A stretch of DNA of 23,509 nt, taken from the IMG/VR virus record IMGVR_UViG_2713896786_000017; one strand, written 5' to 3'. The first letter of the stretch is position 1. Each line of letters opens with the position of its first letter. The notes under the pieces were generated by a model. The model was not told the DNA's origin. It saw nothing but the letters and a program-made list of their open reading frames with translations, and did no database searches. The stretch comes from a virus (taxonomy: Duplodnaviria > Heunggongvirae > Uroviricota > Caudoviricetes). Position numbers and translations under genes: made by a program. Shown here one piece after another: positions 1-23,509 of the stretch.

Positions 1-869
1 CCACAAATCCACGGTACAACTGCAGCACTGCCGCCATGGCACTGCGCGTTAAATCCGGAAAGGTCAGTACGGAACTGCTTCAGCATGGCCGTGAACAGGT
101 CCGGTTGCTGTGCGTAGGTGGCAGCGCTCATGTCAAATTCGCCCTGCATCCAGCACACCGCCAGCAACACATTTTTCGGGTTCTTCTGTAATGCCGCTTT
201 GGTGCGTGCGATCAGGTCCTGATATAACGGTTTACCCACACCCCAGCGTGCCGAATCCTGGCTGGCCCCCGTGTCCGCACTGAATGTCCCCTCCGCGCCC
301 TGGGTGAATGCCGAACCACCACGACAGCATGGTACCAGCAGGATCCCCGCGTTATTCGGGATATACGGAAGCAGTTTTTTGGCAATATGTAAGCCCTGGC
401 CGACACAGCCGTACTGCCCTTTGCTCAGGTCTGCCTTCGGATGATTCAGTGCGCTCATATCCTGAACATCATGCAGGCAGTGGTCTGCCGGAATGATGTC
501 GTTAAATGCGCATGCTTTACCACCGGGAGTCACTGTGTTGCGACGGGCCAGTTGCTTAATGCGTGGGTGGGGCGCATCGTAAGAATCCGGCAGCGGCATT
601 CCATCACCATATGACATGGCATTGGATTGACCAGCAAGTACCACCACGTAATACCACTCCGGCACGCTGCCGTGCTGGGGGGAATCAGGTGAGATGTCTG
701 TAGTGCCATCGGCCACCATTGCCTGCATTAGATACCACGGGGTGCCGGGTTCGTAGGCAACCCGCGTCTCCCCCTGAAGATGCCACCCTTTCGCAAGATG
801 TTCATTCACCTTTTGAGTCAGTTCAGCCTGTGTCATGGCTGTAATCAGTGCAAAGTTCTTACTGGTCAT
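1..869 (-). CDS. nanS: Prophage NanS-p-like sialate O-acetylesterase (N-terminal extension plus SGNH/GDSL-type esterase domain); 3' end runs off the window start
   Basis: Manual minus-strand translation from ATG at 869 gives MTSKNFALITAMTQAELTQKV...YYVVVLAGQSNAMSYGDGMPLPD...PHPRIKQLARR...LLVPCCRGGSAFTQG...CWMQGEFD with no stop to position 1. GQSN esterase motif and close resemblance to E. coli NanS/YjhS as recalled. Start overlaps the Rz1-like stop (ATGA). Absent from the ORF track because no stop lies in the window. Confidence 0.8.
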   Translation of the reverse strand, partial: MTSKNFALITAMTQAELTQKVNEHLAKGWHLQGETRVAYEPGTPWYLMQAMVADGTTDISPDSPQHGSVPEWYYVVVLAGQSNAMSYGDGMPLPDSYDAPHPRIKQLARRNTVTPGGKACAFNDIIPADHCLHDVQDMSALNHPKADLSKGQYGCVGQGLHIAKKLLPYIPNNAGILLVPCCRGGSAFTQGAEGTFSADTGASQDSARWGVGKPLYQDLIARTKAALQKNPKNVLLAVCWMQGEFDMSAATYAQQPDLFTAMLKQFRTDLSGFNAQCHGGSAAVVPWIC

Positions 870-1147
870 TGTGTTACTCCCGTCTGGTGTGTCAGTTCGG
901 CTATTCTCTTATCCAGTTCAGCAATGGCCCGTTTATCCGCGTTACAGGTTTCCAGTGCATCCAGAAGGCGGTCGCCCCATATTCCGAGGTTTCCCCATGT
1001 GGGTGGGTCAGGGAAGGGGGGAGGCGTTACCGGCATGGTCAGCGTCTGCGGTATAAGCCGGACTGACGGCGCTGGCCCTGGCGCGTTCTGCGTGCCTGCG
1101 CAACCTGTCAGTAAAACGAGCGTCAGGCAAAGCGTGGGCGCATTCAT
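866..1147 (-). CDS. o-spanin (Rz1-like outer-membrane lipoprotein), overlapping the i-spanin gene
   Basis: Internal Met of track ORF 866..1261 gives MNAPTLCLTLVLLTGCAG...: signal peptide with LLTGC lipobox, then a proline-rich short mature region. Overlaps the 3' end of the Rz-like gene in another frame. Confidence 0.65.
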   Translation of the reverse strand: MNAPTLCLTLVLLTGCAGTQNAPGPAPSVRLIPQTLTMPVTPPPFPDPPTWGNLGIWGDRLLDALETCNADKRAIAELDKRIAELTHQTGVTQ

Positions 1148-1415
1148 CTTTTGCAATATCGTTGCGTAGCTGTTCACGTCTGGCCTCTCCGTCCTGATTT
1201 CGCTGTTGATTTTCCACGCGGAGTTGCGCCAGCACCTGCTGCATATCCTGTACCCCGGCACTGATGATATTCAGTGTGTCGACGGTACTTTTCAGGGTGC
1301 TGGCCTGTGCTTCGTTTCTGGCGTTCTCCCGGCCAAGCGACCATGACAGACGCATGGATGTTCCCCATGCGGCAATCAGAAGGAAAGCGACACCCAGCGT
1401 GGGCCAGAGCTTCAT
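1008..1415 (-). CDS. i-spanin (Rz-like inner-membrane lysis protein)
   Basis: Internal Met of track ORF 1008..1559 (MKLWPTLGVAFLLIAAWG...): N-terminal transmembrane segment followed by charged, Q/R-rich, probably coiled-coil region. ATG at 1415 overlaps the endolysin stop at 1412 (ATGA). Confidence 0.65.
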   Translation of the reverse strand: MKLWPTLGVAFLLIAAWGTSMRLSWSLGRENARNEAQASTLKSTVDTLNIISAGVQDMQQVLAQLRVENQQRNQDGEARREQLRNDIAKDECAHALPDARFTDRLRRHAERARASAVSPAYTADADHAGNASPLP

Positions 1416-1804
1416 GCCGGATAGGCTCCGTGTGGTAACTGAAAATGTGGTCCGTCTTTCAGGGTCTTCCAGTCGCCGCCCCATTCCACCGGAATATTCA
1501 GTTCCCGGCTGGCCTGTCTGAATGCTGCTGCGATTTTTTCGTACAGCGGCCATTCCCATGACACCTGGCTGCCAACATAAGCCACAACATCCACGGCATG
1601 CCCTGTGAGATGGCGACTGTTCATGGTCTGGCTCTTGCCTGTGGTCACGAGCTGCTTCTGACGATAACGACCGCGCAATCCTTCGGTGATACCAAAATCC
1701 ACTTCCGAGATTTCCAGCGCCCGTCGGGTCACTTTCACCAGATCAGGATTTACGCCCTGCAAATTCTTTTCGCTCCGGCTGCTGAATTTAAATGTGTTGC
1801 TCAT
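1412..1804 (-). CDS. Endolysin, peptidase M15 family (L-alanyl-D-glutamate endopeptidase-like)
   Basis: 130 aa track ORF; SRHLTGHAVDV and DGPHFQLPH fit the H..D..H zinc-binding pattern of VanY/M15 phage endolysins. Sits between holin and spanins with overlapping start/stop codons. Confidence 0.8.
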   Translation of the reverse strand: MSNTFKFSSRSEKNLQGVNPDLVKVTRRALEISEVDFGITEGLRGRYRQKQLVTTGKSQTMNSRHLTGHAVDVVAYVGSQVSWEWPLYEKIAAAFRQASRELNIPVEWGGDWKTLKDGPHFQLPHGAYPA

Positions 1805-2124
1805 TCGTCCTTCTCCTTCACCCTGCGATTAAAGGCCGCAATAACCTTGTCGCGTGCTTTCTCTGCGCCCATAAAACCGATTGATGCGCCGATAAACGTC
1901 ACGGCATCTTCAGGAAAACCGAAGAAGCGCAACGACCCGGCCACGGCCATGGCAAGAACGCCGCACGCCAGCGATCCCGTTACGGTCTGAACCAGTGTTC
2001 GTCCGTCATAAAGACTCATCAGCGCGGAAATGCTGACCGCCGCGCCTACTGCATACACCGTTGGCAGGTGGTCAAAGAGCCACGCAATAACCTGCTCTGT
2101 GATCCCTGTTTGAATGGTGCTCAC
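1801..2124 (-). CDS. Holin (three predicted transmembrane segments)
   Basis: GTG start 2 nt after the gpX stop, preceded by GGGGGAG. The 107 aa product MSTIQTGITEQVIAWLFDHLPTVYAVGAAVSISALMSLYDG... has three hydrophobic segments and a charged C-terminus. The track ORF 1801..2343 is extended in-frame upstream. Confidence 0.7.
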   Translation of the reverse strand: MSTIQTGITEQVIAWLFDHLPTVYAVGAAVSISALMSLYDGRTLVQTVTGSLACGVLAMAVAGSLRFFGFPEDAVTFIGASIGFMGAEKARDKVIAAFNRRVKEKDE

Positions 2125-2126
2125 TG

Positions 2127-2327
2127 CTACTCCCCCCACAACTGAATCATTTCTCGTTTCTTCTTCTCCGGCTCCGGCATCTCCACGTCCTGCCCGGCGT
2201 CCAGAAATACCTGCTGACAGAGTCCGGGGTTGGCATCCAGCACCTTTTCGGTGACGCCCTGCGTCGTGCCGTAGTACCGGAAACAGAGCGAATCCACGGT
2301 GTCGCCTTCCAGTGCCTTCACTTTCAT
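2127..2327 (-). CDS. X: Tail protein X (P2 gpX-like, LysM-like)
   Basis: Internal Met of track ORF 2127..2360: MKVKALEGDTVDSLCFRYYGTTQGVTEKVLDANPGLCQ...IQLWGE resembles P2 gpX as recalled. Start overlaps the gpL stop. Confidence 0.8.
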   Translation of the reverse strand: MKVKALEGDTVDSLCFRYYGTTQGVTEKVLDANPGLCQQVFLDAGQDVEMPEPEKKKREMIQLWGE

Positions 2328-2830
2328 CAGCACAACTCCGCAAAGATTCGCGGGCGGCACAGAATGTCAGAGATGGCCCAGCTCACATCGCGCCACAAAT
2401 CCGATGTCTGTATATCCAGTGCGTCCGCCCGGCGATCGCCCTTGTCCGTTGTGTCCGCATCGCGGTAACGCTCCAGAATCAGGGCACGTGTGGCGGTATA
2501 AACAGCATTGCGCCAGTGCCAGAGATTGACGCTTTCTCCGTTAATTACGGGTGCCGGAACATCGGCCAGCGTCTGATGGCCAGCCGCCTGCTGTTCCTGC
2601 TGCCACGCTTCCAGTTCGCGGGTAACGTGAGCCACAGCCCCGGTGGCAGTATGCAGCAGGCGGGAGGTGGTCACGCGGCCCGGCAGTCGTACCGCCAGAC
2701 GCAGCTCACGCAGCACAATATCCGGCCAGAATGCACCCGCTGAAATACGGGTATCACCATCATCGGTATCGGTTATGTCGTCCTCTGCGGGTCCGGGGTT
2801 GGTTCTGGCAACCATACTCATGGGGTTCAC
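2327..2830 (-). CDS. L: Head completion/stabilization protein (P2 gpL-like)
   Basis: 167 aa track ORF in the conserved P2 position between M and X; acidic, typical size. Confidence 0.7.
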   Translation of the reverse strand: MNPMSMVARTNPGPAEDDITDTDDGDTRISAGAFWPDIVLRELRLAVRLPGRVTTSRLLHTATGAVAHVTRELEAWQQEQQAAGHQTLADVPAPVINGESVNLWHWRNAVYTATRALILERYRDADTTDKGDRRADALDIQTSDLWRDVSWAISDILCRPRIFAELC

Positions 2831-2835
2831 TCCTG

Positions 2836-2907
2836 AAAAAATCGGGCGGTGGGTGCGCGGTGTAAACGGTCACGGAGTCAAACCGGAACACCGCGCACGC
2901 CGCCCGC
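2836..2907 (-). terminator. GC-rich imperfect hairpin followed by a U6 tract in the M-L intergenic spacer, immediately upstream of the L ribosome-binding site (possible attenuator)
   Basis: Plus-strand arms cgggcggtgggtgcgcggtg (about 2843..2862) and caccgcgcacgccgcccg (about 2890..2907) pair as 7+9 bp around a bulge; aaaaaa at about 2836..2841 gives UUUUUU on the minus-strand transcript. Confidence 0.35.
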
Positions 2908-2922
2908 TGACGGGGTCAGTCG

Positions 2923-3723
2923 TTAACCGCGCTTCGCCTTCTGCGTCGCGGTGGTTTTTCGTGTTGCAGGCTTCCGCGTTGTCTTTTTACTTTTGCTGCT
3001 TTCGTCCTGCGCCTGCGGTGTGCTGGCATCTTCTGGTGCGGCTGCGGAATCGGCTTTTTTCAGGGCGCGGGAAAGGGTTGCAATCTCGCGTTTCACACCT
3101 GCGTTCGGGTTCAGGTGCATTGCTTCGCGCAGCAGCTTCAGTGATGAGGCCATGCTGTCCGCATCGGTCAGGCCACGGCGGGCAAAGGCGCACGCTTTGC
3201 ATAATTTGGCGCGCACTTCGTCCGGCATGTCCTGGTTGGCGACAATCTCCCGGAGGGTGTCCAGTGGTTCGATAAAGGCGGACAAATCCGCGTCGGCATC
3301 CGTCCCGGCCTGTGTCAGTACCGGATTACAGATTTCTTCGGTCAGTACCGTGGCAGCAGTACGGCCAAAGTTATCCGGCATGATGAGGTTGTGATGGACC
3401 ACATACGCGCCGATACGCAGCGCAAGCGGAAGATCGCCACAGTCAATCGCCCACACCATCAGCGTGGCAATCACTTCATCCTGCTGCCCGCCGTCAGCTT
3501 CCAGCGTTCCCTCAATCCAGCCGGAAAAATCCGGCAACAACTCTTTTTTGATGGCGGCTTTCGCGCTTCTGGCCTGTACGCCCTTTAGTCTGGCCTGTGC
3601 CAGACGCAGACGATACAGCACCTCTTCATGCGCGGTACGCGCGGCGTGGTCCACACCTTCATTCGCCCGGCCTGCGCGCTGTGCCATCACGTTCTGCCAG
3701 TGTTGTTGTGCAGGAGTAATCAT
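2923..3723 (-). CDS. M: Terminase endonuclease (small) subunit (P2 gpM-like)
   Basis: 266 aa track ORF; DMPDEVRAKL motif and basic K/R/T-rich C-terminal tail as in P2 gpM; conserved order N-M-L. Confidence 0.85.
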   Translation of the reverse strand: MITPAQQHWQNVMAQRAGRANEGVDHAARTAHEEVLYRLRLAQARLKGVQARSAKAAIKKELLPDFSGWIEGTLEADGGQQDEVIATLMVWAIDCGDLPLALRIGAYVVHHNLIMPDNFGRTAATVLTEEICNPVLTQAGTDADADLSAFIEPLDTLREIVANQDMPDEVRAKLCKACAFARRGLTDADSMASSLKLLREAMHLNPNAGVKREIATLSRALKKADSAAAPEDASTPQAQDESSKSKKTTRKPATRKTTATQKAKRG

Positions 3724-3768
3724 TTTTTCTCTCCGTTACAGGCGGGCATGATGCCCGCCGTGAGTTGA

Positions 3769-4821
3769 TTAGCTGTCGGCGAACTTCAGGCCAGTGACCA
3801 TCGCGCACTTGCCATAGTCTTCAACGACATAAGCGTCATTGATGGACTGGTAGGTGGCGATGCGGTTGTATTCCGGCTCGTCTTTCATCAGGCGACGCAT
3901 TGAACCTTTCTGCCAGTAAATCGACAGGTTGTTGAACGAGGTGATCAGCATCGTTGCATCCGGGAAGAACGGCGCAAGGAACACGCCCAGCCCGCCAATG
4001 GTGCGCGATGACAGGATGAGCTGCCCGGCAAGTAATTCCGCATTGGGATTCTGGCCGCTGATGCTGTTCAGCACGGGCAGACGCAGCGAGTTAAACAGGT
4101 TGCGCCCCATAATCACCACGAGGTCGTCAGCTTCCTTGTGCCATTCGTCCAGCAGGGATGAGCGCGCATCCTGTACCAGAGCATCGGCATTCGCATACTT
4201 ACCCGCGTGCGCCACAGTGTTGTCCATGTTGCGGGAGGTCAGCGTCACGTCATTCATTACGCGCTCGCTGGCATCGGTTCTGATGTGCTCCAGCCAGCCC
4301 ACGTTAACGTCCTGAAGCAGCTTGTTGGTGTGAAAATCAGACTCGTAGGCGTGGGATGTGCCGTTAAAGCCAATCATGATGCGATCAAGCGCTACCTGCC
4401 GGGCGATCTGTGTACTGATACGGGACTGAAAATCGCTGTGGGCCGCCCAGGTATCAAGCTGTGGGTACGAAATAAAGGTATCGTAGTTCACCTGTTCGCA
4501 CTGGTACTGACGAGACTTCATATCGATCACGTTATTCGGGTTACGGCGTTTGATGCCGTCATAACTGCTATTCGTGCGCGCAATTGGCCCGGTGGTGTCC
4601 GGGAGGATTTTTTCGCCTTTCTGGTCGGTCACGCCGATCACGTTAATTCTTTTCGTAAATTCGGTACTTTCCTTTGAGGCGTTTTCAAAACGCTGCTGCA
4701 CCGCGGGTTCCACGGTAAATCGCGATACCAGTGCAGATACCGGGATATTGTTAAGCGACGCCTGCTGCGCCATATAGCAACCCAGCTTGTTGCGGGTAAT
4801 ATCTGACATCACCAGATTCAT
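3769..4821 (-). CDS. N: Major capsid protein (P2 gpN-like)
   Basis: 350 aa track ORF; FTVEP, IMIGFNGTS, LQDVNVGWLE, DDLVVIMGR and SIYWQKGSMRR segments parallel P2 gpN as recalled. AAGGAG lies upstream of the ATG. Confidence 0.9.
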   Translation of the reverse strand: MNLVMSDITRNKLGCYMAQQASLNNIPVSALVSRFTVEPAVQQRFENASKESTEFTKRINVIGVTDQKGEKILPDTTGPIARTNSSYDGIKRRNPNNVIDMKSRQYQCEQVNYDTFISYPQLDTWAAHSDFQSRISTQIARQVALDRIMIGFNGTSHAYESDFHTNKLLQDVNVGWLEHIRTDASERVMNDVTLTSRNMDNTVAHAGKYANADALVQDARSSLLDEWHKEADDLVVIMGRNLFNSLRLPVLNSISGQNPNAELLAGQLILSSRTIGGLGVFLAPFFPDATMLITSFNNLSIYWQKGSMRRLMKDEPEYNRIATYQSINDAYVVEDYGKCAMVTGLKFADS

Positions 4822-4844
4822 AAAAAATTTGCTCCTTTGTCTTA

Positions 4845-5681
4845 TCAGAAGTCAGCCAGCTGGTCGGAGGCTGCACCTGTTGCGGTGAACCGGTTCTGCG
4901 GATCGCCGTCCTGCGTGCGCAGTTTTTCCTTCAGTGCTGCCAGCTCTGTGGTCAGTGACGTAATTTTCTGGCGGTCCTGCTGATGGCGGGTTTCCAGCAC
5001 ATTAAAACGGTCGATAATGTCGGCCTGTGACGTTGCGACGCCTTCCACCGCTTCCTGAATACGGGAAAAACTGGCGTCATCCGCTTTGCGGCCACGGCCA
5101 ATAATCCCCATTACGTGGTTAAACCACTGGGTGCCTTCTTCCTGGCGTTGTTCTGCCATTTCGATGATTTCAGACTCGATGGCTTCGGAGATAAGCGGCG
5201 CTTCACCCTGGACACTGTTGAACGTCATTACCGCCTGACGTTGCTGTGCCGTGAATTTCAGGCGCTCAGTGCCCAGGCTTGCCGGGGTGTCGGTCATCGC
5301 CAGCCCGACCAGATAGGCGCGCCCGTTAACGGAGAACTGCGGGTGCAGTTCGATACTGGAATAGATTTTCTTGCCGTCCGCGACAAGCTGCTTCATGCGC
5401 TCGGTCGGTTCGATTTCTGCATACAGCGCAGTACGTCCGGCCAGCGGACCTTCCGTAATGTCTTCCGTACTCAGTGCGGTGACATCGCCCATTGCGGAAA
5501 ATTCGCTTGACGGGCATGGCGAGAGATAGTGCTCAACGTTCACGCGGGCAGCGTAAACATCCGGGTTGAAGTTCTCGGCGGCTTCACGCAGATGCACCGG
5601 ACTGATTTCACGGCCATCAACAGTTGATCCGGAGACAGCCACGCGAAACTTTTTGCGGGATGTCTTTTTTTCATTAGCCAT
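4845..5681 (-). CDS. O: Capsid scaffolding protein (P2 gpO-like)
   Basis: Internal Met of track ORF 4845..5714 (MANEKKTSRKKFRVAVSGSTVDGREIS...) chosen because GAGGGG lies 9 nt upstream; LVGLAMTDTPASLGTE resembles P2 gpO. Confidence 0.85.
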   Translation of the reverse strand: MANEKKTSRKKFRVAVSGSTVDGREISPVHLREAAENFNPDVYAARVNVEHYLSPCPSSEFSAMGDVTALSTEDITEGPLAGRTALYAEIEPTERMKQLVADGKKIYSSIELHPQFSVNGRAYLVGLAMTDTPASLGTERLKFTAQQRQAVMTFNSVQGEAPLISEAIESEIIEMAEQRQEEGTQWFNHVMGIIGRGRKADDASFSRIQEAVEGVATSQADIIDRFNVLETRHQQDRQKITSLTTELAALKEKLRTQDGDPQNRFTATGAASDQLADF

Positions 5682-5835
5682 AGTTTTTGCCCCTCTGACT
5701 GGTTCTTCAGTCATGATGGCAAAGCGTAACAGGCTGATACAAAGGGCTTTTGTTGTAAGAAAACGGCCAGAACAGGGGGTTAAGGAGAACGGTTTCGCGC
5801 GCGGGTAATCTTCCTGTAATTACTCAGGGGGAGCA
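5682..5835. promoter_or_regulatory. Divergent late-promoter region between the O-N-M-L... operon and the P-Q operon
   Basis: 154 bp spacer between divergently transcribed O and P. In P2 this spacer carries the Ogr-dependent late promoters. Individual -10/-35 and activator sites were not confidently placed. Confidence 0.4.
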
Positions 5836-7587
5836 ATGATTCAGGACGCTTTTGTGCGCCAGCGTGCGCGGCAACTTTACTGGCAGGGTTATCCGCCCGC
5901 AGAAATATCACGTCTGATGGGAATAAACCCGAACACGATTTATGCGTGGAAAAAACGCGACCAGTGGGATGAAACGCCACCCGTGCAGCGTGTCACGCAG
6001 TCCATCGATGCGCGCCTCATCCAGCTTACTGAAAAACAGAATAAAACAGGCGGTGACTTTAAGGAAATAGACCTGCTGACCCGGCAGCTTAAAAAGCTGC
6101 ATGATGGCCAGCCGGATGTGATGGCCGCAGGAAAGAAAGGCCGGGCGAAAAAACTCAAAAATCATTTCACGCCGGAACAGATTTCCGCACTGCGGGAAAA
6201 AATCATCAGCAGGCTGGAGTGGCATCAGCGGGGCTGGTTTGACTCCCTGACCCTTTGCAGGGAAGCCGGGATACGTAACAGGATGATCCTGAAATCCCGA
6301 CAGATTGGGGCGACCTGGTATTTTGCACAGGAAGCTCTGCTGATGGCGCTGCGTGACGATGTGGCGCAACCTTACCAGCGTAACCAGATTTTTTTGTCTG
6401 CGTCGCGTCGTCAGGCGTTCCAGTTTAAAAGCATTATTCAGAAGGCCGCGGCTGAAGTTGATGTGGAGCTGAAAGGGGGCGATAAAATCATCCTCTCCAA
6501 CGGCGCAGAGCTGCATTTTCTCGGCACTTCTGCTGCGTCGGCACAGTCCTATACGGGCAATTTTTATTTTGATGAATTTTTCTGGGTCAGTCGCTTTGCT
6601 GAACTGCGCAAGGTGGCTGGCGCTATGGCAACCCTCAGCGGACTGCGGCGCACCTACTTCTCCACGCCATCCACCGAAACGCACGAGGCATACGCCTACT
6701 GGAACGGCGACCGCTGGAACGAGAAAAAGGCCTCGCATAAACGCCAGCGTTTTTCTGTGGACTGGAAAACGCTGCATAACGGGCTTATCTGCCCTGACCG
6801 GACGTGGCGGCAAATTGTCACGCTGGAAGATGTGGTTAATCACGGCTGGAAACACACCGATATCGACGAAATTCGTGATGAAAACACCGAAGACGAGTTC
6901 CTCAATCTCTATATGTGTGAGTTTGTCCGCGAAGGGGAATCGGCATTTAACCTGAATATCCTGATTGGCTGCGGTGTTGACGGATACGACGACTGGAAAG
7001 ACTGGAAACCTTTTGCTCCCCGACCGATGGGGAATCGTCCGGTATGGATTGGGTATGACGCAAACGGCAGTAGTGGCAACGGCGACAGCGGCGCTGTGTC
7101 CGTGGTGGTTCCTCCGGCTGTTCCTGGTGGCCGTTTTCGAACGGTGGAGACGCGACGCGTTCAGGGGCTGGAGTTTGAAGAACAGGCCAGAGTCATTGAA
7201 GAGTTCACGTATCGCTACAACGTGGAACACATCGGCATTGATGTGACGGGCGGGAACGGGGAGGCTGTTTATCAGATAGTGAAGCGGTTTTTCCCTGCTG
7301 CTATTCCGTACACCTTCACGCTGTCATCAAAACGGTCGCTGGTACTGAAAATGCTGCAAATAATGCGTGCCGGGCGGTGGGAATACGATCGCGCCGAACG
7401 TGAGCTGGTCGCGGCCTTTAACGCCGTGCGTAAGGTGAAAACACCGGGCGGCTTTATCACTTACGAAACGGACCGCGCGAGGGGGATCAGCCACGGCGAC
7501 CTTGCGTGGGCAACCATGCTTGCTGTCATTAACGAACCGATTGGCGGCGAAGGAGAAAACGAGCGTTTCACGGTTATGGAGTTCTGA
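5836..7587 (+). CDS. P: Terminase ATPase (large) subunit (P2 gpP-like)
   Basis: 583 aa track ORF with terminase-like ATPase region (ILKSRQIGATWYF...); precedes Q with overlapping stop/start (TGATG). Confidence 0.9.
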   Translation: MIQDAFVRQRARQLYWQGYPPAEISRLMGINPNTIYAWKKRDQWDETPPVQRVTQSIDARLIQLTEKQNKTGGDFKEIDLLTRQLKKLHDGQPDVMAAGKKGRAKKLKNHFTPEQISALREKIISRLEWHQRGWFDSLTLCREAGIRNRMILKSRQIGATWYFAQEALLMALRDDVAQPYQRNQIFLSASRRQAFQFKSIIQKAAAEVDVELKGGDKIILSNGAELHFLGTSAASAQSYTGNFYFDEFFWVSRFAELRKVAGAMATLSGLRRTYFSTPSTETHEAYAYWNGDRWNEKKASHKRQRFSVDWKTLHNGLICPDRTWRQIVTLEDVVNHGWKHTDIDEIRDENTEDEFLNLYMCEFVREGESAFNLNILIGCGVDGYDDWKDWKPFAPRPMGNRPVWIGYDANGSSGNGDSGAVSVVVPPAVPGGRFRTVETRRVQGLEFEEQARVIEEFTYRYNVEHIGIDVTGGNGEAVYQIVKRFFPAAIPYTFTLSSKRSLVLKMLQIMRAGRWEYDRAERELVAAFNAVRKVKTPGGFITYETDRARGISHGDLAWATMLAVINEPIGGEGENERFTVMEF

Positions 7588-8633
7588 TGAGCAGAAAAAA
7601 TAAAAAAGTGCGCATGAGTTCACGCATTGATCTCGCTGATGCGCTCAGGAAAGAATCATCGCTCAGTGCATTCACATTTGATGGTCCTTATCGCCTGACC
7701 GGGCATGACCTGCTGGACAATATGTACTGTGCTGATAACGGGCGGTGGTATGAAACCCCGGTGGACTGGTACGGTCTGGCAAGAGCAGCCCGGCAAACGT
7801 CCTGGCATCAGTCTGCGCTTTACTTTAAGCGCAATGTATTACTCGGTTGCTACATCCCGCACCCGCTGCTTTCCCGGCAGGATTTCTCGGCGCTGGCGCT
7901 GGACTGGTTTGTGTTCGGTAACGCATTCCTTGAGCTTCGAAGCAATATGCTCGGCGAACCGCTTAAATTACGGCACGCCCTGGCGAAATACATGCGACGC
8001 GGAAGCGATCTTGAATCATGGTGGTATGTGCAGGATGGCAAGGACGCGTTTCAGTTTCGCCCTGGCAAAGTGTGCCACCTGATGAATCCTGACATTAACC
8101 AGGAAATCTACGGCATGCCGGAATATCTCGGCGCATTACTCTCGGCCAGCCTGTCTCATTCGGCGGACATGTTCAGAAAACTGTATTACGACAACGGATC
8201 CCACGCCGGGTGCATCATCTACATCGGTGCAGCGCAGGTAAACCGCGAAAGCATGGACTCCCTGAAAGAAACGCTACAGGGTGCACGTGGTGGTGGTGCG
8301 TTTAAAAACGTGCTCATTCATGCGCCCAACGGTGGCAAAGAGGGGGTGCAAATTTTGCCGTTCCAGCAGATCACCGCAAAAGATGAGTTTATGAATGTTA
8401 AGGCGGCATCCCGTGATGATGTGCTGGCTGCGCACCGCGTTCCGCCGCAACTGATGGGGGCGATGCCGGGCGAAAAAAGTGCGTTTGGTGATGTGGAGAA
8501 GGCCGCGCGGGTTTACGCAATTAACGAGCTGATGCCCGTCATGGAGGCCATGAAGCACATCAATGACTGGCTTGGCGAAGAGGTGATCCGCTTTAACCCT
8601 TACGCACTGTTAGATACCCAGCCCACATCCTGA
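7587..8633 (+). CDS. Q: Portal protein (P2 gpQ-like)
   Basis: 348 aa track ORF, last gene before the cos region as in P2; portal-like central region. Confidence 0.85.
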   Translation: MSRKNKKVRMSSRIDLADALRKESSLSAFTFDGPYRLTGHDLLDNMYCADNGRWYETPVDWYGLARAARQTSWHQSALYFKRNVLLGCYIPHPLLSRQDFSALALDWFVFGNAFLELRSNMLGEPLKLRHALAKYMRRGSDLESWWYVQDGKDAFQFRPGKVCHLMNPDINQEIYGMPEYLGALLSASLSHSADMFRKLYYDNGSHAGCIIYIGAAQVNRESMDSLKETLQGARGGGAFKNVLIHAPNGGKEGVQILPFQQITAKDEFMNVKAASRDDVLAAHRVPPQLMGAMPGEKSAFGDVEKAARVYAINELMPVMEAMKHINDWLGEEVIRFNPYALLDTQPTS

Positions 8634-9056
8634 CGCGCTTCGCTTGTCTGCTGCTTCGCCGGGGCATAAAAAATTTATGCCCCGACTCTCCAGCTCCTGT
8701 ATCAATCAGATAATTTCACGACGCTTTCCTGCTTATTGCCATCATCGACGGTCAGACTCTTACGCAATCCCACTGCGCTGACTGCATGTTCTCGCCGCCT
8801 CAGTGCGATTTTGACGGCCTTATCTGCCACCCCATCAAAGCAAAAGCCCTCACGTCTTTTTCACGCTCAGCGTGAGAAATACAGCCATTCTGTTGTATCT
8901 CTGCGACACCGTTCAGGGGATGCTATTTACCCCCTGAAGCGCGGGCTGTTCCCCCGTCACCTGCGCGTAGAAAAAGCGCGTTTTTTTGTGCACGCACGGA
9001 TCCTTGACGGATCCAGCCGCCATGCGGGCCGGAAGGGTAAAAAGTCGTTCAAAAAA

Positions 9057-9086
9057 ATTGTGCAAATTTGTGCACTTTTGTGCAAA
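9057..9086. repeat. Three direct TTGTGCA repeats at 10 bp spacing (iteron-like)
   Basis: attgtgcaaa tttgtgcact tttgtgcaaa at about 9057..9086, read directly from the sequence. Confidence 0.6.
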
Positions 9087-9120
9087 CAAAAAGCGCCCCT
9101 GAGGCGCTTTAGTGTTTTAT
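9087..9120 (-). terminator. Rho-independent terminator ending the A-parM-parR-orf143-orf87 transcription unit
   Basis: aaagcgcc-cctga-ggcgcttt hairpin (about 9089..9110); on the minus-strand transcript it is followed by UUUUGUUUG. Confidence 0.55.
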
Positions 9121-9144
9121 AGGTTGTGTATATTGGCTGGGTCC

Positions 9145-9408
9145 TTATCCTGCTGTGCTTTCAAGTGATGAGGGGAACAAAATCTTTTCATCAAACCCTG
9201 CATTCATATCATGGACAGCAACACACCAATCCATTGACGAACGATTATCAAGAGCCTCCATGATTTCATCCATGCGGCGTAGGTCATACAGGTAAATGCT
9301 TTTATCGCCAATGGTGTAAAAACCAATTTTTTTCGGTGATGGACAGCGATCAAGAACGTCCTGTAATTCGCTCAACCATGCTTGTTCTTTTTTTGTCAAA
9401 GTTGCCAT
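9145..9408 (-). CDS. Hypothetical protein (87 aa), last gene of the cargo operon
   Basis: ATG at 9408 lies 1 nt after the orf143 stop with AAAGGAGAG upstream; the track start at 9429 is a TTG extension. No recognisable domain. Confidence 0.5.
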   Translation of the reverse strand: MATLTKKEQAWLSELQDVLDRCPSPKKIGFYTIGDKSIYLYDLRRMDEIMEALDNRSSMDWCVAVHDMNAGFDEKILFPSSLESTAG

Positions 9409-9409
9409 A

Positions 9410-9841
9410 TCACTCTCCTTTGATGCCAATGTCTACAGCTTGGCAAGCCTCTTTGGTCACCCAGTCAATAGCGTCTTTCCATACTCCAGTTTCGACTGGC
9501 GGATTCTCACGCTTTACCTGTTCATAGAAACGCACCGCTCTAACCAGTCCATCTGGTACTGCTGGCGCTGGCGGCTCTCGATACATAGGGATAACACGTC
9601 GCGGGTCCGCGTATTTATCTGGCGGACACTGAAATATCTCACCGAAACCATACTGCTTGACATCACGCAGTTCCTCATCATCAGTCCATGCAACAGGTTT
9701 CGCTTCCAGCGATGTGAGTGCGATTTTCAGTGCGATTAACATATTGTGATCGTTTTCATCAAGGCCAAACGGGATGTCTTCACGACACGATTCAAGGTCT
9801 GCAATTTTGCGTTGTAACCATTTTTTGGGGATAGTTGCCAT
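9410..9841 (-). CDS. Hypothetical protein (143 aa), third gene of the cargo operon
   Basis: Track ORF; ATG 19 nt after the ParR-like stop with AGGAGAGGAG upstream. No recognisable domain. Confidence 0.55.
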   Translation of the reverse strand: MATIPKKWLQRKIADLESCREDIPFGLDENDHNMLIALKIALTSLEAKPVAWTDDEELRDVKQYGFGEIFQCPPDKYADPRRVIPMYREPPAPAVPDGLVRAVRFYEQVKRENPPVETGVWKDAIDWVTKEACQAVDIGIKGE

Positions 9842-9860
9842 AGATGCTCCTCTCCTGTTT

Positions 9861-10175
9861 TCACTCTGGGAAAAATGACTGAATGTTCTTTCTTATCTCG
9901 CTAGTGCTGTGATTGCTTCCGGTGGCAGGTGCGCTGGCATATTTACTCTGAATATTATTCTTGGCTGGCGCAGCTCCTTCTTCCGGCCATTCGGCCAACC
10001 AATAGGCAAATGCAGGATCGCGTTTTATGAGTGCCAGCCCGGCCAGAAAGGCCGCGCGTTGCGCGCGGCTGCGTTCAGAGGCTGGCAGGCTGTCGAGGTA
10101 ATTACACGCCTCCCGTTCACTATTGACGGCGACTGGCTTCAGATAGAAACTTATCCGTCTGGTTGGTGTCGTCAT
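9861..10175 (-). CDS. parR: ParR-like DNA-binding adaptor of a type II (actin-type) partition system
   Basis: Internal Met of track ORF 9861..10310, 5 nt after the ParM-like stop, with AAGGAG overlapping that stop. MTTPTRRISFYLKPVAVNSEREACNYLDSLPASERSRAQRAAFLAGLALIKRDP parallels the N-terminal half of plasmid R1 ParR as recalled. Confidence 0.7.
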   Translation of the reverse strand: MTTPTRRISFYLKPVAVNSEREACNYLDSLPASERSRAQRAAFLAGLALIKRDPAFAYWLAEWPEEGAAPAKNNIQSKYASAPATGSNHSTSEIRKNIQSFFPE

Positions 10176-10179
10176 TGGT

Positions 10180-11139
10180 TTACTCCTTGTCCATTGCGTA
10201 CAGCCCATTAACCAGAGCAAACTGTGGCACCCCGTCCGCGATGAAAGTCGCATTAACTCCGCAGGCTTCGCGGATAGCGGGTGCCACAATCTCCGTCCCA
10301 CCACCGACAACCATCACCCGCCCGTAACCCGAAAAACCCGCCAGCGCGCGGATCACGCGTTGTTTCAGTGTTTCTTCCTTTTCACGAATAACCGCCATCA
10401 GGCTGGCGTAATGCGCGTCATTGTGGATGTGCTGGCGCAGCCAGGCTTCATCATGGCGATGTTCGATAATGGTATTGGCGATGTGGTGACTGGTGCGCAT
10501 ACCGTTAGTGGCCATCACCGACAGTACGGCATCGGCCATCAGAGAAACGCCTACGTGTGGATCGCAAAACACCTGGCTGATACCTGCCAGTTGCCCCTGA
10601 ACCTTTGCCACATCCAGCGTGGTTCCGCCCAAATCCACAATCAGCAGGGATTCAAACGGACTCATGTCAGCCAGTGCCTTAAAGCCAGCCGGAATGGATT
10701 CAGGCATAACCCGTACGTTACGGATAGTGAATGCTTCGCCGTTCTGGTACTCCACCGGGCGCATAACGTTCGCTTTTTTGCGGTTGATATTGGTCATGTC
10801 CGGCTGTGCGTTTGTGTCGAAATACTCGCTCAGTGGCAGGGTGACAACCACATCCACCTCCTGTGGTGTGATGCCTGATTTGACCAGCGCGTGATGAATG
10901 GCAATGACATTCACATCGCTGTATTGGTATTGCGTGTCGGTCGTCTGGACAAAGCGATCGCTGACCGGATCAAAACCATAGCGCACGCCATCAAGCATGT
11001 AGTTCGCGGGCTGCGTGCCACCGAACGGCGCAGACCATTCCGACTTGAAGCTGTTCGGGCTGATGGCGTTGCGGCGTTCGCCGTTCTCAGTCCATGCCAG
11101 CTTGATGTTGGTGGAGCCGTCGTCGATACAAATTTTCAT
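10180..11139 (-). CDS. parM: ParM/StbA-like actin-fold ATPase
   Basis: 319 aa track ORF. MKICIDDGSTNIKLAW, ISPNSFK, YQYSDVNVIAIHHAL, VMPESIPAGF, DLGGTTLDV and VVGGGTEIV parallel plasmid R1 ParM motifs as recalled. Confidence 0.85.
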   Translation of the reverse strand: MKICIDDGSTNIKLAWTENGERRNAISPNSFKSEWSAPFGGTQPANYMLDGVRYGFDPVSDRFVQTTDTQYQYSDVNVIAIHHALVKSGITPQEVDVVVTLPLSEYFDTNAQPDMTNINRKKANVMRPVEYQNGEAFTIRNVRVMPESIPAGFKALADMSPFESLLIVDLGGTTLDVAKVQGQLAGISQVFCDPHVGVSLMADAVLSVMATNGMRTSHHIANTIIEHRHDEAWLRQHIHNDAHYASLMAVIREKEETLKQRVIRALAGFSGYGRVMVVGGGTEIVAPAIREACGVNATFIADGVPQFALVNGLYAMDKE

Positions 11140-11215
11140 GTCGCTTTTCCTTATGTTGATTAATTAATCGTTTACGGGATTCTGAAATCCCGTTTTTGCC
11201 TGTTTTGTGCGCGCT
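11140..11215 (-). promoter_or_regulatory. parM upstream region: candidate promoter overlapping an 8 bp-stem hairpin (possible ParR operator / parC-like site)
   Basis: Minus-strand TTTCAG...17 nt...ATTAAT resembles a sigma70 -35/-10 pair and overlaps ACGGGATTTCAGAATCCCGT; AAGGAAAAG precedes the parM ATG. Confidence 0.4.
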
Positions 11216-14056
11216 TCATATATCGCTGCGCGTTTTTTGCTCATTTACGGGATTCGTGAGTCCCGTTTCTGTCTGTTTTTTGTTTCCACTGGTCAGGCCA
11301 CCCCGCAGCAGGTCTGCTTTGCGGCGGGCGCGTTCAGTGGTTTCACTGATTCTCTGTGCGTGCTCTGCGTCGCGGATGGCGCGCAGCATGTCAGAAAGCA
11401 CGGTAACGGGTGTTTTCATGGTGTTCTGGTCCTGCTGAAGTGTGGATGCCAGGCGTGCGGCGGCTTCAGGGTCTGATGCCCCCAGCTGTGTCAGATAGCT
11501 GGCGACCGGGTTATGGCGGATCTCCGTGCTGCTTACGCCATGATTACGGCTCAGGCGCTGCCAGAGCTGCGTGATTCGGCTGTCCGGGCGGGTATCCGGT
11601 TTGCGTACAATTTCAAATCCCTGCGGTGCAATGATGCTGCCGTCAACGTACAGACTGCCGCCCCGTAACAGGTGCTGCATCTGTTGTTCACCGATATGCA
11701 GGCCGAGAGATTCAGCAGACTCCCGCCATTCTTTAGCGAGTAATTCGTGGTTATCAGGCAAAGGCCGCTGCTGTTTGCGGCTCTGTGTCCAGCTCTGCAT
11801 TTCATCACTGCTGTTTTTTGCCTGTTTGTCACGAAGCGAACGCATCAGCGCCCGGCGTTCGTGCCGTTTCAGTGAGCGCATCCATTCATCCACATCAACG
11901 CCGTCAGGGAGCTGCGGCCACGGTGCTGGCCGTTCTTCCGGCTGTTCTGTCCCGTTGTTGTCCGTTTCCTGTACACGGGGACAGTTATTGCCACGAGTCC
12001 AAGGGGCGGCAGGGCCGCCCTGAAGGTCAAAACCATTTTCGCGGGCGCTGTCTTCCGCTTCCGGTTTGCGTCTTACCAGCTTCCAGTTATCCGGATGCGT
12101 GCATACGCGGGAAGACTCCCCAATGAGCGGCGACCAGATCCCGTAAATCTGTACGCTCTGTTCACCGTAATCGTTCAGCTCATCTGCGAGGTCGTAGGCG
12201 GTGCGAATCAGGTAGTCTTTGCGTGGAACAAGTACGCCACCCTGTTTCTCAATGTAGGTGGCAAAACATCCGGCATCAGCGGCAGCGAGTACCGCGTCCA
12301 TTGCGTCATCCTTCAGCCGTTGCGGGCCTTCCGGGTTGCGTGCCATCTGGCTGGCAAGGCGGCGCAGTTCACGCCACACCTGACGGGAGGGGATACCAAA
12401 GAACTGGAACTGGCGGACCCGGTGAAGGCGCGCCCAGCCGATGGCGCGTTCCACGCTCTCGGCCATTGATTTTCCGGTTTCGTGGTCAACGCGTGGCTTG
12501 CCCGTTTTCGGGTCGATGCCATCCACGGCGCGGCTGTCCAGGTTCTTTCCGATGTAGGTGGCGATGTAGCTGGTTGGTGTGCCTTTTGAGCCGTCGACAT
12601 ACTCCACCTTAAAGCGCGGAGTAATATCATTGCCCAGCTCGTGGCGGTCTTCCTGAATGGCAATATCGCGGGTGATGGCCACGATGCTGTCGATTTCTTC
12701 CGGATGAGCAAAGACCATCATATGCCAGTGCACAGTGCCGTCATGGTGAGGCTCCACCGTGCGGATGCCATACCAGCGCAGACCGTCGCGGTTCAGTTTT
12801 TTGCGGACCGCCGCAAAAAACGTGTTAACCAGGTAATCGCTGGAGTCGCGCATGGTGGCCCCGTTCCATTTAGGGTTCGGATGACCGTTCTCCGTTGTTG
12901 CGTGGTATTTTGACGGGCAGGTGACAGTCAGAAACACCGCTCTGTCGCCACGGGCTTCGGCCAGAAGTTCCAGTCCCTTCATGGTGGCCATCATTTCTGC
13001 CTTACGGTGAACCGGGTTACTTACTCCCGCGTAATACACTGTCTCGAGATCAATCGTGAACCCGTCTTCGTTTTCCAGCATGAAACTTTTCAGGAAATCG
13101 CGTGTTTTCTCGCGCTGTGCGCGAAACTCGCTTAACGCGTCCTGGCTCAGATAGGGTGATGTTTTTCTGGAAACCAGACAGGCGGCGCGGAGTTGTTCTT
13201 CTCTCCACTCGCAACGTAACAGCCACAGTTTGCGTTTCCACCATTCCGCACAGGTCAGGCGAAGGATTGCGCCCGGCAGCAGCTCCGTGTCTGGTTCGTT
13301 CCTCCGGTCTTTGTCTGTTGTCAGTGCGTCATAATGTGGAGGCATGGCGTGCAGGTGTAACGCCATGCGGGCCAGCATCTGATACGTCTTCAGCGTTACA
13401 TCCATGGTCAGCTCGCCATCGGTCGCGCCAAAGCCATCGCAGAGTTTTTCGAAGGTGCTGCTGAACATCGCCGCCGTCATGGTGGCCAGCGTCTGTATCT
13501 GGTGTTTGTTGAGCTGCGGCAGGTAAAGCAAATCGTCCAGGCGTTCGCGTCCGGCAAGGGAGCGATAACCAGGTGTCAGCCAGCGCCCGTCAGTGCGATC
13601 CAGACGTTCGAATATTTTGCGCAGGGTTCCGCGTGCATAGCGTTCCGCCTGCCAGCTCTTTTTGCCTTTCTGACGATCGGCTTCCTGCTTCTTGCGCAGG
13701 AAAGAGAGGTGGCGGCTCAGAGGTTCTCGCAGATAAACGGGAAGCGCCTTCAGTGTGGCAAAGGCACGGGCTACCGGGTCTTGTTCTGTTGCCCGGCGCT
13801 TACTGATGATGCTCTGTGCCAGCTTCTCACGCTGTCCGGCTTCCTCAAGGGATGCCATGAGTTTTTTACCCATGGCGGATTGTGCGAAAAAGGCTTCTTT
13901 CTTCGCTTCCTGTTCTTCCTGTGCCCTTTTGTCCGCCTCAAGGTAGTAACGGATGGCGCGTTGCAGGTCGGTTTCAGTTTCCTGCCTGTGCTCCGTAAAT
14001 CTGGCCGGATCAATAGCTGGTCGTGGTTCATTCCAGCTCCATGCAAACGCACTCAT
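11216..14056 (-). CDS. A: Rolling-circle replication initiation protein (P2 gpA-like HUH endonuclease)
   Basis: Track ORF 11216..14083 (955 aa). HUH motif in GTVHWHMMVFAHPEE and paired tyrosines in TSYIATYIGKNL. The ATG at 14056 overlaps the upstream stop (ATGA) and is the likelier start; 14083 is a GTG. Confidence 0.85.
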   Translation of the reverse strand: MSAFAWSWNEPRPAIDPARFTEHRQETETDLQRAIRYYLEADKRAQEEQEAKKEAFFAQSAMGKKLMASLEEAGQREKLAQSIISKRRATEQDPVARAFATLKALPVYLREPLSRHLSFLRKKQEADRQKGKKSWQAERYARGTLRKIFERLDRTDGRWLTPGYRSLAGRERLDDLLYLPQLNKHQIQTLATMTAAMFSSTFEKLCDGFGATDGELTMDVTLKTYQMLARMALHLHAMPPHYDALTTDKDRRNEPDTELLPGAILRLTCAEWWKRKLWLLRCEWREEQLRAACLVSRKTSPYLSQDALSEFRAQREKTRDFLKSFMLENEDGFTIDLETVYYAGVSNPVHRKAEMMATMKGLELLAEARGDRAVFLTVTCPSKYHATTENGHPNPKWNGATMRDSSDYLVNTFFAAVRKKLNRDGLRWYGIRTVEPHHDGTVHWHMMVFAHPEEIDSIVAITRDIAIQEDRHELGNDITPRFKVEYVDGSKGTPTSYIATYIGKNLDSRAVDGIDPKTGKPRVDHETGKSMAESVERAIGWARLHRVRQFQFFGIPSRQVWRELRRLASQMARNPEGPQRLKDDAMDAVLAAADAGCFATYIEKQGGVLVPRKDYLIRTAYDLADELNDYGEQSVQIYGIWSPLIGESSRVCTHPDNWKLVRRKPEAEDSARENGFDLQGGPAAPWTRGNNCPRVQETDNNGTEQPEERPAPWPQLPDGVDVDEWMRSLKRHERRALMRSLRDKQAKNSSDEMQSWTQSRKQQRPLPDNHELLAKEWRESAESLGLHIGEQQMQHLLRGGSLYVDGSIIAPQGFEIVRKPDTRPDSRITQLWQRLSRNHGVSSTEIRHNPVASYLTQLGASDPEAAARLASTLQQDQNTMKTPVTVLSDMLRAIRDAEHAQRISETTERARRKADLLRGGLTSGNKKQTETGLTNPVNEQKTRSDI

Positions 14057-14442
14057 GGCTGGTATCCCGTCACGCGCTGCCACTCCTGCGAGAAGAGGGC
14101 GGAAAGGCGGTTAAATTCAGCGGTGTATTCACTCAGCGAGGCACACCCGCCAGCAGTGCGATGCGCCAGCATTGCTGCAAATACGGAGGCCGGGGAGTCG
14201 TAATACGCCAGCAGTGATTCGCCGTGCGGTGTCAGGCAGTGCAACGCCAGTCCGTGTGGTGTGAAGTCCACGCGGTAGCAGTCGTCTACTGTGAAATAAA
14301 GGGTGTCTGCATTCTCCGGTTTTGTGGTGCGTGCTCTGTTGTCACGACCACGGATGTAGAGATCAAATAACCCCTGAAGAACGGGAGCCAGACGGGTGTC
14401 CTGTGTGCGCACCCATCTTGTGAAGTCATGAGCGTCAATCAT
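14053..14442 (-). CDS. Hypothetical early protein (129 aa) directly upstream of and coupled to gene A
   Basis: Track ORF with ATG start; position is that of the small orfs preceding A in P2-like phages. Confidence 0.5.
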   Translation of the reverse strand: MIDAHDFTRWVRTQDTRLAPVLQGLFDLYIRGRDNRARTTKPENADTLYFTVDDCYRVDFTPHGLALHCLTPHGESLLAYYDSPASVFAAMLAHRTAGGCASLSEYTAEFNRLSALFSQEWQRVTGYQP

Positions 14443-14514
14443 GCTGCAATTCTCTTTACTACAGATGTGCGAAGGCCTCCCGCCGCAAGGTGCAGGAAAG
14501 GCCCGGAACAGGAA

Positions 14515-14745
14515 TTAATGGAGTTTGTTTTGCTGCTGGATGAGCTGTTGAAGCTCGTGCAGATCATCCGCCAGATAGCTGAAAACAGAGGCGGAATAAA
14601 TGTTTGATAGTGCGTGGCTGCGCTCATGCAGCATATTGATGTGCATGATTTGCGCGACGCGTGATGCGCGGTAAAGTCTGCGGTTGATTTCAGTCTGGAT
14701 GTGACGACGCGCAGCGTATGCGCGCTGTTGTTTGCGGTTTGCCAT
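14515..14745 (-). CDS. Hypothetical small basic protein (76 aa)
   Basis: Track ORF with ACGAGG 8 nt upstream of the ATG; arginine-rich helical N-terminus. An overlapping 205 aa ORF in another frame was rejected. Confidence 0.4.
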   Translation of the reverse strand: MANRKQQRAYAARRHIQTEINRRLYRASRVAQIMHINMLHERSHALSNIYSASVFSYLADDLHELQQLIQQQNKLH

Positions 14746-15067
14746 GGTGTGGCCTCGTGTATAGTAAGTTTTGAAAACTCACCATCCAGAGGTGGAAAAC
14801 TCGGGGTGGTGAGACGTACAGGGTTTCCACAACCGGCTATACACGAACCCGGCCCGACCAAAGTCGGCCCCATACGCCCCACCATAATTCGTGTGCGAAA
14901 AAGACGTGGCGATGCGGTACGCACAAAAAAACCGCTGGCGCGGTTGTGCGCGTGTATAGTCAGCGGGGTGGAAATCCCGGCACCCGTTTTATGAGGTGCA
15001 GCGGAAATGTAACCTGACTGATTGCGGCATGGCAAGCGGTTTTTTTGTGTGTGCATGTTCTGGTTTC

Positions 15068-15367
15068 TTACTGGTTCAGAAAAAAATCAAAAACCTTGTC
15101 AATGCGTTGCAGCAGCTCTTGCTGTATTGCTTCCGGTGTTTCCGGTTCGCCTGGCGCCTTCAACGTCGCGCAGAAATCAGCGATTTCATGATGGAGCGTC
15201 AGGCGAATGGCAGGAGCCGTGGTTCTGGCGTGCTCCAGCTCATCCAGCAGTGCCAGCACGGCAGACGGCGAGAGCATTGCGCGAAATGCCAGTAATTTTT
15301 GAGGCGTTGCCATTCGTTGCAGGGCAAATGCCAGTTCGCGTAGCTTCTGGTGGTTGATGGTGCTCAT
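15068..15367 (-). CDS. Hypothetical early protein (99 aa)
   Basis: Track ORF; ATGA overlap with the upstream gene. Confidence 0.5.
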   Translation of the reverse strand: MSTINHQKLRELAFALQRMATPQKLLAFRAMLSPSAVLALLDELEHARTTAPAIRLTLHHEIADFCATLKAPGEPETPEAIQQELLQRIDKVFDFFLNQ

Positions 15368-15609
15368 GCTCTGGCTTCCTTCAGTAGCTGGTTAAACATG
15401 TGAGTAAGTGGGTTGCCACACCCGAACGGCATCGGGTTTACCAGGTAAGAGAACCGACCGCCTGTTTTGCGTTCTTCTCTGATGACTAAGCCGTCGCGCC
15501 AGAGTCGGCGTAACTCCGAATTAATGGCTGTGGTTGGGGTATTCAGTGCTGTGGCGATTTCGCTACCGCTACAACCCGGATTGGCGGCGATGTAGTCCAG
15601 AATGGTCAT
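15364..15609 (-). CDS. Putative winged-helix DNA-binding protein (81 aa)
   Basis: MTILDYIAANPGCSGSEIATALNTPTTAINSELRRLWRDGLVIREER has the look of a winged HTH; translationally coupled on both sides. Confidence 0.45.
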   Translation of the reverse strand: MTILDYIAANPGCSGSEIATALNTPTTAINSELRRLWRDGLVIREERKTGGRFSYLVNPMPFGCGNPLTHMFNQLLKEARA

Positions 15610-15809
15610 TTGCGTGACTCCTGTACCTGTCTGATAAGATTTACCTGCACCACGTTGGTGGCGCAGAAGTAAGTGTCGTCAGTGAGATAAATGTGATGCG
15701 CGTCAGGTTGCGAACGGTGACGGTCGAGCGTTTTAATCAGCCGTTCGTCAATTTCGTATTCACGCCCTCTGGAGGTGAAACGAATGACGGAAAAACGCTT
15801 AATTGCCAT
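15606..15809 (-). CDS. Hypothetical early protein (about 67 aa)
   Basis: Internal ATG (MAIKRFSVIRF...) of track ORF 15606..15869 chosen to limit overlap with the upstream gene; start uncertain. Confidence 0.4.
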   Translation of the reverse strand: MAIKRFSVIRFTSRGREYEIDERLIKTLDRHRSQPDAHHIYLTDDTYFCATNVVQVNLIRQVQESRK

Positions 15810-16119
15810 TGCGCTCACCGCTCTGTTTCTGACGACGAACGCGAGATAGCTGAATTTCCAGTCCTTCAATGTGGTCGTGTAGTTCGTCTATTTCGGTGAG
15901 AAGCGAGTTGATGGTCGATGAGAGCTCCTCTAACAGAGCTTTCGCTGTCAGCAGTACCATAAACAGGCCTGGTTTATGTTCCGGGCAGGTTCCGTCAACA
16001 AGGTTTTTGGTGAGTTCAATAGCGACGAGTAGTGCCTCATCCAGTTCATCATCGTGGAGGTGCTTGAGAATTATTAATATTCTTTCGTGAATTTTGATGA
16101 TTTTTGCATTCTTATTCAT
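15799..16119 (-). CDS. Hypothetical early protein (about 106 aa)
   Basis: Track ORF 15799..16125 begins with GTG; ATG at 16119 has GAAGGGG 5-6 nt upstream. Confidence 0.5.
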   Translation of the reverse strand: MNKNAKIIKIHERILIILKHLHDDELDEALLVAIELTKNLVDGTCPEHKPGLFMVLLTAKALLEELSSTINSLLTEIDELHDHIEGLEIQLSRVRRQKQSGERNGN

Positions 16120-16207
16120 TGTCACCCCTTCTTTAAATGTGTGAATCCCTCCGCTAATGCAGATGTTTTCACGTTTTCTTATTTAATCTGGTGTTTTGTT
16201 TGTGCTG

Positions 16208-16321
16208 TTATTCGTCAGGGAAATAACGTTCAATCTTTTTCACTGAATGAATAATTCGCATAATCCCAATGGCGCAGGCCACCGAAATAATCAGAACAAG
16301 CCATGAGATAAATATACTCAT
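16208..16321 (-). CDS. Small hydrophobic peptide (37 aa), predicted single-pass membrane protein
   Basis: Manual translation MSIFISWLVLIISVACAIGIMRIIHSVKKIERYFPDE; ATG overlaps the upstream stop (ATGA). Below the ORF-track size cutoff. Confidence 0.35.
   Translation of the reverse strand: MSIFISWLVLIISVACAIGIMRIIHSVKKIERYFPDE

Positions 16322-23509: not shown

Follow-up and report, generated by a model that had tools for sequence, protein, structure and literature searches.

A nanS-p gene coupled to the lysis cassette of a P2-family prophage

The window (the whole analysed stretch of 23,509 nucleotides of Caudoviricetes DNA, IMG/VR record IMGVR_UViG_2713896786_000017) opens inside a gene on the minus strand: a 289-codon open frame at positions 1–869 starts with an ATG at 869–867 and leaves the sequence via the window start. 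Its truncated product matched two Pfam domains, DUF1737 at residues 4–53 (30 bits; cutoff 24) and SASA at residues 75–271 (52 bits; cutoff 24.8). The frame represents codons 1–289 of 626 of a nanS-p gene, as identified by the ORF itself, by the Pfam domains DUF1737, SASA and DUF6645 and by the PDB entries 3PT5 and 6YP6. Three segments, all on the minus strand, can be delimited in it: (i) the N-terminal DUF1737 domain (aa 1–55; 705–869), defined by PF08410, AlphaFold2 (AF2) and the clade analysis below; (ii) a flexible linker to the esterase (aa 56–69, TTDISPDSPQHGSV; 663–704), delimited by alignments and by an AF2 pLDDT of <50 from residue 56, which varies between the nanS-p alleles aligned from P2 contexts; (iii) the first two thirds of an SGNH/SASA esterase (aa 70–289 of 70–390; 1–662), placed by alignment with 3PT5, as was its GQSN motif with Ser82 at 624–626. 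The N-terminal extension that the initial annotation had noticed on a NanS-like esterase is, by Pfam, the DUF1737 domain. The plus-strand ORFs within 1–869 are all of 64 aa or fewer and are unsupported.

Upstream of nanS-p, and likewise on the minus strand, Pfam placed the head-completion protein gpL, the tail protein gpX, a holin, an M15 endolysin, a DUF2570 Rz-like protein and LysC in this order. With the aid of the RefSeq context, the genes gpX, gpL, gpM, gpN (the P2-family major capsid protein) and gpO were located at 2127–5681, the holin (Phage_holin_3_1) at 1801–2124, the M15 metallopeptidase endolysin at 1412–1804 and the Rz-like inner-membrane spanin (DUF2570) at 1008–1415. The gene for the Rz1-like outer-membrane spanin, lysC (866–1147; PF23793), is nested in the Rz-like gene and reaches past its end; translation from the ATG at 1147 yields the lipobox signal MNAPTLCLTLVLLTG followed by C, while RefSeq instead starts the gene at a CTG at 1126.

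The start of nanS-p overlaps the lysC stop (TGA at 868–866) in a 4-nt ATGA at 866–869, as had been claimed from the sequence alone; this is a signature of translational coupling. The Shine-Dalgarno sequence, GGGAG at 877–881 on the minus strand, lies 7 nt 5′ of the ATG and within the lysC coding sequence. In the 4 kb around nanS-p, 2 promoter-like sites (2.1 expected from shuffled sequences) and 4 terminator-like sites (3.8 expected) were found, none of which brackets the gene, and terminator-like signals between the gpO–gpX genes (2127–5681) and nanS-p were none above chance. Both GC and GC3 of the gene equal those of its flanks, with no foreign signature. An autonomous moron was therefore rejected: its own sigma-70 promoter and intrinsic terminator are absent and its start is coupled to lysC, so nanS-p is a translationally coupled late gene and not a classical autonomous moron.

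The complete gene and its prophage in E. coli O104:H4

Over its first 3 kb, the window matches outbreak chromosomes of E. coli O104:H4 (2011C-3493, C227-11, HUSEC2011 and others) with 100% identity, and the full gene could be retrieved from these. In NC_018658.1, nanS-p is an uninterrupted ORF of 1,881 nt encoding 626 aa (WP_000202135.1, annotated as ‘DUF6645 domain-containing protein'; locus O3K_RS11555) and extends 1,012 nt past the window start (L001:18989-20869 in NC_018658.1). As this ORF is open throughout, the part beyond the window holds neither the frameshift nor the stop for which the initial annotation had allowed. Starting 23 nt after nanS-p, intact gpR and gpS follow, and then V-W-J-I-H-G; nanS-p is thus, as the initial annotation had stated, not a P2 tail-completion gene, and a divergent version of such a gene was likewise ruled out by the presence of both downstream.

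Flanked by ihfA and btuC, the prophage has the order O-N-M-L-X-holin-endolysin-Rz/Rz1-[nanS-p]-R-S-V-W-J-I-H-G, with Q and P divergent from O; by RefSeq annotation, it also encodes baseplate and fibre genes, ogr, an integrase and a gpA-type replication endonuclease. This gene order bears out the claim that nanS-p belongs to a P2-type late operon; there it immediately follows Rz/Rz1 and precedes R/S. The Pfam families Phage_GPL, Phage_tail_X and LysC, together with a P2-family capsid and a GPO scaffold, place the operon in the same family. The closest isolated phage is classified in the Peduoviridae, and the element that hosts nanS-p is a P2-family (P88-like) prophage. Because it carries an inverted FI-U tail segment, a truncated gpD and IS/DUF3800 insertions, the O104:H4 prophage may be unable to complete a lytic cycle; its lysis genes and ogr are intact. 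Late operons of P2 depend on Ogr, and such dependence of the nanS-p operon is taken from knowledge of P2; an exact Ogr-type TGT-N12-ACA was absent from the P/O intergenic region and occurred at chance frequency across the window. Beside the tail-fibre genes of the same prophage lies a moron resembling hexapeptide-repeat polysaccharide O-acetyltransferases, which scored below every curated family cutoff.

Domain architecture and family assignment

The full 626-aa protein exceeded the Pfam gathering cutoffs for SASA (49 bits) and for DUF6645 (PF20350; 70 bits), and its match to DUF1737 (PF08410; 30.5 bits, cutoff 24) covers profile positions 2–52 of 53. Residues 69–388 aligned with the sialate esterase NanS/YjhS (3PT5) at 57.6% identity (E=2.8e-123), and residues 431–623 matched the C-terminal lectin-like domain of NanS-p (6YP6; E=3.9e-30). 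In the former alignment, Ser82 of the GQSN motif pairs with chain Ser30 of 3PT5, and His368, which lies outside the window, pairs with chain His312. The catalytic pair of NanS is said to be Ser19/His301 (reportedly from the 2011 work of Rangarajan et al.), to which chain Ser30/His312 presumably correspond, offset by an 11-residue tag.

An AF2 model was computed for a 95%-identical cluster representative from a 30-sequence alignment. In this model, the N-domain is predicted as a strand (residues 5–11), a helix (14–26) and two further strands (29–38 and 46–53) with pLDDT of 72–84, and the C-terminal domain as a beta-sandwich with pLDDT of 80–90; the esterase domain was poorly modelled with this shallow alignment (mean pLDDT 63).

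By its sequence, the O104:H4 gene is thus identified as a bona fide NanS-p with the arrangement DUF1737, NanS-like SGNH/SASA esterase and lectin-like jelly-roll. The structural matches (3PT5 and 6YP6) and the three Pfam domains above cutoff uphold the assignment to NanS-like SGNH esterases made in the initial annotation. Chromosomal NanS (YjhS) resembles the phage protein in the SGNH/SASA domain (57.6% identical, with the positions of the catalytic Ser and His kept), whereas it consists of this single domain and is encoded in the nanCMS operon; the phage protein has the DUF1737 and lectin domains in addition and requires lysis for its release. Chromosomal NanS is exported by a signal peptide.

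A peptidoglycan de-O-acetylase that aids lysis was also considered and is unsupported, given the high identity to sialate esterases; E. coli peptidoglycan is not known to be O-acetylated.

The O104:H4 alleles

Exactly five places in each outbreak genome matched esterase-domain DNA; an O104:H4-like strain, which has one copy fewer, gave four. In 2011C-3493, the chromosomal fim-nanCMS region is deleted, which leaves gntP, a fimH remnant, IS1 and then fecI. Five esterase places with no chromosomal nanS imply five phage-borne alleles, the P2-prophage nanS-p among them. A review reports that five NanS-p of O104:H4 were analysed and that all were active esterases that allowed growth on Neu5,9Ac2 (PMC8065619; also PMC10462455). 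By these counts, the enzyme of the P2 prophage is very probably one of the five alleles already studied. The sources are slightly inconsistent, as the review assigns the five alleles to a derivative cured of the Stx phage (PMC8065619), in which the genome count would leave four.

The novelty of the locus is accordingly divided: the enzyme and the outbreak strain have already been studied intensively, while the integration into P2-like or Mu-like late regions is apparently undescribed, and a search of the accessible literature found no report that links nanS-p to P2-like phages.

Insertion between lysC and gpR

To define the site without the gene, the end of lysC was joined synthetically to the start of gpR and the resulting query was compared with 5,426 complete E. 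coli genomes. The empty site was continuous in 687 of them, for example in O145:H28 RM12581, where lysC directly overlaps gpR; the occupied 3-kb arrangement was found in about 375 complete genomes. Hits to nanS-p as such occurred in 4,366 E. coli genomes. Among IMG/VR contigs, all 26 that carry this N-domain share the same neighbours, with gpN 98–100% identical and the lysis cassette present, and gpR/gpS were found in each of those that reach that far. Three Peduoviridae records of the phage collection carry the gene, namely vB_EcoM-705R2, vB_EcoM-569R5 and a P88-like ST131 prophage; two scans of species-representative genomes returned no matches. nanS-p is therefore an insertion that part of one phage lineage carries between lysC and gpR. 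The insertion provides a new ribosome-binding site for gpR, and the gene is intact in most loci, with frameshifts in two (L012 and L030) and internal deletions in two others (L022 and L027).

These observations bear on whether the gene is a passive passenger, that is, a fragment of lambdoid nanS-p which entered a permissive spot of P2-like phages by illegitimate recombination, has a vestigial N-domain and is kept by hitch-hiking, being of no use to the phage and of little to the host. The 687 genomes with close relatives of the phage that lack the gene, the frameshifted and internally deleted copies, the defective appearance of the O104:H4 prophage and the GC content shared with the flanks would all suit such an origin. 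On the other hand, most loci have an intact ORF and about 375 complete genomes carry the gene, its start is coupled to lysC and it supplies a new ribosome-binding site to gpR. Further against a passenger, at least five P2-family lineages, with differing capsid and lysis genes, carry the gene in this very site and conserve its P2-type N-domain (see below), and the O104:H4 alleles are reported to be active and to support growth on Neu5,9Ac2 (PMC8065619). We consider passive carriage quite improbable.

As cargo, nanS-p resembles old, tin, Z/fun and cdt-V of P2-family phages in being accessory and non-essential, and differs from them in being part of the late operon, to which its translation is coupled. 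The latter genes occupy other hot spots and are usually transcribed autonomously in the lysogen.

N-domain lineages in P2-family and Mu-like prophages

Further P2-family prophages of E. coli, which encode NanS-p of 642–656 aa at the same site, emerged from a search that used a 56%-identical N-domain as its query. In all, at least five P2-family lineages have nanS-p at this position. The lineages other than that of O104:H4 (P0088/L035/L050, L039, L041 and P0103/L057) share with the O104:H4 prophage the position lysC, nanS-p, gpR and the P2-type N-domain clade, whereas their gpN is about 62% identical, a lysozyme replaces the M15 peptidase in the lysis cassette, and the esterase and the lectin domain are, respectively, 67–71% and 31–39% identical to those of the O104 allele. 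In L050 and L057, the two loci with gene calls, an extra DUF1378 follows nanS-p, as in Stx phages.

The N-domains of the other P2-family lineages are 55–73% identical to that of O104 and cluster with it. In the four aligned P2-family lineages, the P2-type clade is 55–100% identical within itself and 22–39% identical to lambdoid N-domains. The DUF1737 of the O104 gene thus belongs, as far as the compared sequences indicate, to a lineage found only in P2-family phages. In a blind check, two proteins were chosen by N-terminal motif alone: P0103, with the P2-type motif, proved to belong to another P2-family prophage, the fifth, where its gene lies between LysC and DUF1378-gpR, and P0081, with the lambdoid-type motif, is encoded between Q and holin.

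Mu-like prophages encode a 682-aa NanS-p without DUF1737, which has a different N-terminal domain of about 115 aa; the gene lies after the tail-fibre/invertase region and before com/mom, and is followed by DUF1378 and DUF826. A phmmer search with the N-domain of O104 against 1.8 billion representatives gave 10 matches, mostly stand-alone DUF1737 proteins of 54–87 aa, for which no genomic contexts were found in IMG/VR; a short-query protein search with the same domain returned only truncated fragments of the same protein.

Both the recurrent and precise integration of nanS-p into the late regions of P2-family (and Mu-like) phages and the phage-family-specific N-terminal module of NanS-p appear not to have been described yet.

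A mosaic of P2-type N-domain and lambdoid esterase/lectin body

The NanS-p of lambdoid siphovirus-type phages (YYZ-2008 ACI32378, E2348/69 WP_000874861 and O157:H7 WP_137330374) have the same three domains as the O104 allele, to which they are 88–89% identical in the esterase and 84–93% in the lectin domain. In the N-domain, identity is 33–35%, with a 4-residue insertion in O104 and a different linker. At the DNA level, the blastn homology of O104 nanS-p to lambdoid copies begins only at nt 207. The O104 esterase/lectin body groups with the lambdoid alleles and not with those of the other P2-family lineages, and among the latter one lectin domain most resembles the Stx2-phage type.

Alleles in P2 contexts form two groups by the identity of their esterase (SASA) DNA, about 99% and about 86.7%, between which intermediates occur; their phage backbone is >99% identical, and on this backbone the DNA of the N-domain is identical. 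A variable esterase segment within a uniform backbone and N-domain is the signature of gene conversion by nanS-p copies in the same cell. The pattern indicates that homologous recombination has exchanged the esterase/lectin body with that of lambdoid nanS-p copies. The initial annotation had suggested convergent or modular acquisition; the latter is borne out by a body 84–93% identical to lambdoid alleles next to an N-domain only about 26–35% identical, while convergence is unsupported because the P2 and lambdoid domains are homologous and recombining. That the N-domain stays constant in the P2a lineage can be put down to its lack of recombination partners, as it has no DNA homology to lambdoid N-domains. 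Taken as a sign of selection, its perfect conservation there is uninformative, the whole backbone being about 99% identical.

More distant is the type found in Stx2a podoviruses (phi24B gp84/vb_24B_21 and 933W L0105 (z1466)), which shares the family and the domain order with the O104 protein; a representative (P13374 YP_006906864) is 53% identical to the O104 allele overall, and 22, 70 and 37% identical in the N-domain, the esterase and the C-terminal domain, respectively.

Opposite positions in lambdoid and P2-type late operons

The order in lambdoid phages was Q-(tRNA/stx)-nanS-p-(DUF1378-DUF826)-holin-endolysin-Rz in all contexts examined, namely E2348/69, O157:H7, Stx2 phage P13374, Stx1 phage YYZ-2008 and one further contig. 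Lambdoid nanS-p had been described as lying downstream of the lysis genes; it is upstream of the holin in every one of these contexts. The statement that the P2-type gene takes the same relative position is consequently wrong, since nanS-p is located upstream of the lysis cassette in lambdoid phages and downstream of it in P2-type phages, that is, on opposite sides. The O104:H4 gene, which follows Rz1, therefore departs from the canonical position between Q/stx and holin. This position is customary for NanS-p and stands outside the definition of the protein family. The lambdoid siphovirus-type genes and the O104 P2 allele are alike in being late-operon genes beside a lysis cassette; they differ in that the former belong to lambdoid elements and lie after Q/tRNA/stx and before holin, not after Rz1. 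Only adjacency to the lysis cassette and membership in the late transcript are common to both arrangements.

Proposed function of the P2-borne NanS-p

In the explanation that we strongly favour, nanS-p is an intact, lysC-coupled late gene of a P2-family prophage for a three-domain esterase that is released by lysis and deacetylates mucin sialic acids. Because the gene lacks its own promoter and terminator and is coupled to lysC, the protein would, by analogy with P2 biology, be made only once the prophage enters late gene expression. It has no signal peptide because its N-terminus is a folded domain, and lysis of the cell by the neighbouring holin/endolysin/spanin cassette would set it free. 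Once outside, it may then strip O-acetyl groups from mucin sialic acids, converting Neu5,9Ac2 into Neu5Ac, which surviving sibling lysogens could catabolise; NanS-p would be a public good, provided at the cost of spontaneously induced cells. That the O104:H4 alleles are active enzymes and benefit growth is, in this scheme, taken from the literature.

The substrate might instead be a bacterial surface glycan, such as an O-acetylated O-antigen, K1-type polysialic acid or colanic acid, with the enzyme serving adsorption or release and not nutrition. A review raises this possibility for NanS-p generally (PMC8065619), and the O-acetyltransferase-like moron of the same prophage would fit it. Yet that acetyltransferase falls below every curated family cutoff, and the esterase is 58% identical to NanS and 84–93% identical to lambdoid NanS-p alleles, for which activity on Neu5,9Ac2 and mucin glycans has been reported (PMC8065619); a surface glycan as the substrate is highly improbable.

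NanS-p lets pathogenic E. coli use the O-acetylated sialic acids of gut mucus, and has so far been treated almost exclusively as a cargo that lambdoid phages carry, Stx phages in particular. Its occurrence as a regular, precisely integrated late gene in several P2-family lineages and also in Mu-like prophages, each with an N-terminal domain of its own, widens the reservoir of this fitness gene.

DUF1737 as a candidate capsid anchor

Beyond release by lysis, the lysis-released mucin esterase might also be a component of the virion. P2-family phages are T=7 myoviruses, and by icosahedral geometry the T=7 capsid of P2 has no hexon at the 3-fold position. The podovirus phi24B has a T=9 capsid; in a 2026 cryo-EM/proteomics preprint, the DUF1737 of its NanS-p homologue is a capsid-decorating hexamer and the protein is autoprocessed. 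The P2-type DUF1737 could, in analogy to phi24B gp84, dock on gpN hexamers, so that particles would display, or shed by autoprocessing, an esterase/lectin acting on mucin sialic acids. We regard this extension of the favoured explanation as tentative.

Several observations point in its direction. The fold of the O104 N-domain is predicted to be the same as that of the DUF1737 of phi24B gp84, and the helix and three strands of the AF2 model match the description in the preprint. The N-domain follows the phage family and not the esterase body across four lineages with gpN down to 62% identical, the N-motif type predicted P2-family versus lambdoid context in the blind check, Mu-like prophages use another, non-DUF1737 N-terminal domain, and nanS-p lies inside the structural late operon. 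The family-specific N-domain lineages fit a docking role, without proving it, and argue against a vestigial domain.

Other observations speak against docking. In the preprint, the phi24B domain binds only the 3-fold-axis hexon of the T=9 facet, the position that is lacking in P2 capsids. Moreover, an identical lambdoid N-domain occurs with lambda-type gpD/gpE heads (L003/L051) and with the fused protease-capsid (HK97-type) of YYZ-2008; its association with unrelated heads means that N-domain and capsid are not strictly matched. The conservation of the P2a N-domain carries no information here either, with a backbone about 99% identical and no DNA homology to lambdoid N-domains. Capsid decoration and autoprocessing have been shown for phi24B only.

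Extended to all carriers, NanS-p would be capsid-anchored mucus enzymes that combine a family-specific N-terminal docking module (the P2-type DUF1737, the lambdoid DUF1737 types, or the unrelated domain of about 115 aa in Mu-like phages) with a freely exchanged esterase/lectin cargo, a generalization that is doubtful on present evidence. Were it true, the O104:H4 gene would encode the first known protein that decorates a P2-family (T=7 myovirus) capsid, and virion display of sialic-acid esterases would be a general strategy of temperate coliphages in mucus. The N-domain lineages offer a comparative handle on the claim that DUF1737 anchors to the capsid. If the anchor holds for P2-type phages, one of the best-studied phage families would have an unrecognised virion component, which could help the phage to bind, traverse or leave mucus and would link the ‘host nutrition' genes of prophages with phage behaviour in mucus.

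At the level of single residues, the putative anchor loop of the P2-type N-domain contains Y39, W45 and Y46, to be compared with the ‘tooth' Tyr42 of the phi24B type in a loop whose alignment is ambiguous. The autoprocessing motif of the phi24B type, located after the domain, is of the SSP type, and the linker reads DISPDSP in the P2 type and SISSPEEP in the Stx2 phage.

Sources of nanS-type genes in E. coli O104:H4

In the O104:H4 chromosome (NC_018658.1), an IS1-bounded island (L056:34193-49259; 4.534-4.549 Mb) has taken the place of the fim operon together with the nanC-nanM-nanS region. O104:H4 thus lacks a chromosomal nanS, and the phage-borne copies are its sole nanS-type source. Damaged copies of nanS-p were found in four IMG/VR contigs of the P2-family phage: that of L012 carries frameshifts near aa 191-204 and that of L030 a frameshift near aa 266, while L022 and L027 are missing aa ~198-525 through an internal deletion that appears to be in frame.

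Distribution of nanS-p across phage families

In two other P2-family lineages (L050:5602-7801, from E. coli EC2, and L057:8001-10257), the gene order is lysC, nanS-p, DUF1378 and gpR. The DUF1378 gene also comes after nanS-p in Stx phages, and its retention beside nanS-p in both P2-family loci points to movement of a multi-gene block across phage families. A nanS-p homologue is likewise followed by DUF1378 in E. coli Mu-like prophages (L052:10001-12049; also L053 and L054), where a tail-fibre assembly gene and an invertase precede it and, beyond DUF1378, there come DUF826 and a mom-like com/DNA-methylase pair. The encoded protein (P0124; 682 aa) harbours the SASA esterase domain and the lectin-like DUF6645, and its N-terminal domain of ~115 aa is without a Pfam match and is not DUF1737.

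Between gpN of the nanS-p-positive phage (window 3769-4821) and gpN (L034:2347-3399) of the one empty-site relative compared, in which lysC abuts gpR, 14 of the 350 residues differ, all clustering in aa 74-164. In two lambdoid prophages, the NanS-p N-domains of L003/L051 and L007 are 100% identical, whereas their head modules are unrelated: one consists of a lambda-type Nu1/A terminase, an S49 protease, a gpD-like decoration protein and a gpE-like capsid, and the other combines an HNH/terminase module with a capsid protein fused to its protease.

State and gene content of the O104:H4 prophage

To the left of the window (L001:2241-12765, NC_018658.1), the FI-FII-E-E'-T-U tail segment of the O104:H4 prophage runs in the opposite orientation to G and D. 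Of gpD, a truncated 801 nt remain, and the interval from there to ogr holds ISKpn26, a member of the IS5 family, plus a DUF3800 gene. Tail assembly is therefore probably impaired in this prophage. Adjoining the tail-fibre assembly gene, a 190-aa hexapeptide-repeat acetyltransferase (L001:12193-12765) is EpsC/WcaB/CysE-like, with scores under every curated cutoff. With nanS-p in the same prophage, an O-acetylesterase is thus accompanied by a putative O-acetyltransferase of polysaccharides.

In the stretch that separates replication gene A from the portal region, the P2-family prophage encodes a segregation ATPase of the ParM-like kind along with a small partition/stability protein (window 9861-11139, minus strand); vB_EcoM-705R2 has this pair too. 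A small gene annotated as 'derepression protein' (window 14515-14745, minus strand) is similar to the 186 Tum/P4 epsilon type and suggests that the prophage may be inducible, which P2 itself is not known to be.

The RefSeq start of lysC is a CTG (window 1126, minus strand). Beginning instead at an in-frame ATG at 1147 (minus strand), 21 nt 5′ of it, the product has a lipoprotein signal of canonical form, MNAPTLCLTLVLLTG|C, so that this ATG looks preferable as the start.

Follow-up and report, generated by a model that had tools for sequence, protein, structure and literature searches.

Helically spaced TTGTGCA repeats as the probable distal box array of a P2-family prophage cos site

Introduction

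Downstream of the portal gene of many P2-family prophages, a short non-coding region separates the packaging genes from cargo that varies from one element to the next. In the prophage considered here this region contains three copies of the heptamer TTGTGCA at helical spacing, and the question is which protein, if any, reads them. A sequence-only reading of the locus had proposed a protein-binding array inside the packaging region, and had named the small terminase subunit, the host proteins IHF and Fis, and the partition protein ParR as candidate binders. The locus was followed up by comparison with related phages, prophages and satellites. Throughout, the window is the whole stretch of DNA that was analysed, 23,509 nucleotides in length. 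The comparisons make it probable that the three repeats form the distal boxes of the prophage cos packaging site, and that they are read by the phage terminase.

Genomic context and the cohesive-end site

Within the P2 family, the prophage of the window belongs to the P88 / Xuanwuvirus type, and its relevant features are collected in Table 1. The array is flanked by the end of the portal gene (Q) on one side and by the cargo and replication region on the other, which is the location of cos in the P2 family. The same portal-to-cargo context surrounds the array in P88-like phage records. An open reading frame at 8736-9122 gave no match in a Pfam search. Chromosomes of E. coli O104:H4 carry the segment 8940-9130 unchanged, and 1139 of 5426 complete E. 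coli genomes contain DNA related to the region.

Table 1. Features of the window that bear on the repeat array
Feature	Position	Strand	Basis or remark
Small terminase subunit gpM (PF05944)	2923-3723	-	Pfam 3.6e-37
ORFs at the places of capsid gene N and scaffold gene O	3769-5714	-	P2 gene order only
Large terminase subunit gpP	5836-7587	+	domain matches
gpP N-terminal helix-turn-helix (Terminase_5, residues 6-63)	5851-6024	+	PF06056 1.8e-26, HTH_23
Portal Q	7587-8633	+	
Non-coding stretch	8634-9144		
Homologue of the 19-nt cohesive-end core	8943-8961	-	same position and flanks as the P2, P4 and 186 cores
GC-rich hairpin GCGCGTAGAAAAAGCGCGT followed by TTTTTT	8963-8985	+	terminator-like match
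Proximal box TTGTGCA	8986-8992	+	core GTGCA at 8988-8992
Spacer, 65 bp	8993-9057	.	length conserved across lineages
Distal box 1 TTGTGCA	9058-9064	+	72 bp from proximal box
Distal box 2 TTGTGCA	9068-9074	+	82 bp from proximal box
Distal box 3 TTGTGCA	9078-9084	+	92 bp from proximal box; last conserved block before the cargo hotspot
Bidirectional intrinsic terminator of the cargo cassette	9090-9110	.	terminator hit; adjoins the cos module
Cargo including StbB-like protein and ParM	~9861-11139	-	
StbB-like protein	~9861-10184		
ParM	10180-11139		
Replication protein gpA	11216-14083	-	

The cohesive-end core was located by homology. The minus strand from 8961 to 8943 reads GGTGACGGGGGAACAGCCC, the counterpart of GGCGAGGCGGGGAAAGCAC in P2 and of GGTGAGGCGGGGTCCAAC in the Ralstonia phage phiRSA1, whose end was determined experimentally (PMC5694545). 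Counted manually in one register, the window and P2 cores are equal at 13 of 19 positions. The Klebsiella phage 3LV2017 is an intermediate: it carries the P2-type CCCCGCCTCGCC at the homologous place, and its TTGCTCCCCCGCCTCGCC, the reverse complement of the P2 cohesive end (which starts GGCGAGGCGGGG), sits at the place homologous to GCTGTTCCCCCGTCACC of the window. For comparison within the P88 lineage, 80 viral contigs were chosen by their portal gene and not by the repeats, and gave 72 unique sequences; none of the 19 core columns varies among these relatives. Of these columns, 14 had themselves served as the anchor for locating the region, although every locus that covered the region had the anchor. 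The cos core is thereby placed by homology at about 8943-8961, with a register uncertain by 1-2 nt. This position is ~100 bp from the array, in keeping with the earlier assignment of the array to the packaging region.

A cut at 9039|9040 was initially suggested by the ends of the linear record LR595891 (P88_4B11), and was dropped because the core homologue was found by way of 3LV2017, P2 and phiRSA1. The ends of this record fall inside the spacer, and are judged to be arbitrary because the columns there vary, those at ~9037-9039 being among the most variable in the 72 unique relatives. Fels-2 and phiE202 gave no cos core within the 4 kb that follows the portal gene. In the window, the GC-rich hairpin with its T-run separates the core from the proximal box. 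The P2 analogue is CCGCCCGCTTCACGGGGCGG followed by TTTT, and an equivalent hairpin element occurs at the same place in P2, P4 and 186.

The repeat array

The array reads aaaaaaaTTGTGCAaatTTGTGCActtTTGTGCAaac and holds exact plus-strand copies of TTGTGCA that start at 9058, 9068 and 9078, so that the start-to-start spacing of exactly 10 bp described earlier is correct. A fourth copy, the proximal box, has the same orientation as the triple and was overlooked in the sequence-only reading, as was the geometry of the boxes with respect to the cohesive-end core. The heptamer is not enriched in the window overall (6 observed, 5.84 expected), but four of these copies are packed into 100 bp. No other 7-mer of the 23.5-kb window has three copies with a constant spacing of 9-12 bp, and a helically spaced 7-mer triple arose in none of 2000 dinucleotide-preserving shuffles of the window. 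The three repeats are thus real and non-random. The array is also phased with A/T tracts (A7, AAATTT and TTTT). Ogr-type TGT-N12-ACA and CRP-like half-sites were considered as descriptions of the motif and did not fit by eye.

The array had been described as adjacent to a terminator. The hairpin at 9090-9110 is indeed a good bidirectional intrinsic terminator. However, it is part of the variable cargo and lies outside the conserved cos module, because the homology of the relatives stops at 9084; in its place they carry unrelated junction sequences.

Conservation in the P88 lineage

The boxes differ in how strictly they are kept among the 72 unique sequences. The proximal box, which corresponds to the TGCA at the start of the 55-bp core in P2 and P4 (TTTTAATGCA), varies in one of its seven columns. 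Distal boxes 1 and 2 each have a single minority sequence, compared with 14 and 6 for the first and second of the 3-nt spacers between boxes. Minority sequences average 2.25 per column in the 65-bp spacer and 2.87 per column in the arm from the portal gene to the core. Distal box 3 has 21 minority sequences, mostly TCGTGCA and some TTGTGCG, and is under visibly weaker constraint than the other two. Absence or variability of the repeats in close relatives with the same terminase, together with a lack of binding in vitro, had been named as what would count against the proposal; boxes 1 and 2 are instead near-invariant, a pattern that points to purifying selection on both in this lineage.

Sequence conservation of the 65-bp spacer is confined to the P88 and Novemvirus groups. 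The spacer contains GGATCC at 8998-9003 and again at 9009-9014, the block GGGCCGGAAGGGTAAAAAG and the A7 tract. Conservation ends abruptly on the cargo side. Immediately beyond box 3 the relatives have at least 12 cargo junctions unrelated to one another, and BLAST homology ends at window position 9084 in most of the E. coli matches listed.

Box geometry across P2-family phages

In P2, P4 and 186 the order from portal to cargo is the core, the GC hairpin with its T-run, a proximal box (TTTTAATGCA), a spacer of ~65 bp and three further boxes. The distal arrays read AATGCAAtctCATGCACccttgAATGCAA in P2, CATGCAAagcCATGCACcttatcgATGCAT in P4, CATGCAAaacAATGCACctgttgCATGCAC in 186 and TGTGCAAattTGTGCACtttTGTGCAA in the window, and the alternation A, C, A of the base following TGCA is common to P2 and the window. 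Elements of P2 type have ATGCA boxes and those of P88 type GTGCA boxes. For P2, P4 and 186, the 19-nt cohesive ends lie inside a 55-bp core that reportedly goes back to Ziermann and Calendar (1990). From comparison of P2 with P4, this core begins at the proximal TGCA box, and the distal boxes lie outside it. In the four publications consulted, the P2-family cos is described as a 55-bp core only (PMC5694545, PMC3931495, PMC2231350, PMC9594776).

Table 2. Positions of TGCA boxes (xTGCA starts, measured from the core end)
Element	Proximal	Distal	Remark
P2	+25	+97, +107, +119	
P4	+25, +31	+97, +107, +120	
186	+25, +31	+97, +107, +120	
Erwinia phage ENT90	+25, +31	+98, +117/+121	second box degenerate ATGCG
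L198	+25, +31	+97, +107, +117	divergent locus from pattern scan
Klebsiella phage 3LV2017	+25 (GTGCG), +34	+97, +107, +117	
Klebsiella phage Kp4861-1	+26	+97, +107, +117	core counted as CCCCGTCACCT
Ralstonia phage YO139_2	+25, +31	+96, +106	third degenerate; betaproteobacterial host
Window, satellite L006, Novemvirus group, Symbiopectobacterium loci	+26	+98, +108, +118	core counted as CCCCGTCACCT

An alignment of P2-like cos regions had been proposed as a check on the array, and box spacing proved to be nearly the same in most of the P2-family phages compared (Table 2). The distances from the proximal to the distal boxes, which are independent of the register chosen for the core, are 72, 82 and 92 bp in the group that includes the window. 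Elsewhere the third distal box lies 92-95 bp from the proximal one, and the values for the Ralstonia phage and Kp4861-1 are 1 bp shorter. These distances correspond to ~7, 8 and 9 helical turns, so that the boxes lie roughly on one face of the helix. All boxes share one orientation and are situated on the cargo-side arm of the core.

The sequence around the boxes is far less constant than their position. Gapless identity between P2 and P4 is 0.89 from +1 to +19 and 0.91 from +20 to +30, falls to 0.19 from +31 to +93, and is 0.68 from +94 to +112, where the first two distal boxes lie. An independent set of 80 contigs with a P2-type portal gene, comprising 65 unique arms, gives a similar picture, with a median pairwise identity of 0.92 beside the core and 0.33 in the spacer. 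Against a TGCA background of 0.025 per position in these arms, the motif is present at +26 in 60 and at +32 in 44 of the 65. On the distal side the counts are 52 arms for +97 to +99, 44 for +107 to +109 and 36 for +117 to +121; ~20% of the unique arms are without a clean first distal box. Variable DNA begins at ~+36 in the P2 lineage, and the distal boxes persist inside unrelated sequence. They appear as islands in register with cos, which argues that they are tied to cos and not to the cargo.

A short motif thus stands at fixed positions from the core and is conserved beyond its neighbouring DNA, although there are exceptions. In the Aeromonas phage LPM4 the core and proximal box are kept and three GATCCTT repeats replace the distal TGCA boxes, and in the Klebsiella phage ST437 the distal array is degenerate. 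The distal array is therefore neither universal nor absolutely required. Across 185,579 species genomes the exact triple was found at more than 120 places; only ~20 of these are enterobacterial P2-type cos sites, and the rest are unrelated arrays in other phyla. Taken together, the comparisons strongly support the earlier proposal of a phased array in the cos region, one that would be bound by protein.

Satellites

Satellites offer a comparison in which the boxes occur outside the phage genome. P4 encodes no terminase. It is otherwise unrelated to P2 and bears ATGCA boxes at the P2 positions. A second case is an E. coli island (L006/L222) that carries a block of the P88 type, extending from ~25 bp before the core through box 3 and holding three TTGTGCA copies at the same positions; beyond this block the island diverges. 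It encodes a toprim primase, an Icd-like protein, an ogr/delta-like protein, integrases and its own P2-family capsid gene, and no terminase or portal gene is annotated in the stretches examined. Both satellites carry boxes of the type of their presumed helper, ATGCA for P4 and GTGCA for L006. Elements of this kind, which depend on a helper for terminase, share just this block with phages of the helper type, in effect a natural minimal-cos experiment.

Alternative explanations

Several other functions could be imagined for phased repeats at this location. A host nucleoid protein (IHF, Fis or another) might bind or bend the boxes and in this way shape cos for terminase. Phasing with A/T tracts suggests bent DNA, and both lambda cos and P1 pac use IHF, giving a precedent at lambda cosB and P1 pac. 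However, the IHF consensus WATCAANNNNTTR has no match with one mismatch or fewer in 8930-9100, and the box type follows the phage lineage, with ATGCA kept in P2, 186 and P4 and GTGCA in P88-type elements, all within E. coli. A host factor is for these reasons unlikely, and IHF in particular, as put forward in the sequence-only reading, is not supported. A centromere of the parC kind, bound by the ParR/StbB protein of the prophage ParM module, had also been put forward. Phased short iterons are typical of parC, and ParM and a StbB-like protein are encoded ~0.8-2 kb away. Against this, 22 loci with at least 3 kb of sequence downstream of the triple are without ParM/StbB, and the triple is likewise kept without these genes in the satellite and in a phage that carries Phd/Doc. 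P2, 186 and P4 have equivalent boxes with no adjacent annotated partition gene in the stretches examined. The parC site is normally upstream of parM, and the array instead lies downstream of the operon, past two other ORFs. The centromere was rejected on the 22 loci and on the position of the array at the wrong side of the operon, and its probability is close to nil.

The abrupt end of P88-lineage homology exactly after box 3 could also mean that the boxes are a site of recombination or cassette exchange that creates the cargo hotspot, and not a packaging element. Hotspots beside cos are documented (PMC9122126), in line with such a role. A fixed distance to the core would be unexpected for a recombination site, though, and in the P2 lineage the distal boxes stay in the cos register inside unrelated DNA. 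Satellites keep the boxes, and no recombinase is consistently linked to them; exchange is very unlikely to be their function. Only slightly different weight can be given to a transcriptional role, in which the repeats would be an operator, a promoter upstream element or part of a terminator acting on the cargo or on read-through, and which we regard as highly improbable. The distal boxes of P2 overlap the region upstream of the mapped old-tin mRNA starts, and in the window a terminator abuts box 3. Many kinds of cargo and junction adjoin the same boxes, however, and the register of the boxes follows cos and not the cargo genes. The terminator is not conserved along with the boxes, and an Rfam search gave no family match, only a sub-threshold hit to SprD (17 bits against a threshold of 100).

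Candidate reader of the boxes

Recognition by terminase is the best reading of the boxes on comparative grounds. The protein that reads them is likely to be encoded by the phage rather than the host, because E. coli phages of two lineages use different boxes. The sequence-only reading had named the small terminase subunit. Its choice of terminase agrees with this reading, but the assignment to the small subunit is not favoured. An AlphaFold model of gpM (pLDDT 80.9) is all-helical, with a repeat-like domain and a disordered lysine-rich tail. Comparison of the model with the PDB gave no helix-turn-helix match, the best matches being TPR proteins at non-significant scores, and no solved homologue of gpM was found. 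The helix-turn-helix of gpP is favoured as the likelier reader, with gpM as its partner or adaptor, because gpP has such a domain and the gpM model has none.

The putative recognition helix of gpP differs between elements with different boxes. Those of the GTGCA type (the window, Pantoea, Mixta, Citrobacter, Symbiopectobacterium, 3LV2017 and Kp4861-1) have G-I-[NS]-x-N-T-[IVL]-Y-[AS]-W-[KR]-K-R. P2, 186 and ENT90 have K-[RT]-P-T-V-Q-S-W-K, and ST437 and Fels-2, the latter with boxes that were not located, have K-x-A-T-V-H-S-W-K. The covariation of helix and box type is confounded by phylogeny, since it involves essentially two or three clades and gpM diverges in parallel. The gpM of the window shares 36% identity with that of P2 and 56% with that of 3LV2017, and the P2 and 186 proteins are 72% identical. 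Beside foreign arrays with the exact triple, a gpP-like NT[IVL]Y.W helix was found at 2 of 101 loci, against a roughly estimated ~0.3 expected, a difference too small to build on.

Proposed mechanism

In the mechanism that we propose, a phage-encoded terminase component would bind the boxes co-operatively, with the N-terminal helix-turn-helix of gpP making the contacts and gpM serving as partner or adaptor. Binding would bend or wrap the arm of ~100 bp, and the bent or wrapped arm would bring the nuclease to the core, which is ~25 bp away from the proximal box. Cutting would then be specific and packaging could begin. One study of P2 cosmids found transduction to rise by three to four orders of magnitude with longer cos flanks (PMC9594776), an effect that fits a need for the distal arm. 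The boxes would be needed in cis, and would mark the outer limit of conserved DNA beside the defence and cargo hotspot. This could explain why the anti-phage cargo hotspot of P88-like prophages starts at one base, the last of box 3.

The proposal would give a testable map of the P2-family packaging signal that reaches past the 55-bp core. It predicts that the minimal efficient cos cassette for P2/P4 transducing particles consists of the core and ~125 bp of the cargo-side arm, and it indicates the N-terminal helix-turn-helix of gpP as the probable DNA reader in the P2 family. The single-base difference between GTGCA and ATGCA may contribute to which DNA and which satellites a terminase packages, and by this rule to the matching of helpers with satellites. 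A more specific version can be offered only tentatively, and on balance it is doubtful. Here P2-family phages would recognise their DNA by two plus three TGCA boxes on one arm of cos, read by the helix-turn-helix of gpP, which would thus be its own specificity factor; gpM would be a helical-repeat adaptor, and the box base together with the helix would set packaging groups that decide which satellites are mobilised. If true, such groups would decide the helper for P4-type satellites as against satellites that carry a capsid gene, such as L006.

Comparison with known packaging systems

The array shares with the parC site of ParMRC its short iterons at a spacing of about one turn. It differs in being unlinked to parMR across relatives and in its wrong position relative to the operon. 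Closer parallels are found in phage packaging sites. In P1 pac (4+3 TGATCA/G hexamers, with an IHF site and Dam control) and SPP1 pacL/pacR, two clusters of repeats tens of bp apart direct a nearby cut, which resembles the arrangement of proximal and distal boxes. These are headful (pac) systems, however, with repeats on both sides of the cut. The P1 repeats are moreover Dam-methylated, whereas the TGCA boxes are without GATC; the spacer of the window has two GGATCC.

In lambda cosB, the repeats R3-I1-R2-R1 are bound by gpNu1 and R4 lies across cosN. As in the window, short spaced repeats flank the nicking site, and in both cases they are presumed to assemble terminase and to confer packaging specificity. 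The P2-family boxes differ in that all of them are on the same side of the core and share a single orientation, and in their length, which is 5-7 bp compared with 16 bp for the lambda repeats. An IHF site lies between the lambda repeats and none was found in 8930-9100 of the window. Lambda has a Nu1-type small subunit, in place of which the P2 family likely has a helix-turn-helix fused to the large subunit. The likeness to lambda cosB (rather than cosQ), to P1 pac and to SPP1 pac would be functional only; no homology is claimed, and none to lambda cosB was detected.

The closest counterparts are the cos sites of P2, P4 and 186. These share with the window a location downstream of the portal gene and adjoining the cargo hotspot, a homologous GC-rich core, a hairpin with a T-run, a proximal TGCA at ~+25 and three distal boxes. 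They differ in having ATGCA boxes where the window has GTGCA, and CCCCGCCTCGCC in the core where the window has CCCCGTCACC. The distal spacing is 10+10 bp in the window, compared with 10+12 in P2 and 10+13 in P4 and 186. In the P88 lineage the spacer is conserved and the hotspot begins after box 3, whereas in P2 it begins at ~+36. The best explanation of the array in the window, on this evidence, is that it represents the GTGCA version of a box architecture common to most of the P2-family members examined.

Spacer and termini of the cos region

In many lineages the spacer between the proximal box and the distal boxes carries, near its middle, a dyad rich in G and C with the pattern GCCAG-N3-4-CTGGC, and the remainder of the spacer is not conserved. 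Examples among these lineages include CGCCAGTGCTGGCG, GGCCAGCTGTGGCC and GCGCCAGCACTGGC, and the P4 version is CGCGCCGGGAATGGCGCG. The dyad may mark a second site of protein binding or have a structural role.

Positions of features in the window and in compared loci
Feature	Location	Strand	Remarks
gpM ('small terminase')	window 2923-3723	(-)	
gpP, N-terminal part	window 5836-6024	(+)	
Direct repeat ACGGATCC	window 8998-9003 and 9009-9014		in the spacer
Spacer dyad, window	9015-9033		weak match to the general form
Spacer dyad, other loci	~+52 to +66 from cos core		L208, L198, L213/L215 (186), L220 (ENT90), L221 (ST437), L225 (Aeromonas), L006
GATCCTT repeats, Aeromonas phage LPM4	L225 ~535-580		
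Partition module (actin-like ParM, StbB/ParR-like)	window 9861-11139	(-)	between cos and gpA
Satellite L006/L222	NZ_AP024114.1 3986600-3999100		P88-type cos block present

In the linear record of Escherichia virus P88_4B11 (LR595891.1; L002/L003), both ends correspond to the junction of window positions 9039 and 9040, within the cos spacer and ~78 bp away from the cohesive-end core. These deposited termini are probably not the physical ends. In one relative (L022, ~8375), an IS1-like end, GGTAATGACTCCAACTTATTGATAGTG, is inserted immediately after the cos core (GTTCCCCCGTCACCTG/GGTAATG), an insertion that should inactivate packaging of this prophage.

Distribution of cos blocks and TTGTGCA arrays

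L006/L222, an E. coli island, belongs to the P4-like satellites. Among its genes are those for a toprim primase, for Icd-like and ogr/delta-like proteins, for two tyrosine recombinases and for MazEF, and its annotation contains no terminase or portal gene. Alongside its cos block it has its own P2-family major capsid gene with a 236-aa neighbour. Similar cos-only loci are L103, L119, L149, L168, L198 and L199. Kluyvera, Erwinia dacicola and other genera have related loci that possess cos but lack gpP and gpQ. A capsid-like gene ~38% identical to gpN is present in two of the cos-bearing loci, L149 and L199.

A scan of species genomes for exact TTGTGCA-N3-TTGTGCA-N3-TTGTGCA returned at least 120 loci (L088-L207). 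Among the matches listed, ~100 belong to unrelated phyla, and none of these ~100 has P2-like genes nearby. Many of them are from Bryobacteraceae; Bacteroidota, Akkermansia, Alphaproteobacteria and Bacillales are also represented. The 3-nt spacers of these foreign arrays are variable, the arrays often contain 4-6 copies, and some genomes have several such loci.

Associated proteins and Dam sites

The gpM protein, which is without a solved homologue, is predicted to be all-helical and repeat-like with a lysine-rich disordered tail, and the predicted structure contains no helix-turn-helix. That motif is instead borne by the large subunit, gpP, a division of labour that is unusual among terminases. 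ParM is also encoded by 62 of 104 related loci, a set made up mostly of P88-like viral contigs.

The direct repeat in the window spacer provides two Dam (GATC) sites. GATCC is likewise found 3' of the proximal box in Novemvirus, Symbiopectobacterium and other related loci, and in LPM4 three copies of GATCCTT take the place of the distal TGCA boxes. These repeats may hint at methylation-sensitive control at cos, a possible likeness to the control known at P1 pac.

Follow-up and report, generated by a model that had tools for sequence, protein, structure and literature searches.

A probable ParMRC-like segregation module fixed at the replication end of P88-like P2 prophages of Escherichia coli

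P88-like phages of the P2 family carry a parM-parR gene pair beside their replication gene A. This pair is a fixed, common and inherited feature of the lineage and not cargo. We consider it probable that the pair, together with the DNA upstream of it, amounts to a DNA-segregation module of type II (ParMRC-like) that is complete and functional, at the replication end of these phages. The observations comprise protein identities, intact motifs, purifying selection, synteny with gene A across genera, the boundaries of a variable region and a pair of palindromes. The window, that is the whole stretch of DNA analysed here (23,509 nt, IMGVR_UViG_2713896786_000017), is a P2-family prophage of E. coli O104:H4. 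The occurrence of parMR in P88-like phages and the idea of an episome are already published (Pfeifer 2021; Rousset 2022; PMC9122126, PMC7969092), and parMR is no new kind of system.

Four minus-strand open reading frames of the window match RefSeq CDSs of E. coli O104:H4 2011C-3493 at 100% identity (Table 1) and thus exist as an earlier note on this DNA had given them. Their tight coupling is equally real, since the spacers between parM, parR, the 143-aa gene and the 87-aa gene measure 4, 19 and 1 nt. The note had further described an operon-ending terminator, and a strong intrinsic terminator is found on the minus strand just beyond the interval 9145-11215. On the upstream side, gene A and parM are separated by 76 bp on the same strand and the terminator scan detected no minus-strand terminator between them. 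By analogy with P2, gene A would be the last gene of the early operon. The locus lies between A and cos/Q, where P2 has tin and old (PMC9122126), again as first described. The cos site is presumably contained in the conserved non-coding stretch 8634-9090 beside Q, judging from P2 synteny only; a query with an approximate P2 cos sequence had no hit at up to three mismatches. A scan of positions 8500-11500 against Rfam gave no match at E values up to 1.

Table 1. Features of the parMR locus and its surroundings (positions in the window)
Feature	Position	Strand	Description
Portal gene Q	7587-8633	+	converges on the operon from the other side
Intrinsic terminator	9090-9110	-	predicted end of the parM-parR-cargo transcription unit; 9-bp stem with 5 GC pairs, then TTGTTTG
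Variable hotspot within the window	9100-10020		both cargo genes and the 3' two-thirds of parR
Cargo gene 2	9145-9408	-	87 aa, conserved prophage protein
Cargo gene 1	9410-9841	-	143 aa, mosaic Ead/Ea22-like prophage protein
parR (stbB)	9861-10175	-	104 aa, adaptor with ribbon-helix-helix-type N-terminus
parM	10180-11139	-	319 aa, actin-fold segregation ATPase
Proximal 42-nt direct repeat	11168-11209	-	contains the 20-bp palindrome ACGGGATT-N4-AATCCCGT at 11174-11193
Gene A	11216-14056	-	replication endonuclease, 946 aa, RefSeq CDS; directly upstream of parM
Distal 42-nt repeat	11241-11282	-	contains a palindrome at 11247-11266; lies within gene A, at its 3' end

The 319-aa protein is a canonical ParM, as the earlier note had proposed. 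It matches the Pfam families StbA_N (E 2.9e-82) and ParM C-terminal domain (E 5.6e-68), and it aligns with the structures of R1 ParM (PDB 1mwk) over residues 2-316, i.e. its full length, with E 3e-92 and 46% identity. The residues of the nucleotide-binding motifs (D6-D7-G8-S9-T10, E147, D169/G171-G172-T173-T174-L175-D176 and G279-G280-G281) are invariant in an alignment of 12 diverse ParMs. The protein therefore has what a type II system calls for in its ATPase, an actin fold with intact phosphate-1, phosphate-2 and adenosine motifs. Across 71 alleles, a pN/pS of 0.074 indicates that parM is under strong purifying selection.

The adaptor was also correctly recognised. ParR matches Pfam Plasmid_stab_B (E 3.8e-25, residues 6-66) and the pB171 ParR structure 2jd3 (E 0.005, residues 6-61). 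As in other type II systems, this small ribbon-helix-helix-type adaptor comes right after parM, at a distance of 4 nt. Its two ends are conserved while its middle is allelic. The N-terminus, MTTPTRRISFYLKP, is almost invariant and is about 43% identical to that of the IncF-type plasmid ParR. At the other end, a (K/R)-N-I-x-x-(F/L)-F-P motif is kept in all allele types; distant prophage ParRs have N-A-x-x-L-F-P there and ICE or plasmid ParRs N-A-(K/R)-x-M-F. The motif, which resembles the C-termini of ICE and plasmid ParRs, is a candidate ParM-docking peptide. Within allele types the pN/pS of parR ranges from 0.10 to 0.34. At least four allele types exist (48-100% identity), and the ParMs adjoining them are 98-100% identical.

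The earlier note had read all four genes as one cargo operon. This does not hold. In 68 related loci, the stretch from about 10030 upwards (parR 5' end, parM and A) is conserved in 96-100%: parM and the parR 5' end are found in all 68 loci, which were picked via ParM, and A adjoins them in 96-97%. Coverage falls to 6-18% within 9100-10020, against 100% above about 10050 and about 88% below about 9050. The variable hotspot thus runs from inside parR, with its boundary at about 10020, to the terminator. Since the hotspot starts inside parR, parM and parR are its conserved flank and should not be scored as hotspot content. Presence and absence vary for the 143-aa and 87-aa genes and not for parM and the parR 5' end. 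Furthermore, the same parM precedes 39 cargo types in 71 loci, the type of the window accounting for three of them; parMR is therefore part of the framework of the lineage, and the cargo is confined to the two small genes. For the P88-like lineage, this redraws the P2 gpA-gpQ hotspot, with the two small genes as its only real content here.

The two small proteins were said to lack recognisable domains. This stands as far as Pfam and NCBIfam are concerned, where neither protein has a match (NCBIfam gave sub-threshold hits only), yet both belong to PHROG families, 660 (phrog_660, E 1.8e-43, for the 143-aa protein) and 1714, each of unknown function. Across 28 homologues, the 143-aa protein is a mosaic of three modules. 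Its AF2 model is mostly helical (pLDDT 71), and a fold search with this model returned no significant match. The two genes are also found side by side in lambdoid and P22-like phages, in which the copies of the 143-aa gene are annotated Ea22 or Ead/Ea22-like. The pair is a swappable cassette, unrelated to parMR and independent of it.

The gpA-gpQ locus is a known defence hotspot of P2, at the position of tin and old (PMC9122126), and in other P88-like phages the slot just downstream of parR is occupied by cargo that does match defence families (AbiL, IetAS, RmrA-like, PDC-M11A or PDC-M04A). These facts could favour a second idea of the earlier note, namely a repurposed actin-like ATPase that joins the 143-aa and 87-aa proteins in the defence against, or the exclusion of, other phages. 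However, a PADLOC search at E values up to 1 matched none of the four proteins to a catalogued defence family. ParM keeps all canonical features of a segregation ATPase. Unlike defence cargo, parMR remains the same from locus to locus, and it is the genes after it that differ (39 types among 71 loci, three of which have the window's type), so that parMR and the two small genes are not co-inherited. We regard a defence role as highly improbable.

The pair is widespread. Of 5426 complete E. coli genomes, 1266 (about 23%) have the junction between the 3' end of A and parM; these are 1266 of the 1437 genomes that match the junction query. Carriers include O104:H4, O157:H7, EPEC E2348/69 and one ST131 isolate, and a single genome can hold up to four copies of the locus. 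parM also lies beside A in all records of P88-like (Xuanwuvirus) phages examined. The earlier note had found a partition module unexpected in an integrase-carrying phage; the integrase is indeed present, but with the module in about 23% of the complete E. coli genomes and already published, the word needs toning down.

The nearest relatives of ParM, with 62, 62, 58 and 54% identity, belong to P2-like prophages of Plesiomonas, Hafnia, Serratia and Enterobacter. All four share the order gpA, zero to two genes, parM, parR, cargo and portal. They fall into two clades, each with a bootstrap of 200/200. Monophyly of all phage-borne ParMs was considered and not retained as a firm claim, the bootstrap being just 90/200. 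The relatives in other genera were reached by protein search and contig look-ups; the more distant ParMs that were examined for context are on an ICE and on an integrated plasmid.

Why would an integrating phage keep a plasmid-type partition system? One answer, suggested in the literature (Pfeifer 2021; Rousset 2022; PMC9122126, PMC7969092) and also raised in the earlier note, is a facultative phage-plasmid lifestyle in which parMR keeps P88-like phages as stable low-copy plasmids, for instance in hosts without attB, in alternation with integration. By sequence parMR is a full partition system of the plasmid type, and one complete P88-like genome of 34,461 bp has been deposited as a circular plasmid (NZ_CP148288.1). 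Against this, the locus has 1619 chromosomal and 2 plasmid places in the complete E. coli genomes, and a phage that is 99.9% identical to NZ_CP148288.1 over the 1.8-kb stretch compared, from portal to parM, is integrated in the chromosome of another strain. A circular plasmid record also exists for pENTAS02 (NC_015969.1), a P2-like phage without parMR; such records are therefore not specific to parMR. The window has an integrase and is inserted in the chromosome beside btuC; no plasmid-type replication initiator was seen in its annotation, in which the rolling-circle gene A is the only replication gene. Phage-plasmids are recognised by extrachromosomal upkeep and plasmid-type replication, usually with no need of an integrase, and this combination was not found. 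Of the earlier proposal, the one circular record speaks for it and the integrase and the chromosomal places against it, and we judge stable plasmid maintenance to be decidedly unlikely.

If parMR segregates DNA, a centromere is expected near parM. The hairpin repeats announced in the earlier note are real: the pattern AAACGGGA-N6-AATCCCGTAAA has two matches, at 11171-11195 and 11244-11268, where 0.01 are expected by chance. They belong to two repeat copies that lie 73 bp apart and are 81% identical to each other; the proximal palindrome is about 44 bp upstream of the parM ATG. In nine relatives the palindrome arms are conserved and the loop is variable. Plesiomonas has an analogous repeat pair with a spacing of 72 bp, and the Hafnia, Serratia and Enterobacter prophages have GGGA...TCCC palindromes directly upstream of parM. 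The palindromes stay there even where other genes part A from parM, and the N-terminal RRISFYLKP strand of ParR is kept alongside them. We propose the pair as a putative ParR operator or centromere. A centromere of the known kind consists of repeated ParR sites overlapping the parM promoter; here two candidate sites are present, and no convincing sigma-70 promoter was detected upstream of parM in the window, where none has the right orientation, or in relatives. The sole matches of the promoter scans upstream of parM in Serratia and Enterobacter overlap the start codon.

The role of the palindromes is ambiguous because both also score as terminator-like hairpins on the plus strand, each an 8-bp stem with a T-rich tail behind it. 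They could be intrinsic terminators which shield gene A from antisense transcription of opposite-strand cargo, and not ParR sites at all. Some hotspot cargo (AbiL, DUF4760) is indeed encoded on the opposite strand, and antisense hairpins of terminator-like form also precede parM in the Serratia relative. Such terminators would, however, be oddly placed, after and not before 1.3 kb of antisense parMR. Moreover, in the Plesiomonas counterparts the dyad ends and the 72-bp spacing are retained, but the stems are weak and there is no T-run, and compensatory changes in the stems were not seen. For the palindromes, a function purely as terminators is in our opinion unlikely.

The diversity of ParR raises a further possibility, in which phage ParR and parC act, by partition-mediated incompatibility or interference, against other P88-like phages in the same cell or against resident ParMRC plasmids, and ParR diversity would be a means of escape. 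It would fit with the at least four allele types of ParR (48-100%) beside nearly identical ParMs (98-100%), the up to four locus copies per genome and the similarity of the ParR N-terminus to IncF-type ParR (about 43%). In contrast, all allele types conserve the palindromes and the N-terminal strand that presumably reads the DNA, so that centromere specificity does not seem to diversify. We consider such competition very unlikely.

We return to segregation as the favoured role. ParR dimers would bind the two palindromes upstream of parM, and ParM-ATP filaments, capped by the ParR-DNA complexes, would push copies of the circular extrachromosomal phage genome apart. This would happen when phage DNA is transiently free, either in the time between infection and integration, following excision or early in replication. 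During this free phase, genome copies would go to both cell halves or be positioned for replication. parMR would be co-transcribed with the early operon, and the cassette of the 143-aa and 87-aa genes would be read through from parMR up to the terminator at 9090-9110; parMR also borders the gpA-gpQ hotspot as its conserved left flank. Replication of the P2 type is lytic and shut off in lysogens, so that a gain from partition on a non-replicating episome is hard to see. A more specific version seems possible, with odds somewhat below even: ParMR would be an early-expressed phage cytoskeleton, and ParR-anchored ParM filaments would spread or position replicating or unintegrated P2-type genomes and thereby raise burst size or lysogen yield. 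The allelic diversity of ParR might bring in some competition among phages that share a cell. If true, ParMR would be the first system of actin-based DNA positioning to be shown for a temperate phage of E. coli. A look for expression evidence in EHEC proteome and transcriptome papers that mention CP-933T gave no result specific to the partition genes.

Comparison with known systems places the module close to ParMRC (parA/stb) of R1 and IncF plasmids. The order parM-parR with a repeat element upstream is the same, as are the nucleotide-binding motifs of ParM (46% identity over the full length to R1) and the Pfam family of ParR, whose N-terminus (about 43% identity) and C-terminal motif are akin to those of IncF plasmids. 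Unlike R1, a theta-replicating plasmid, the P88-like pair is found on an integrating P2-family prophage after a rolling-circle gene A, and its ParR is shorter (104 aa). The R1 parC consists of ten 11-bp direct iterons, whereas a pair of 20-bp palindromes, spaced 73 bp apart, makes up the candidate centromere. This far smaller number of sites counts against a role in segregation.

Two systems on integrating elements offer parallels that would support the proposed action. In the C. glutamicum prophage CGP3, AlpAC/alpS pairs an actin-like ATPase with a co-transcribed DNA-binding adaptor which binds sites upstream of the operon; their induction is early, and CGP3 depends on them to replicate efficiently (PMC4446434). 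AlpAC is the best functional analogue if the role is lytic or early, although AlpC belongs to a different actin-like branch and a Gram-positive host, whereas the P88-like module is close to plasmid ParM/ParR. SrpMRC performs active partition of the transient extrachromosomal plasmid-like form of SXT/R391 ICEs (PMC4489591). Being of the ParM type and on a normally integrated element, it is the best analogue for the stabilisation of a transient episome; it serves a conjugative element and not a phage, and it is likened here by description, not by sequence. A ParM/ParR pair was also seen on a Dickeya ICE. If the proposed role is true, parMR would be evidence, beside AlpAC and SrpMRC, for an active management of the extrachromosomal phase by elements that integrate, and an actin machine of the plasmid type would be routine in one of the commonest prophage lineages of E. 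coli.

Within the phage collection, the only other record with a ParM homologue is the P1-like phage-plasmid D6 (47.5% identity, annotated StbA-type). P1-like phages are maintained as plasmids, and D6, at 91 kb, differs from the integrating P2-like phage of the window (about 35 kb). A search of a contig collection with ParM returned three near-identical loci only, one of which is labelled Vagococcus.

In E. coli O104:H4 the window (100% identity to NC_018658.1) is a prophage of the P2 family whose insertion site adjoins btuC. Its closest phage relatives place it in Xuanwuvirus, a genus of P88-like phages within Peduoviridae. Four closely spaced genes (intergenic spacers of 4, 19 and 1 nt) lie between genes A and Q and end at a terminator. 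The earlier note had described this group, and the description is confirmed because the ORFs, the spacing and the terminator were found and all four ORFs coincide with RefSeq coding sequences, parM and parR being already annotated there. RefSeq also lists two genes which may be further accessory or regulatory phage genes: one for a 626-aa DUF6645 protein between lysis and tail genes (window 1-869, truncated by the window start; 3390-5270 in the reference locus L001), and a small 'derepression protein' gene upstream of A (window 14515-14745; L001 18916-19146).

Features of the interval between genes A and Q (window coordinates)
Feature	Position	Strand	Remark
portal gene Q	7587-8633	+	converges on the four-gene group
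strong intrinsic terminator	9110-9090	-	after the 87-aa ORF
87-aa ORF	9145-9408	-	RefSeq CDS
143-aa ORF	9410-9841	-	RefSeq CDS
parR	9861-10175	-	104 aa; RefSeq CDS
parM	10180-11139	-	319 aa; RefSeq CDS
proximal palindrome	11174-11193		inside 42-nt repeat, upstream of parM
distal palindrome	11247-11266		inside 42-nt repeat, in last codons of A
replication gene A	11216-14056	-	flanks the four-gene group upstream

The 319-aa protein matches the Pfam StbA_N (2.9e-82) and ParM C-terminal (5.6e-68) domains and aligns over its full length with R1 ParM crystal structures (E 3e-92, 46% identity). An alignment of 12 diverse ParMs shows no change at the residues of the phosphate-1, phosphate-2 and adenosine motifs. 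These comparisons identify a canonical ParM, as proposed earlier under the label of a ParM-like actin ATPase. The companion assignment of a ParR-like adaptor is also borne out: the 104-aa protein is classed as ParR/StbB by its match to Pfam Plasmid_stab_B (3.8e-25) and by that of residues 6-61 to the pB171 ParR structure 2jd3 (E 0.005). Its N-terminus, MTTPTRRISFYLKP, is nearly invariant, and the conserved C-terminal motif N-I-x-x-x-F-P is common to distant prophage ParRs and similar in those of ICEs and plasmids. At least four allele types can be told apart by the middle of the protein; among the P88-like IMG/VR loci (L020-L099), ParR as a whole has 48-100% identity to that of the window. Beside this allelic ParR, ParM identity across the 80 P88-like loci is 98-100%. 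The pN/pS ratio is 0.074 for parM (71 alleles), indicative of strong purifying selection, and 0.10-0.34 for parR within allele types.

The four genes had been read as one cargo operon, and this reading is not upheld. Within the phage collection, a ParM homologue is confined to 14 records of P88-like phages and to the P1-like phage D6; every P88-like record has the order A-parM-parR, while the genes 3′ of parR vary. In an additional sample of 80 IMG/VR loci, the parR-to-portal interval spans 992-4170 bp; by this interval 71 loci sort into 39 types, three of the 71 having that of the window. Coverage across 68 loci shows that the region above ~10030 is common to 96-100% of them, 9100-10000 to only 6-18%, and the cos-proximal stretch below 9050 to ~88%. 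Since these boundaries are sharp, the hotspot starts inside parR, with a recombination boundary at ~10020, and stops at the terminator. On this comparative basis parMR is a lineage framework which flanks the hotspot and lies outside its content. In other P88-like prophages the same slot harbors AbiLi/AbiLii (AbiL; loci L024/L065/L089), IetA with a 734-aa partner (IetAS; L094/L097), an RmrA-like protein (L062/L072), PDC-M11A (L087), PDC-M04A (L095) or a Phd/Doc-like pair (L055/L085). This agrees with the literature, in which the gpA-gpQ locus is described as a defence hotspot (PMC9122126).

The 143-aa and 87-aa proteins were said to lack recognisable domains, and Pfam and NCBIfam searches indeed gave no match. 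They fall into PHROG 660 and PHROG 1714, respectively, both families without functional label. Lambdoid and P22-like phages have the adjacent pair in their early regions too, with 93-96% nucleotide identity over part of its length, and their annotations call the larger gene Ea22 or Ead/Ea22-like. The two genes are one hotspot insert, a lambdoid-type cassette unrelated to parMR. The 143-aa protein is a mosaic of three modules: a variable N-terminus, a IALASLEAEPVAW hinge and a conserved C-terminal ~50 aa. In its model, a helical stretch of ~50 residues bears a weak likeness to Aqs1, a phage anti-activator (Foldseek probability 0.99, E 0.41); this likeness may be trivial. The 87-aa protein is confidently modelled (pLDDT 88) as a small α/β domain for which no solved structural relative was found; its family is of constant length across Enterobacterales, with invariant W11, C22-P23-S24-P25 and Y41-D42. 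A role of parMR and the small genes in defence or exclusion, also suggested earlier, is not supported, PADLOC defence models having matched none of the four proteins.

Beyond the clade with ParM identity of at least 91%, the nearest ParM relatives are found in Plesiomonas (62%), Hafnia (62%), Serratia (58%) and Enterobacter (54%), in P2-like prophages with the order gpA-(0-2 genes)-parM-parR-cargo-portal. Distance trees place these prophage ParMs in two clades (bootstrap 200/200 each), the union of which reaches only 90/200. Cross-genus synteny and purifying selection together mark the module as old, selection-maintained and tied to the replication end of the phage lineage. Among more remote ParMs, the contexts checked were one ICE and one integrated plasmid. 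On the apparent ICE (locus L100, Dickeya chromosome CM001975.1), which has an integrase, TraG and TraU, a ParM/ParR pair gives one more example of a type II partition module in an element that integrates. In a P88-like prophage region on a contig labelled Vagococcus sp. (L010, NZ_JBQPOM010000071.1), ParM has 98% and the portal 100% identity to their E. coli counterparts; the label is probably due to contamination or a mislabelled assembly.

Upstream of parM, a 42-nt direct repeat is present twice, each time with a 20-bp palindrome inside; the two lie 73 bp apart. Nine close relatives differ in the loops, but not in the cores, of the palindromes. A comparable pair in Plesiomonas is spaced by 72 bp, and in Hafnia, Serratia and Enterobacter GGGA...TCCC-ended dyads lie directly 5′ of parM, even with genes between A and parM. 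This pattern fits a candidate ParR operator/centromere which moves with parM. On the plus strand, both palindromes are in addition called intrinsic terminators (8-bp stem and T-rich tail), and the Serratia relative has antisense terminator-like hairpins 5′ of parM (L015 7899-7968). Promoter scans upstream of parM, in the window and in relatives, gave no convincing promoter.

The parMR pair and the idea of an episome were published earlier by Pfeifer et al. and Rousset et al., and the finding is an ordinary case of a known kind. Added here are its position as a framework flanking the hotspot, the synteny with A conserved across genera, the conserved palindrome pair 5′ of parM, an allelic ParR beside a near-constant ParM, and the lambdoid-type, parMR-unrelated nature of the 3′ two-gene cassette.

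The ParMRC machine is complete in its protein parts, which are under constraint, and it has a plausible cis site. Its only possible substrate is the circular DNA of the phage itself during the time spent outside the chromosome. By analogy with P2, gene A would be the last gene of the early operon; because parM lies 76 bp past A and a scan of this gap detected no terminator, parMR would be expressed early, together with the replication genes. Genome copies could then be spread or positioned after infection, after excision or during replication. Such a role has two analogues with experimental support: the phage DNA of prophage CGP3 depends on AlpAC for its efficient replication (PMC4446434), and SrpMRC actively partitions the transient extrachromosomal form of SXT/R391 ICEs (PMC4489591).

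A stable plasmid lifestyle, the episomal state which the earlier note had considered, is possible but poorly supported. One complete P88-like genome with parMR is deposited as a circular plasmid of 34.5 kb from E. coli (NZ_CP148288.1), but so is a P2-like phage without parMR (NC_015969.1, Enterobacter soli pENTAS02, 32.6 kb). Moreover, the window phage has an integrase gene, and integration is overwhelmingly the state observed: all matches to a query spanning the A 3′-end/parM junction fall in 1619 chromosomal versus 2 plasmid places. At a query coverage of at least 80%, 1266 of the 5426 complete E. coli genomes have this junction, O157:H7 and E2348/69 among them; an ST131 host was found among the phage records. 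Both circular-plasmid records still encode an integrase.

Follow-up and report, generated by a model that had tools for sequence, protein, structure and literature searches.

We identify a pair of 42-nt direct repeats, lying on either side of a G+C hairpin immediately ahead of the parM and parR genes of a P88-like prophage (Xuanwuvirus, P2-like), as the probable cis-acting upstream region of this partition cassette, and judge from sequence comparison that it is most likely the equivalent of parC, a centromere/operator. The DNA analysed, referred to here as the window, is a stretch of 23,509 nucleotides (IMG/VR record IMGVR_UViG_2713896786_000017) in which an R1-type parM/parR cassette comes after replication gene A and occupies the known gpA-gpQ cargo hotspot. 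Gene A (11216–14038, minus strand) encodes a replication endonuclease of about 940 residues by comparison with P88, and was recognised by the Pfam family Phage_GPA (3.2e-130) and the P88 annotation. The parM gene (10180–11139, minus strand) encodes an actin-like segregation ATPase of 319 residues matching Pfam StbA_N (2.9e-82), ParM_N (5.6e-68) and R1 ParM (PDB 1mwk, E 3e-92), while parR (9861–10175, minus strand) encodes a centromere-binding adaptor of the ribbon-helix-helix type, 104 residues long, which matches Plasmid_stab_B (PF10784, 3.8e-25) and, weakly, the StbB/ParR of pB171 (2jd3). The cassette is a genuine member of the R1 type of ParMRC. All of the cargo lying between Q and A is encoded on the minus strand, and the only DNA-binding protein encoded by the shared block is ParR. 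A 'putative plasmid partitioning system' has been described as cargo of the E. coli P2-like gpA-gpQ hotspot, a recombination hotspot whose left border is the 3' end of A, and was reported to occur in roughly one P2-like phage in four (Rousset et al. 2022, PMC9122126). That cargo is the cassette found here; the passages of the paper cited here describe its genes and mention no cis site, and no description of repeats or of a cis site of the prophage parMR was found in the literature searched. Of the 5426 complete E. coli genomes covered, 1371 carry the cassette, which is flanked by A and the portal gene Q; O157:H7 prophages are among its carriers.

The proximal copy of the repeat (copy 1, 11168–11209, minus strand) is intergenic and ends 28 nt from the parM start codon, and the distal one (copy 2, 11241–11282, minus strand) is here translated as the terminal codons of A. 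A repeat search of the window found the two identical at 34 of 42 positions (81%), with a start-to-start offset of 73 nt. A match of this quality has a chance probability, P(≥34/42), of 5e-14 per position pair, or 1.4e-5 expected window-wide, and when the 700-nt region was shuffled 30 times, the best 42-mer matches reached 22–27 positions. The duplicated hairpin announced in the preliminary description, whose quoted minus-strand sequences proved exact, is therefore real, and its copies align far beyond chance. Each copy contains one 20-bp palindrome, ACGGGAT-N6-ATCCCGT, and a pattern scan for the whole palindrome returned these two sites only within the window. Copy 2 leads from an A-rich left flank, CAAAAAACAGACAGAA, through the palindrome HP2 (11247–11266; ACGGGACTCACGAATCCCGT, with the consensus ACGGGATTCACAAATCCCGT across the population) to AAATGA, and copy 1 from the left flank CACAAAACAGGCAAAA through HP1 (11174–11193; ACGGGATTTCAGAATCCCGT) to AAACGA. 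The 31-bp core between them carries the G+C hairpin (11209–11231, stem GCGC..GCGC), inside which lies the stop codon of A (11216–11218). Copy 2, core and copy 1 make up an element of 115 bp, or 143 bp when counted to the ATG of parM, and they are followed by the parM leader (11140–11167, minus strand, pi 0.027) with its Shine-Dalgarno sequence TTAATTAATCAACATAAGGAAAAGCGAC. Together, the four half-sites of the palindromes make one global dyad (outer ACGGGATTC, inner ACGGGATTT), and AAAY motifs are phased along the element at 10.25–10.5 bp, the observed power being reached by 6–20 of 2000 shuffles. The iteron-like phasing of the element is partly a by-product of the 73-nt duplication itself.

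The reading of this element as parC-like is founded on its position, its size, its two blocks around a core and its helically phased A-tracts, all of which mirror R1 parC, a region of 159 bp in which two blocks of five 11-bp repeats enclose a 39-bp core (PMC2241845). Like the parC of R1/R100, the element directly precedes a homologous parM and shares a cassette with this gene and a Plasmid_stab_B ParR, and its two repeat blocks around a core end just ahead of a similar Shine-Dalgarno sequence, the motif CATAAGGA being common to the R1/R100 parM leader. As in R1, the sense strand is A-rich, with an AA periodicity of 10.5 there and AAAY at ~10.5 bp here, and the lengths are comparable (115–143 bp here versus 159 bp). 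On the other hand, R1 parC consists of ten 11-bp direct iterons, whereas the present units are 42 nt long and built on a 20-bp palindrome; the R1 par promoter lies in the 39-bp core, whereas the core here is a G+C hairpin whose loop is not conserved and in which no promoter can be recognised; and here the upstream gene overlaps the distal block. No sigma-70 promoter reached the threshold in or near the core, although consensus scans can miss real promoters, and the lenient candidates scored at best 7–8/12 and were not conserved. The autoregulated par promoter that a parC contains was thus not found, and the region is probably transcribed from upstream. The closest plasmid parM is that of IncL/M (pOXA-48-type) plasmids, at ~66% nucleotide identity, and in these plasmids, too, a parC-like region with two repeat blocks precedes parM, the block spacing being 73 bp in both; however, its repeats are 10-bp direct iterons, CTGTATTTTT, with a sense strand rich in T, it has no palindrome in common with the present element and the two sequences cannot be aligned. 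As an array of ParR sites, the repeats offer two palindromes only, and a clear series of short direct iterons like that of R1 or IncL/M is not apparent. Plasmid ParR homologues are at most 45% identical and the sole other phage ParM, that of D6, 47.5%, and since no intermediate relatives of the cassette occur in the plasmid and phage collections, a derivation of the palindromes from iterons could not be traced. A scan of species-representative genomes with ParM gave three loci only (E. albertii, Salmonella and a 'Vagococcus' contig that is probably contamination), a clade too narrow for deep comparison.

We infer that the element would bind ParR and act as a centromere, and that it may have a regulatory effect. 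ParR dimers would occupy the two 20-bp palindromes and probably also the flanking A-tracts with their helical phasing; seven turns of the helix separate the two sites, which would present themselves on the same face of bent DNA, and ParM filaments would capture the partition complex so formed. The same complex could also throttle transcription into parM.

The distribution of the element among related loci follows parMR. Both repeat copies are kept in 104 of 105 distinct upstream haplotypes, at a spacing of exactly 73 nt in 100, and all 240 evaluable IMG/VR motif matches (245 in total) sit upstream of parM, less than 250 nt away. The distal copy occurs behind five different upstream contexts and is read in two frames or left untranslated. 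Thus, it follows a Zn-ribbon-like ORF of 155 aa that reads it in the A frame (L002/L041), an ORF of the same family in a different frame (L165), a 31-aa ORF (L146) and a shorter A allele (L091), and in E. marmotae (L095/L096) it is untranslated, the A stop lying 6 nt ahead of it; the non-A contexts include one in which the ORF ahead of the element stands 400 bp beyond A. In four upstream contexts homology begins at the left edge of this copy, and to that extent the expectation that cargo boundaries would coincide with the element was borne out. The element is exclusive to parMR and co-inherited with it, independently of the upstream gene and its reading frame, and the two travel as one mobile module, as a parC would. 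A REP-like dispersed extragenic palindrome was considered and rejected, there being two copies in the window and every match in viral contigs lying at parM.

Within the element, the flanks of the distal repeat show a pi of 0–0.013, and no variation is seen at the GGA/TCC positions of either palindrome or in the A-rich flanks, which parallels the invariant beta-strand of ParR: its N-terminal strand RRISFYLKP is unchanged across 16 variants, while the ParR linker is hypervariable. The average pi of the palindromes (0.05–0.10) is no lower than that of parM third codon positions (0.053), and constraint on them shows itself only at particular positions and in the distant comparison. In the most diverged relative, with 83% nucleotide identity in parM, the arms are kept in HP2, in HP1 and in the core stem, and all three loops are replaced; the core loop, replaced outright in diverged relatives, is ACTGTATCCGGT in L091 versus GCGATATATGAAG. 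Both sides have changed at the core pairs 61-83 and 66-79.

The presence of the distal copy inside A had led to the proposal that the proximal copy is a vestigial A terminus and the pair a recombination scar, left when parMR was joined to another A allele, an account that we now regard as highly improbable. It was correctly seen that the proximal copy reads KQAKTGFQNPVND followed by a stop in a frame matching the tail of A (frame 0 of related loci, the DNA being identical here), whose own end is ...KKQTETGLTNPVNEQKTRSDI and a stop, and the 3' end of A does border the recombination hotspot on its left (PMC9122126). However, the supposed A tail stands behind non-A ORFs, in another frame or untranslated as in L095, and A alleles without par lack it: the closely related L003–L005, which carry other cargo, have no hairpin and begin to diverge at about window positions 11310–11332, and the element is absent from A alleles that are 92–96% identical over their final ~270 nt. 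The tail is therefore not a part of A that persists whatever cargo lies downstream. Its 22 codons hold 15 nonsynonymous versus 5 synonymous variants (50 versus 158 in parM), and it is not constrained at the protein level, evolving neutrally as protein. The final ~22 codons of A (11219–11282) are cassette DNA; in this lineage the A frame meets no stop ahead of the cassette and so continues through 22 codons of distal repeat and core, as far as the TGA. To judge from these comparisons, neither copy belongs to gene A, and the one inside it is cassette DNA into which the gene is read. A further point against a scar is that both copies persist at fixed spacing across the haplotypes, even at 83% parM identity, which is not how a scar behaves. 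P2-type phages replicate by the rolling-circle mode, and the location near the 3' end of A together with the hairpin potential had also suggested an origin-related site for protein A, be it a nick site or a single-stranded initiation hairpin. We consider such a role just as remote, because the element segregates with parMR rather than with A, being found behind different A alleles and the non-A ORF beyond A. A search with a provisional form of the P2 ori nick-site motif returned no match, a result of no evidential weight. By contrast, the passing suggestion in the preliminary description of a ParR operator or centromere-like site is favoured by the evidence.

Other explanations take the hairpins themselves as the functional object. 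A sense-strand fold of RNA or of displaced single-stranded DNA, as three hairpins or one long imperfect hairpin of ~29 bp, might act on an A–parM polycistronic transcript through processing, stability, translational coupling or attenuation, which we think unlikely. Taken singly, the copies have modest folding energies (−9 to −12.7 kcal/mol, z about −1.8 to −2.3), and the 146-nt region has an energy well under that of shuffles (−33 to −39 kcal/mol, z −4.2 to −4.6). The RNAalifold consensus is a long hairpin with six pairs changed on both sides, complementarity between the copies equals or exceeds that within them in 56 of 56 haplotypes, and the retention of stems with replaced loops in L091, as well as the probable transcription from upstream, would also suit a transcript-borne structure. 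Nevertheless, the covariation barely exceeds that of shuffles under both the local three-hairpin and the long-hairpin model and stays within what relatedness by itself can produce (25–49 of 500 shuffles; covariation term −0.68), and departures from pairing show no wobble strand bias, with 39 of the G.U type versus 27 of the A.C type. Two inter-copy pairs, HP2 T20C with HP1 A1G and HP2 G3A with HP1 C18T, give an appearance of compensation that is not significant because common polymorphisms are involved; HP2 T15C with HP1 A6G, in E. marmotae, is the sole lineage-specific one. Moreover, the sense strand carries no U-tract 3' of the hairpins, AAAUGAGC/AAACGAUU following the stems, no Rfam 15 covariance model matched the locus even at E≤10, and palindromic protein sites yield the same conservation of stems over loops.

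Somewhat less probable, in our estimation, is that the palindromes are operators of some DNA-binding protein other than ParR, whether a host factor or a regulator of the phage, that controls read-through from A into the cargo. Two identical dyads seven helical turns apart are a classic layout for repressors and looping, but the sites move with parMR through differing phage backgrounds, including different A alleles, palindromes without parM were never seen among the evaluable IMG/VR motif matches, and ParR is the one DNA-binding protein that the shared block can supply. We find it improbable, too, that the copies are intrinsic terminators on the plus strand, halting antisense transcription through parM toward A, such as late transcription past Q and cos. 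Both are called terminator-like on that strand, with a stem-loop (−10 to −12.7 kcal/mol) and a T-run as intrinsic terminators have, in a scan that found 3 sites versus 1.4 expected. That strand is nevertheless the wrong one for the flanking genes, no plus-strand gene ends nearby, and on the sense strand the hairpins do not stand as terminators at the end of a transcription unit. The stem-proximal T-run, sense AAAAA, is polymorphic (GAAAG, AAGAG, AAAAC), which terminators tolerate poorly, the A-richness of the sense strand is also a trait of R1 parC, and, unlike a terminator, the structure comes as two copies in fixed helical register that are tied to parM.

The centromere might also be of a build unlike all characterised type II ones, a version of events to which we give little credence. 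It would consist of a global dyad of ~95 bp with four half-sites, able to form a cruciform or long hairpin, in which ParR would see two looped dyads in place of an array of iterons. This ~95-bp dyad comprises the two palindromes and the apical G+C hairpin. With the distal site inside the 3' end of A, occupancy by ParR would gate transcription from A into parMR, and replication-gene expression would then be coupled to the assembly of the partition complex.

If the element is, as we favour, the parC equivalent of the cassette, several consequences follow for these prophages. P2-like phages are usually regarded as purely integrative, and the 115-bp cis-site fragment would offer a concrete handle on a plasmid-type segregation machine in an integrating phage. 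The edge of the distal repeat marks the exact left border of the par module in the gpA-gpQ hotspot, and the last ~22 residues annotated as replication endonuclease would be corrected to read-through into regulatory DNA, outside the enzyme. Confirmation of the palindromic layout would widen the known designs of type II centromeres.

Escherichia phage P88 and other members of Xuanwuvirus (Peduoviridae, P2-like) match the region at 97-99% identity, and 1371 of 5426 complete E. coli genomes contain it. On the minus strand, the replication endonuclease gene A (Phage_GPA, 3.2e-130) is followed by parM (10180-11139; StbA_N/ParM_N, E 3e-92 to R1 ParM, PDB 1mwk), parR (9861-10175; Plasmid_stab_B, with a weak match to pB171 ParR 2jd3) and small ORFs, the portal gene Q coming next on the plus strand. 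The parMR genes occupy the cargo hotspot that P2-like phages have between gpA and gpQ, where, as PMC9122126 reports, about a quarter of such phages have a 'putative plasmid partitioning system'. The mechanical ORF of gene A (11216-14083, minus strand) encodes 955 aa from a GTG at 14083; since the annotated length is 940 aa in P88 and related records, the start probably lies at ~14038. The early region upstream of A holds matches at Rfam gathering level to C4 antisense RNA (14802-14889, minus, 76.5 bits) and to the Hfq-binding RNA isrK (14925-14999, minus, 63.5 bits).

The only strong repeat family that a repeat search found in the region is a 42-nt direct repeat upstream of parM, with a proximal copy at 11168-11209 and a distal copy at 11241-11282, 81% identical and 73 nt apart start to start, each containing a 20-nt palindrome (HP1, 11174-11193; HP2, 11247-11266). 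The duplication proposed in the preliminary description was confirmed, the quoted sequences being exact: 34 of 42 positions match (probability 5e-14 per position pair), while the best 42-mer match in the shuffled 700-nt region never exceeded 27, and ACGGGAT-N6-ATCCCGT with up to three mismatches occurs at just these two sites in the 23.5-kb window. The proximal copy can indeed be read as a peptide resembling the A tail, KQAKTGFQNPVND against the A C-terminal end ...KKQTETGLTNPVNEQKTRSDI.

Both copies are present in 104 of the 105 distinct 263-nt upstream haplotypes obtained from 203 loci, at a spacing of 73 in 100 haplotypes and of 72 or 74 in four. The sole exception (IMGVR_UViG_2874920711_000009) has the proximal copy only, about 60 nt upstream of parM; HP2 and the 3' end of A are both absent within 14 kb and the upstream DNA is unrelated, pointing to a prophage that has been rearranged or degraded. 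When IMG/VR was scanned for exact occurrences of AAACGGGAT-N6-ATCCCGTAAA, 245 matches were returned; all those that could be evaluated lie less than 250 nt in front of the start of parM, 20 apparent exceptions being parM start-region variants. Given the haplotype fidelity and this exclusive position, the pair belongs specifically to the parMR module and is maintained with it; a dispersed repeat is ruled out by the position, and a decaying scar by the retention of both copies. The recombination scar that had been suggested, joining the cargo to a different A allele, is extremely improbable. An E. coli-type parM (98% identity) with the full repeat region also occurs in an assembly labelled Vagococcus sp. 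(NZ_JBQPOM010000071.1), most likely as contamination of this Gram-positive assembly.

Ownership of the element was decided by partial matches among E. coli genomes. In E. coli O169:H41 (L002), A is a different allele whose end lies 400 bp further upstream. It is followed by a CxxC ORF of 155 aa that enters the distal copy with the C-terminus ...KQTETGFTNPVNEQKTRRDI*, and homology to the window begins where the distal repeat has its left edge, at ~11280. This ORF (3598-4065 in that locus, also in L041 and L165) contains two pairs of CxxC motifs, matches no Pfam family, and in some E. coli prophages separates a different allele of A from the par cassette; RefSeq annotates its last 66 nt only, as a 'DNA replication protein' pseudogene. 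The family enters the distal repeat in two different frames depending on strain, the Zn-ribbon ORF of L165 reading HP2 in another frame with its stop at CCG TAA. Further contexts, gathered through ParR variants and a motif scan, place upstream of the distal copy an 879-aa A allele (L091, junction LQQD|KKQTETG) or a 31-aa ORF (L146), and in E. marmotae prophages (L095/L096) the A stop TAA falls 6 nt before HP2, leaving the distal copy untranslated. Conversely, A alleles with other cargo (L003-L005) are 92-96% identical over the last ~270 nt and lack the hairpin, two diverging from the window at ~11310-11332 and L004 just before the expected HP2 start. Within the A context, variants in the part of the A tail that lies inside the module are nonsynonymous in 15 cases and synonymous in 5, against 50 and 158 in parM. 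Taken together, these data identify the 'A terminus' as cassette DNA entered by A, and the idea that the proximal copy is a relic or orphaned terminus of A had to be abandoned. It is very probable that the element is the conserved cis region of the parMR cassette, the last ~22 codons of A being read-through into it. The preceding ~78 codons of A (11307-11539) are themselves weakly constrained (42 nonsynonymous vs 35 synonymous), and L091 lacks about 55-70 residues there, so the 3' end of A seems tolerant to change.

In close relatives, mean pi in the palindromes (0.051 and 0.098) and in the G+C hairpin core between the copies (0.052) does not fall below that of third codon positions in parM (0.053), but the diversity clusters at a small number of sites. 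No variation is seen at the GGA/TCC centres of the arms; also invariant are the A-rich flanks of the distal copy (pi 0-0.013) and TTAATTAA in the leader. The most diverged relative, L091 (parM 83% nt identity), keeps the arms of HP2, HP1 and the core stem with all three loops replaced. Across 16 ParR variants (50-98% identity), the RRISFYLKP strand at the N-terminus does not vary, nor does most of the DNA-binding domain, and the linker is hypervariable. In otherwise near-identical cassettes, parR is extremely polymorphic, with pi of 0.15-0.27 at all three codon positions vs 0.003-0.05 in parM; the variation is seated in the linker, between the DNA-binding domain, N-terminal and invariant, and a KKNIQxFFPE tail that is conserved at the C-terminus.

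The element is probably the parC of the cassette, which would act as a ParR-bound centromere and possibly as an operator. R1/R100 parC (R100 sequence) spans 159 bp, in which a 39-bp core with the promoter is flanked on each side by a block of five 11-bp iterons; this DNA has intrinsic curvature, and each block is loaded with ParR (PMC2241845). In the prophage, two 42-nt blocks are separated by a 31-bp core and end 28 nt before the ATG, and the parM Shine-Dalgarno sequence (CATAAGGA) is similar; promoter scans recognised no promoter in the element, unlike the R1/R100 core. AAAY motifs recur with a period of 10.25-10.5 bp, at a power equalled in 6-20 of 2000 shuffles, partly because 73 = 7 x 10.4, and R1 parC is likewise periodic, with AA at 10.5. 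The closest plasmid relative, IncL/M, has two blocks of 10-bp iterons (CTGTATTTTT) upstream of parM (L006/L007, 2355-2472), also spaced 73 bp; these plasmids carry a separate perfect 10-bp inverted repeat, GTCAGACCGT/ACGGTCTGAC, further upstream. Unlike both iteron types, the prophage units are palindromes, and their four half-sites together make up a global dyad, with ACGGGATTC as the outer and ACGGGATTT as the inner pair, that differs from known parC; complementarity between copies equals or exceeds that within copies in 56 of 56 haplotypes and is better in 30.

Such complementarity could also reflect an RNA or ssDNA fold acting on the A-parM transcript, and RNAalifold prefers one long hairpin (HP2-left/HP1-right and HP2-right/HP1-left, core at the tip; covariation term -0.68). 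Covariation in both fold models is within reach of relatedness alone: that of the local model (91.7% of cells paired) is attained by 49 of 500 shuffles and that of the long-range model (93.8%) by 25, with both-side changes by 39. Neither strand is favoured, G.U-type and A.C-type departures being equally common (39 vs 27), and an Rfam search of the locus gave no match. We consider such a fold unlikely. That the palindromes serve another protein appears less likely still, and plus-strand terminators are a poorer candidate again: both copies look terminator-like on that strand, but there is no end of a plus-strand gene at this place, and the T-run next to the stem varies between haplotypes. An origin role is scarcely credible. 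With this element, the partition cassette of a very common prophage family, so far unexplained, can be put to a direct test.

Follow-up and report, generated by a model that had tools for sequence, protein, structure and literature searches.

The segment spanning positions 14746 to 15067 of the window, i.e., the whole 23,509-nucleotide stretch of viral DNA that was analyzed, is proposed, with a probability of approximately 85%, to represent an RNA-based secondary immunity cassette of the type known from P1 immI, P4 immunity, and N15 anti-immunity. The element which harbors it is a P88-like prophage (Xuanwuvirus, P2-family) of Escherichia coli O104:H4, the cassette being located inside the early operon, in a gap flanked by minus-strand genes at positions 15068 to 15367 and 14515 to 14745. 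Its two RNAs, one resembling IsrK and one of the C4 family, most likely act together, by analogy with these systems, to silence an anti-repressor-like gene along with the replication genes. RefSeq entries for the identical O104:H4 genomes carry no annotated feature in the gap. The initial annotation had described it as a noncoding island with repeated motifs, and had considered an internal promoter or operator, a small RNA gene, and some other cis element as possible functions; two of these options are supported, with an operator not being indicated.

Tandem RNAs and a predicted internal promoter

Family membership, RNA folds, complementarity and its co-variation, and the geometry of the elements with respect to promoter and ribosome-binding site were computed directly, and the positions of the features are compiled in Table 1. 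The covariance search which had been recommended returned two small RNA genes where one had been suggested, each exceeding the Rfam gathering score over the full length of the model, namely, isrK (63.5 bits versus a gathering score of 50, model positions 1 to 77 of 77) and C4 (76.5 bits versus 45, model positions 1 to 87 of 87). The isrK-like RNA, which is the equivalent of P4 seqA and of the P1 a1b1 element, is composed of two 5′ hairpins followed by a 3′ intrinsic terminator, and its helices are supported across 21 sequences. The C4 fold comprises three helices with 27 pairs, which are 99.7 to 100% paired in 21 phages and include 14 pairs altered on both sides, while slid controls reached 37 to 48% and no shuffled or slid control came near the real pairing. 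The compensatory changes that were to be sought by aligning related prophages were found both in the C4 helices and in the antisense pairs. The isrK-to-C4 tandem was present in 17 of 17 homologous loci scanned with Rfam, including those of P4, N15 (cA), and Gifsy-1; in P4, the C4 match falls on the CI RNA locus and the isrK match on the seqA region, and the Gifsy-1 isrK additionally matches the c4-a1b1 family (RF03163).

The suspected internal promoter is matched by a predicted sigma-70 site, TTGCCA-18-TACATT, the sole promoter-like site detected in a promoter scan of positions 14400 to 15700, whose −10 element ends 6 nt before the 5′ end of isrK and which places the predicted start of the isrK transcript at position 14999. 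This geometry was identical in 17 of 17 homologous loci, including P4, where the matching site is PLE, and Gifsy-1. No LexA box was seen by eye at the internal promoter. The equivalent site of Gifsy-1, PisrK, has been shown to be a promoter (PMC4825925).

Table 1. Positions of features in and around the segment
Feature	Position	Strand	Basis or remark
Segment studied	14746-15067		All elements on the minus strand, that of the early operon
Segment X (ACACACAAAAAAACCGCUUGC), candidate promoter-selective antiterminator	15032..15052 (15052->15032)	-	Inverted repeat I2
Predicted sigma-70 promoter of isrK	15006..15035	-	-35 TTGCCA, 18-nt spacer, -10 TACATT
isrK-like leader sRNA	14925..14999 (14999->14925)	-	Rfam RF01394
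Target copy b1	14968-14974	-	Loop of isrK hairpin 2
Target copy a1	14951-14959	-	Immediately 3′ of isrK hairpin 2
isrK intrinsic terminator	Stem 14930-14945 + U7	-	Terminator scan
Y, isrK terminator 3′ half and U-tract	14919-14939	-	Partner of X
C4/CI-type antisense RNA	14802..14889 (14889->14802)	-	Rfam RF01695
C4 basal stem, 17 bp	14868-14884 with 14807-14823	-	
C4 hairpin 1	14854-14867	-	
C4 hairpin 2	14832-14853	-	
a′ = CGUGUAUAG	14837-14845	-	Hairpin-2 loop, single-stranded
b′ = GUGGAAA	14824-14830	-	C4 3′ junction, single-stranded
Downstream target region	14753..14813	-	Equivalent of P4 seqC, P1 a2b2
Alternative hairpin	C4 basal-stem 3′ strand 14800-14813 with 14778-14791	-	
b2 = UUUCCAC	14792-14798	-	8-nt loop of alternative hairpin
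a2 = CUAUACACG(A)	14755-14764	-	Overlaps Shine-Dalgarno
Shine-Dalgarno GAGG of epsilon-like gene	14753-14756	-	7 nt ahead of AUG at 14745
Epsilon-like gene, 76 aa, proposed first regulated gene	14515..14745	-	Pfam PF25738 Derepression
148-codon open frame	14439..14885	-	Starts at conserved AUG in C4 5′ strand
ORF129	14053-14442	-	ORF list
Replication initiator A	11216-14083	-	Pfam Phage_GPA, 434 bits
GTGTATAG, direct copies	14757-14764; 14952-14959	+	
GTGTATAG, inverted copy	14837-14844		
GGTGGAAA, direct copies	14791-14798; 14967-14974	+	

The repeats as the recognition code of C4

The repeats which first drew attention to the segment are real and occur well above chance, and they are RNA-RNA pairing elements that make up the recognition code of C4. 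GTGTATAG occurs exactly three times in the window, as had been counted, with every copy located within the segment (chance expectation, 0.23; 0 of 100 shuffles gave three), its inverted copy lying at the position given in Table 1 and not near 14848. GGTGGAAA is present in the two reported direct copies, while its supposed inverted copy is merely the 7-mer GTGGAAA at positions 14824 to 14830, which is enriched across the window (12 matches versus 3.6 expected). A hairpin that had been read as having an 8-bp stem exists as C4 hairpin 1, but the stem is not perfect: the true plus-strand sequence, ggcccgac-caaa-gtcggccc, allows five perfect pairs, or seven of eight with one C.C mismatch. The other GC-rich hairpin then mentioned can be identified with either the C4 basal stem of 17 bp or the hairpins of isrK.

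The a′ and b′ elements of C4 are complementary to an upstream pair, b1/a1, in isrK and to a second pair, b2/a2, after C4, and this pairing logic is that of P1 c4, P4 CI (seqA/seqB/seqC), and N15 CA. The alternative hairpin with b2 in its loop has seven supported proximal pairs, five of which show changes on both sides, and a2 spans positions −20 to −10, its overlap with the Shine-Dalgarno sequence of the epsilon-like gene amounting to the first two bases of the latter. The same layout of downstream target and ribosome-binding site was observed in 17 of 17 extracted loci. Across seven P88-like sequences, pairing within the a′:a2 and b′:b2 duplexes was complete (100%, against 40 to 52% in slid controls), and both partners had changed in 10 of the 17 pairs; when both target copies were considered in these sequences, 100% of cells were paired and 10 of 16 to 17 pairs co-varied, with slid controls of the antisense pairing at 25 to 52%.

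The 81 P88-like modules whose elements were extracted by alignment displayed 12 a′ types and 5 b′ types, with both target copies changing in step. The b′:b2 duplex was perfect in all 81 modules, b1:b′ was perfect in 80 of 81 and a1:a′ was fully paired in 80 of 81, while a′:a2 was fully paired in 67 (63 by Watson-Crick pairs and 4 with G-U), the imperfect remainder carrying either one mismatch (13 modules) or two (1 module). Variable sites cluster in six recognition blocks (Fisher p 1e-9). Calculated energies of the a′ duplexes ranged from −18 to −22 kcal/mol for cognate and from −9 to −15 kcal/mol for noncognate partners; the b′ duplex is short, at 7 bp and approximately −9 kcal/mol, which counts against the explanation favored here. 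The a′ type of the window, CGUGUAUAG, differs from that of P88, CUGUAGUUG, and the O104:H4 chromosome harbors three such modules, among which that of the Stx2a prophage has a different a′/b′. Two base pairs of Gifsy-1, G28-C162 and G31-C159, which have been validated by compensatory mutation (PMC4825925), map onto b1:b′ in our alignment.

Proposed mechanism and competing explanations

The first gene downstream encodes a 76-amino-acid protein which matches the Pfam family Derepression (PF25738; E value, 7.7e-8) and shares 33% identity over 51 amino acids with P4 epsilon (E value, 4e-9), itself a member of PF25738 at 170 bits; judging by these matches, it is related to the P4 epsilon ("derepression") protein and is presumed to be anti-repressor-like. 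The annotated frame of this gene has accumulated 48 synonymous and 55 nonsynonymous changes, compared with 8 and 93 in the +1 frame, and a search of genome contigs with the protein returned three loci. Neither ORF129 nor the epsilon-like protein nor any ORF overlapping the RNAs had a significant match in NCBIfam, and the real genes matched only PHROGs families of unknown function. As no promoter was predicted between the epsilon-like gene and ORF129 or A within the scanned region, all being on the same strand, ORF129 and A are likely to be subject to the same control via polarity, as in P4 and P1.

Transcription from the internal promoter would begin at approximately position 14999, and the intrinsic terminator is expected to stop most transcripts, yielding an IsrK-like RNA of approximately 75 nt. 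Read-through transcripts would contain the C4-like RNA, which, by homology, is probably excised as a stable antisense RNA, the processing of C4-type RNAs by RNase P being known for P1 and P4. Pairing of C4 a′ and b′ with a2 and b2 directly downstream would place the a2 duplex over the Shine-Dalgarno sequence and thus block 30S binding; the untranslated RNA is presumed to end prematurely through Rho-dependent polarity, as in P1 and P4, so that the epsilon-like anti-repressor, ORF129, and protein A would be off in the lysogen and also on a superinfecting phage sharing the same RNA specificity. The b1/a1 pair of IsrK would bind the same C4 elements, in cis locking the leader in an inactive fold, while free IsrK could act in trans as a decoy and titrate C4, a behavior demonstrated in Gifsy-1 for the homologous b1:b′ pairs. 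A consideration against this explanation is that the target protein is small and epsilon-like rather than a classical Ant/Rha anti-repressor.

An intrinsic terminator and an antisense block ahead of an essential replication gene constitute an odd arrangement, which is a further point against this explanation; lytic growth would need some bypass, for which we propose, from the predicted folds, the pairing of segment X with Y. X is complementary to Y at 19 of 21 positions, a value reached by 0 of 300 shuffles (maximum, 17). The minimum-energy fold of RNA that includes X (−55.9 kcal/mol; z, −5.3) pairs X with Y at the expense of the isrK terminator hairpin, which forms when X is left out. Transcripts initiated at the internal promoter start downstream of X, so that X is present solely on RNA from the early promoter (Pe) farther upstream, and it may represent a new lead as an element which lets this RNA alone read through the isrK terminator. 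Sequestration of the terminator only on Pe transcripts would allow lytic transcripts to reach the replication gene, and constitutive transcripts from the internal promoter would stop at the isrK terminator and yield the regulator. The homology among P88-like modules begins at X, and both X and Y are nearly invariant in about 150 modules; a profile search of viral contigs with epsilon-like proteins retrieved relatives all of at least 91% identity and no diverged X/Y sequences. One A6:U6 co-deletion and one change which improves the pairing were noted individually between X and Y. A plus-strand terminator at X was also considered and was unsupported by the terminator scan.

The putative X antiterminator forms part of a set of possible P88-like additions that would go beyond the descriptions of P1, P4, N15, and Gifsy-1, the others being a combinatorial a′/b′ code, whereby the at least 12 a′ and 5 b′ types would reassort between otherwise near-identical prophages, and a long frame, running between the C4 AUG and the point where the next gene starts, which may be kept open and might carry ribosomes across the epsilon-like gene. 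We advance this set tentatively and consider it doubtful as a whole.

That same frame is central to the foremost alternative, in which the module would serve chiefly as a switch that induces the epsilon-like protein and A, and not as an immunity repressor, following the activator logic of Gifsy-1: b1:b′ pairing in cis would fold the long transcript into a silent state, short IsrK would open it in trans, and translation from the C4 AUG would then bring ribosomes downstream by coupling. The mechanism has been demonstrated experimentally in Gifsy-1, where IsrK is an activator in trans according to the published model, an antisense role akin to that of C4 having been no more than discussed for the processed RNA STnc1160 (PMC4825925). 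The homologous pairs and two AUGs 12 nt apart are conserved in the present module, and the 148-codon frame, whose start position is homologous to that of Gifsy-1 orf45, crosses the epsilon-like gene in the +1 frame and ends with a stop that overlaps the ORF129 start as ATGA. The frame extends without a stop over at least 142 codons in every one of the 59 distinct P88-like sequences, usually with the same ATGA ending on the next gene. On the other hand, the C4 AUG is not preceded by a Shine-Dalgarno sequence in the window, and the substitution pattern revealed no protein-level constraint on the frame, which a 1-nt deletion shortens to 64 codons in E. albertii. The indication that selection keeps the frame open is weakly positive, both of its statistics being weak: the chance of encountering no +1 stop within the epsilon-like gene is approximately 0.1, and 5 stop-creating variants were observed versus 11.3 expected. 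The possession by the epsilon-like gene of its own Shine-Dalgarno sequence, abutted by a2, instead fits direct antisense occlusion. Dominance of the activator logic is, in our estimation, possible but rather unlikely; it is compatible with antisense immunity and not exclusive of it, and, because IsrK of Gifsy-1 is documented mainly as an activator, repression and activation could be weighted differently in the present module, a point which also counts against the favored explanation.

The suggestion that the repeats form a DNA operator or promoter bound by the winged-helix protein or by the C repressor of this prophage (positions 17593 to 17904) finds some encouragement in the predicted promoter within the segment and in the MarR-type winged-helix gene located two genes upstream. 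However, the repeats vary freely among near-identical phages and co-vary as Watson-Crick RNA partners, retaining their reverse-complement relation to the C4 loops, which argues against an operator since a protein site would not impose such a relation. They also lie 35 to 240 nt downstream of the promoter, within the transcribed RNAs, and the lambdoid, N15, and P4 modules lack a MarR-type neighbor in the loci compared. The repeats thus do not look like conserved protein-binding sites, and the operator proposed initially is considered very improbable.

A check of the coding status of the segment was warranted because the Pfam family Phage_ASH (PF10554) matches a translation of the region, i.e., that of a 205-amino-acid minus-strand ORF at positions 14439 to 15056 (E value, 9.5e-5), at 23.2 bits, which is below the gathering score of 26. 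In 16 of 21 phages, no stop codon interrupts the frame of this ORF over the length of the module, and several records annotate coding sequences over the segment, as would be expected if it encoded a protein ("Ash family protein" as in related records) with the repeats being incidental. The initial view that the segment holds no credible ORF nevertheless withstood this check as regards coding signature, even though one minus-strand frame is physically open across it: synonymous and nonsynonymous changes numbered 25 and 105, 22 and 113, and 35 and 101 in minus-strand frames f0, f1, and f2, respectively, with no synonymous excess in any of the three, and a search for a conserved coding frame among related phages found a substitution pattern without coding constraint in any frame. 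Variation is, moreover, concentrated in blocks which co-vary as base pairs. C4 lengths of 84, 85, 87, and 88 nt with unequal offsets break a common frame in TL-2011c, F039, PhiR12_2, and Gifsy-1, and stop codons interrupt the frame of the 205-amino-acid ORF in TL-2011c, F039, N15, and Gifsy-1. The "cI" protein of P4 and the "cA" protein of N15 were historically replaced by RNAs, and in the P4, N15, Hafnia, and lambdoid records tested, the PF10554 profile aligned without exception to the coordinates of the RNAs. As a new lead, Pfam "Ash" appears to detect translations of the RNA locus and not the epsilon protein. With no synonymous excess, a frame that is not conserved, and a profile which follows the RNA locus, a protein-coding "Ash" is rejected as extremely unlikely.

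Relationship to known systems and implications

The order of the P4 immunity region used for comparison was PLE, seqA, CI RNA (seqB), seqC, epsilon, orf151, and alpha. The segment and its surroundings show the same succession of a predicted promoter (with identical geometry), an isrK/seqA-like leader with its terminator, a C4-family RNA, a target adjacent to the ribosome-binding site, an epsilon-family gene, and replication genes. Unlike P4, which is a satellite, the element that hosts the cassette is an entire P2-family phage of the helper type, whose replication gene specifies a P2-type A nickase instead of the alpha primase; its spacer measures 35 nt rather than 107 nt, the leader lacks the start of a kil/eta-like ORF, and the cassette is situated within an operon that is transcribed from an early promoter farther upstream. 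ORF129 bears no similarity to P4 orf151, and no X was seen within the 70 nt that precede the isrK match in P4.

P1 c4, whose a′/b′ elements act against a1b1 and a2b2 in the control of icd and ant, is the founding member of the Rfam C4 family. The immI regions of P1 and P7 share with the present module the two recognition elements and the upstream and downstream target pairs, the downstream one lying over the ribosome-binding site; in P1, the target is icd followed by the Ant anti-repressor, as opposed to the epsilon-like gene followed by replication genes. The heteroimmunity of P1 and P7 arises from loop changes (reviewed in PMC12197685), and the P88-like family varies its loops likewise, with 12 × 5 types.

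The isrK-orf45-anrP region of Salmonella phage Gifsy-1 resembles the module in its Rfam-defined tandem of isrK and C4, its promoter geometry, and the conserved pair of in-frame AUGs where C4 begins, IsrK having also been termed a structural homologue of P4 seqA (PMC4825925). It differs in being lambdoid, in having a Rha/Ant-type anti-repressor as its downstream gene, and in the length of orf45, at 45 codons versus 148 here. In N15 immB, the tandem is found again by both blastn and Rfam where "cA / gene 32" is annotated, with an anti-repressor downstream; N15 is, however, a linear plasmid-prophage with a different anti-repressor and unrelated a′/b′ sequences.

A copy of the module was detectable by blastn in 2049 of 5426 complete E. 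coli genomes, with the P88-like form present in approximately 1400 of the 5426, i.e., about a quarter. For the 25 genomes listed, RefSeq shows nothing annotated under the match, and in other records the region bears the label of a pseudo "ash" protein. Literature searches found no paper on this RNA cassette in P88 or Xuanwuvirus, and no description of it in the literature on P2-like phages with c4/immI or on P4 epsilon and immunity; Tree et al. (2014) mention neither isrK nor C4, and the sole relevant paper among those on CI RNA, seqA, and seqC is that on Gifsy-1. The proposed switch is of a known kind, in a context which is undescribed in the papers that could be searched.

The Pfam Ash profile, which served as an "epsilon/Ash" marker of P4-like satellites in one large survey, appears to detect the RNA locus and not the protein. 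The occurrence of an epsilon homologue and a CI-like RNA in a helper-type phage bears on the exchange of regulatory modules between satellites and helpers, and the 12 × 5 loop types offer a natural series in which the contribution of short kissing interactions to specificity could be examined. P2-family phages are usually described as possessing a single protein repressor, C; if the present interpretation is true, a P4/P1-style RNA layer would constitute a second determinant of superinfection immunity in a P2-family phage and would also create a possible route of induction.

The isrK-C4 tandem and its setting

The prophage in the window is P88-like (Xuanwuvirus, P2 family), with P88 and its kin as its closest phage relatives, and the window is 100% identical to a prophage in E. 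coli O104:H4 outbreak genomes. Its early operon is encoded on the minus strand in the order cox, winged-helix gene, Ead-like gene, a gap at 14746-15067, a 76-aa gene, ORF129 and A, and RefSeq holds no annotation within the gap. Rfam matches identify the gap as the site of two structured RNAs, isrK followed by the C4 antisense RNA, and the same tandem was detected by Rfam scan in 17/17 homologous loci (P88, a Citrobacter relative, various Stx/lambdoid phages, N15, Gifsy-1, a Hafnia phage and P4). The P4 matches (C4, 8420-8507; isrK, 8615-8692) lie upstream of epsilon and are taken here to represent the CI RNA locus and the seqA region, while in N15 the tandem overlies the annotated cA gene. The Gifsy-1 isrK additionally matches c4-a1b1, described in Rfam as "a1, b1 targets of C4 antisense RNA."

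Features of the early operon and gap (window coordinates)
Feature	Position	Strand	Remark
cox		-	first listed gene of early operon
MarR-type winged-helix gene	15364-15609	-	
Ead-like gene	15068-15367	-	
Segment X	15052 to 15032	-	upstream of predicted isrK start
Sigma-70-like site	15035 to 15006	-	TTGCCA-18-TACATT
isrK	14999 to 14925	-	RF01394, 63.5 bits (gathering score 50)
C4 antisense RNA	14889 to 14802	-	RF01695, 76.5 bits (gathering score 45)
205-aa ORF	14439-15056	-	weak Phage_ASH match
148-codon frame	14439-14885	-	opened by C4 AUG
76-aa epsilon-like gene	14515-14745	-	Pfam "Derepression"
GC-rich hairpin	14468-14510	-	no U-tract
ORF129	14053-14442	-	
Replication gene A	11216-14083	-	Pfam Phage_GPA
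parM	10180-11139	-	RefSeq: ParM plasmid-segregation protein

The 76-aa protein matches the Pfam family "Derepression" (PF25738; E 7.7e-8) and shares 33% identity over 51 residues with P4 epsilon (E 4e-9); sequence comparison of ORF129 with P4 orf151 revealed no relationship. The local order of P4, namely promoter, seqA, CI, seqC, epsilon and then replication genes, is thus mirrored here, although the phage that carries the cassette (both RNAs with their targets) is of the helper type and has a P2-type A gene. Behind A, RefSeq annotates ParM and an adjoining "plasmid partitioning/stability family protein" ORF, which hints at a plasmid-like maintenance option in this P2-family prophage. Between the epsilon-like gene and ORF129, a 72-nt gap contains a GC-rich hairpin, GGGCCUUUCCUGCA...GCGGCGGGAGGCC, whose fold z is only -2.25 and whose pairing appears, by eye, to be kept via two-sided changes in a diverged class (e.g., GAAGCCAUCCCGC...GCGGGAGGCUUC in locus L048); a role in RNA processing or pausing is possible.

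With regard to the repeats reported in the initial annotation, the three copies of GTGTATAG are the only ones in the whole window, all within the gap, against a chance expectation of 0.23 (0/100 shuffles reach three). Both direct copies of GGTGGAAA were recovered, whereas the supposed inverted copy is a 7-mer only, and the hairpin credited with an 8-bp stem is present with five perfect pairs (7/8).

Co-variation of recognition elements and targets

On the minus strand, the C4 recognition element a' (CGUGUAUAG) occupies the loop of the second C4 hairpin and b' (GUGGAAA) the 3' junction of C4, and complements of both occur twice, inside isrK (a1, b1) and just past C4 (a2, b2). Within isrK, b1 forms the loop of hairpin 2 and a1 lies directly 3' of that hairpin; past C4, b2 forms the 8-nt loop of an alternative hairpin which shares the 3' strand of the C4 basal stem, and a2 overlaps or abuts the Shine-Dalgarno GAGG of the 76-aa gene. 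Among 21 sequences, the three C4 helices are 99.7-100% paired (slid controls, 37-48%), with two-sided changes at 14 pairs, and seven proximal pairs of the alternative hairpin are supported, 5/7 with two-sided changes.

In seven P88-like sequences which are >90% identical elsewhere, variable sites nonetheless cluster in the six recognition blocks (45/86 columns versus 37/222; Fisher p 1e-9). Every cell of a1:a', b1:b', a':a2 and b':b2 is paired (100%; slid controls, 25-52%), with two-sided changes at 10 of 16-17 target pairs. The comparison was extended to 81 P88-like modules, comprising the window, five loci fetched earlier and 75 IMG/VR modules taken from 80 loci listed by a pattern scan with 99 matching stretches. 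Among the 81, 12 a' types combine with 5 b' types in 22 ways; the combination of the window is rare (3/81).

Pairing of recognition elements with targets in 81 P88-like modules
Pair	Perfect Watson-Crick	With G-U	One mismatch	Two mismatches
a1:a'	69	11	0	1
a':a2	63	4	13	1
b1:b'	80	0	1	0
b':b2	81	0	0	0

Cognate a' duplexes have energies of -18 to -22 kcal/mol and non-cognate ones -9 to -15 kcal/mol. A protein operator does not fit this co-variation. The pattern fits an RNA-RNA recognition specificity code such as that of P1/P7 heteroimmunity (review PMC12197685). Two IMG/VR contigs depart from it, L098 combining a P88-type a' loop with Citrobacter-type a1/a2 targets (two mismatches) and L023 having b1 mismatched to its own b'; recombination with escape from self-directed RNA immunity, chimeric assembly or decay of the copy may account for these.

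Open reading frames across the RNAs

A protein-coding reading of the module draws on the 205-aa ORF, which has a sub-threshold match to Pfam Phage_ASH (PF10554; 23.2 bits against a gathering score of 26). In nucleotides this match spans 14748-15011 (-) and so covers isrK, C4 and the targets. The family likewise matches over RNA coordinates in the P4 "cI protein" ORF (59.7 bits; L019 8168-8584), N15 "gene 32" (L015 1306-1596), a Hafnia "Ash family protein" (L018 1108-1791) and N-terminal extensions of lambdoid "antirepressor" CDSs (e.g., L010 895-2046). PF10554 served as the "epsilon (Ash)" marker in a large survey of P4-like satellites (PMC8628076); real P4 epsilon matches PF25738 only (170 bits). 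Among P88-like sequences, no frame of the module has a synonymous excess (25 synonymous/105 nonsynonymous, 22/113 and 35/101), while the epsilon-like gene has 48/55 in its own frame versus 8/93 in +1. Furthermore, the common frame is broken in several phages by C4 length (84-88 nt) and isrK-C4 offsets, and stops interrupt it in four phages; the coding reading is rejected, in agreement with the initial view that the gap lacks a credible ORF. PF10554 appears to represent a translated RNA, and the start sites that give the long lambdoid antirepressors are probably wrongly assigned.

A conserved AUG at the C4 5' edge, with a second 12 nt later as in Gifsy-1 orf45, opens the 148-codon frame in the window, which overlaps the epsilon-like gene in +1 and whose stop shares an ATGA with the start codon of ORF129. 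In 59/59 distinct P88-like sequences, at least 142 codons of the frame are free of stops, and in most cases it closes at or close to the start of the next gene; in E. albertii it is cut to 64 codons. Substitution counts in the P88-like sequences revealed no protein-level constraint, and two statistics are weak, namely the chance of no +1 stop in the epsilon-like gene (~0.1) and stop-creating variants (5 observed versus 11.3 expected). The frame may be a ribosome-coupling conduit or have arisen by chance.

Transcription, proposed mechanism and distribution

The sigma-70-like site is the sole one in 14400-15700, and a -35/-10 pair with its -10 ending exactly 6 nt before the first isrK nucleotide is present in 17/17 loci, including P4 and Gifsy-1. 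PisrK has been found experimentally to drive downstream genes (PMC4825925). Because homology among P88-like phages with differing upstream genes starts at ~15049, just upstream of the predicted promoter, the cassette behaves as a mosaic unit. Its left edge, segment X, is conserved beside at least three different upstream flanks and was not seen within 70 nt upstream of isrK in the lambdoid, N15 and P4 loci. The isrK 3' end consists of a 6-bp stem and U7, and X is complementary at 19/21 positions to the terminator 3' half and U-tract (Y); 0/300 shuffles reach 19 (maximum, 17). In the predicted fold of 15067 to 14912 (-55.9 kcal/mol, z -5.3), the terminator hairpin is lost because X takes up the terminator region, while the fold from the predicted isrK start contains the two isrK hairpins and the terminator. 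X is tentatively viewed, at somewhat less than even odds, as a promoter-selective antiterminator, although X overlaps the -35 region and Y the terminator, such that separate constraints may account for the conservation of each, and both are almost invariant, leaving no co-variation to score. If X antiterminates, early-promoter transcripts would reach gene A and internal-promoter transcripts would stop.

Curated RNA families already include this kind of element, and the C4-type antisense mechanism has been known since P1, P4 and N15. With family membership, folds, co-varying complementarity and the a2/Shine-Dalgarno overlap established, analogy with these phages suggests that C4 would be excised from read-through transcripts and would pair with a2/b2, blocking translation of the first gene and leading to premature Rho-dependent termination. 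Because such pairing would block translation and end transcription early, the anti-repressor-like and replication genes of the resident prophage would be kept silent, as would those of an infecting phage that shares its RNA type, and free IsrK would act through b1/a1 as a competitor for C4. In Gifsy-1, pairs G28-C162 and G31-C159, confirmed by compensatory mutation, keep the long transcript translationally silent, which IsrK, a structural homologue of P4 seqA, relieves in trans, and a stable processed RNA, STnc1160, derives from the region downstream (PMC4825925). By our numbering from locus comparison, G28/G31 and C162/C159 fall in b1 and b'.

Among 5426 complete E. coli genomes, the 1-kb region occurs at ≥80% identity in 1410 and the 255-nt module is detectable in 2049, with up to five copies per genome. 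The O104:H4 chromosome (NC_018658.1) carries three modules, including 3302863-3303176 and one further place; that of its Stx2a prophage is 100% identical to the module of TL-2011c and differs from the window's in its a'/b' loops, which fits co-resident heteroimmune cassettes. The Stx2a phage TL-2011c also has an sRNA-Xcc1 match (Rfam; L008 596-679 (-), 79.6 bits) downstream of a Rha-type gene, unrelated to the cassette. A contig labelled "Vagococcus sp.", a Firmicute (L021; NZ_JBQPOM010000071.1), holds a P88-like enterobacterial prophage segment (epsilon-like protein 95% identical to the window's, flanking DNA 91%) and is probably contamination or a mislabelled assembly.

A search of the searchable literature library found no description of this cassette in P88-like phages. 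It is of moderate interest for its context, its wide range of specificity types, the possible antiterminator and the artefact in existing annotation.

Follow-up and report, generated by a model that had tools for sequence, protein, structure and literature searches.

A conserved gene for a predicted 37-residue membrane protein adjoining a DUF4754 gene in the early operon of a P88-type prophage of Escherichia coli

The locus and its early operon

The DNA analyzed here (the window) is a stretch of 23,509 nucleotides from a Caudoviricetes record in IMG/VR (IMGVR_UViG_2713896786_000017). Of it, 2 kb were searched, and these match E. coli O104:H4 strain FDAARGOS_349 with 100% identity. The window represents a prophage of the P2 family and P88 type (genus Xuanwuvirus) whose integration site adjoins btuC, and among its early genes is a minus-strand ORF, read from 16321 to 16208, with the 37-aa product MSIFISWLVLIISVACAIGIMRIIHSVKKIERYFPDE (Table 1). 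An initial annotation, made from the DNA alone, had described a short ORF whose ATG overlaps the stop codon of the preceding gene; this is exact, and the strand, absent from that description, is minus. Its placement of the ORF in an early operon is borne out by the gene order from a Cox-like gene to the replication gene A, by a Pe-like promoter, and by the divergent repressor and integrase genes. The accompanying claim that the gene is unannotated, having been missed by size filters, was mistaken, as RefSeq/PGAP lists it in this genome as WP_000021658.1, a hypothetical protein.

The Pe-like promoter sits between the divergent genes for the C-type repressor and the Cox-like protein. Following it on the minus strand are the genes for the Cox-like protein (PHROG 575), a DUF4761 protein, a 95-aa protein, the DUF4754 protein, and the peptide. 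On the 3′ side of the peptide gene are genes for proteins of 106 and 67 aa, a MarR-like wHTH protein, and a 99-aa protein, then an RNA region and genes for a "derepression protein," a 129-aa protein, and endonuclease A. The C-type HTH repressor and the integrase are encoded divergently on the plus strand. The arrangement is that of the early lytic operons in P2 and 186, and by analogy with P2 Pe and 186 pR, the promoter would drive the operon containing the peptide gene. The mechanically called integrase ORF (17804-18928, plus strand) overlaps the repressor gene by 101 nt; the RefSeq start is at 17954.

The DUF4754 gene adjoins the peptide gene in every locus examined, and the genes flanking the pair vary. 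The AlphaFold2 (AF2) model of the DUF4754 protein is a helical bundle (pLDDT 89); a fold search returned generic helical-bundle matches alone, with E > 1, and a sequence search against PDB gave no match. Longer DUF4754 proteins (103-128 aa) were considered as DUF4754-peptide fusions and rejected as such, being frameshift products that read the +2 frame and come mostly from read-level assemblies.

A conserved hairpin follows the peptide gene (Table 1). Its fold has a z score of -3.3, with 98.8% of cells paired and compensatory changes in 2 of the 5 pairs, and it is retained in distant loci whose flanking proteins have fallen to 31-40% identity. It has no U-tract and so does not resemble the early terminators of P2 and 186, which do, and no complementarity was detected between the hairpin and the C4 RNA further down the operon. 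Its role could lie in RNA processing or stability or in protein binding, or it could be a boundary for recombination; how it relates to the peptide gene is uncertain. Homology to most related prophages and phages extends from about 16138 to about 17173-17187, so the genes for DUF4761, the 95-aa protein, DUF4754, and the peptide, together with the hairpin, form a conserved block between mosaic junctions. The genes downstream of 16138 (encoding the 106-aa protein, phrog_26764, and others) are variable cargo.

Further along the minus strand, a 322-nt stretch without an annotated gene (14746-15067) lies directly 5′ of the ORF for the "derepression protein" (14515-14745; Pfam PF25738) and is the site of Rfam matches to C4 antisense RNA and isrK (Table 1). 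Two pairs of direct repeats (14756-14768/14951-14963 and 14791-14804/14967-14980) flank C4, and each repeat is complementary to a stretch inside or adjoining the C4 match. By analogy, this region looks like an RNA-controlled antirepressor module of the P1/P7/P4 type in a P2-family prophage, and the 205-aa ORF that covers it (14439-15056) is probably spurious.

Table 1. Positions of the peptide gene, its parts, and neighboring features in the window
Feature	Position	Strand	Basis or remark
C4 antisense RNA match	14802-14889	minus	Rfam, 76.5 bits
isrK match	14925-14999	minus	Rfam, 63.5 bits
Conserved hairpin/palindrome TCYGC-N4-GCRGA, then GG	16150-16163 (core); 16141-16172 (extended)	minus	Some 45 nt 3′ of the peptide TAA, at the 3′ edge of the conserved block
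37-codon peptide gene with TAA stop	16208-16321	minus	P88 gp07 family, WP_000021658.1; ORF list and sequence
Codons 22-37: basic juxtamembrane RIIHSVKKIER and variable acidic tail	16211-16258	minus	Alignment
Predicted transmembrane helix, codons 3-21, IFISWLVLIISVACAIGIM	16259-16315	minus	Hessa sum, AF2 helix, conservative substitutions
ATGA overlap of the peptide start with the DUF4754 stop (putative translational coupling)	16318-16321	minus	Sequence
80-aa DUF4754 gene, directly 5′ of the peptide gene	16318-16560	minus	Pfam PF15946, 2.8e-54
Shine-Dalgarno-like GGGGAA, 6 nt 5′ of the peptide ATG	16328-16333	minus	Inside the end of the DUF4754 gene
Pe-like early promoter TTGACA-18-TAAATT	17570-17599	minus	10/12 match, best in region

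The peptide gene is already catalogued and is an ordinary small phage membrane-protein gene. Of 40 E. coli genomes that were sampled, 39 have the WP_000021658.1 annotation at the matching site, and the remaining one has only a partial match (48%). The reference genome of phage P88 lists the peptide as gp07 (YP_009113050.1, "membrane protein"); other phage records name it "putative membrane protein," and UniRef cluster names include "Prophage membrane protein." The locus is carried by 1,358 of 5,426 complete E. coli genomes (~25%), including O104:H4, O157:H7, and ST131. The peptide had no match in Pfam, PHROG, NCBIfam, PADLOC, or PDB. Literature searches turned up nothing on DUF4754, the accession, or the peptide sequence, and the papers on P88 and Citrobacter phiSM make no mention of the gene. 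Because RefSeq, UniRef, and phage-reference entries already exist, discovery of the gene carries no weight. What remains of value is a clean candidate for functional work on small proteins: 37 aa long, strongly conserved, apparently coupled to its upstream neighbor, and present in ~25% of E. coli.

Conservation of the peptide frame and its start

Related loci (157) were retrieved from IMG/VR, anchored on the DUF4754 gene, and combined with the window to give 158. The region is present in all 157 retrieved loci. In the window, the peptide ATG (16321-16319) overlaps the TGA of the DUF4754 gene (16320-16318) to form ATGA; this form is found in 157/158 loci, with GTGA in the other, and the ATGA overlap is also retained in the distant loci L162 and L166-L170. 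The Shine-Dalgarno (SD)-like tract preceding it forms a duplex of -5.5 kcal/mol with the 3′ end of 16S rRNA, a value that ranks within the top 14% among the ATGs of the window. Distant loci have a G-rich tract (GAGGAG, AGGTGG, or AGGGGA) at the SD position, 5-9 nt 5′ of the ATG, and the tract is kept despite differing residues of the upstream gene at this place (LGNIA, IEELA, VQVAA, IEGET, and TEVAA). As judged from these alignments, the ATGA overlap and the conserved SD-like tract show that the start of the peptide gene is coupled to the DUF4754 stop.

All 158 loci retain a start codon (157 ATG and one GTG) and an unbroken frame over the first 28-30 codons or more; they include 54 distinct haplotypes over codons 1-32. 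The pN/pS ratio was 0.21 in the peptide frame versus 0.20 in DUF4754; the other two frames of the same strand gave 1.6 and 1.1 and contain stops. An overlapping 47-aa ORF in one of these two frames (16230-16373, minus strand) was rejected as a selected gene on its pN/pS of 1.09. Synonymous changes make up 23 of the 48 single-nucleotide variants, against an expected 26% (binomial p = 1e-3), and the same variant test gave no synonymous excess in the other frames. Nucleotide diversity was 0.05 over codons 1-32, 0.10 in DUF4754, and 0.17 in the 82-nt downstream spacer. The sampled diversity is almost all Escherichia, so these selection tests rest on closely related, non-independent sequences; within this sample, they show purifying selection on the peptide frame.

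More divergent relatives were sought by a profile search over 1.84 billion representatives, with a natural 41-aa variant also used as a protein query. The profile search matched the P88 gp07 family alone, including 41-aa subfamilies that are 49-62% identical. The exact peptide sequence is found in a 90% cluster of 183 members, and its identity to the aligned members is 70-95%; the family consensus (37-41 aa) is MSIFISWLVLIISVxCAIGIMRIIHSVKKIERFFTxE. In the distant loci, the layout is unchanged, with a DUF4761 gene, an 80-aa DUF4754-like gene, and then the peptide gene with its ATGA overlap. Synonymous divergence there is strong (pS of 0.44-0.79), with pN of 0.13-0.32 versus pS of 0.44-0.76 at deep divergence, and the motif W7...G19..R/K22-I-I...K28.IE..F is preserved. 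In L162, L167, and L168, which are fully diverged 41-aa lineages, the peptide is 49-62% identical and retains the architecture of a transmembrane (TM) segment followed by basic residues. Peptide identity is 49-78% across the distant loci, while DUF4754 drops to 31-40% in four of the five compared; on these alignments, the peptide is better conserved than DUF4754 and its neighbors.

The initial annotation had named conservation of the frame in related phages as a check on the gene, and loss of the frame or absence of a translation signal as observations that would speak against it. The frame is kept in 158/158 homologous loci and translation signals are present, so neither objection applies: the pN/pS of 0.21, the synonymous excess, the distant loci, and the SD tract all speak for the gene. 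With high confidence, the 37-codon ORF is a genuine membrane-protein gene.

Predicted structure of the product

The best 19-residue window of the peptide covers residues 3-21, with a summed insertion free energy of -2.93 kcal/mol (Hessa 2005 scale). Among the 154 ORFs of 30-60 aa in the window, the peptide is the only one that attains this value, and its overall rank is second after BtuC. AF2, run with the family alignment, gave one helix spanning residues 2-33 (pLDDT 87). These results uphold the single predicted TM helix and charged tail of the initial annotation. Substitutions in the helix are conservative, being among L/I/V/M and A/V/I, and S6, S13, C16, and G19 are (nearly) invariant, forming a small/polar stripe along the helix. 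From the alignment, this stripe would fit helix-helix packing. Beyond the helix, K28, I30, and F34 are invariant, and K29, E31, and E37 nearly so. The N-terminus is uncharged and the basic residues R22, H25, K28, K29, and R32 come after the helix, so the positive-inside rule predicts an N-out/C-in topology. A lipoprotein reading of the lipobox-like S13-V14-A15-C16 was rejected: in many natural variants, position -1 is occupied by V, I, F, L, or T, and basic residues are lacking at the N-terminus.

The tail is more variable, with 45-aa or 30-aa forms in 12 of the 158 loci (about 8%). A run of five A residues at 16236-16240 (codons 28-29) is a natural frameshift site, and +1 or -1 changes at or just after it give the 30-aa (..SVKKD) and 45-aa (..SVKRLNAFSLANN..) isoforms. 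In a larger database, a 34-aa form, possibly of similar origin, occurs on hundreds of contigs, as does the 45-aa form. These tails imply either that the peptide can do without what follows residues 28-33 or so, or that the gene decays in some loci; the variation may be neutral loss of the tail or a functional switch between isoforms.

Possible roles and comparison with known systems

The DUF4754-peptide pair is invariant and the peptide is the better conserved of the two, which favors a two-protein early lytic module in which the peptide contacts a conserved component of the host inner membrane; taken as a whole, this statement is judged slightly more probable than its negation. Under such a scheme, the peptide gene would be under repression in the lysogen, infection or induction would bring about its transcription from the early lytic promoter, and the peptide would be translated roughly one-for-one with DUF4754. 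It would insert into the inner membrane in the N-out/C-in orientation, and its helix could pack against a membrane partner so as to present the cytoplasmic motif R-I-I-x-S-V-K-K-I-E-R-F. The role would be that of a host takeover factor or modulator, like the small membrane regulators, rather than one in lysogenic conversion. A physical interaction between DUF4754 and the peptide, or between the peptide and a host target, may be surmised from gene order, and any specific mode of action for the peptide is proposed tentatively, with the odds against it. A bolder version is that DUF4754 and the 37-41-aa peptide make up a new two-gene early lytic effector module of P88-like phages, in which the peptide binds and inhibits or redirects a conserved host inner-membrane machine (e.g., the divisome, an FtsH-type membrane protease, or a transporter) and the hairpin marks the end of the module. 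This is speculative and more probably wrong than right; if true, the small-protein effectors of phages would gain a new family, with the module found in about a quarter of E. coli genomes. Were a host target to be found, a phage example would be added to the few small membrane proteins with known mechanisms.

Of the other explanations, the least credible by far is that the ORF serves through being translated, irrespective of its product, as a coupling or regulatory small ORF that leads ribosomes on from DUF4754 to the hairpin and the following genes, or that it is spurious. The start/stop overlap with the upstream gene, the conserved hairpin about 45 nt downstream, and the tolerance of the tail to frameshifts would all suit such a reading. 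Against it are purifying selection on the amino acids as strong as that in the neighboring gene, a hydrophobicity unique among the small ORFs of the window, and the 49-62% identity and common architecture in L162, L167, and L168 despite strongly diverged synonymous sites (pS of 0.44-0.76). A product that acts in the membrane on its own is a more serious contender, albeit an unlikely one. Type I toxins are shorter than 60 aa, with one TM helix and a short charged tail, and several are prophage-encoded (PMC12648545). The peptide has this size and architecture, and might likewise oligomerize and depolarize the inner membrane, with host shut-off, lysis timing, or abortive infection as the outcome; the serine/small-residue stripe could line such an oligomer. 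The likeness to Hok/Gef, Ldr, and TisB, and to the prophage-borne BsrG, YonT, and TxpA, is in form only, and the profile search detected no sequence similarity between the peptide and type I toxins. The small hydrophobic single-TM peptide of a type I system is present, but the independent toxin unit with a promoter and structured 5′ UTR is not: there is no intergenic region, and the peptide gene, which has no promoter of its own, appears translationally coupled inside a long operon. Rfam gave no antisense RNA family at the peptide locus, either at the gathering threshold or at E <= 1, and an antisense promoter-like site at 16237-16264 (9/12 match) belongs to a class of sites no commoner than in shuffles; an antitoxin sRNA of a novel family may nonetheless be encoded there. 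None of the 158 prophage loci has inactivating mutations in the TM part, which is unexpected for a leaky toxin, and the strict pairing with DUF4754 suggests that the peptide does not act alone.

Superinfection exclusion was also weighed. T4 Imm is an early-expressed, small inner-membrane exclusion protein of a virulent phage, and a peptide made early in the lytic cycle might similarly block the entry of competitor DNA at the inner membrane. The setting is comparable, in that the peptide, like Imm, would be a small inner-membrane protein produced early, and other small hydrophobic ORFs are recurrent variable cargo of related early operons. Imm is, however, larger than the peptide and unrelated to it in sequence, and the peptide showed no similarity to known exclusion or defense proteins in PADLOC, PHROGs, or Pfam. 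Its position 3′ of a repressed early promoter means that it would not protect the lysogen, and it is part of the conserved core module, not of the variable cargo that begins about 70 nt downstream. Exclusion is accordingly given little credence.

Small membrane proteins seem recurrent in P88-like early operons. Small hydrophobic ORFs occur just after the Cox-like gene in two distant loci (36 aa, L162:4039-4149; 29 aa, L167:2522-2611; each with a single helix), and phage P88 itself (L160:3884-4087) has the 67-aa, two-helix gp11 ("membrane protein") in its early operon. In one E. coli locus (L169:1-2795; GCA_900536625.1), the early operon is flanked upstream by MuA-like and MuB-like transposase genes, not by integrase and C repressor genes; its content runs from DUF4761 through DUF4754 and the peptide on to gpA. 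A hybrid element might account for this locus, as might insertion of a Mu-like element into the prophage. Neither P2 nor 186 has a comparable small membrane ORF annotated among its early genes, and P2 Orf78 is not hydrophobic. A holin or antiholin was rejected, as the peptide gene is in the early operon between the Cox-like and gpA genes, with DUF4761, DUF4754, and the 106-aa protein as neighbors, and not in a late lysis cassette beside an endolysin. In phage 186, the cell-division inhibitor Fil (75 aa) and Dhr (66 aa) occupy a comparable place in the early operon and are non-essential, small, host-directed proteins (186 annotation); unlike the peptide, neither has a TM helix. Kinship with Fil was rejected, as BLASTP gave no alignment and the Smith-Waterman score of 29 (IMRIIHSVKK against the Fil C-terminus IIRIVHFVIK) was reached by 62 of 2,000 shuffles.

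With regard to the favored two-protein module, presumed functional parallels are small single-pass membrane proteins that regulate others. MgrB, AcrZ, MgtS, CydX, and Caulobacter SidA are regulators of this kind, chromosomally encoded and with known targets. The peptide resembles them in size, in its single TM helix, and in a presumed mode of helix packing, and differs in being phage-encoded and without homology to them. Regulation of membrane protein targets is common among small single-pass proteins (PMC12648545). The peptide belongs to one family with P88 gp07, from another Xuanwuvirus, which is 92% identical over 37 aa and has the same position after a DUF4754 gene, the same 4-nt overlap, and the same Cox-to-A operon; the peptide and P88 gp07 are the same gene, with no material difference between them.
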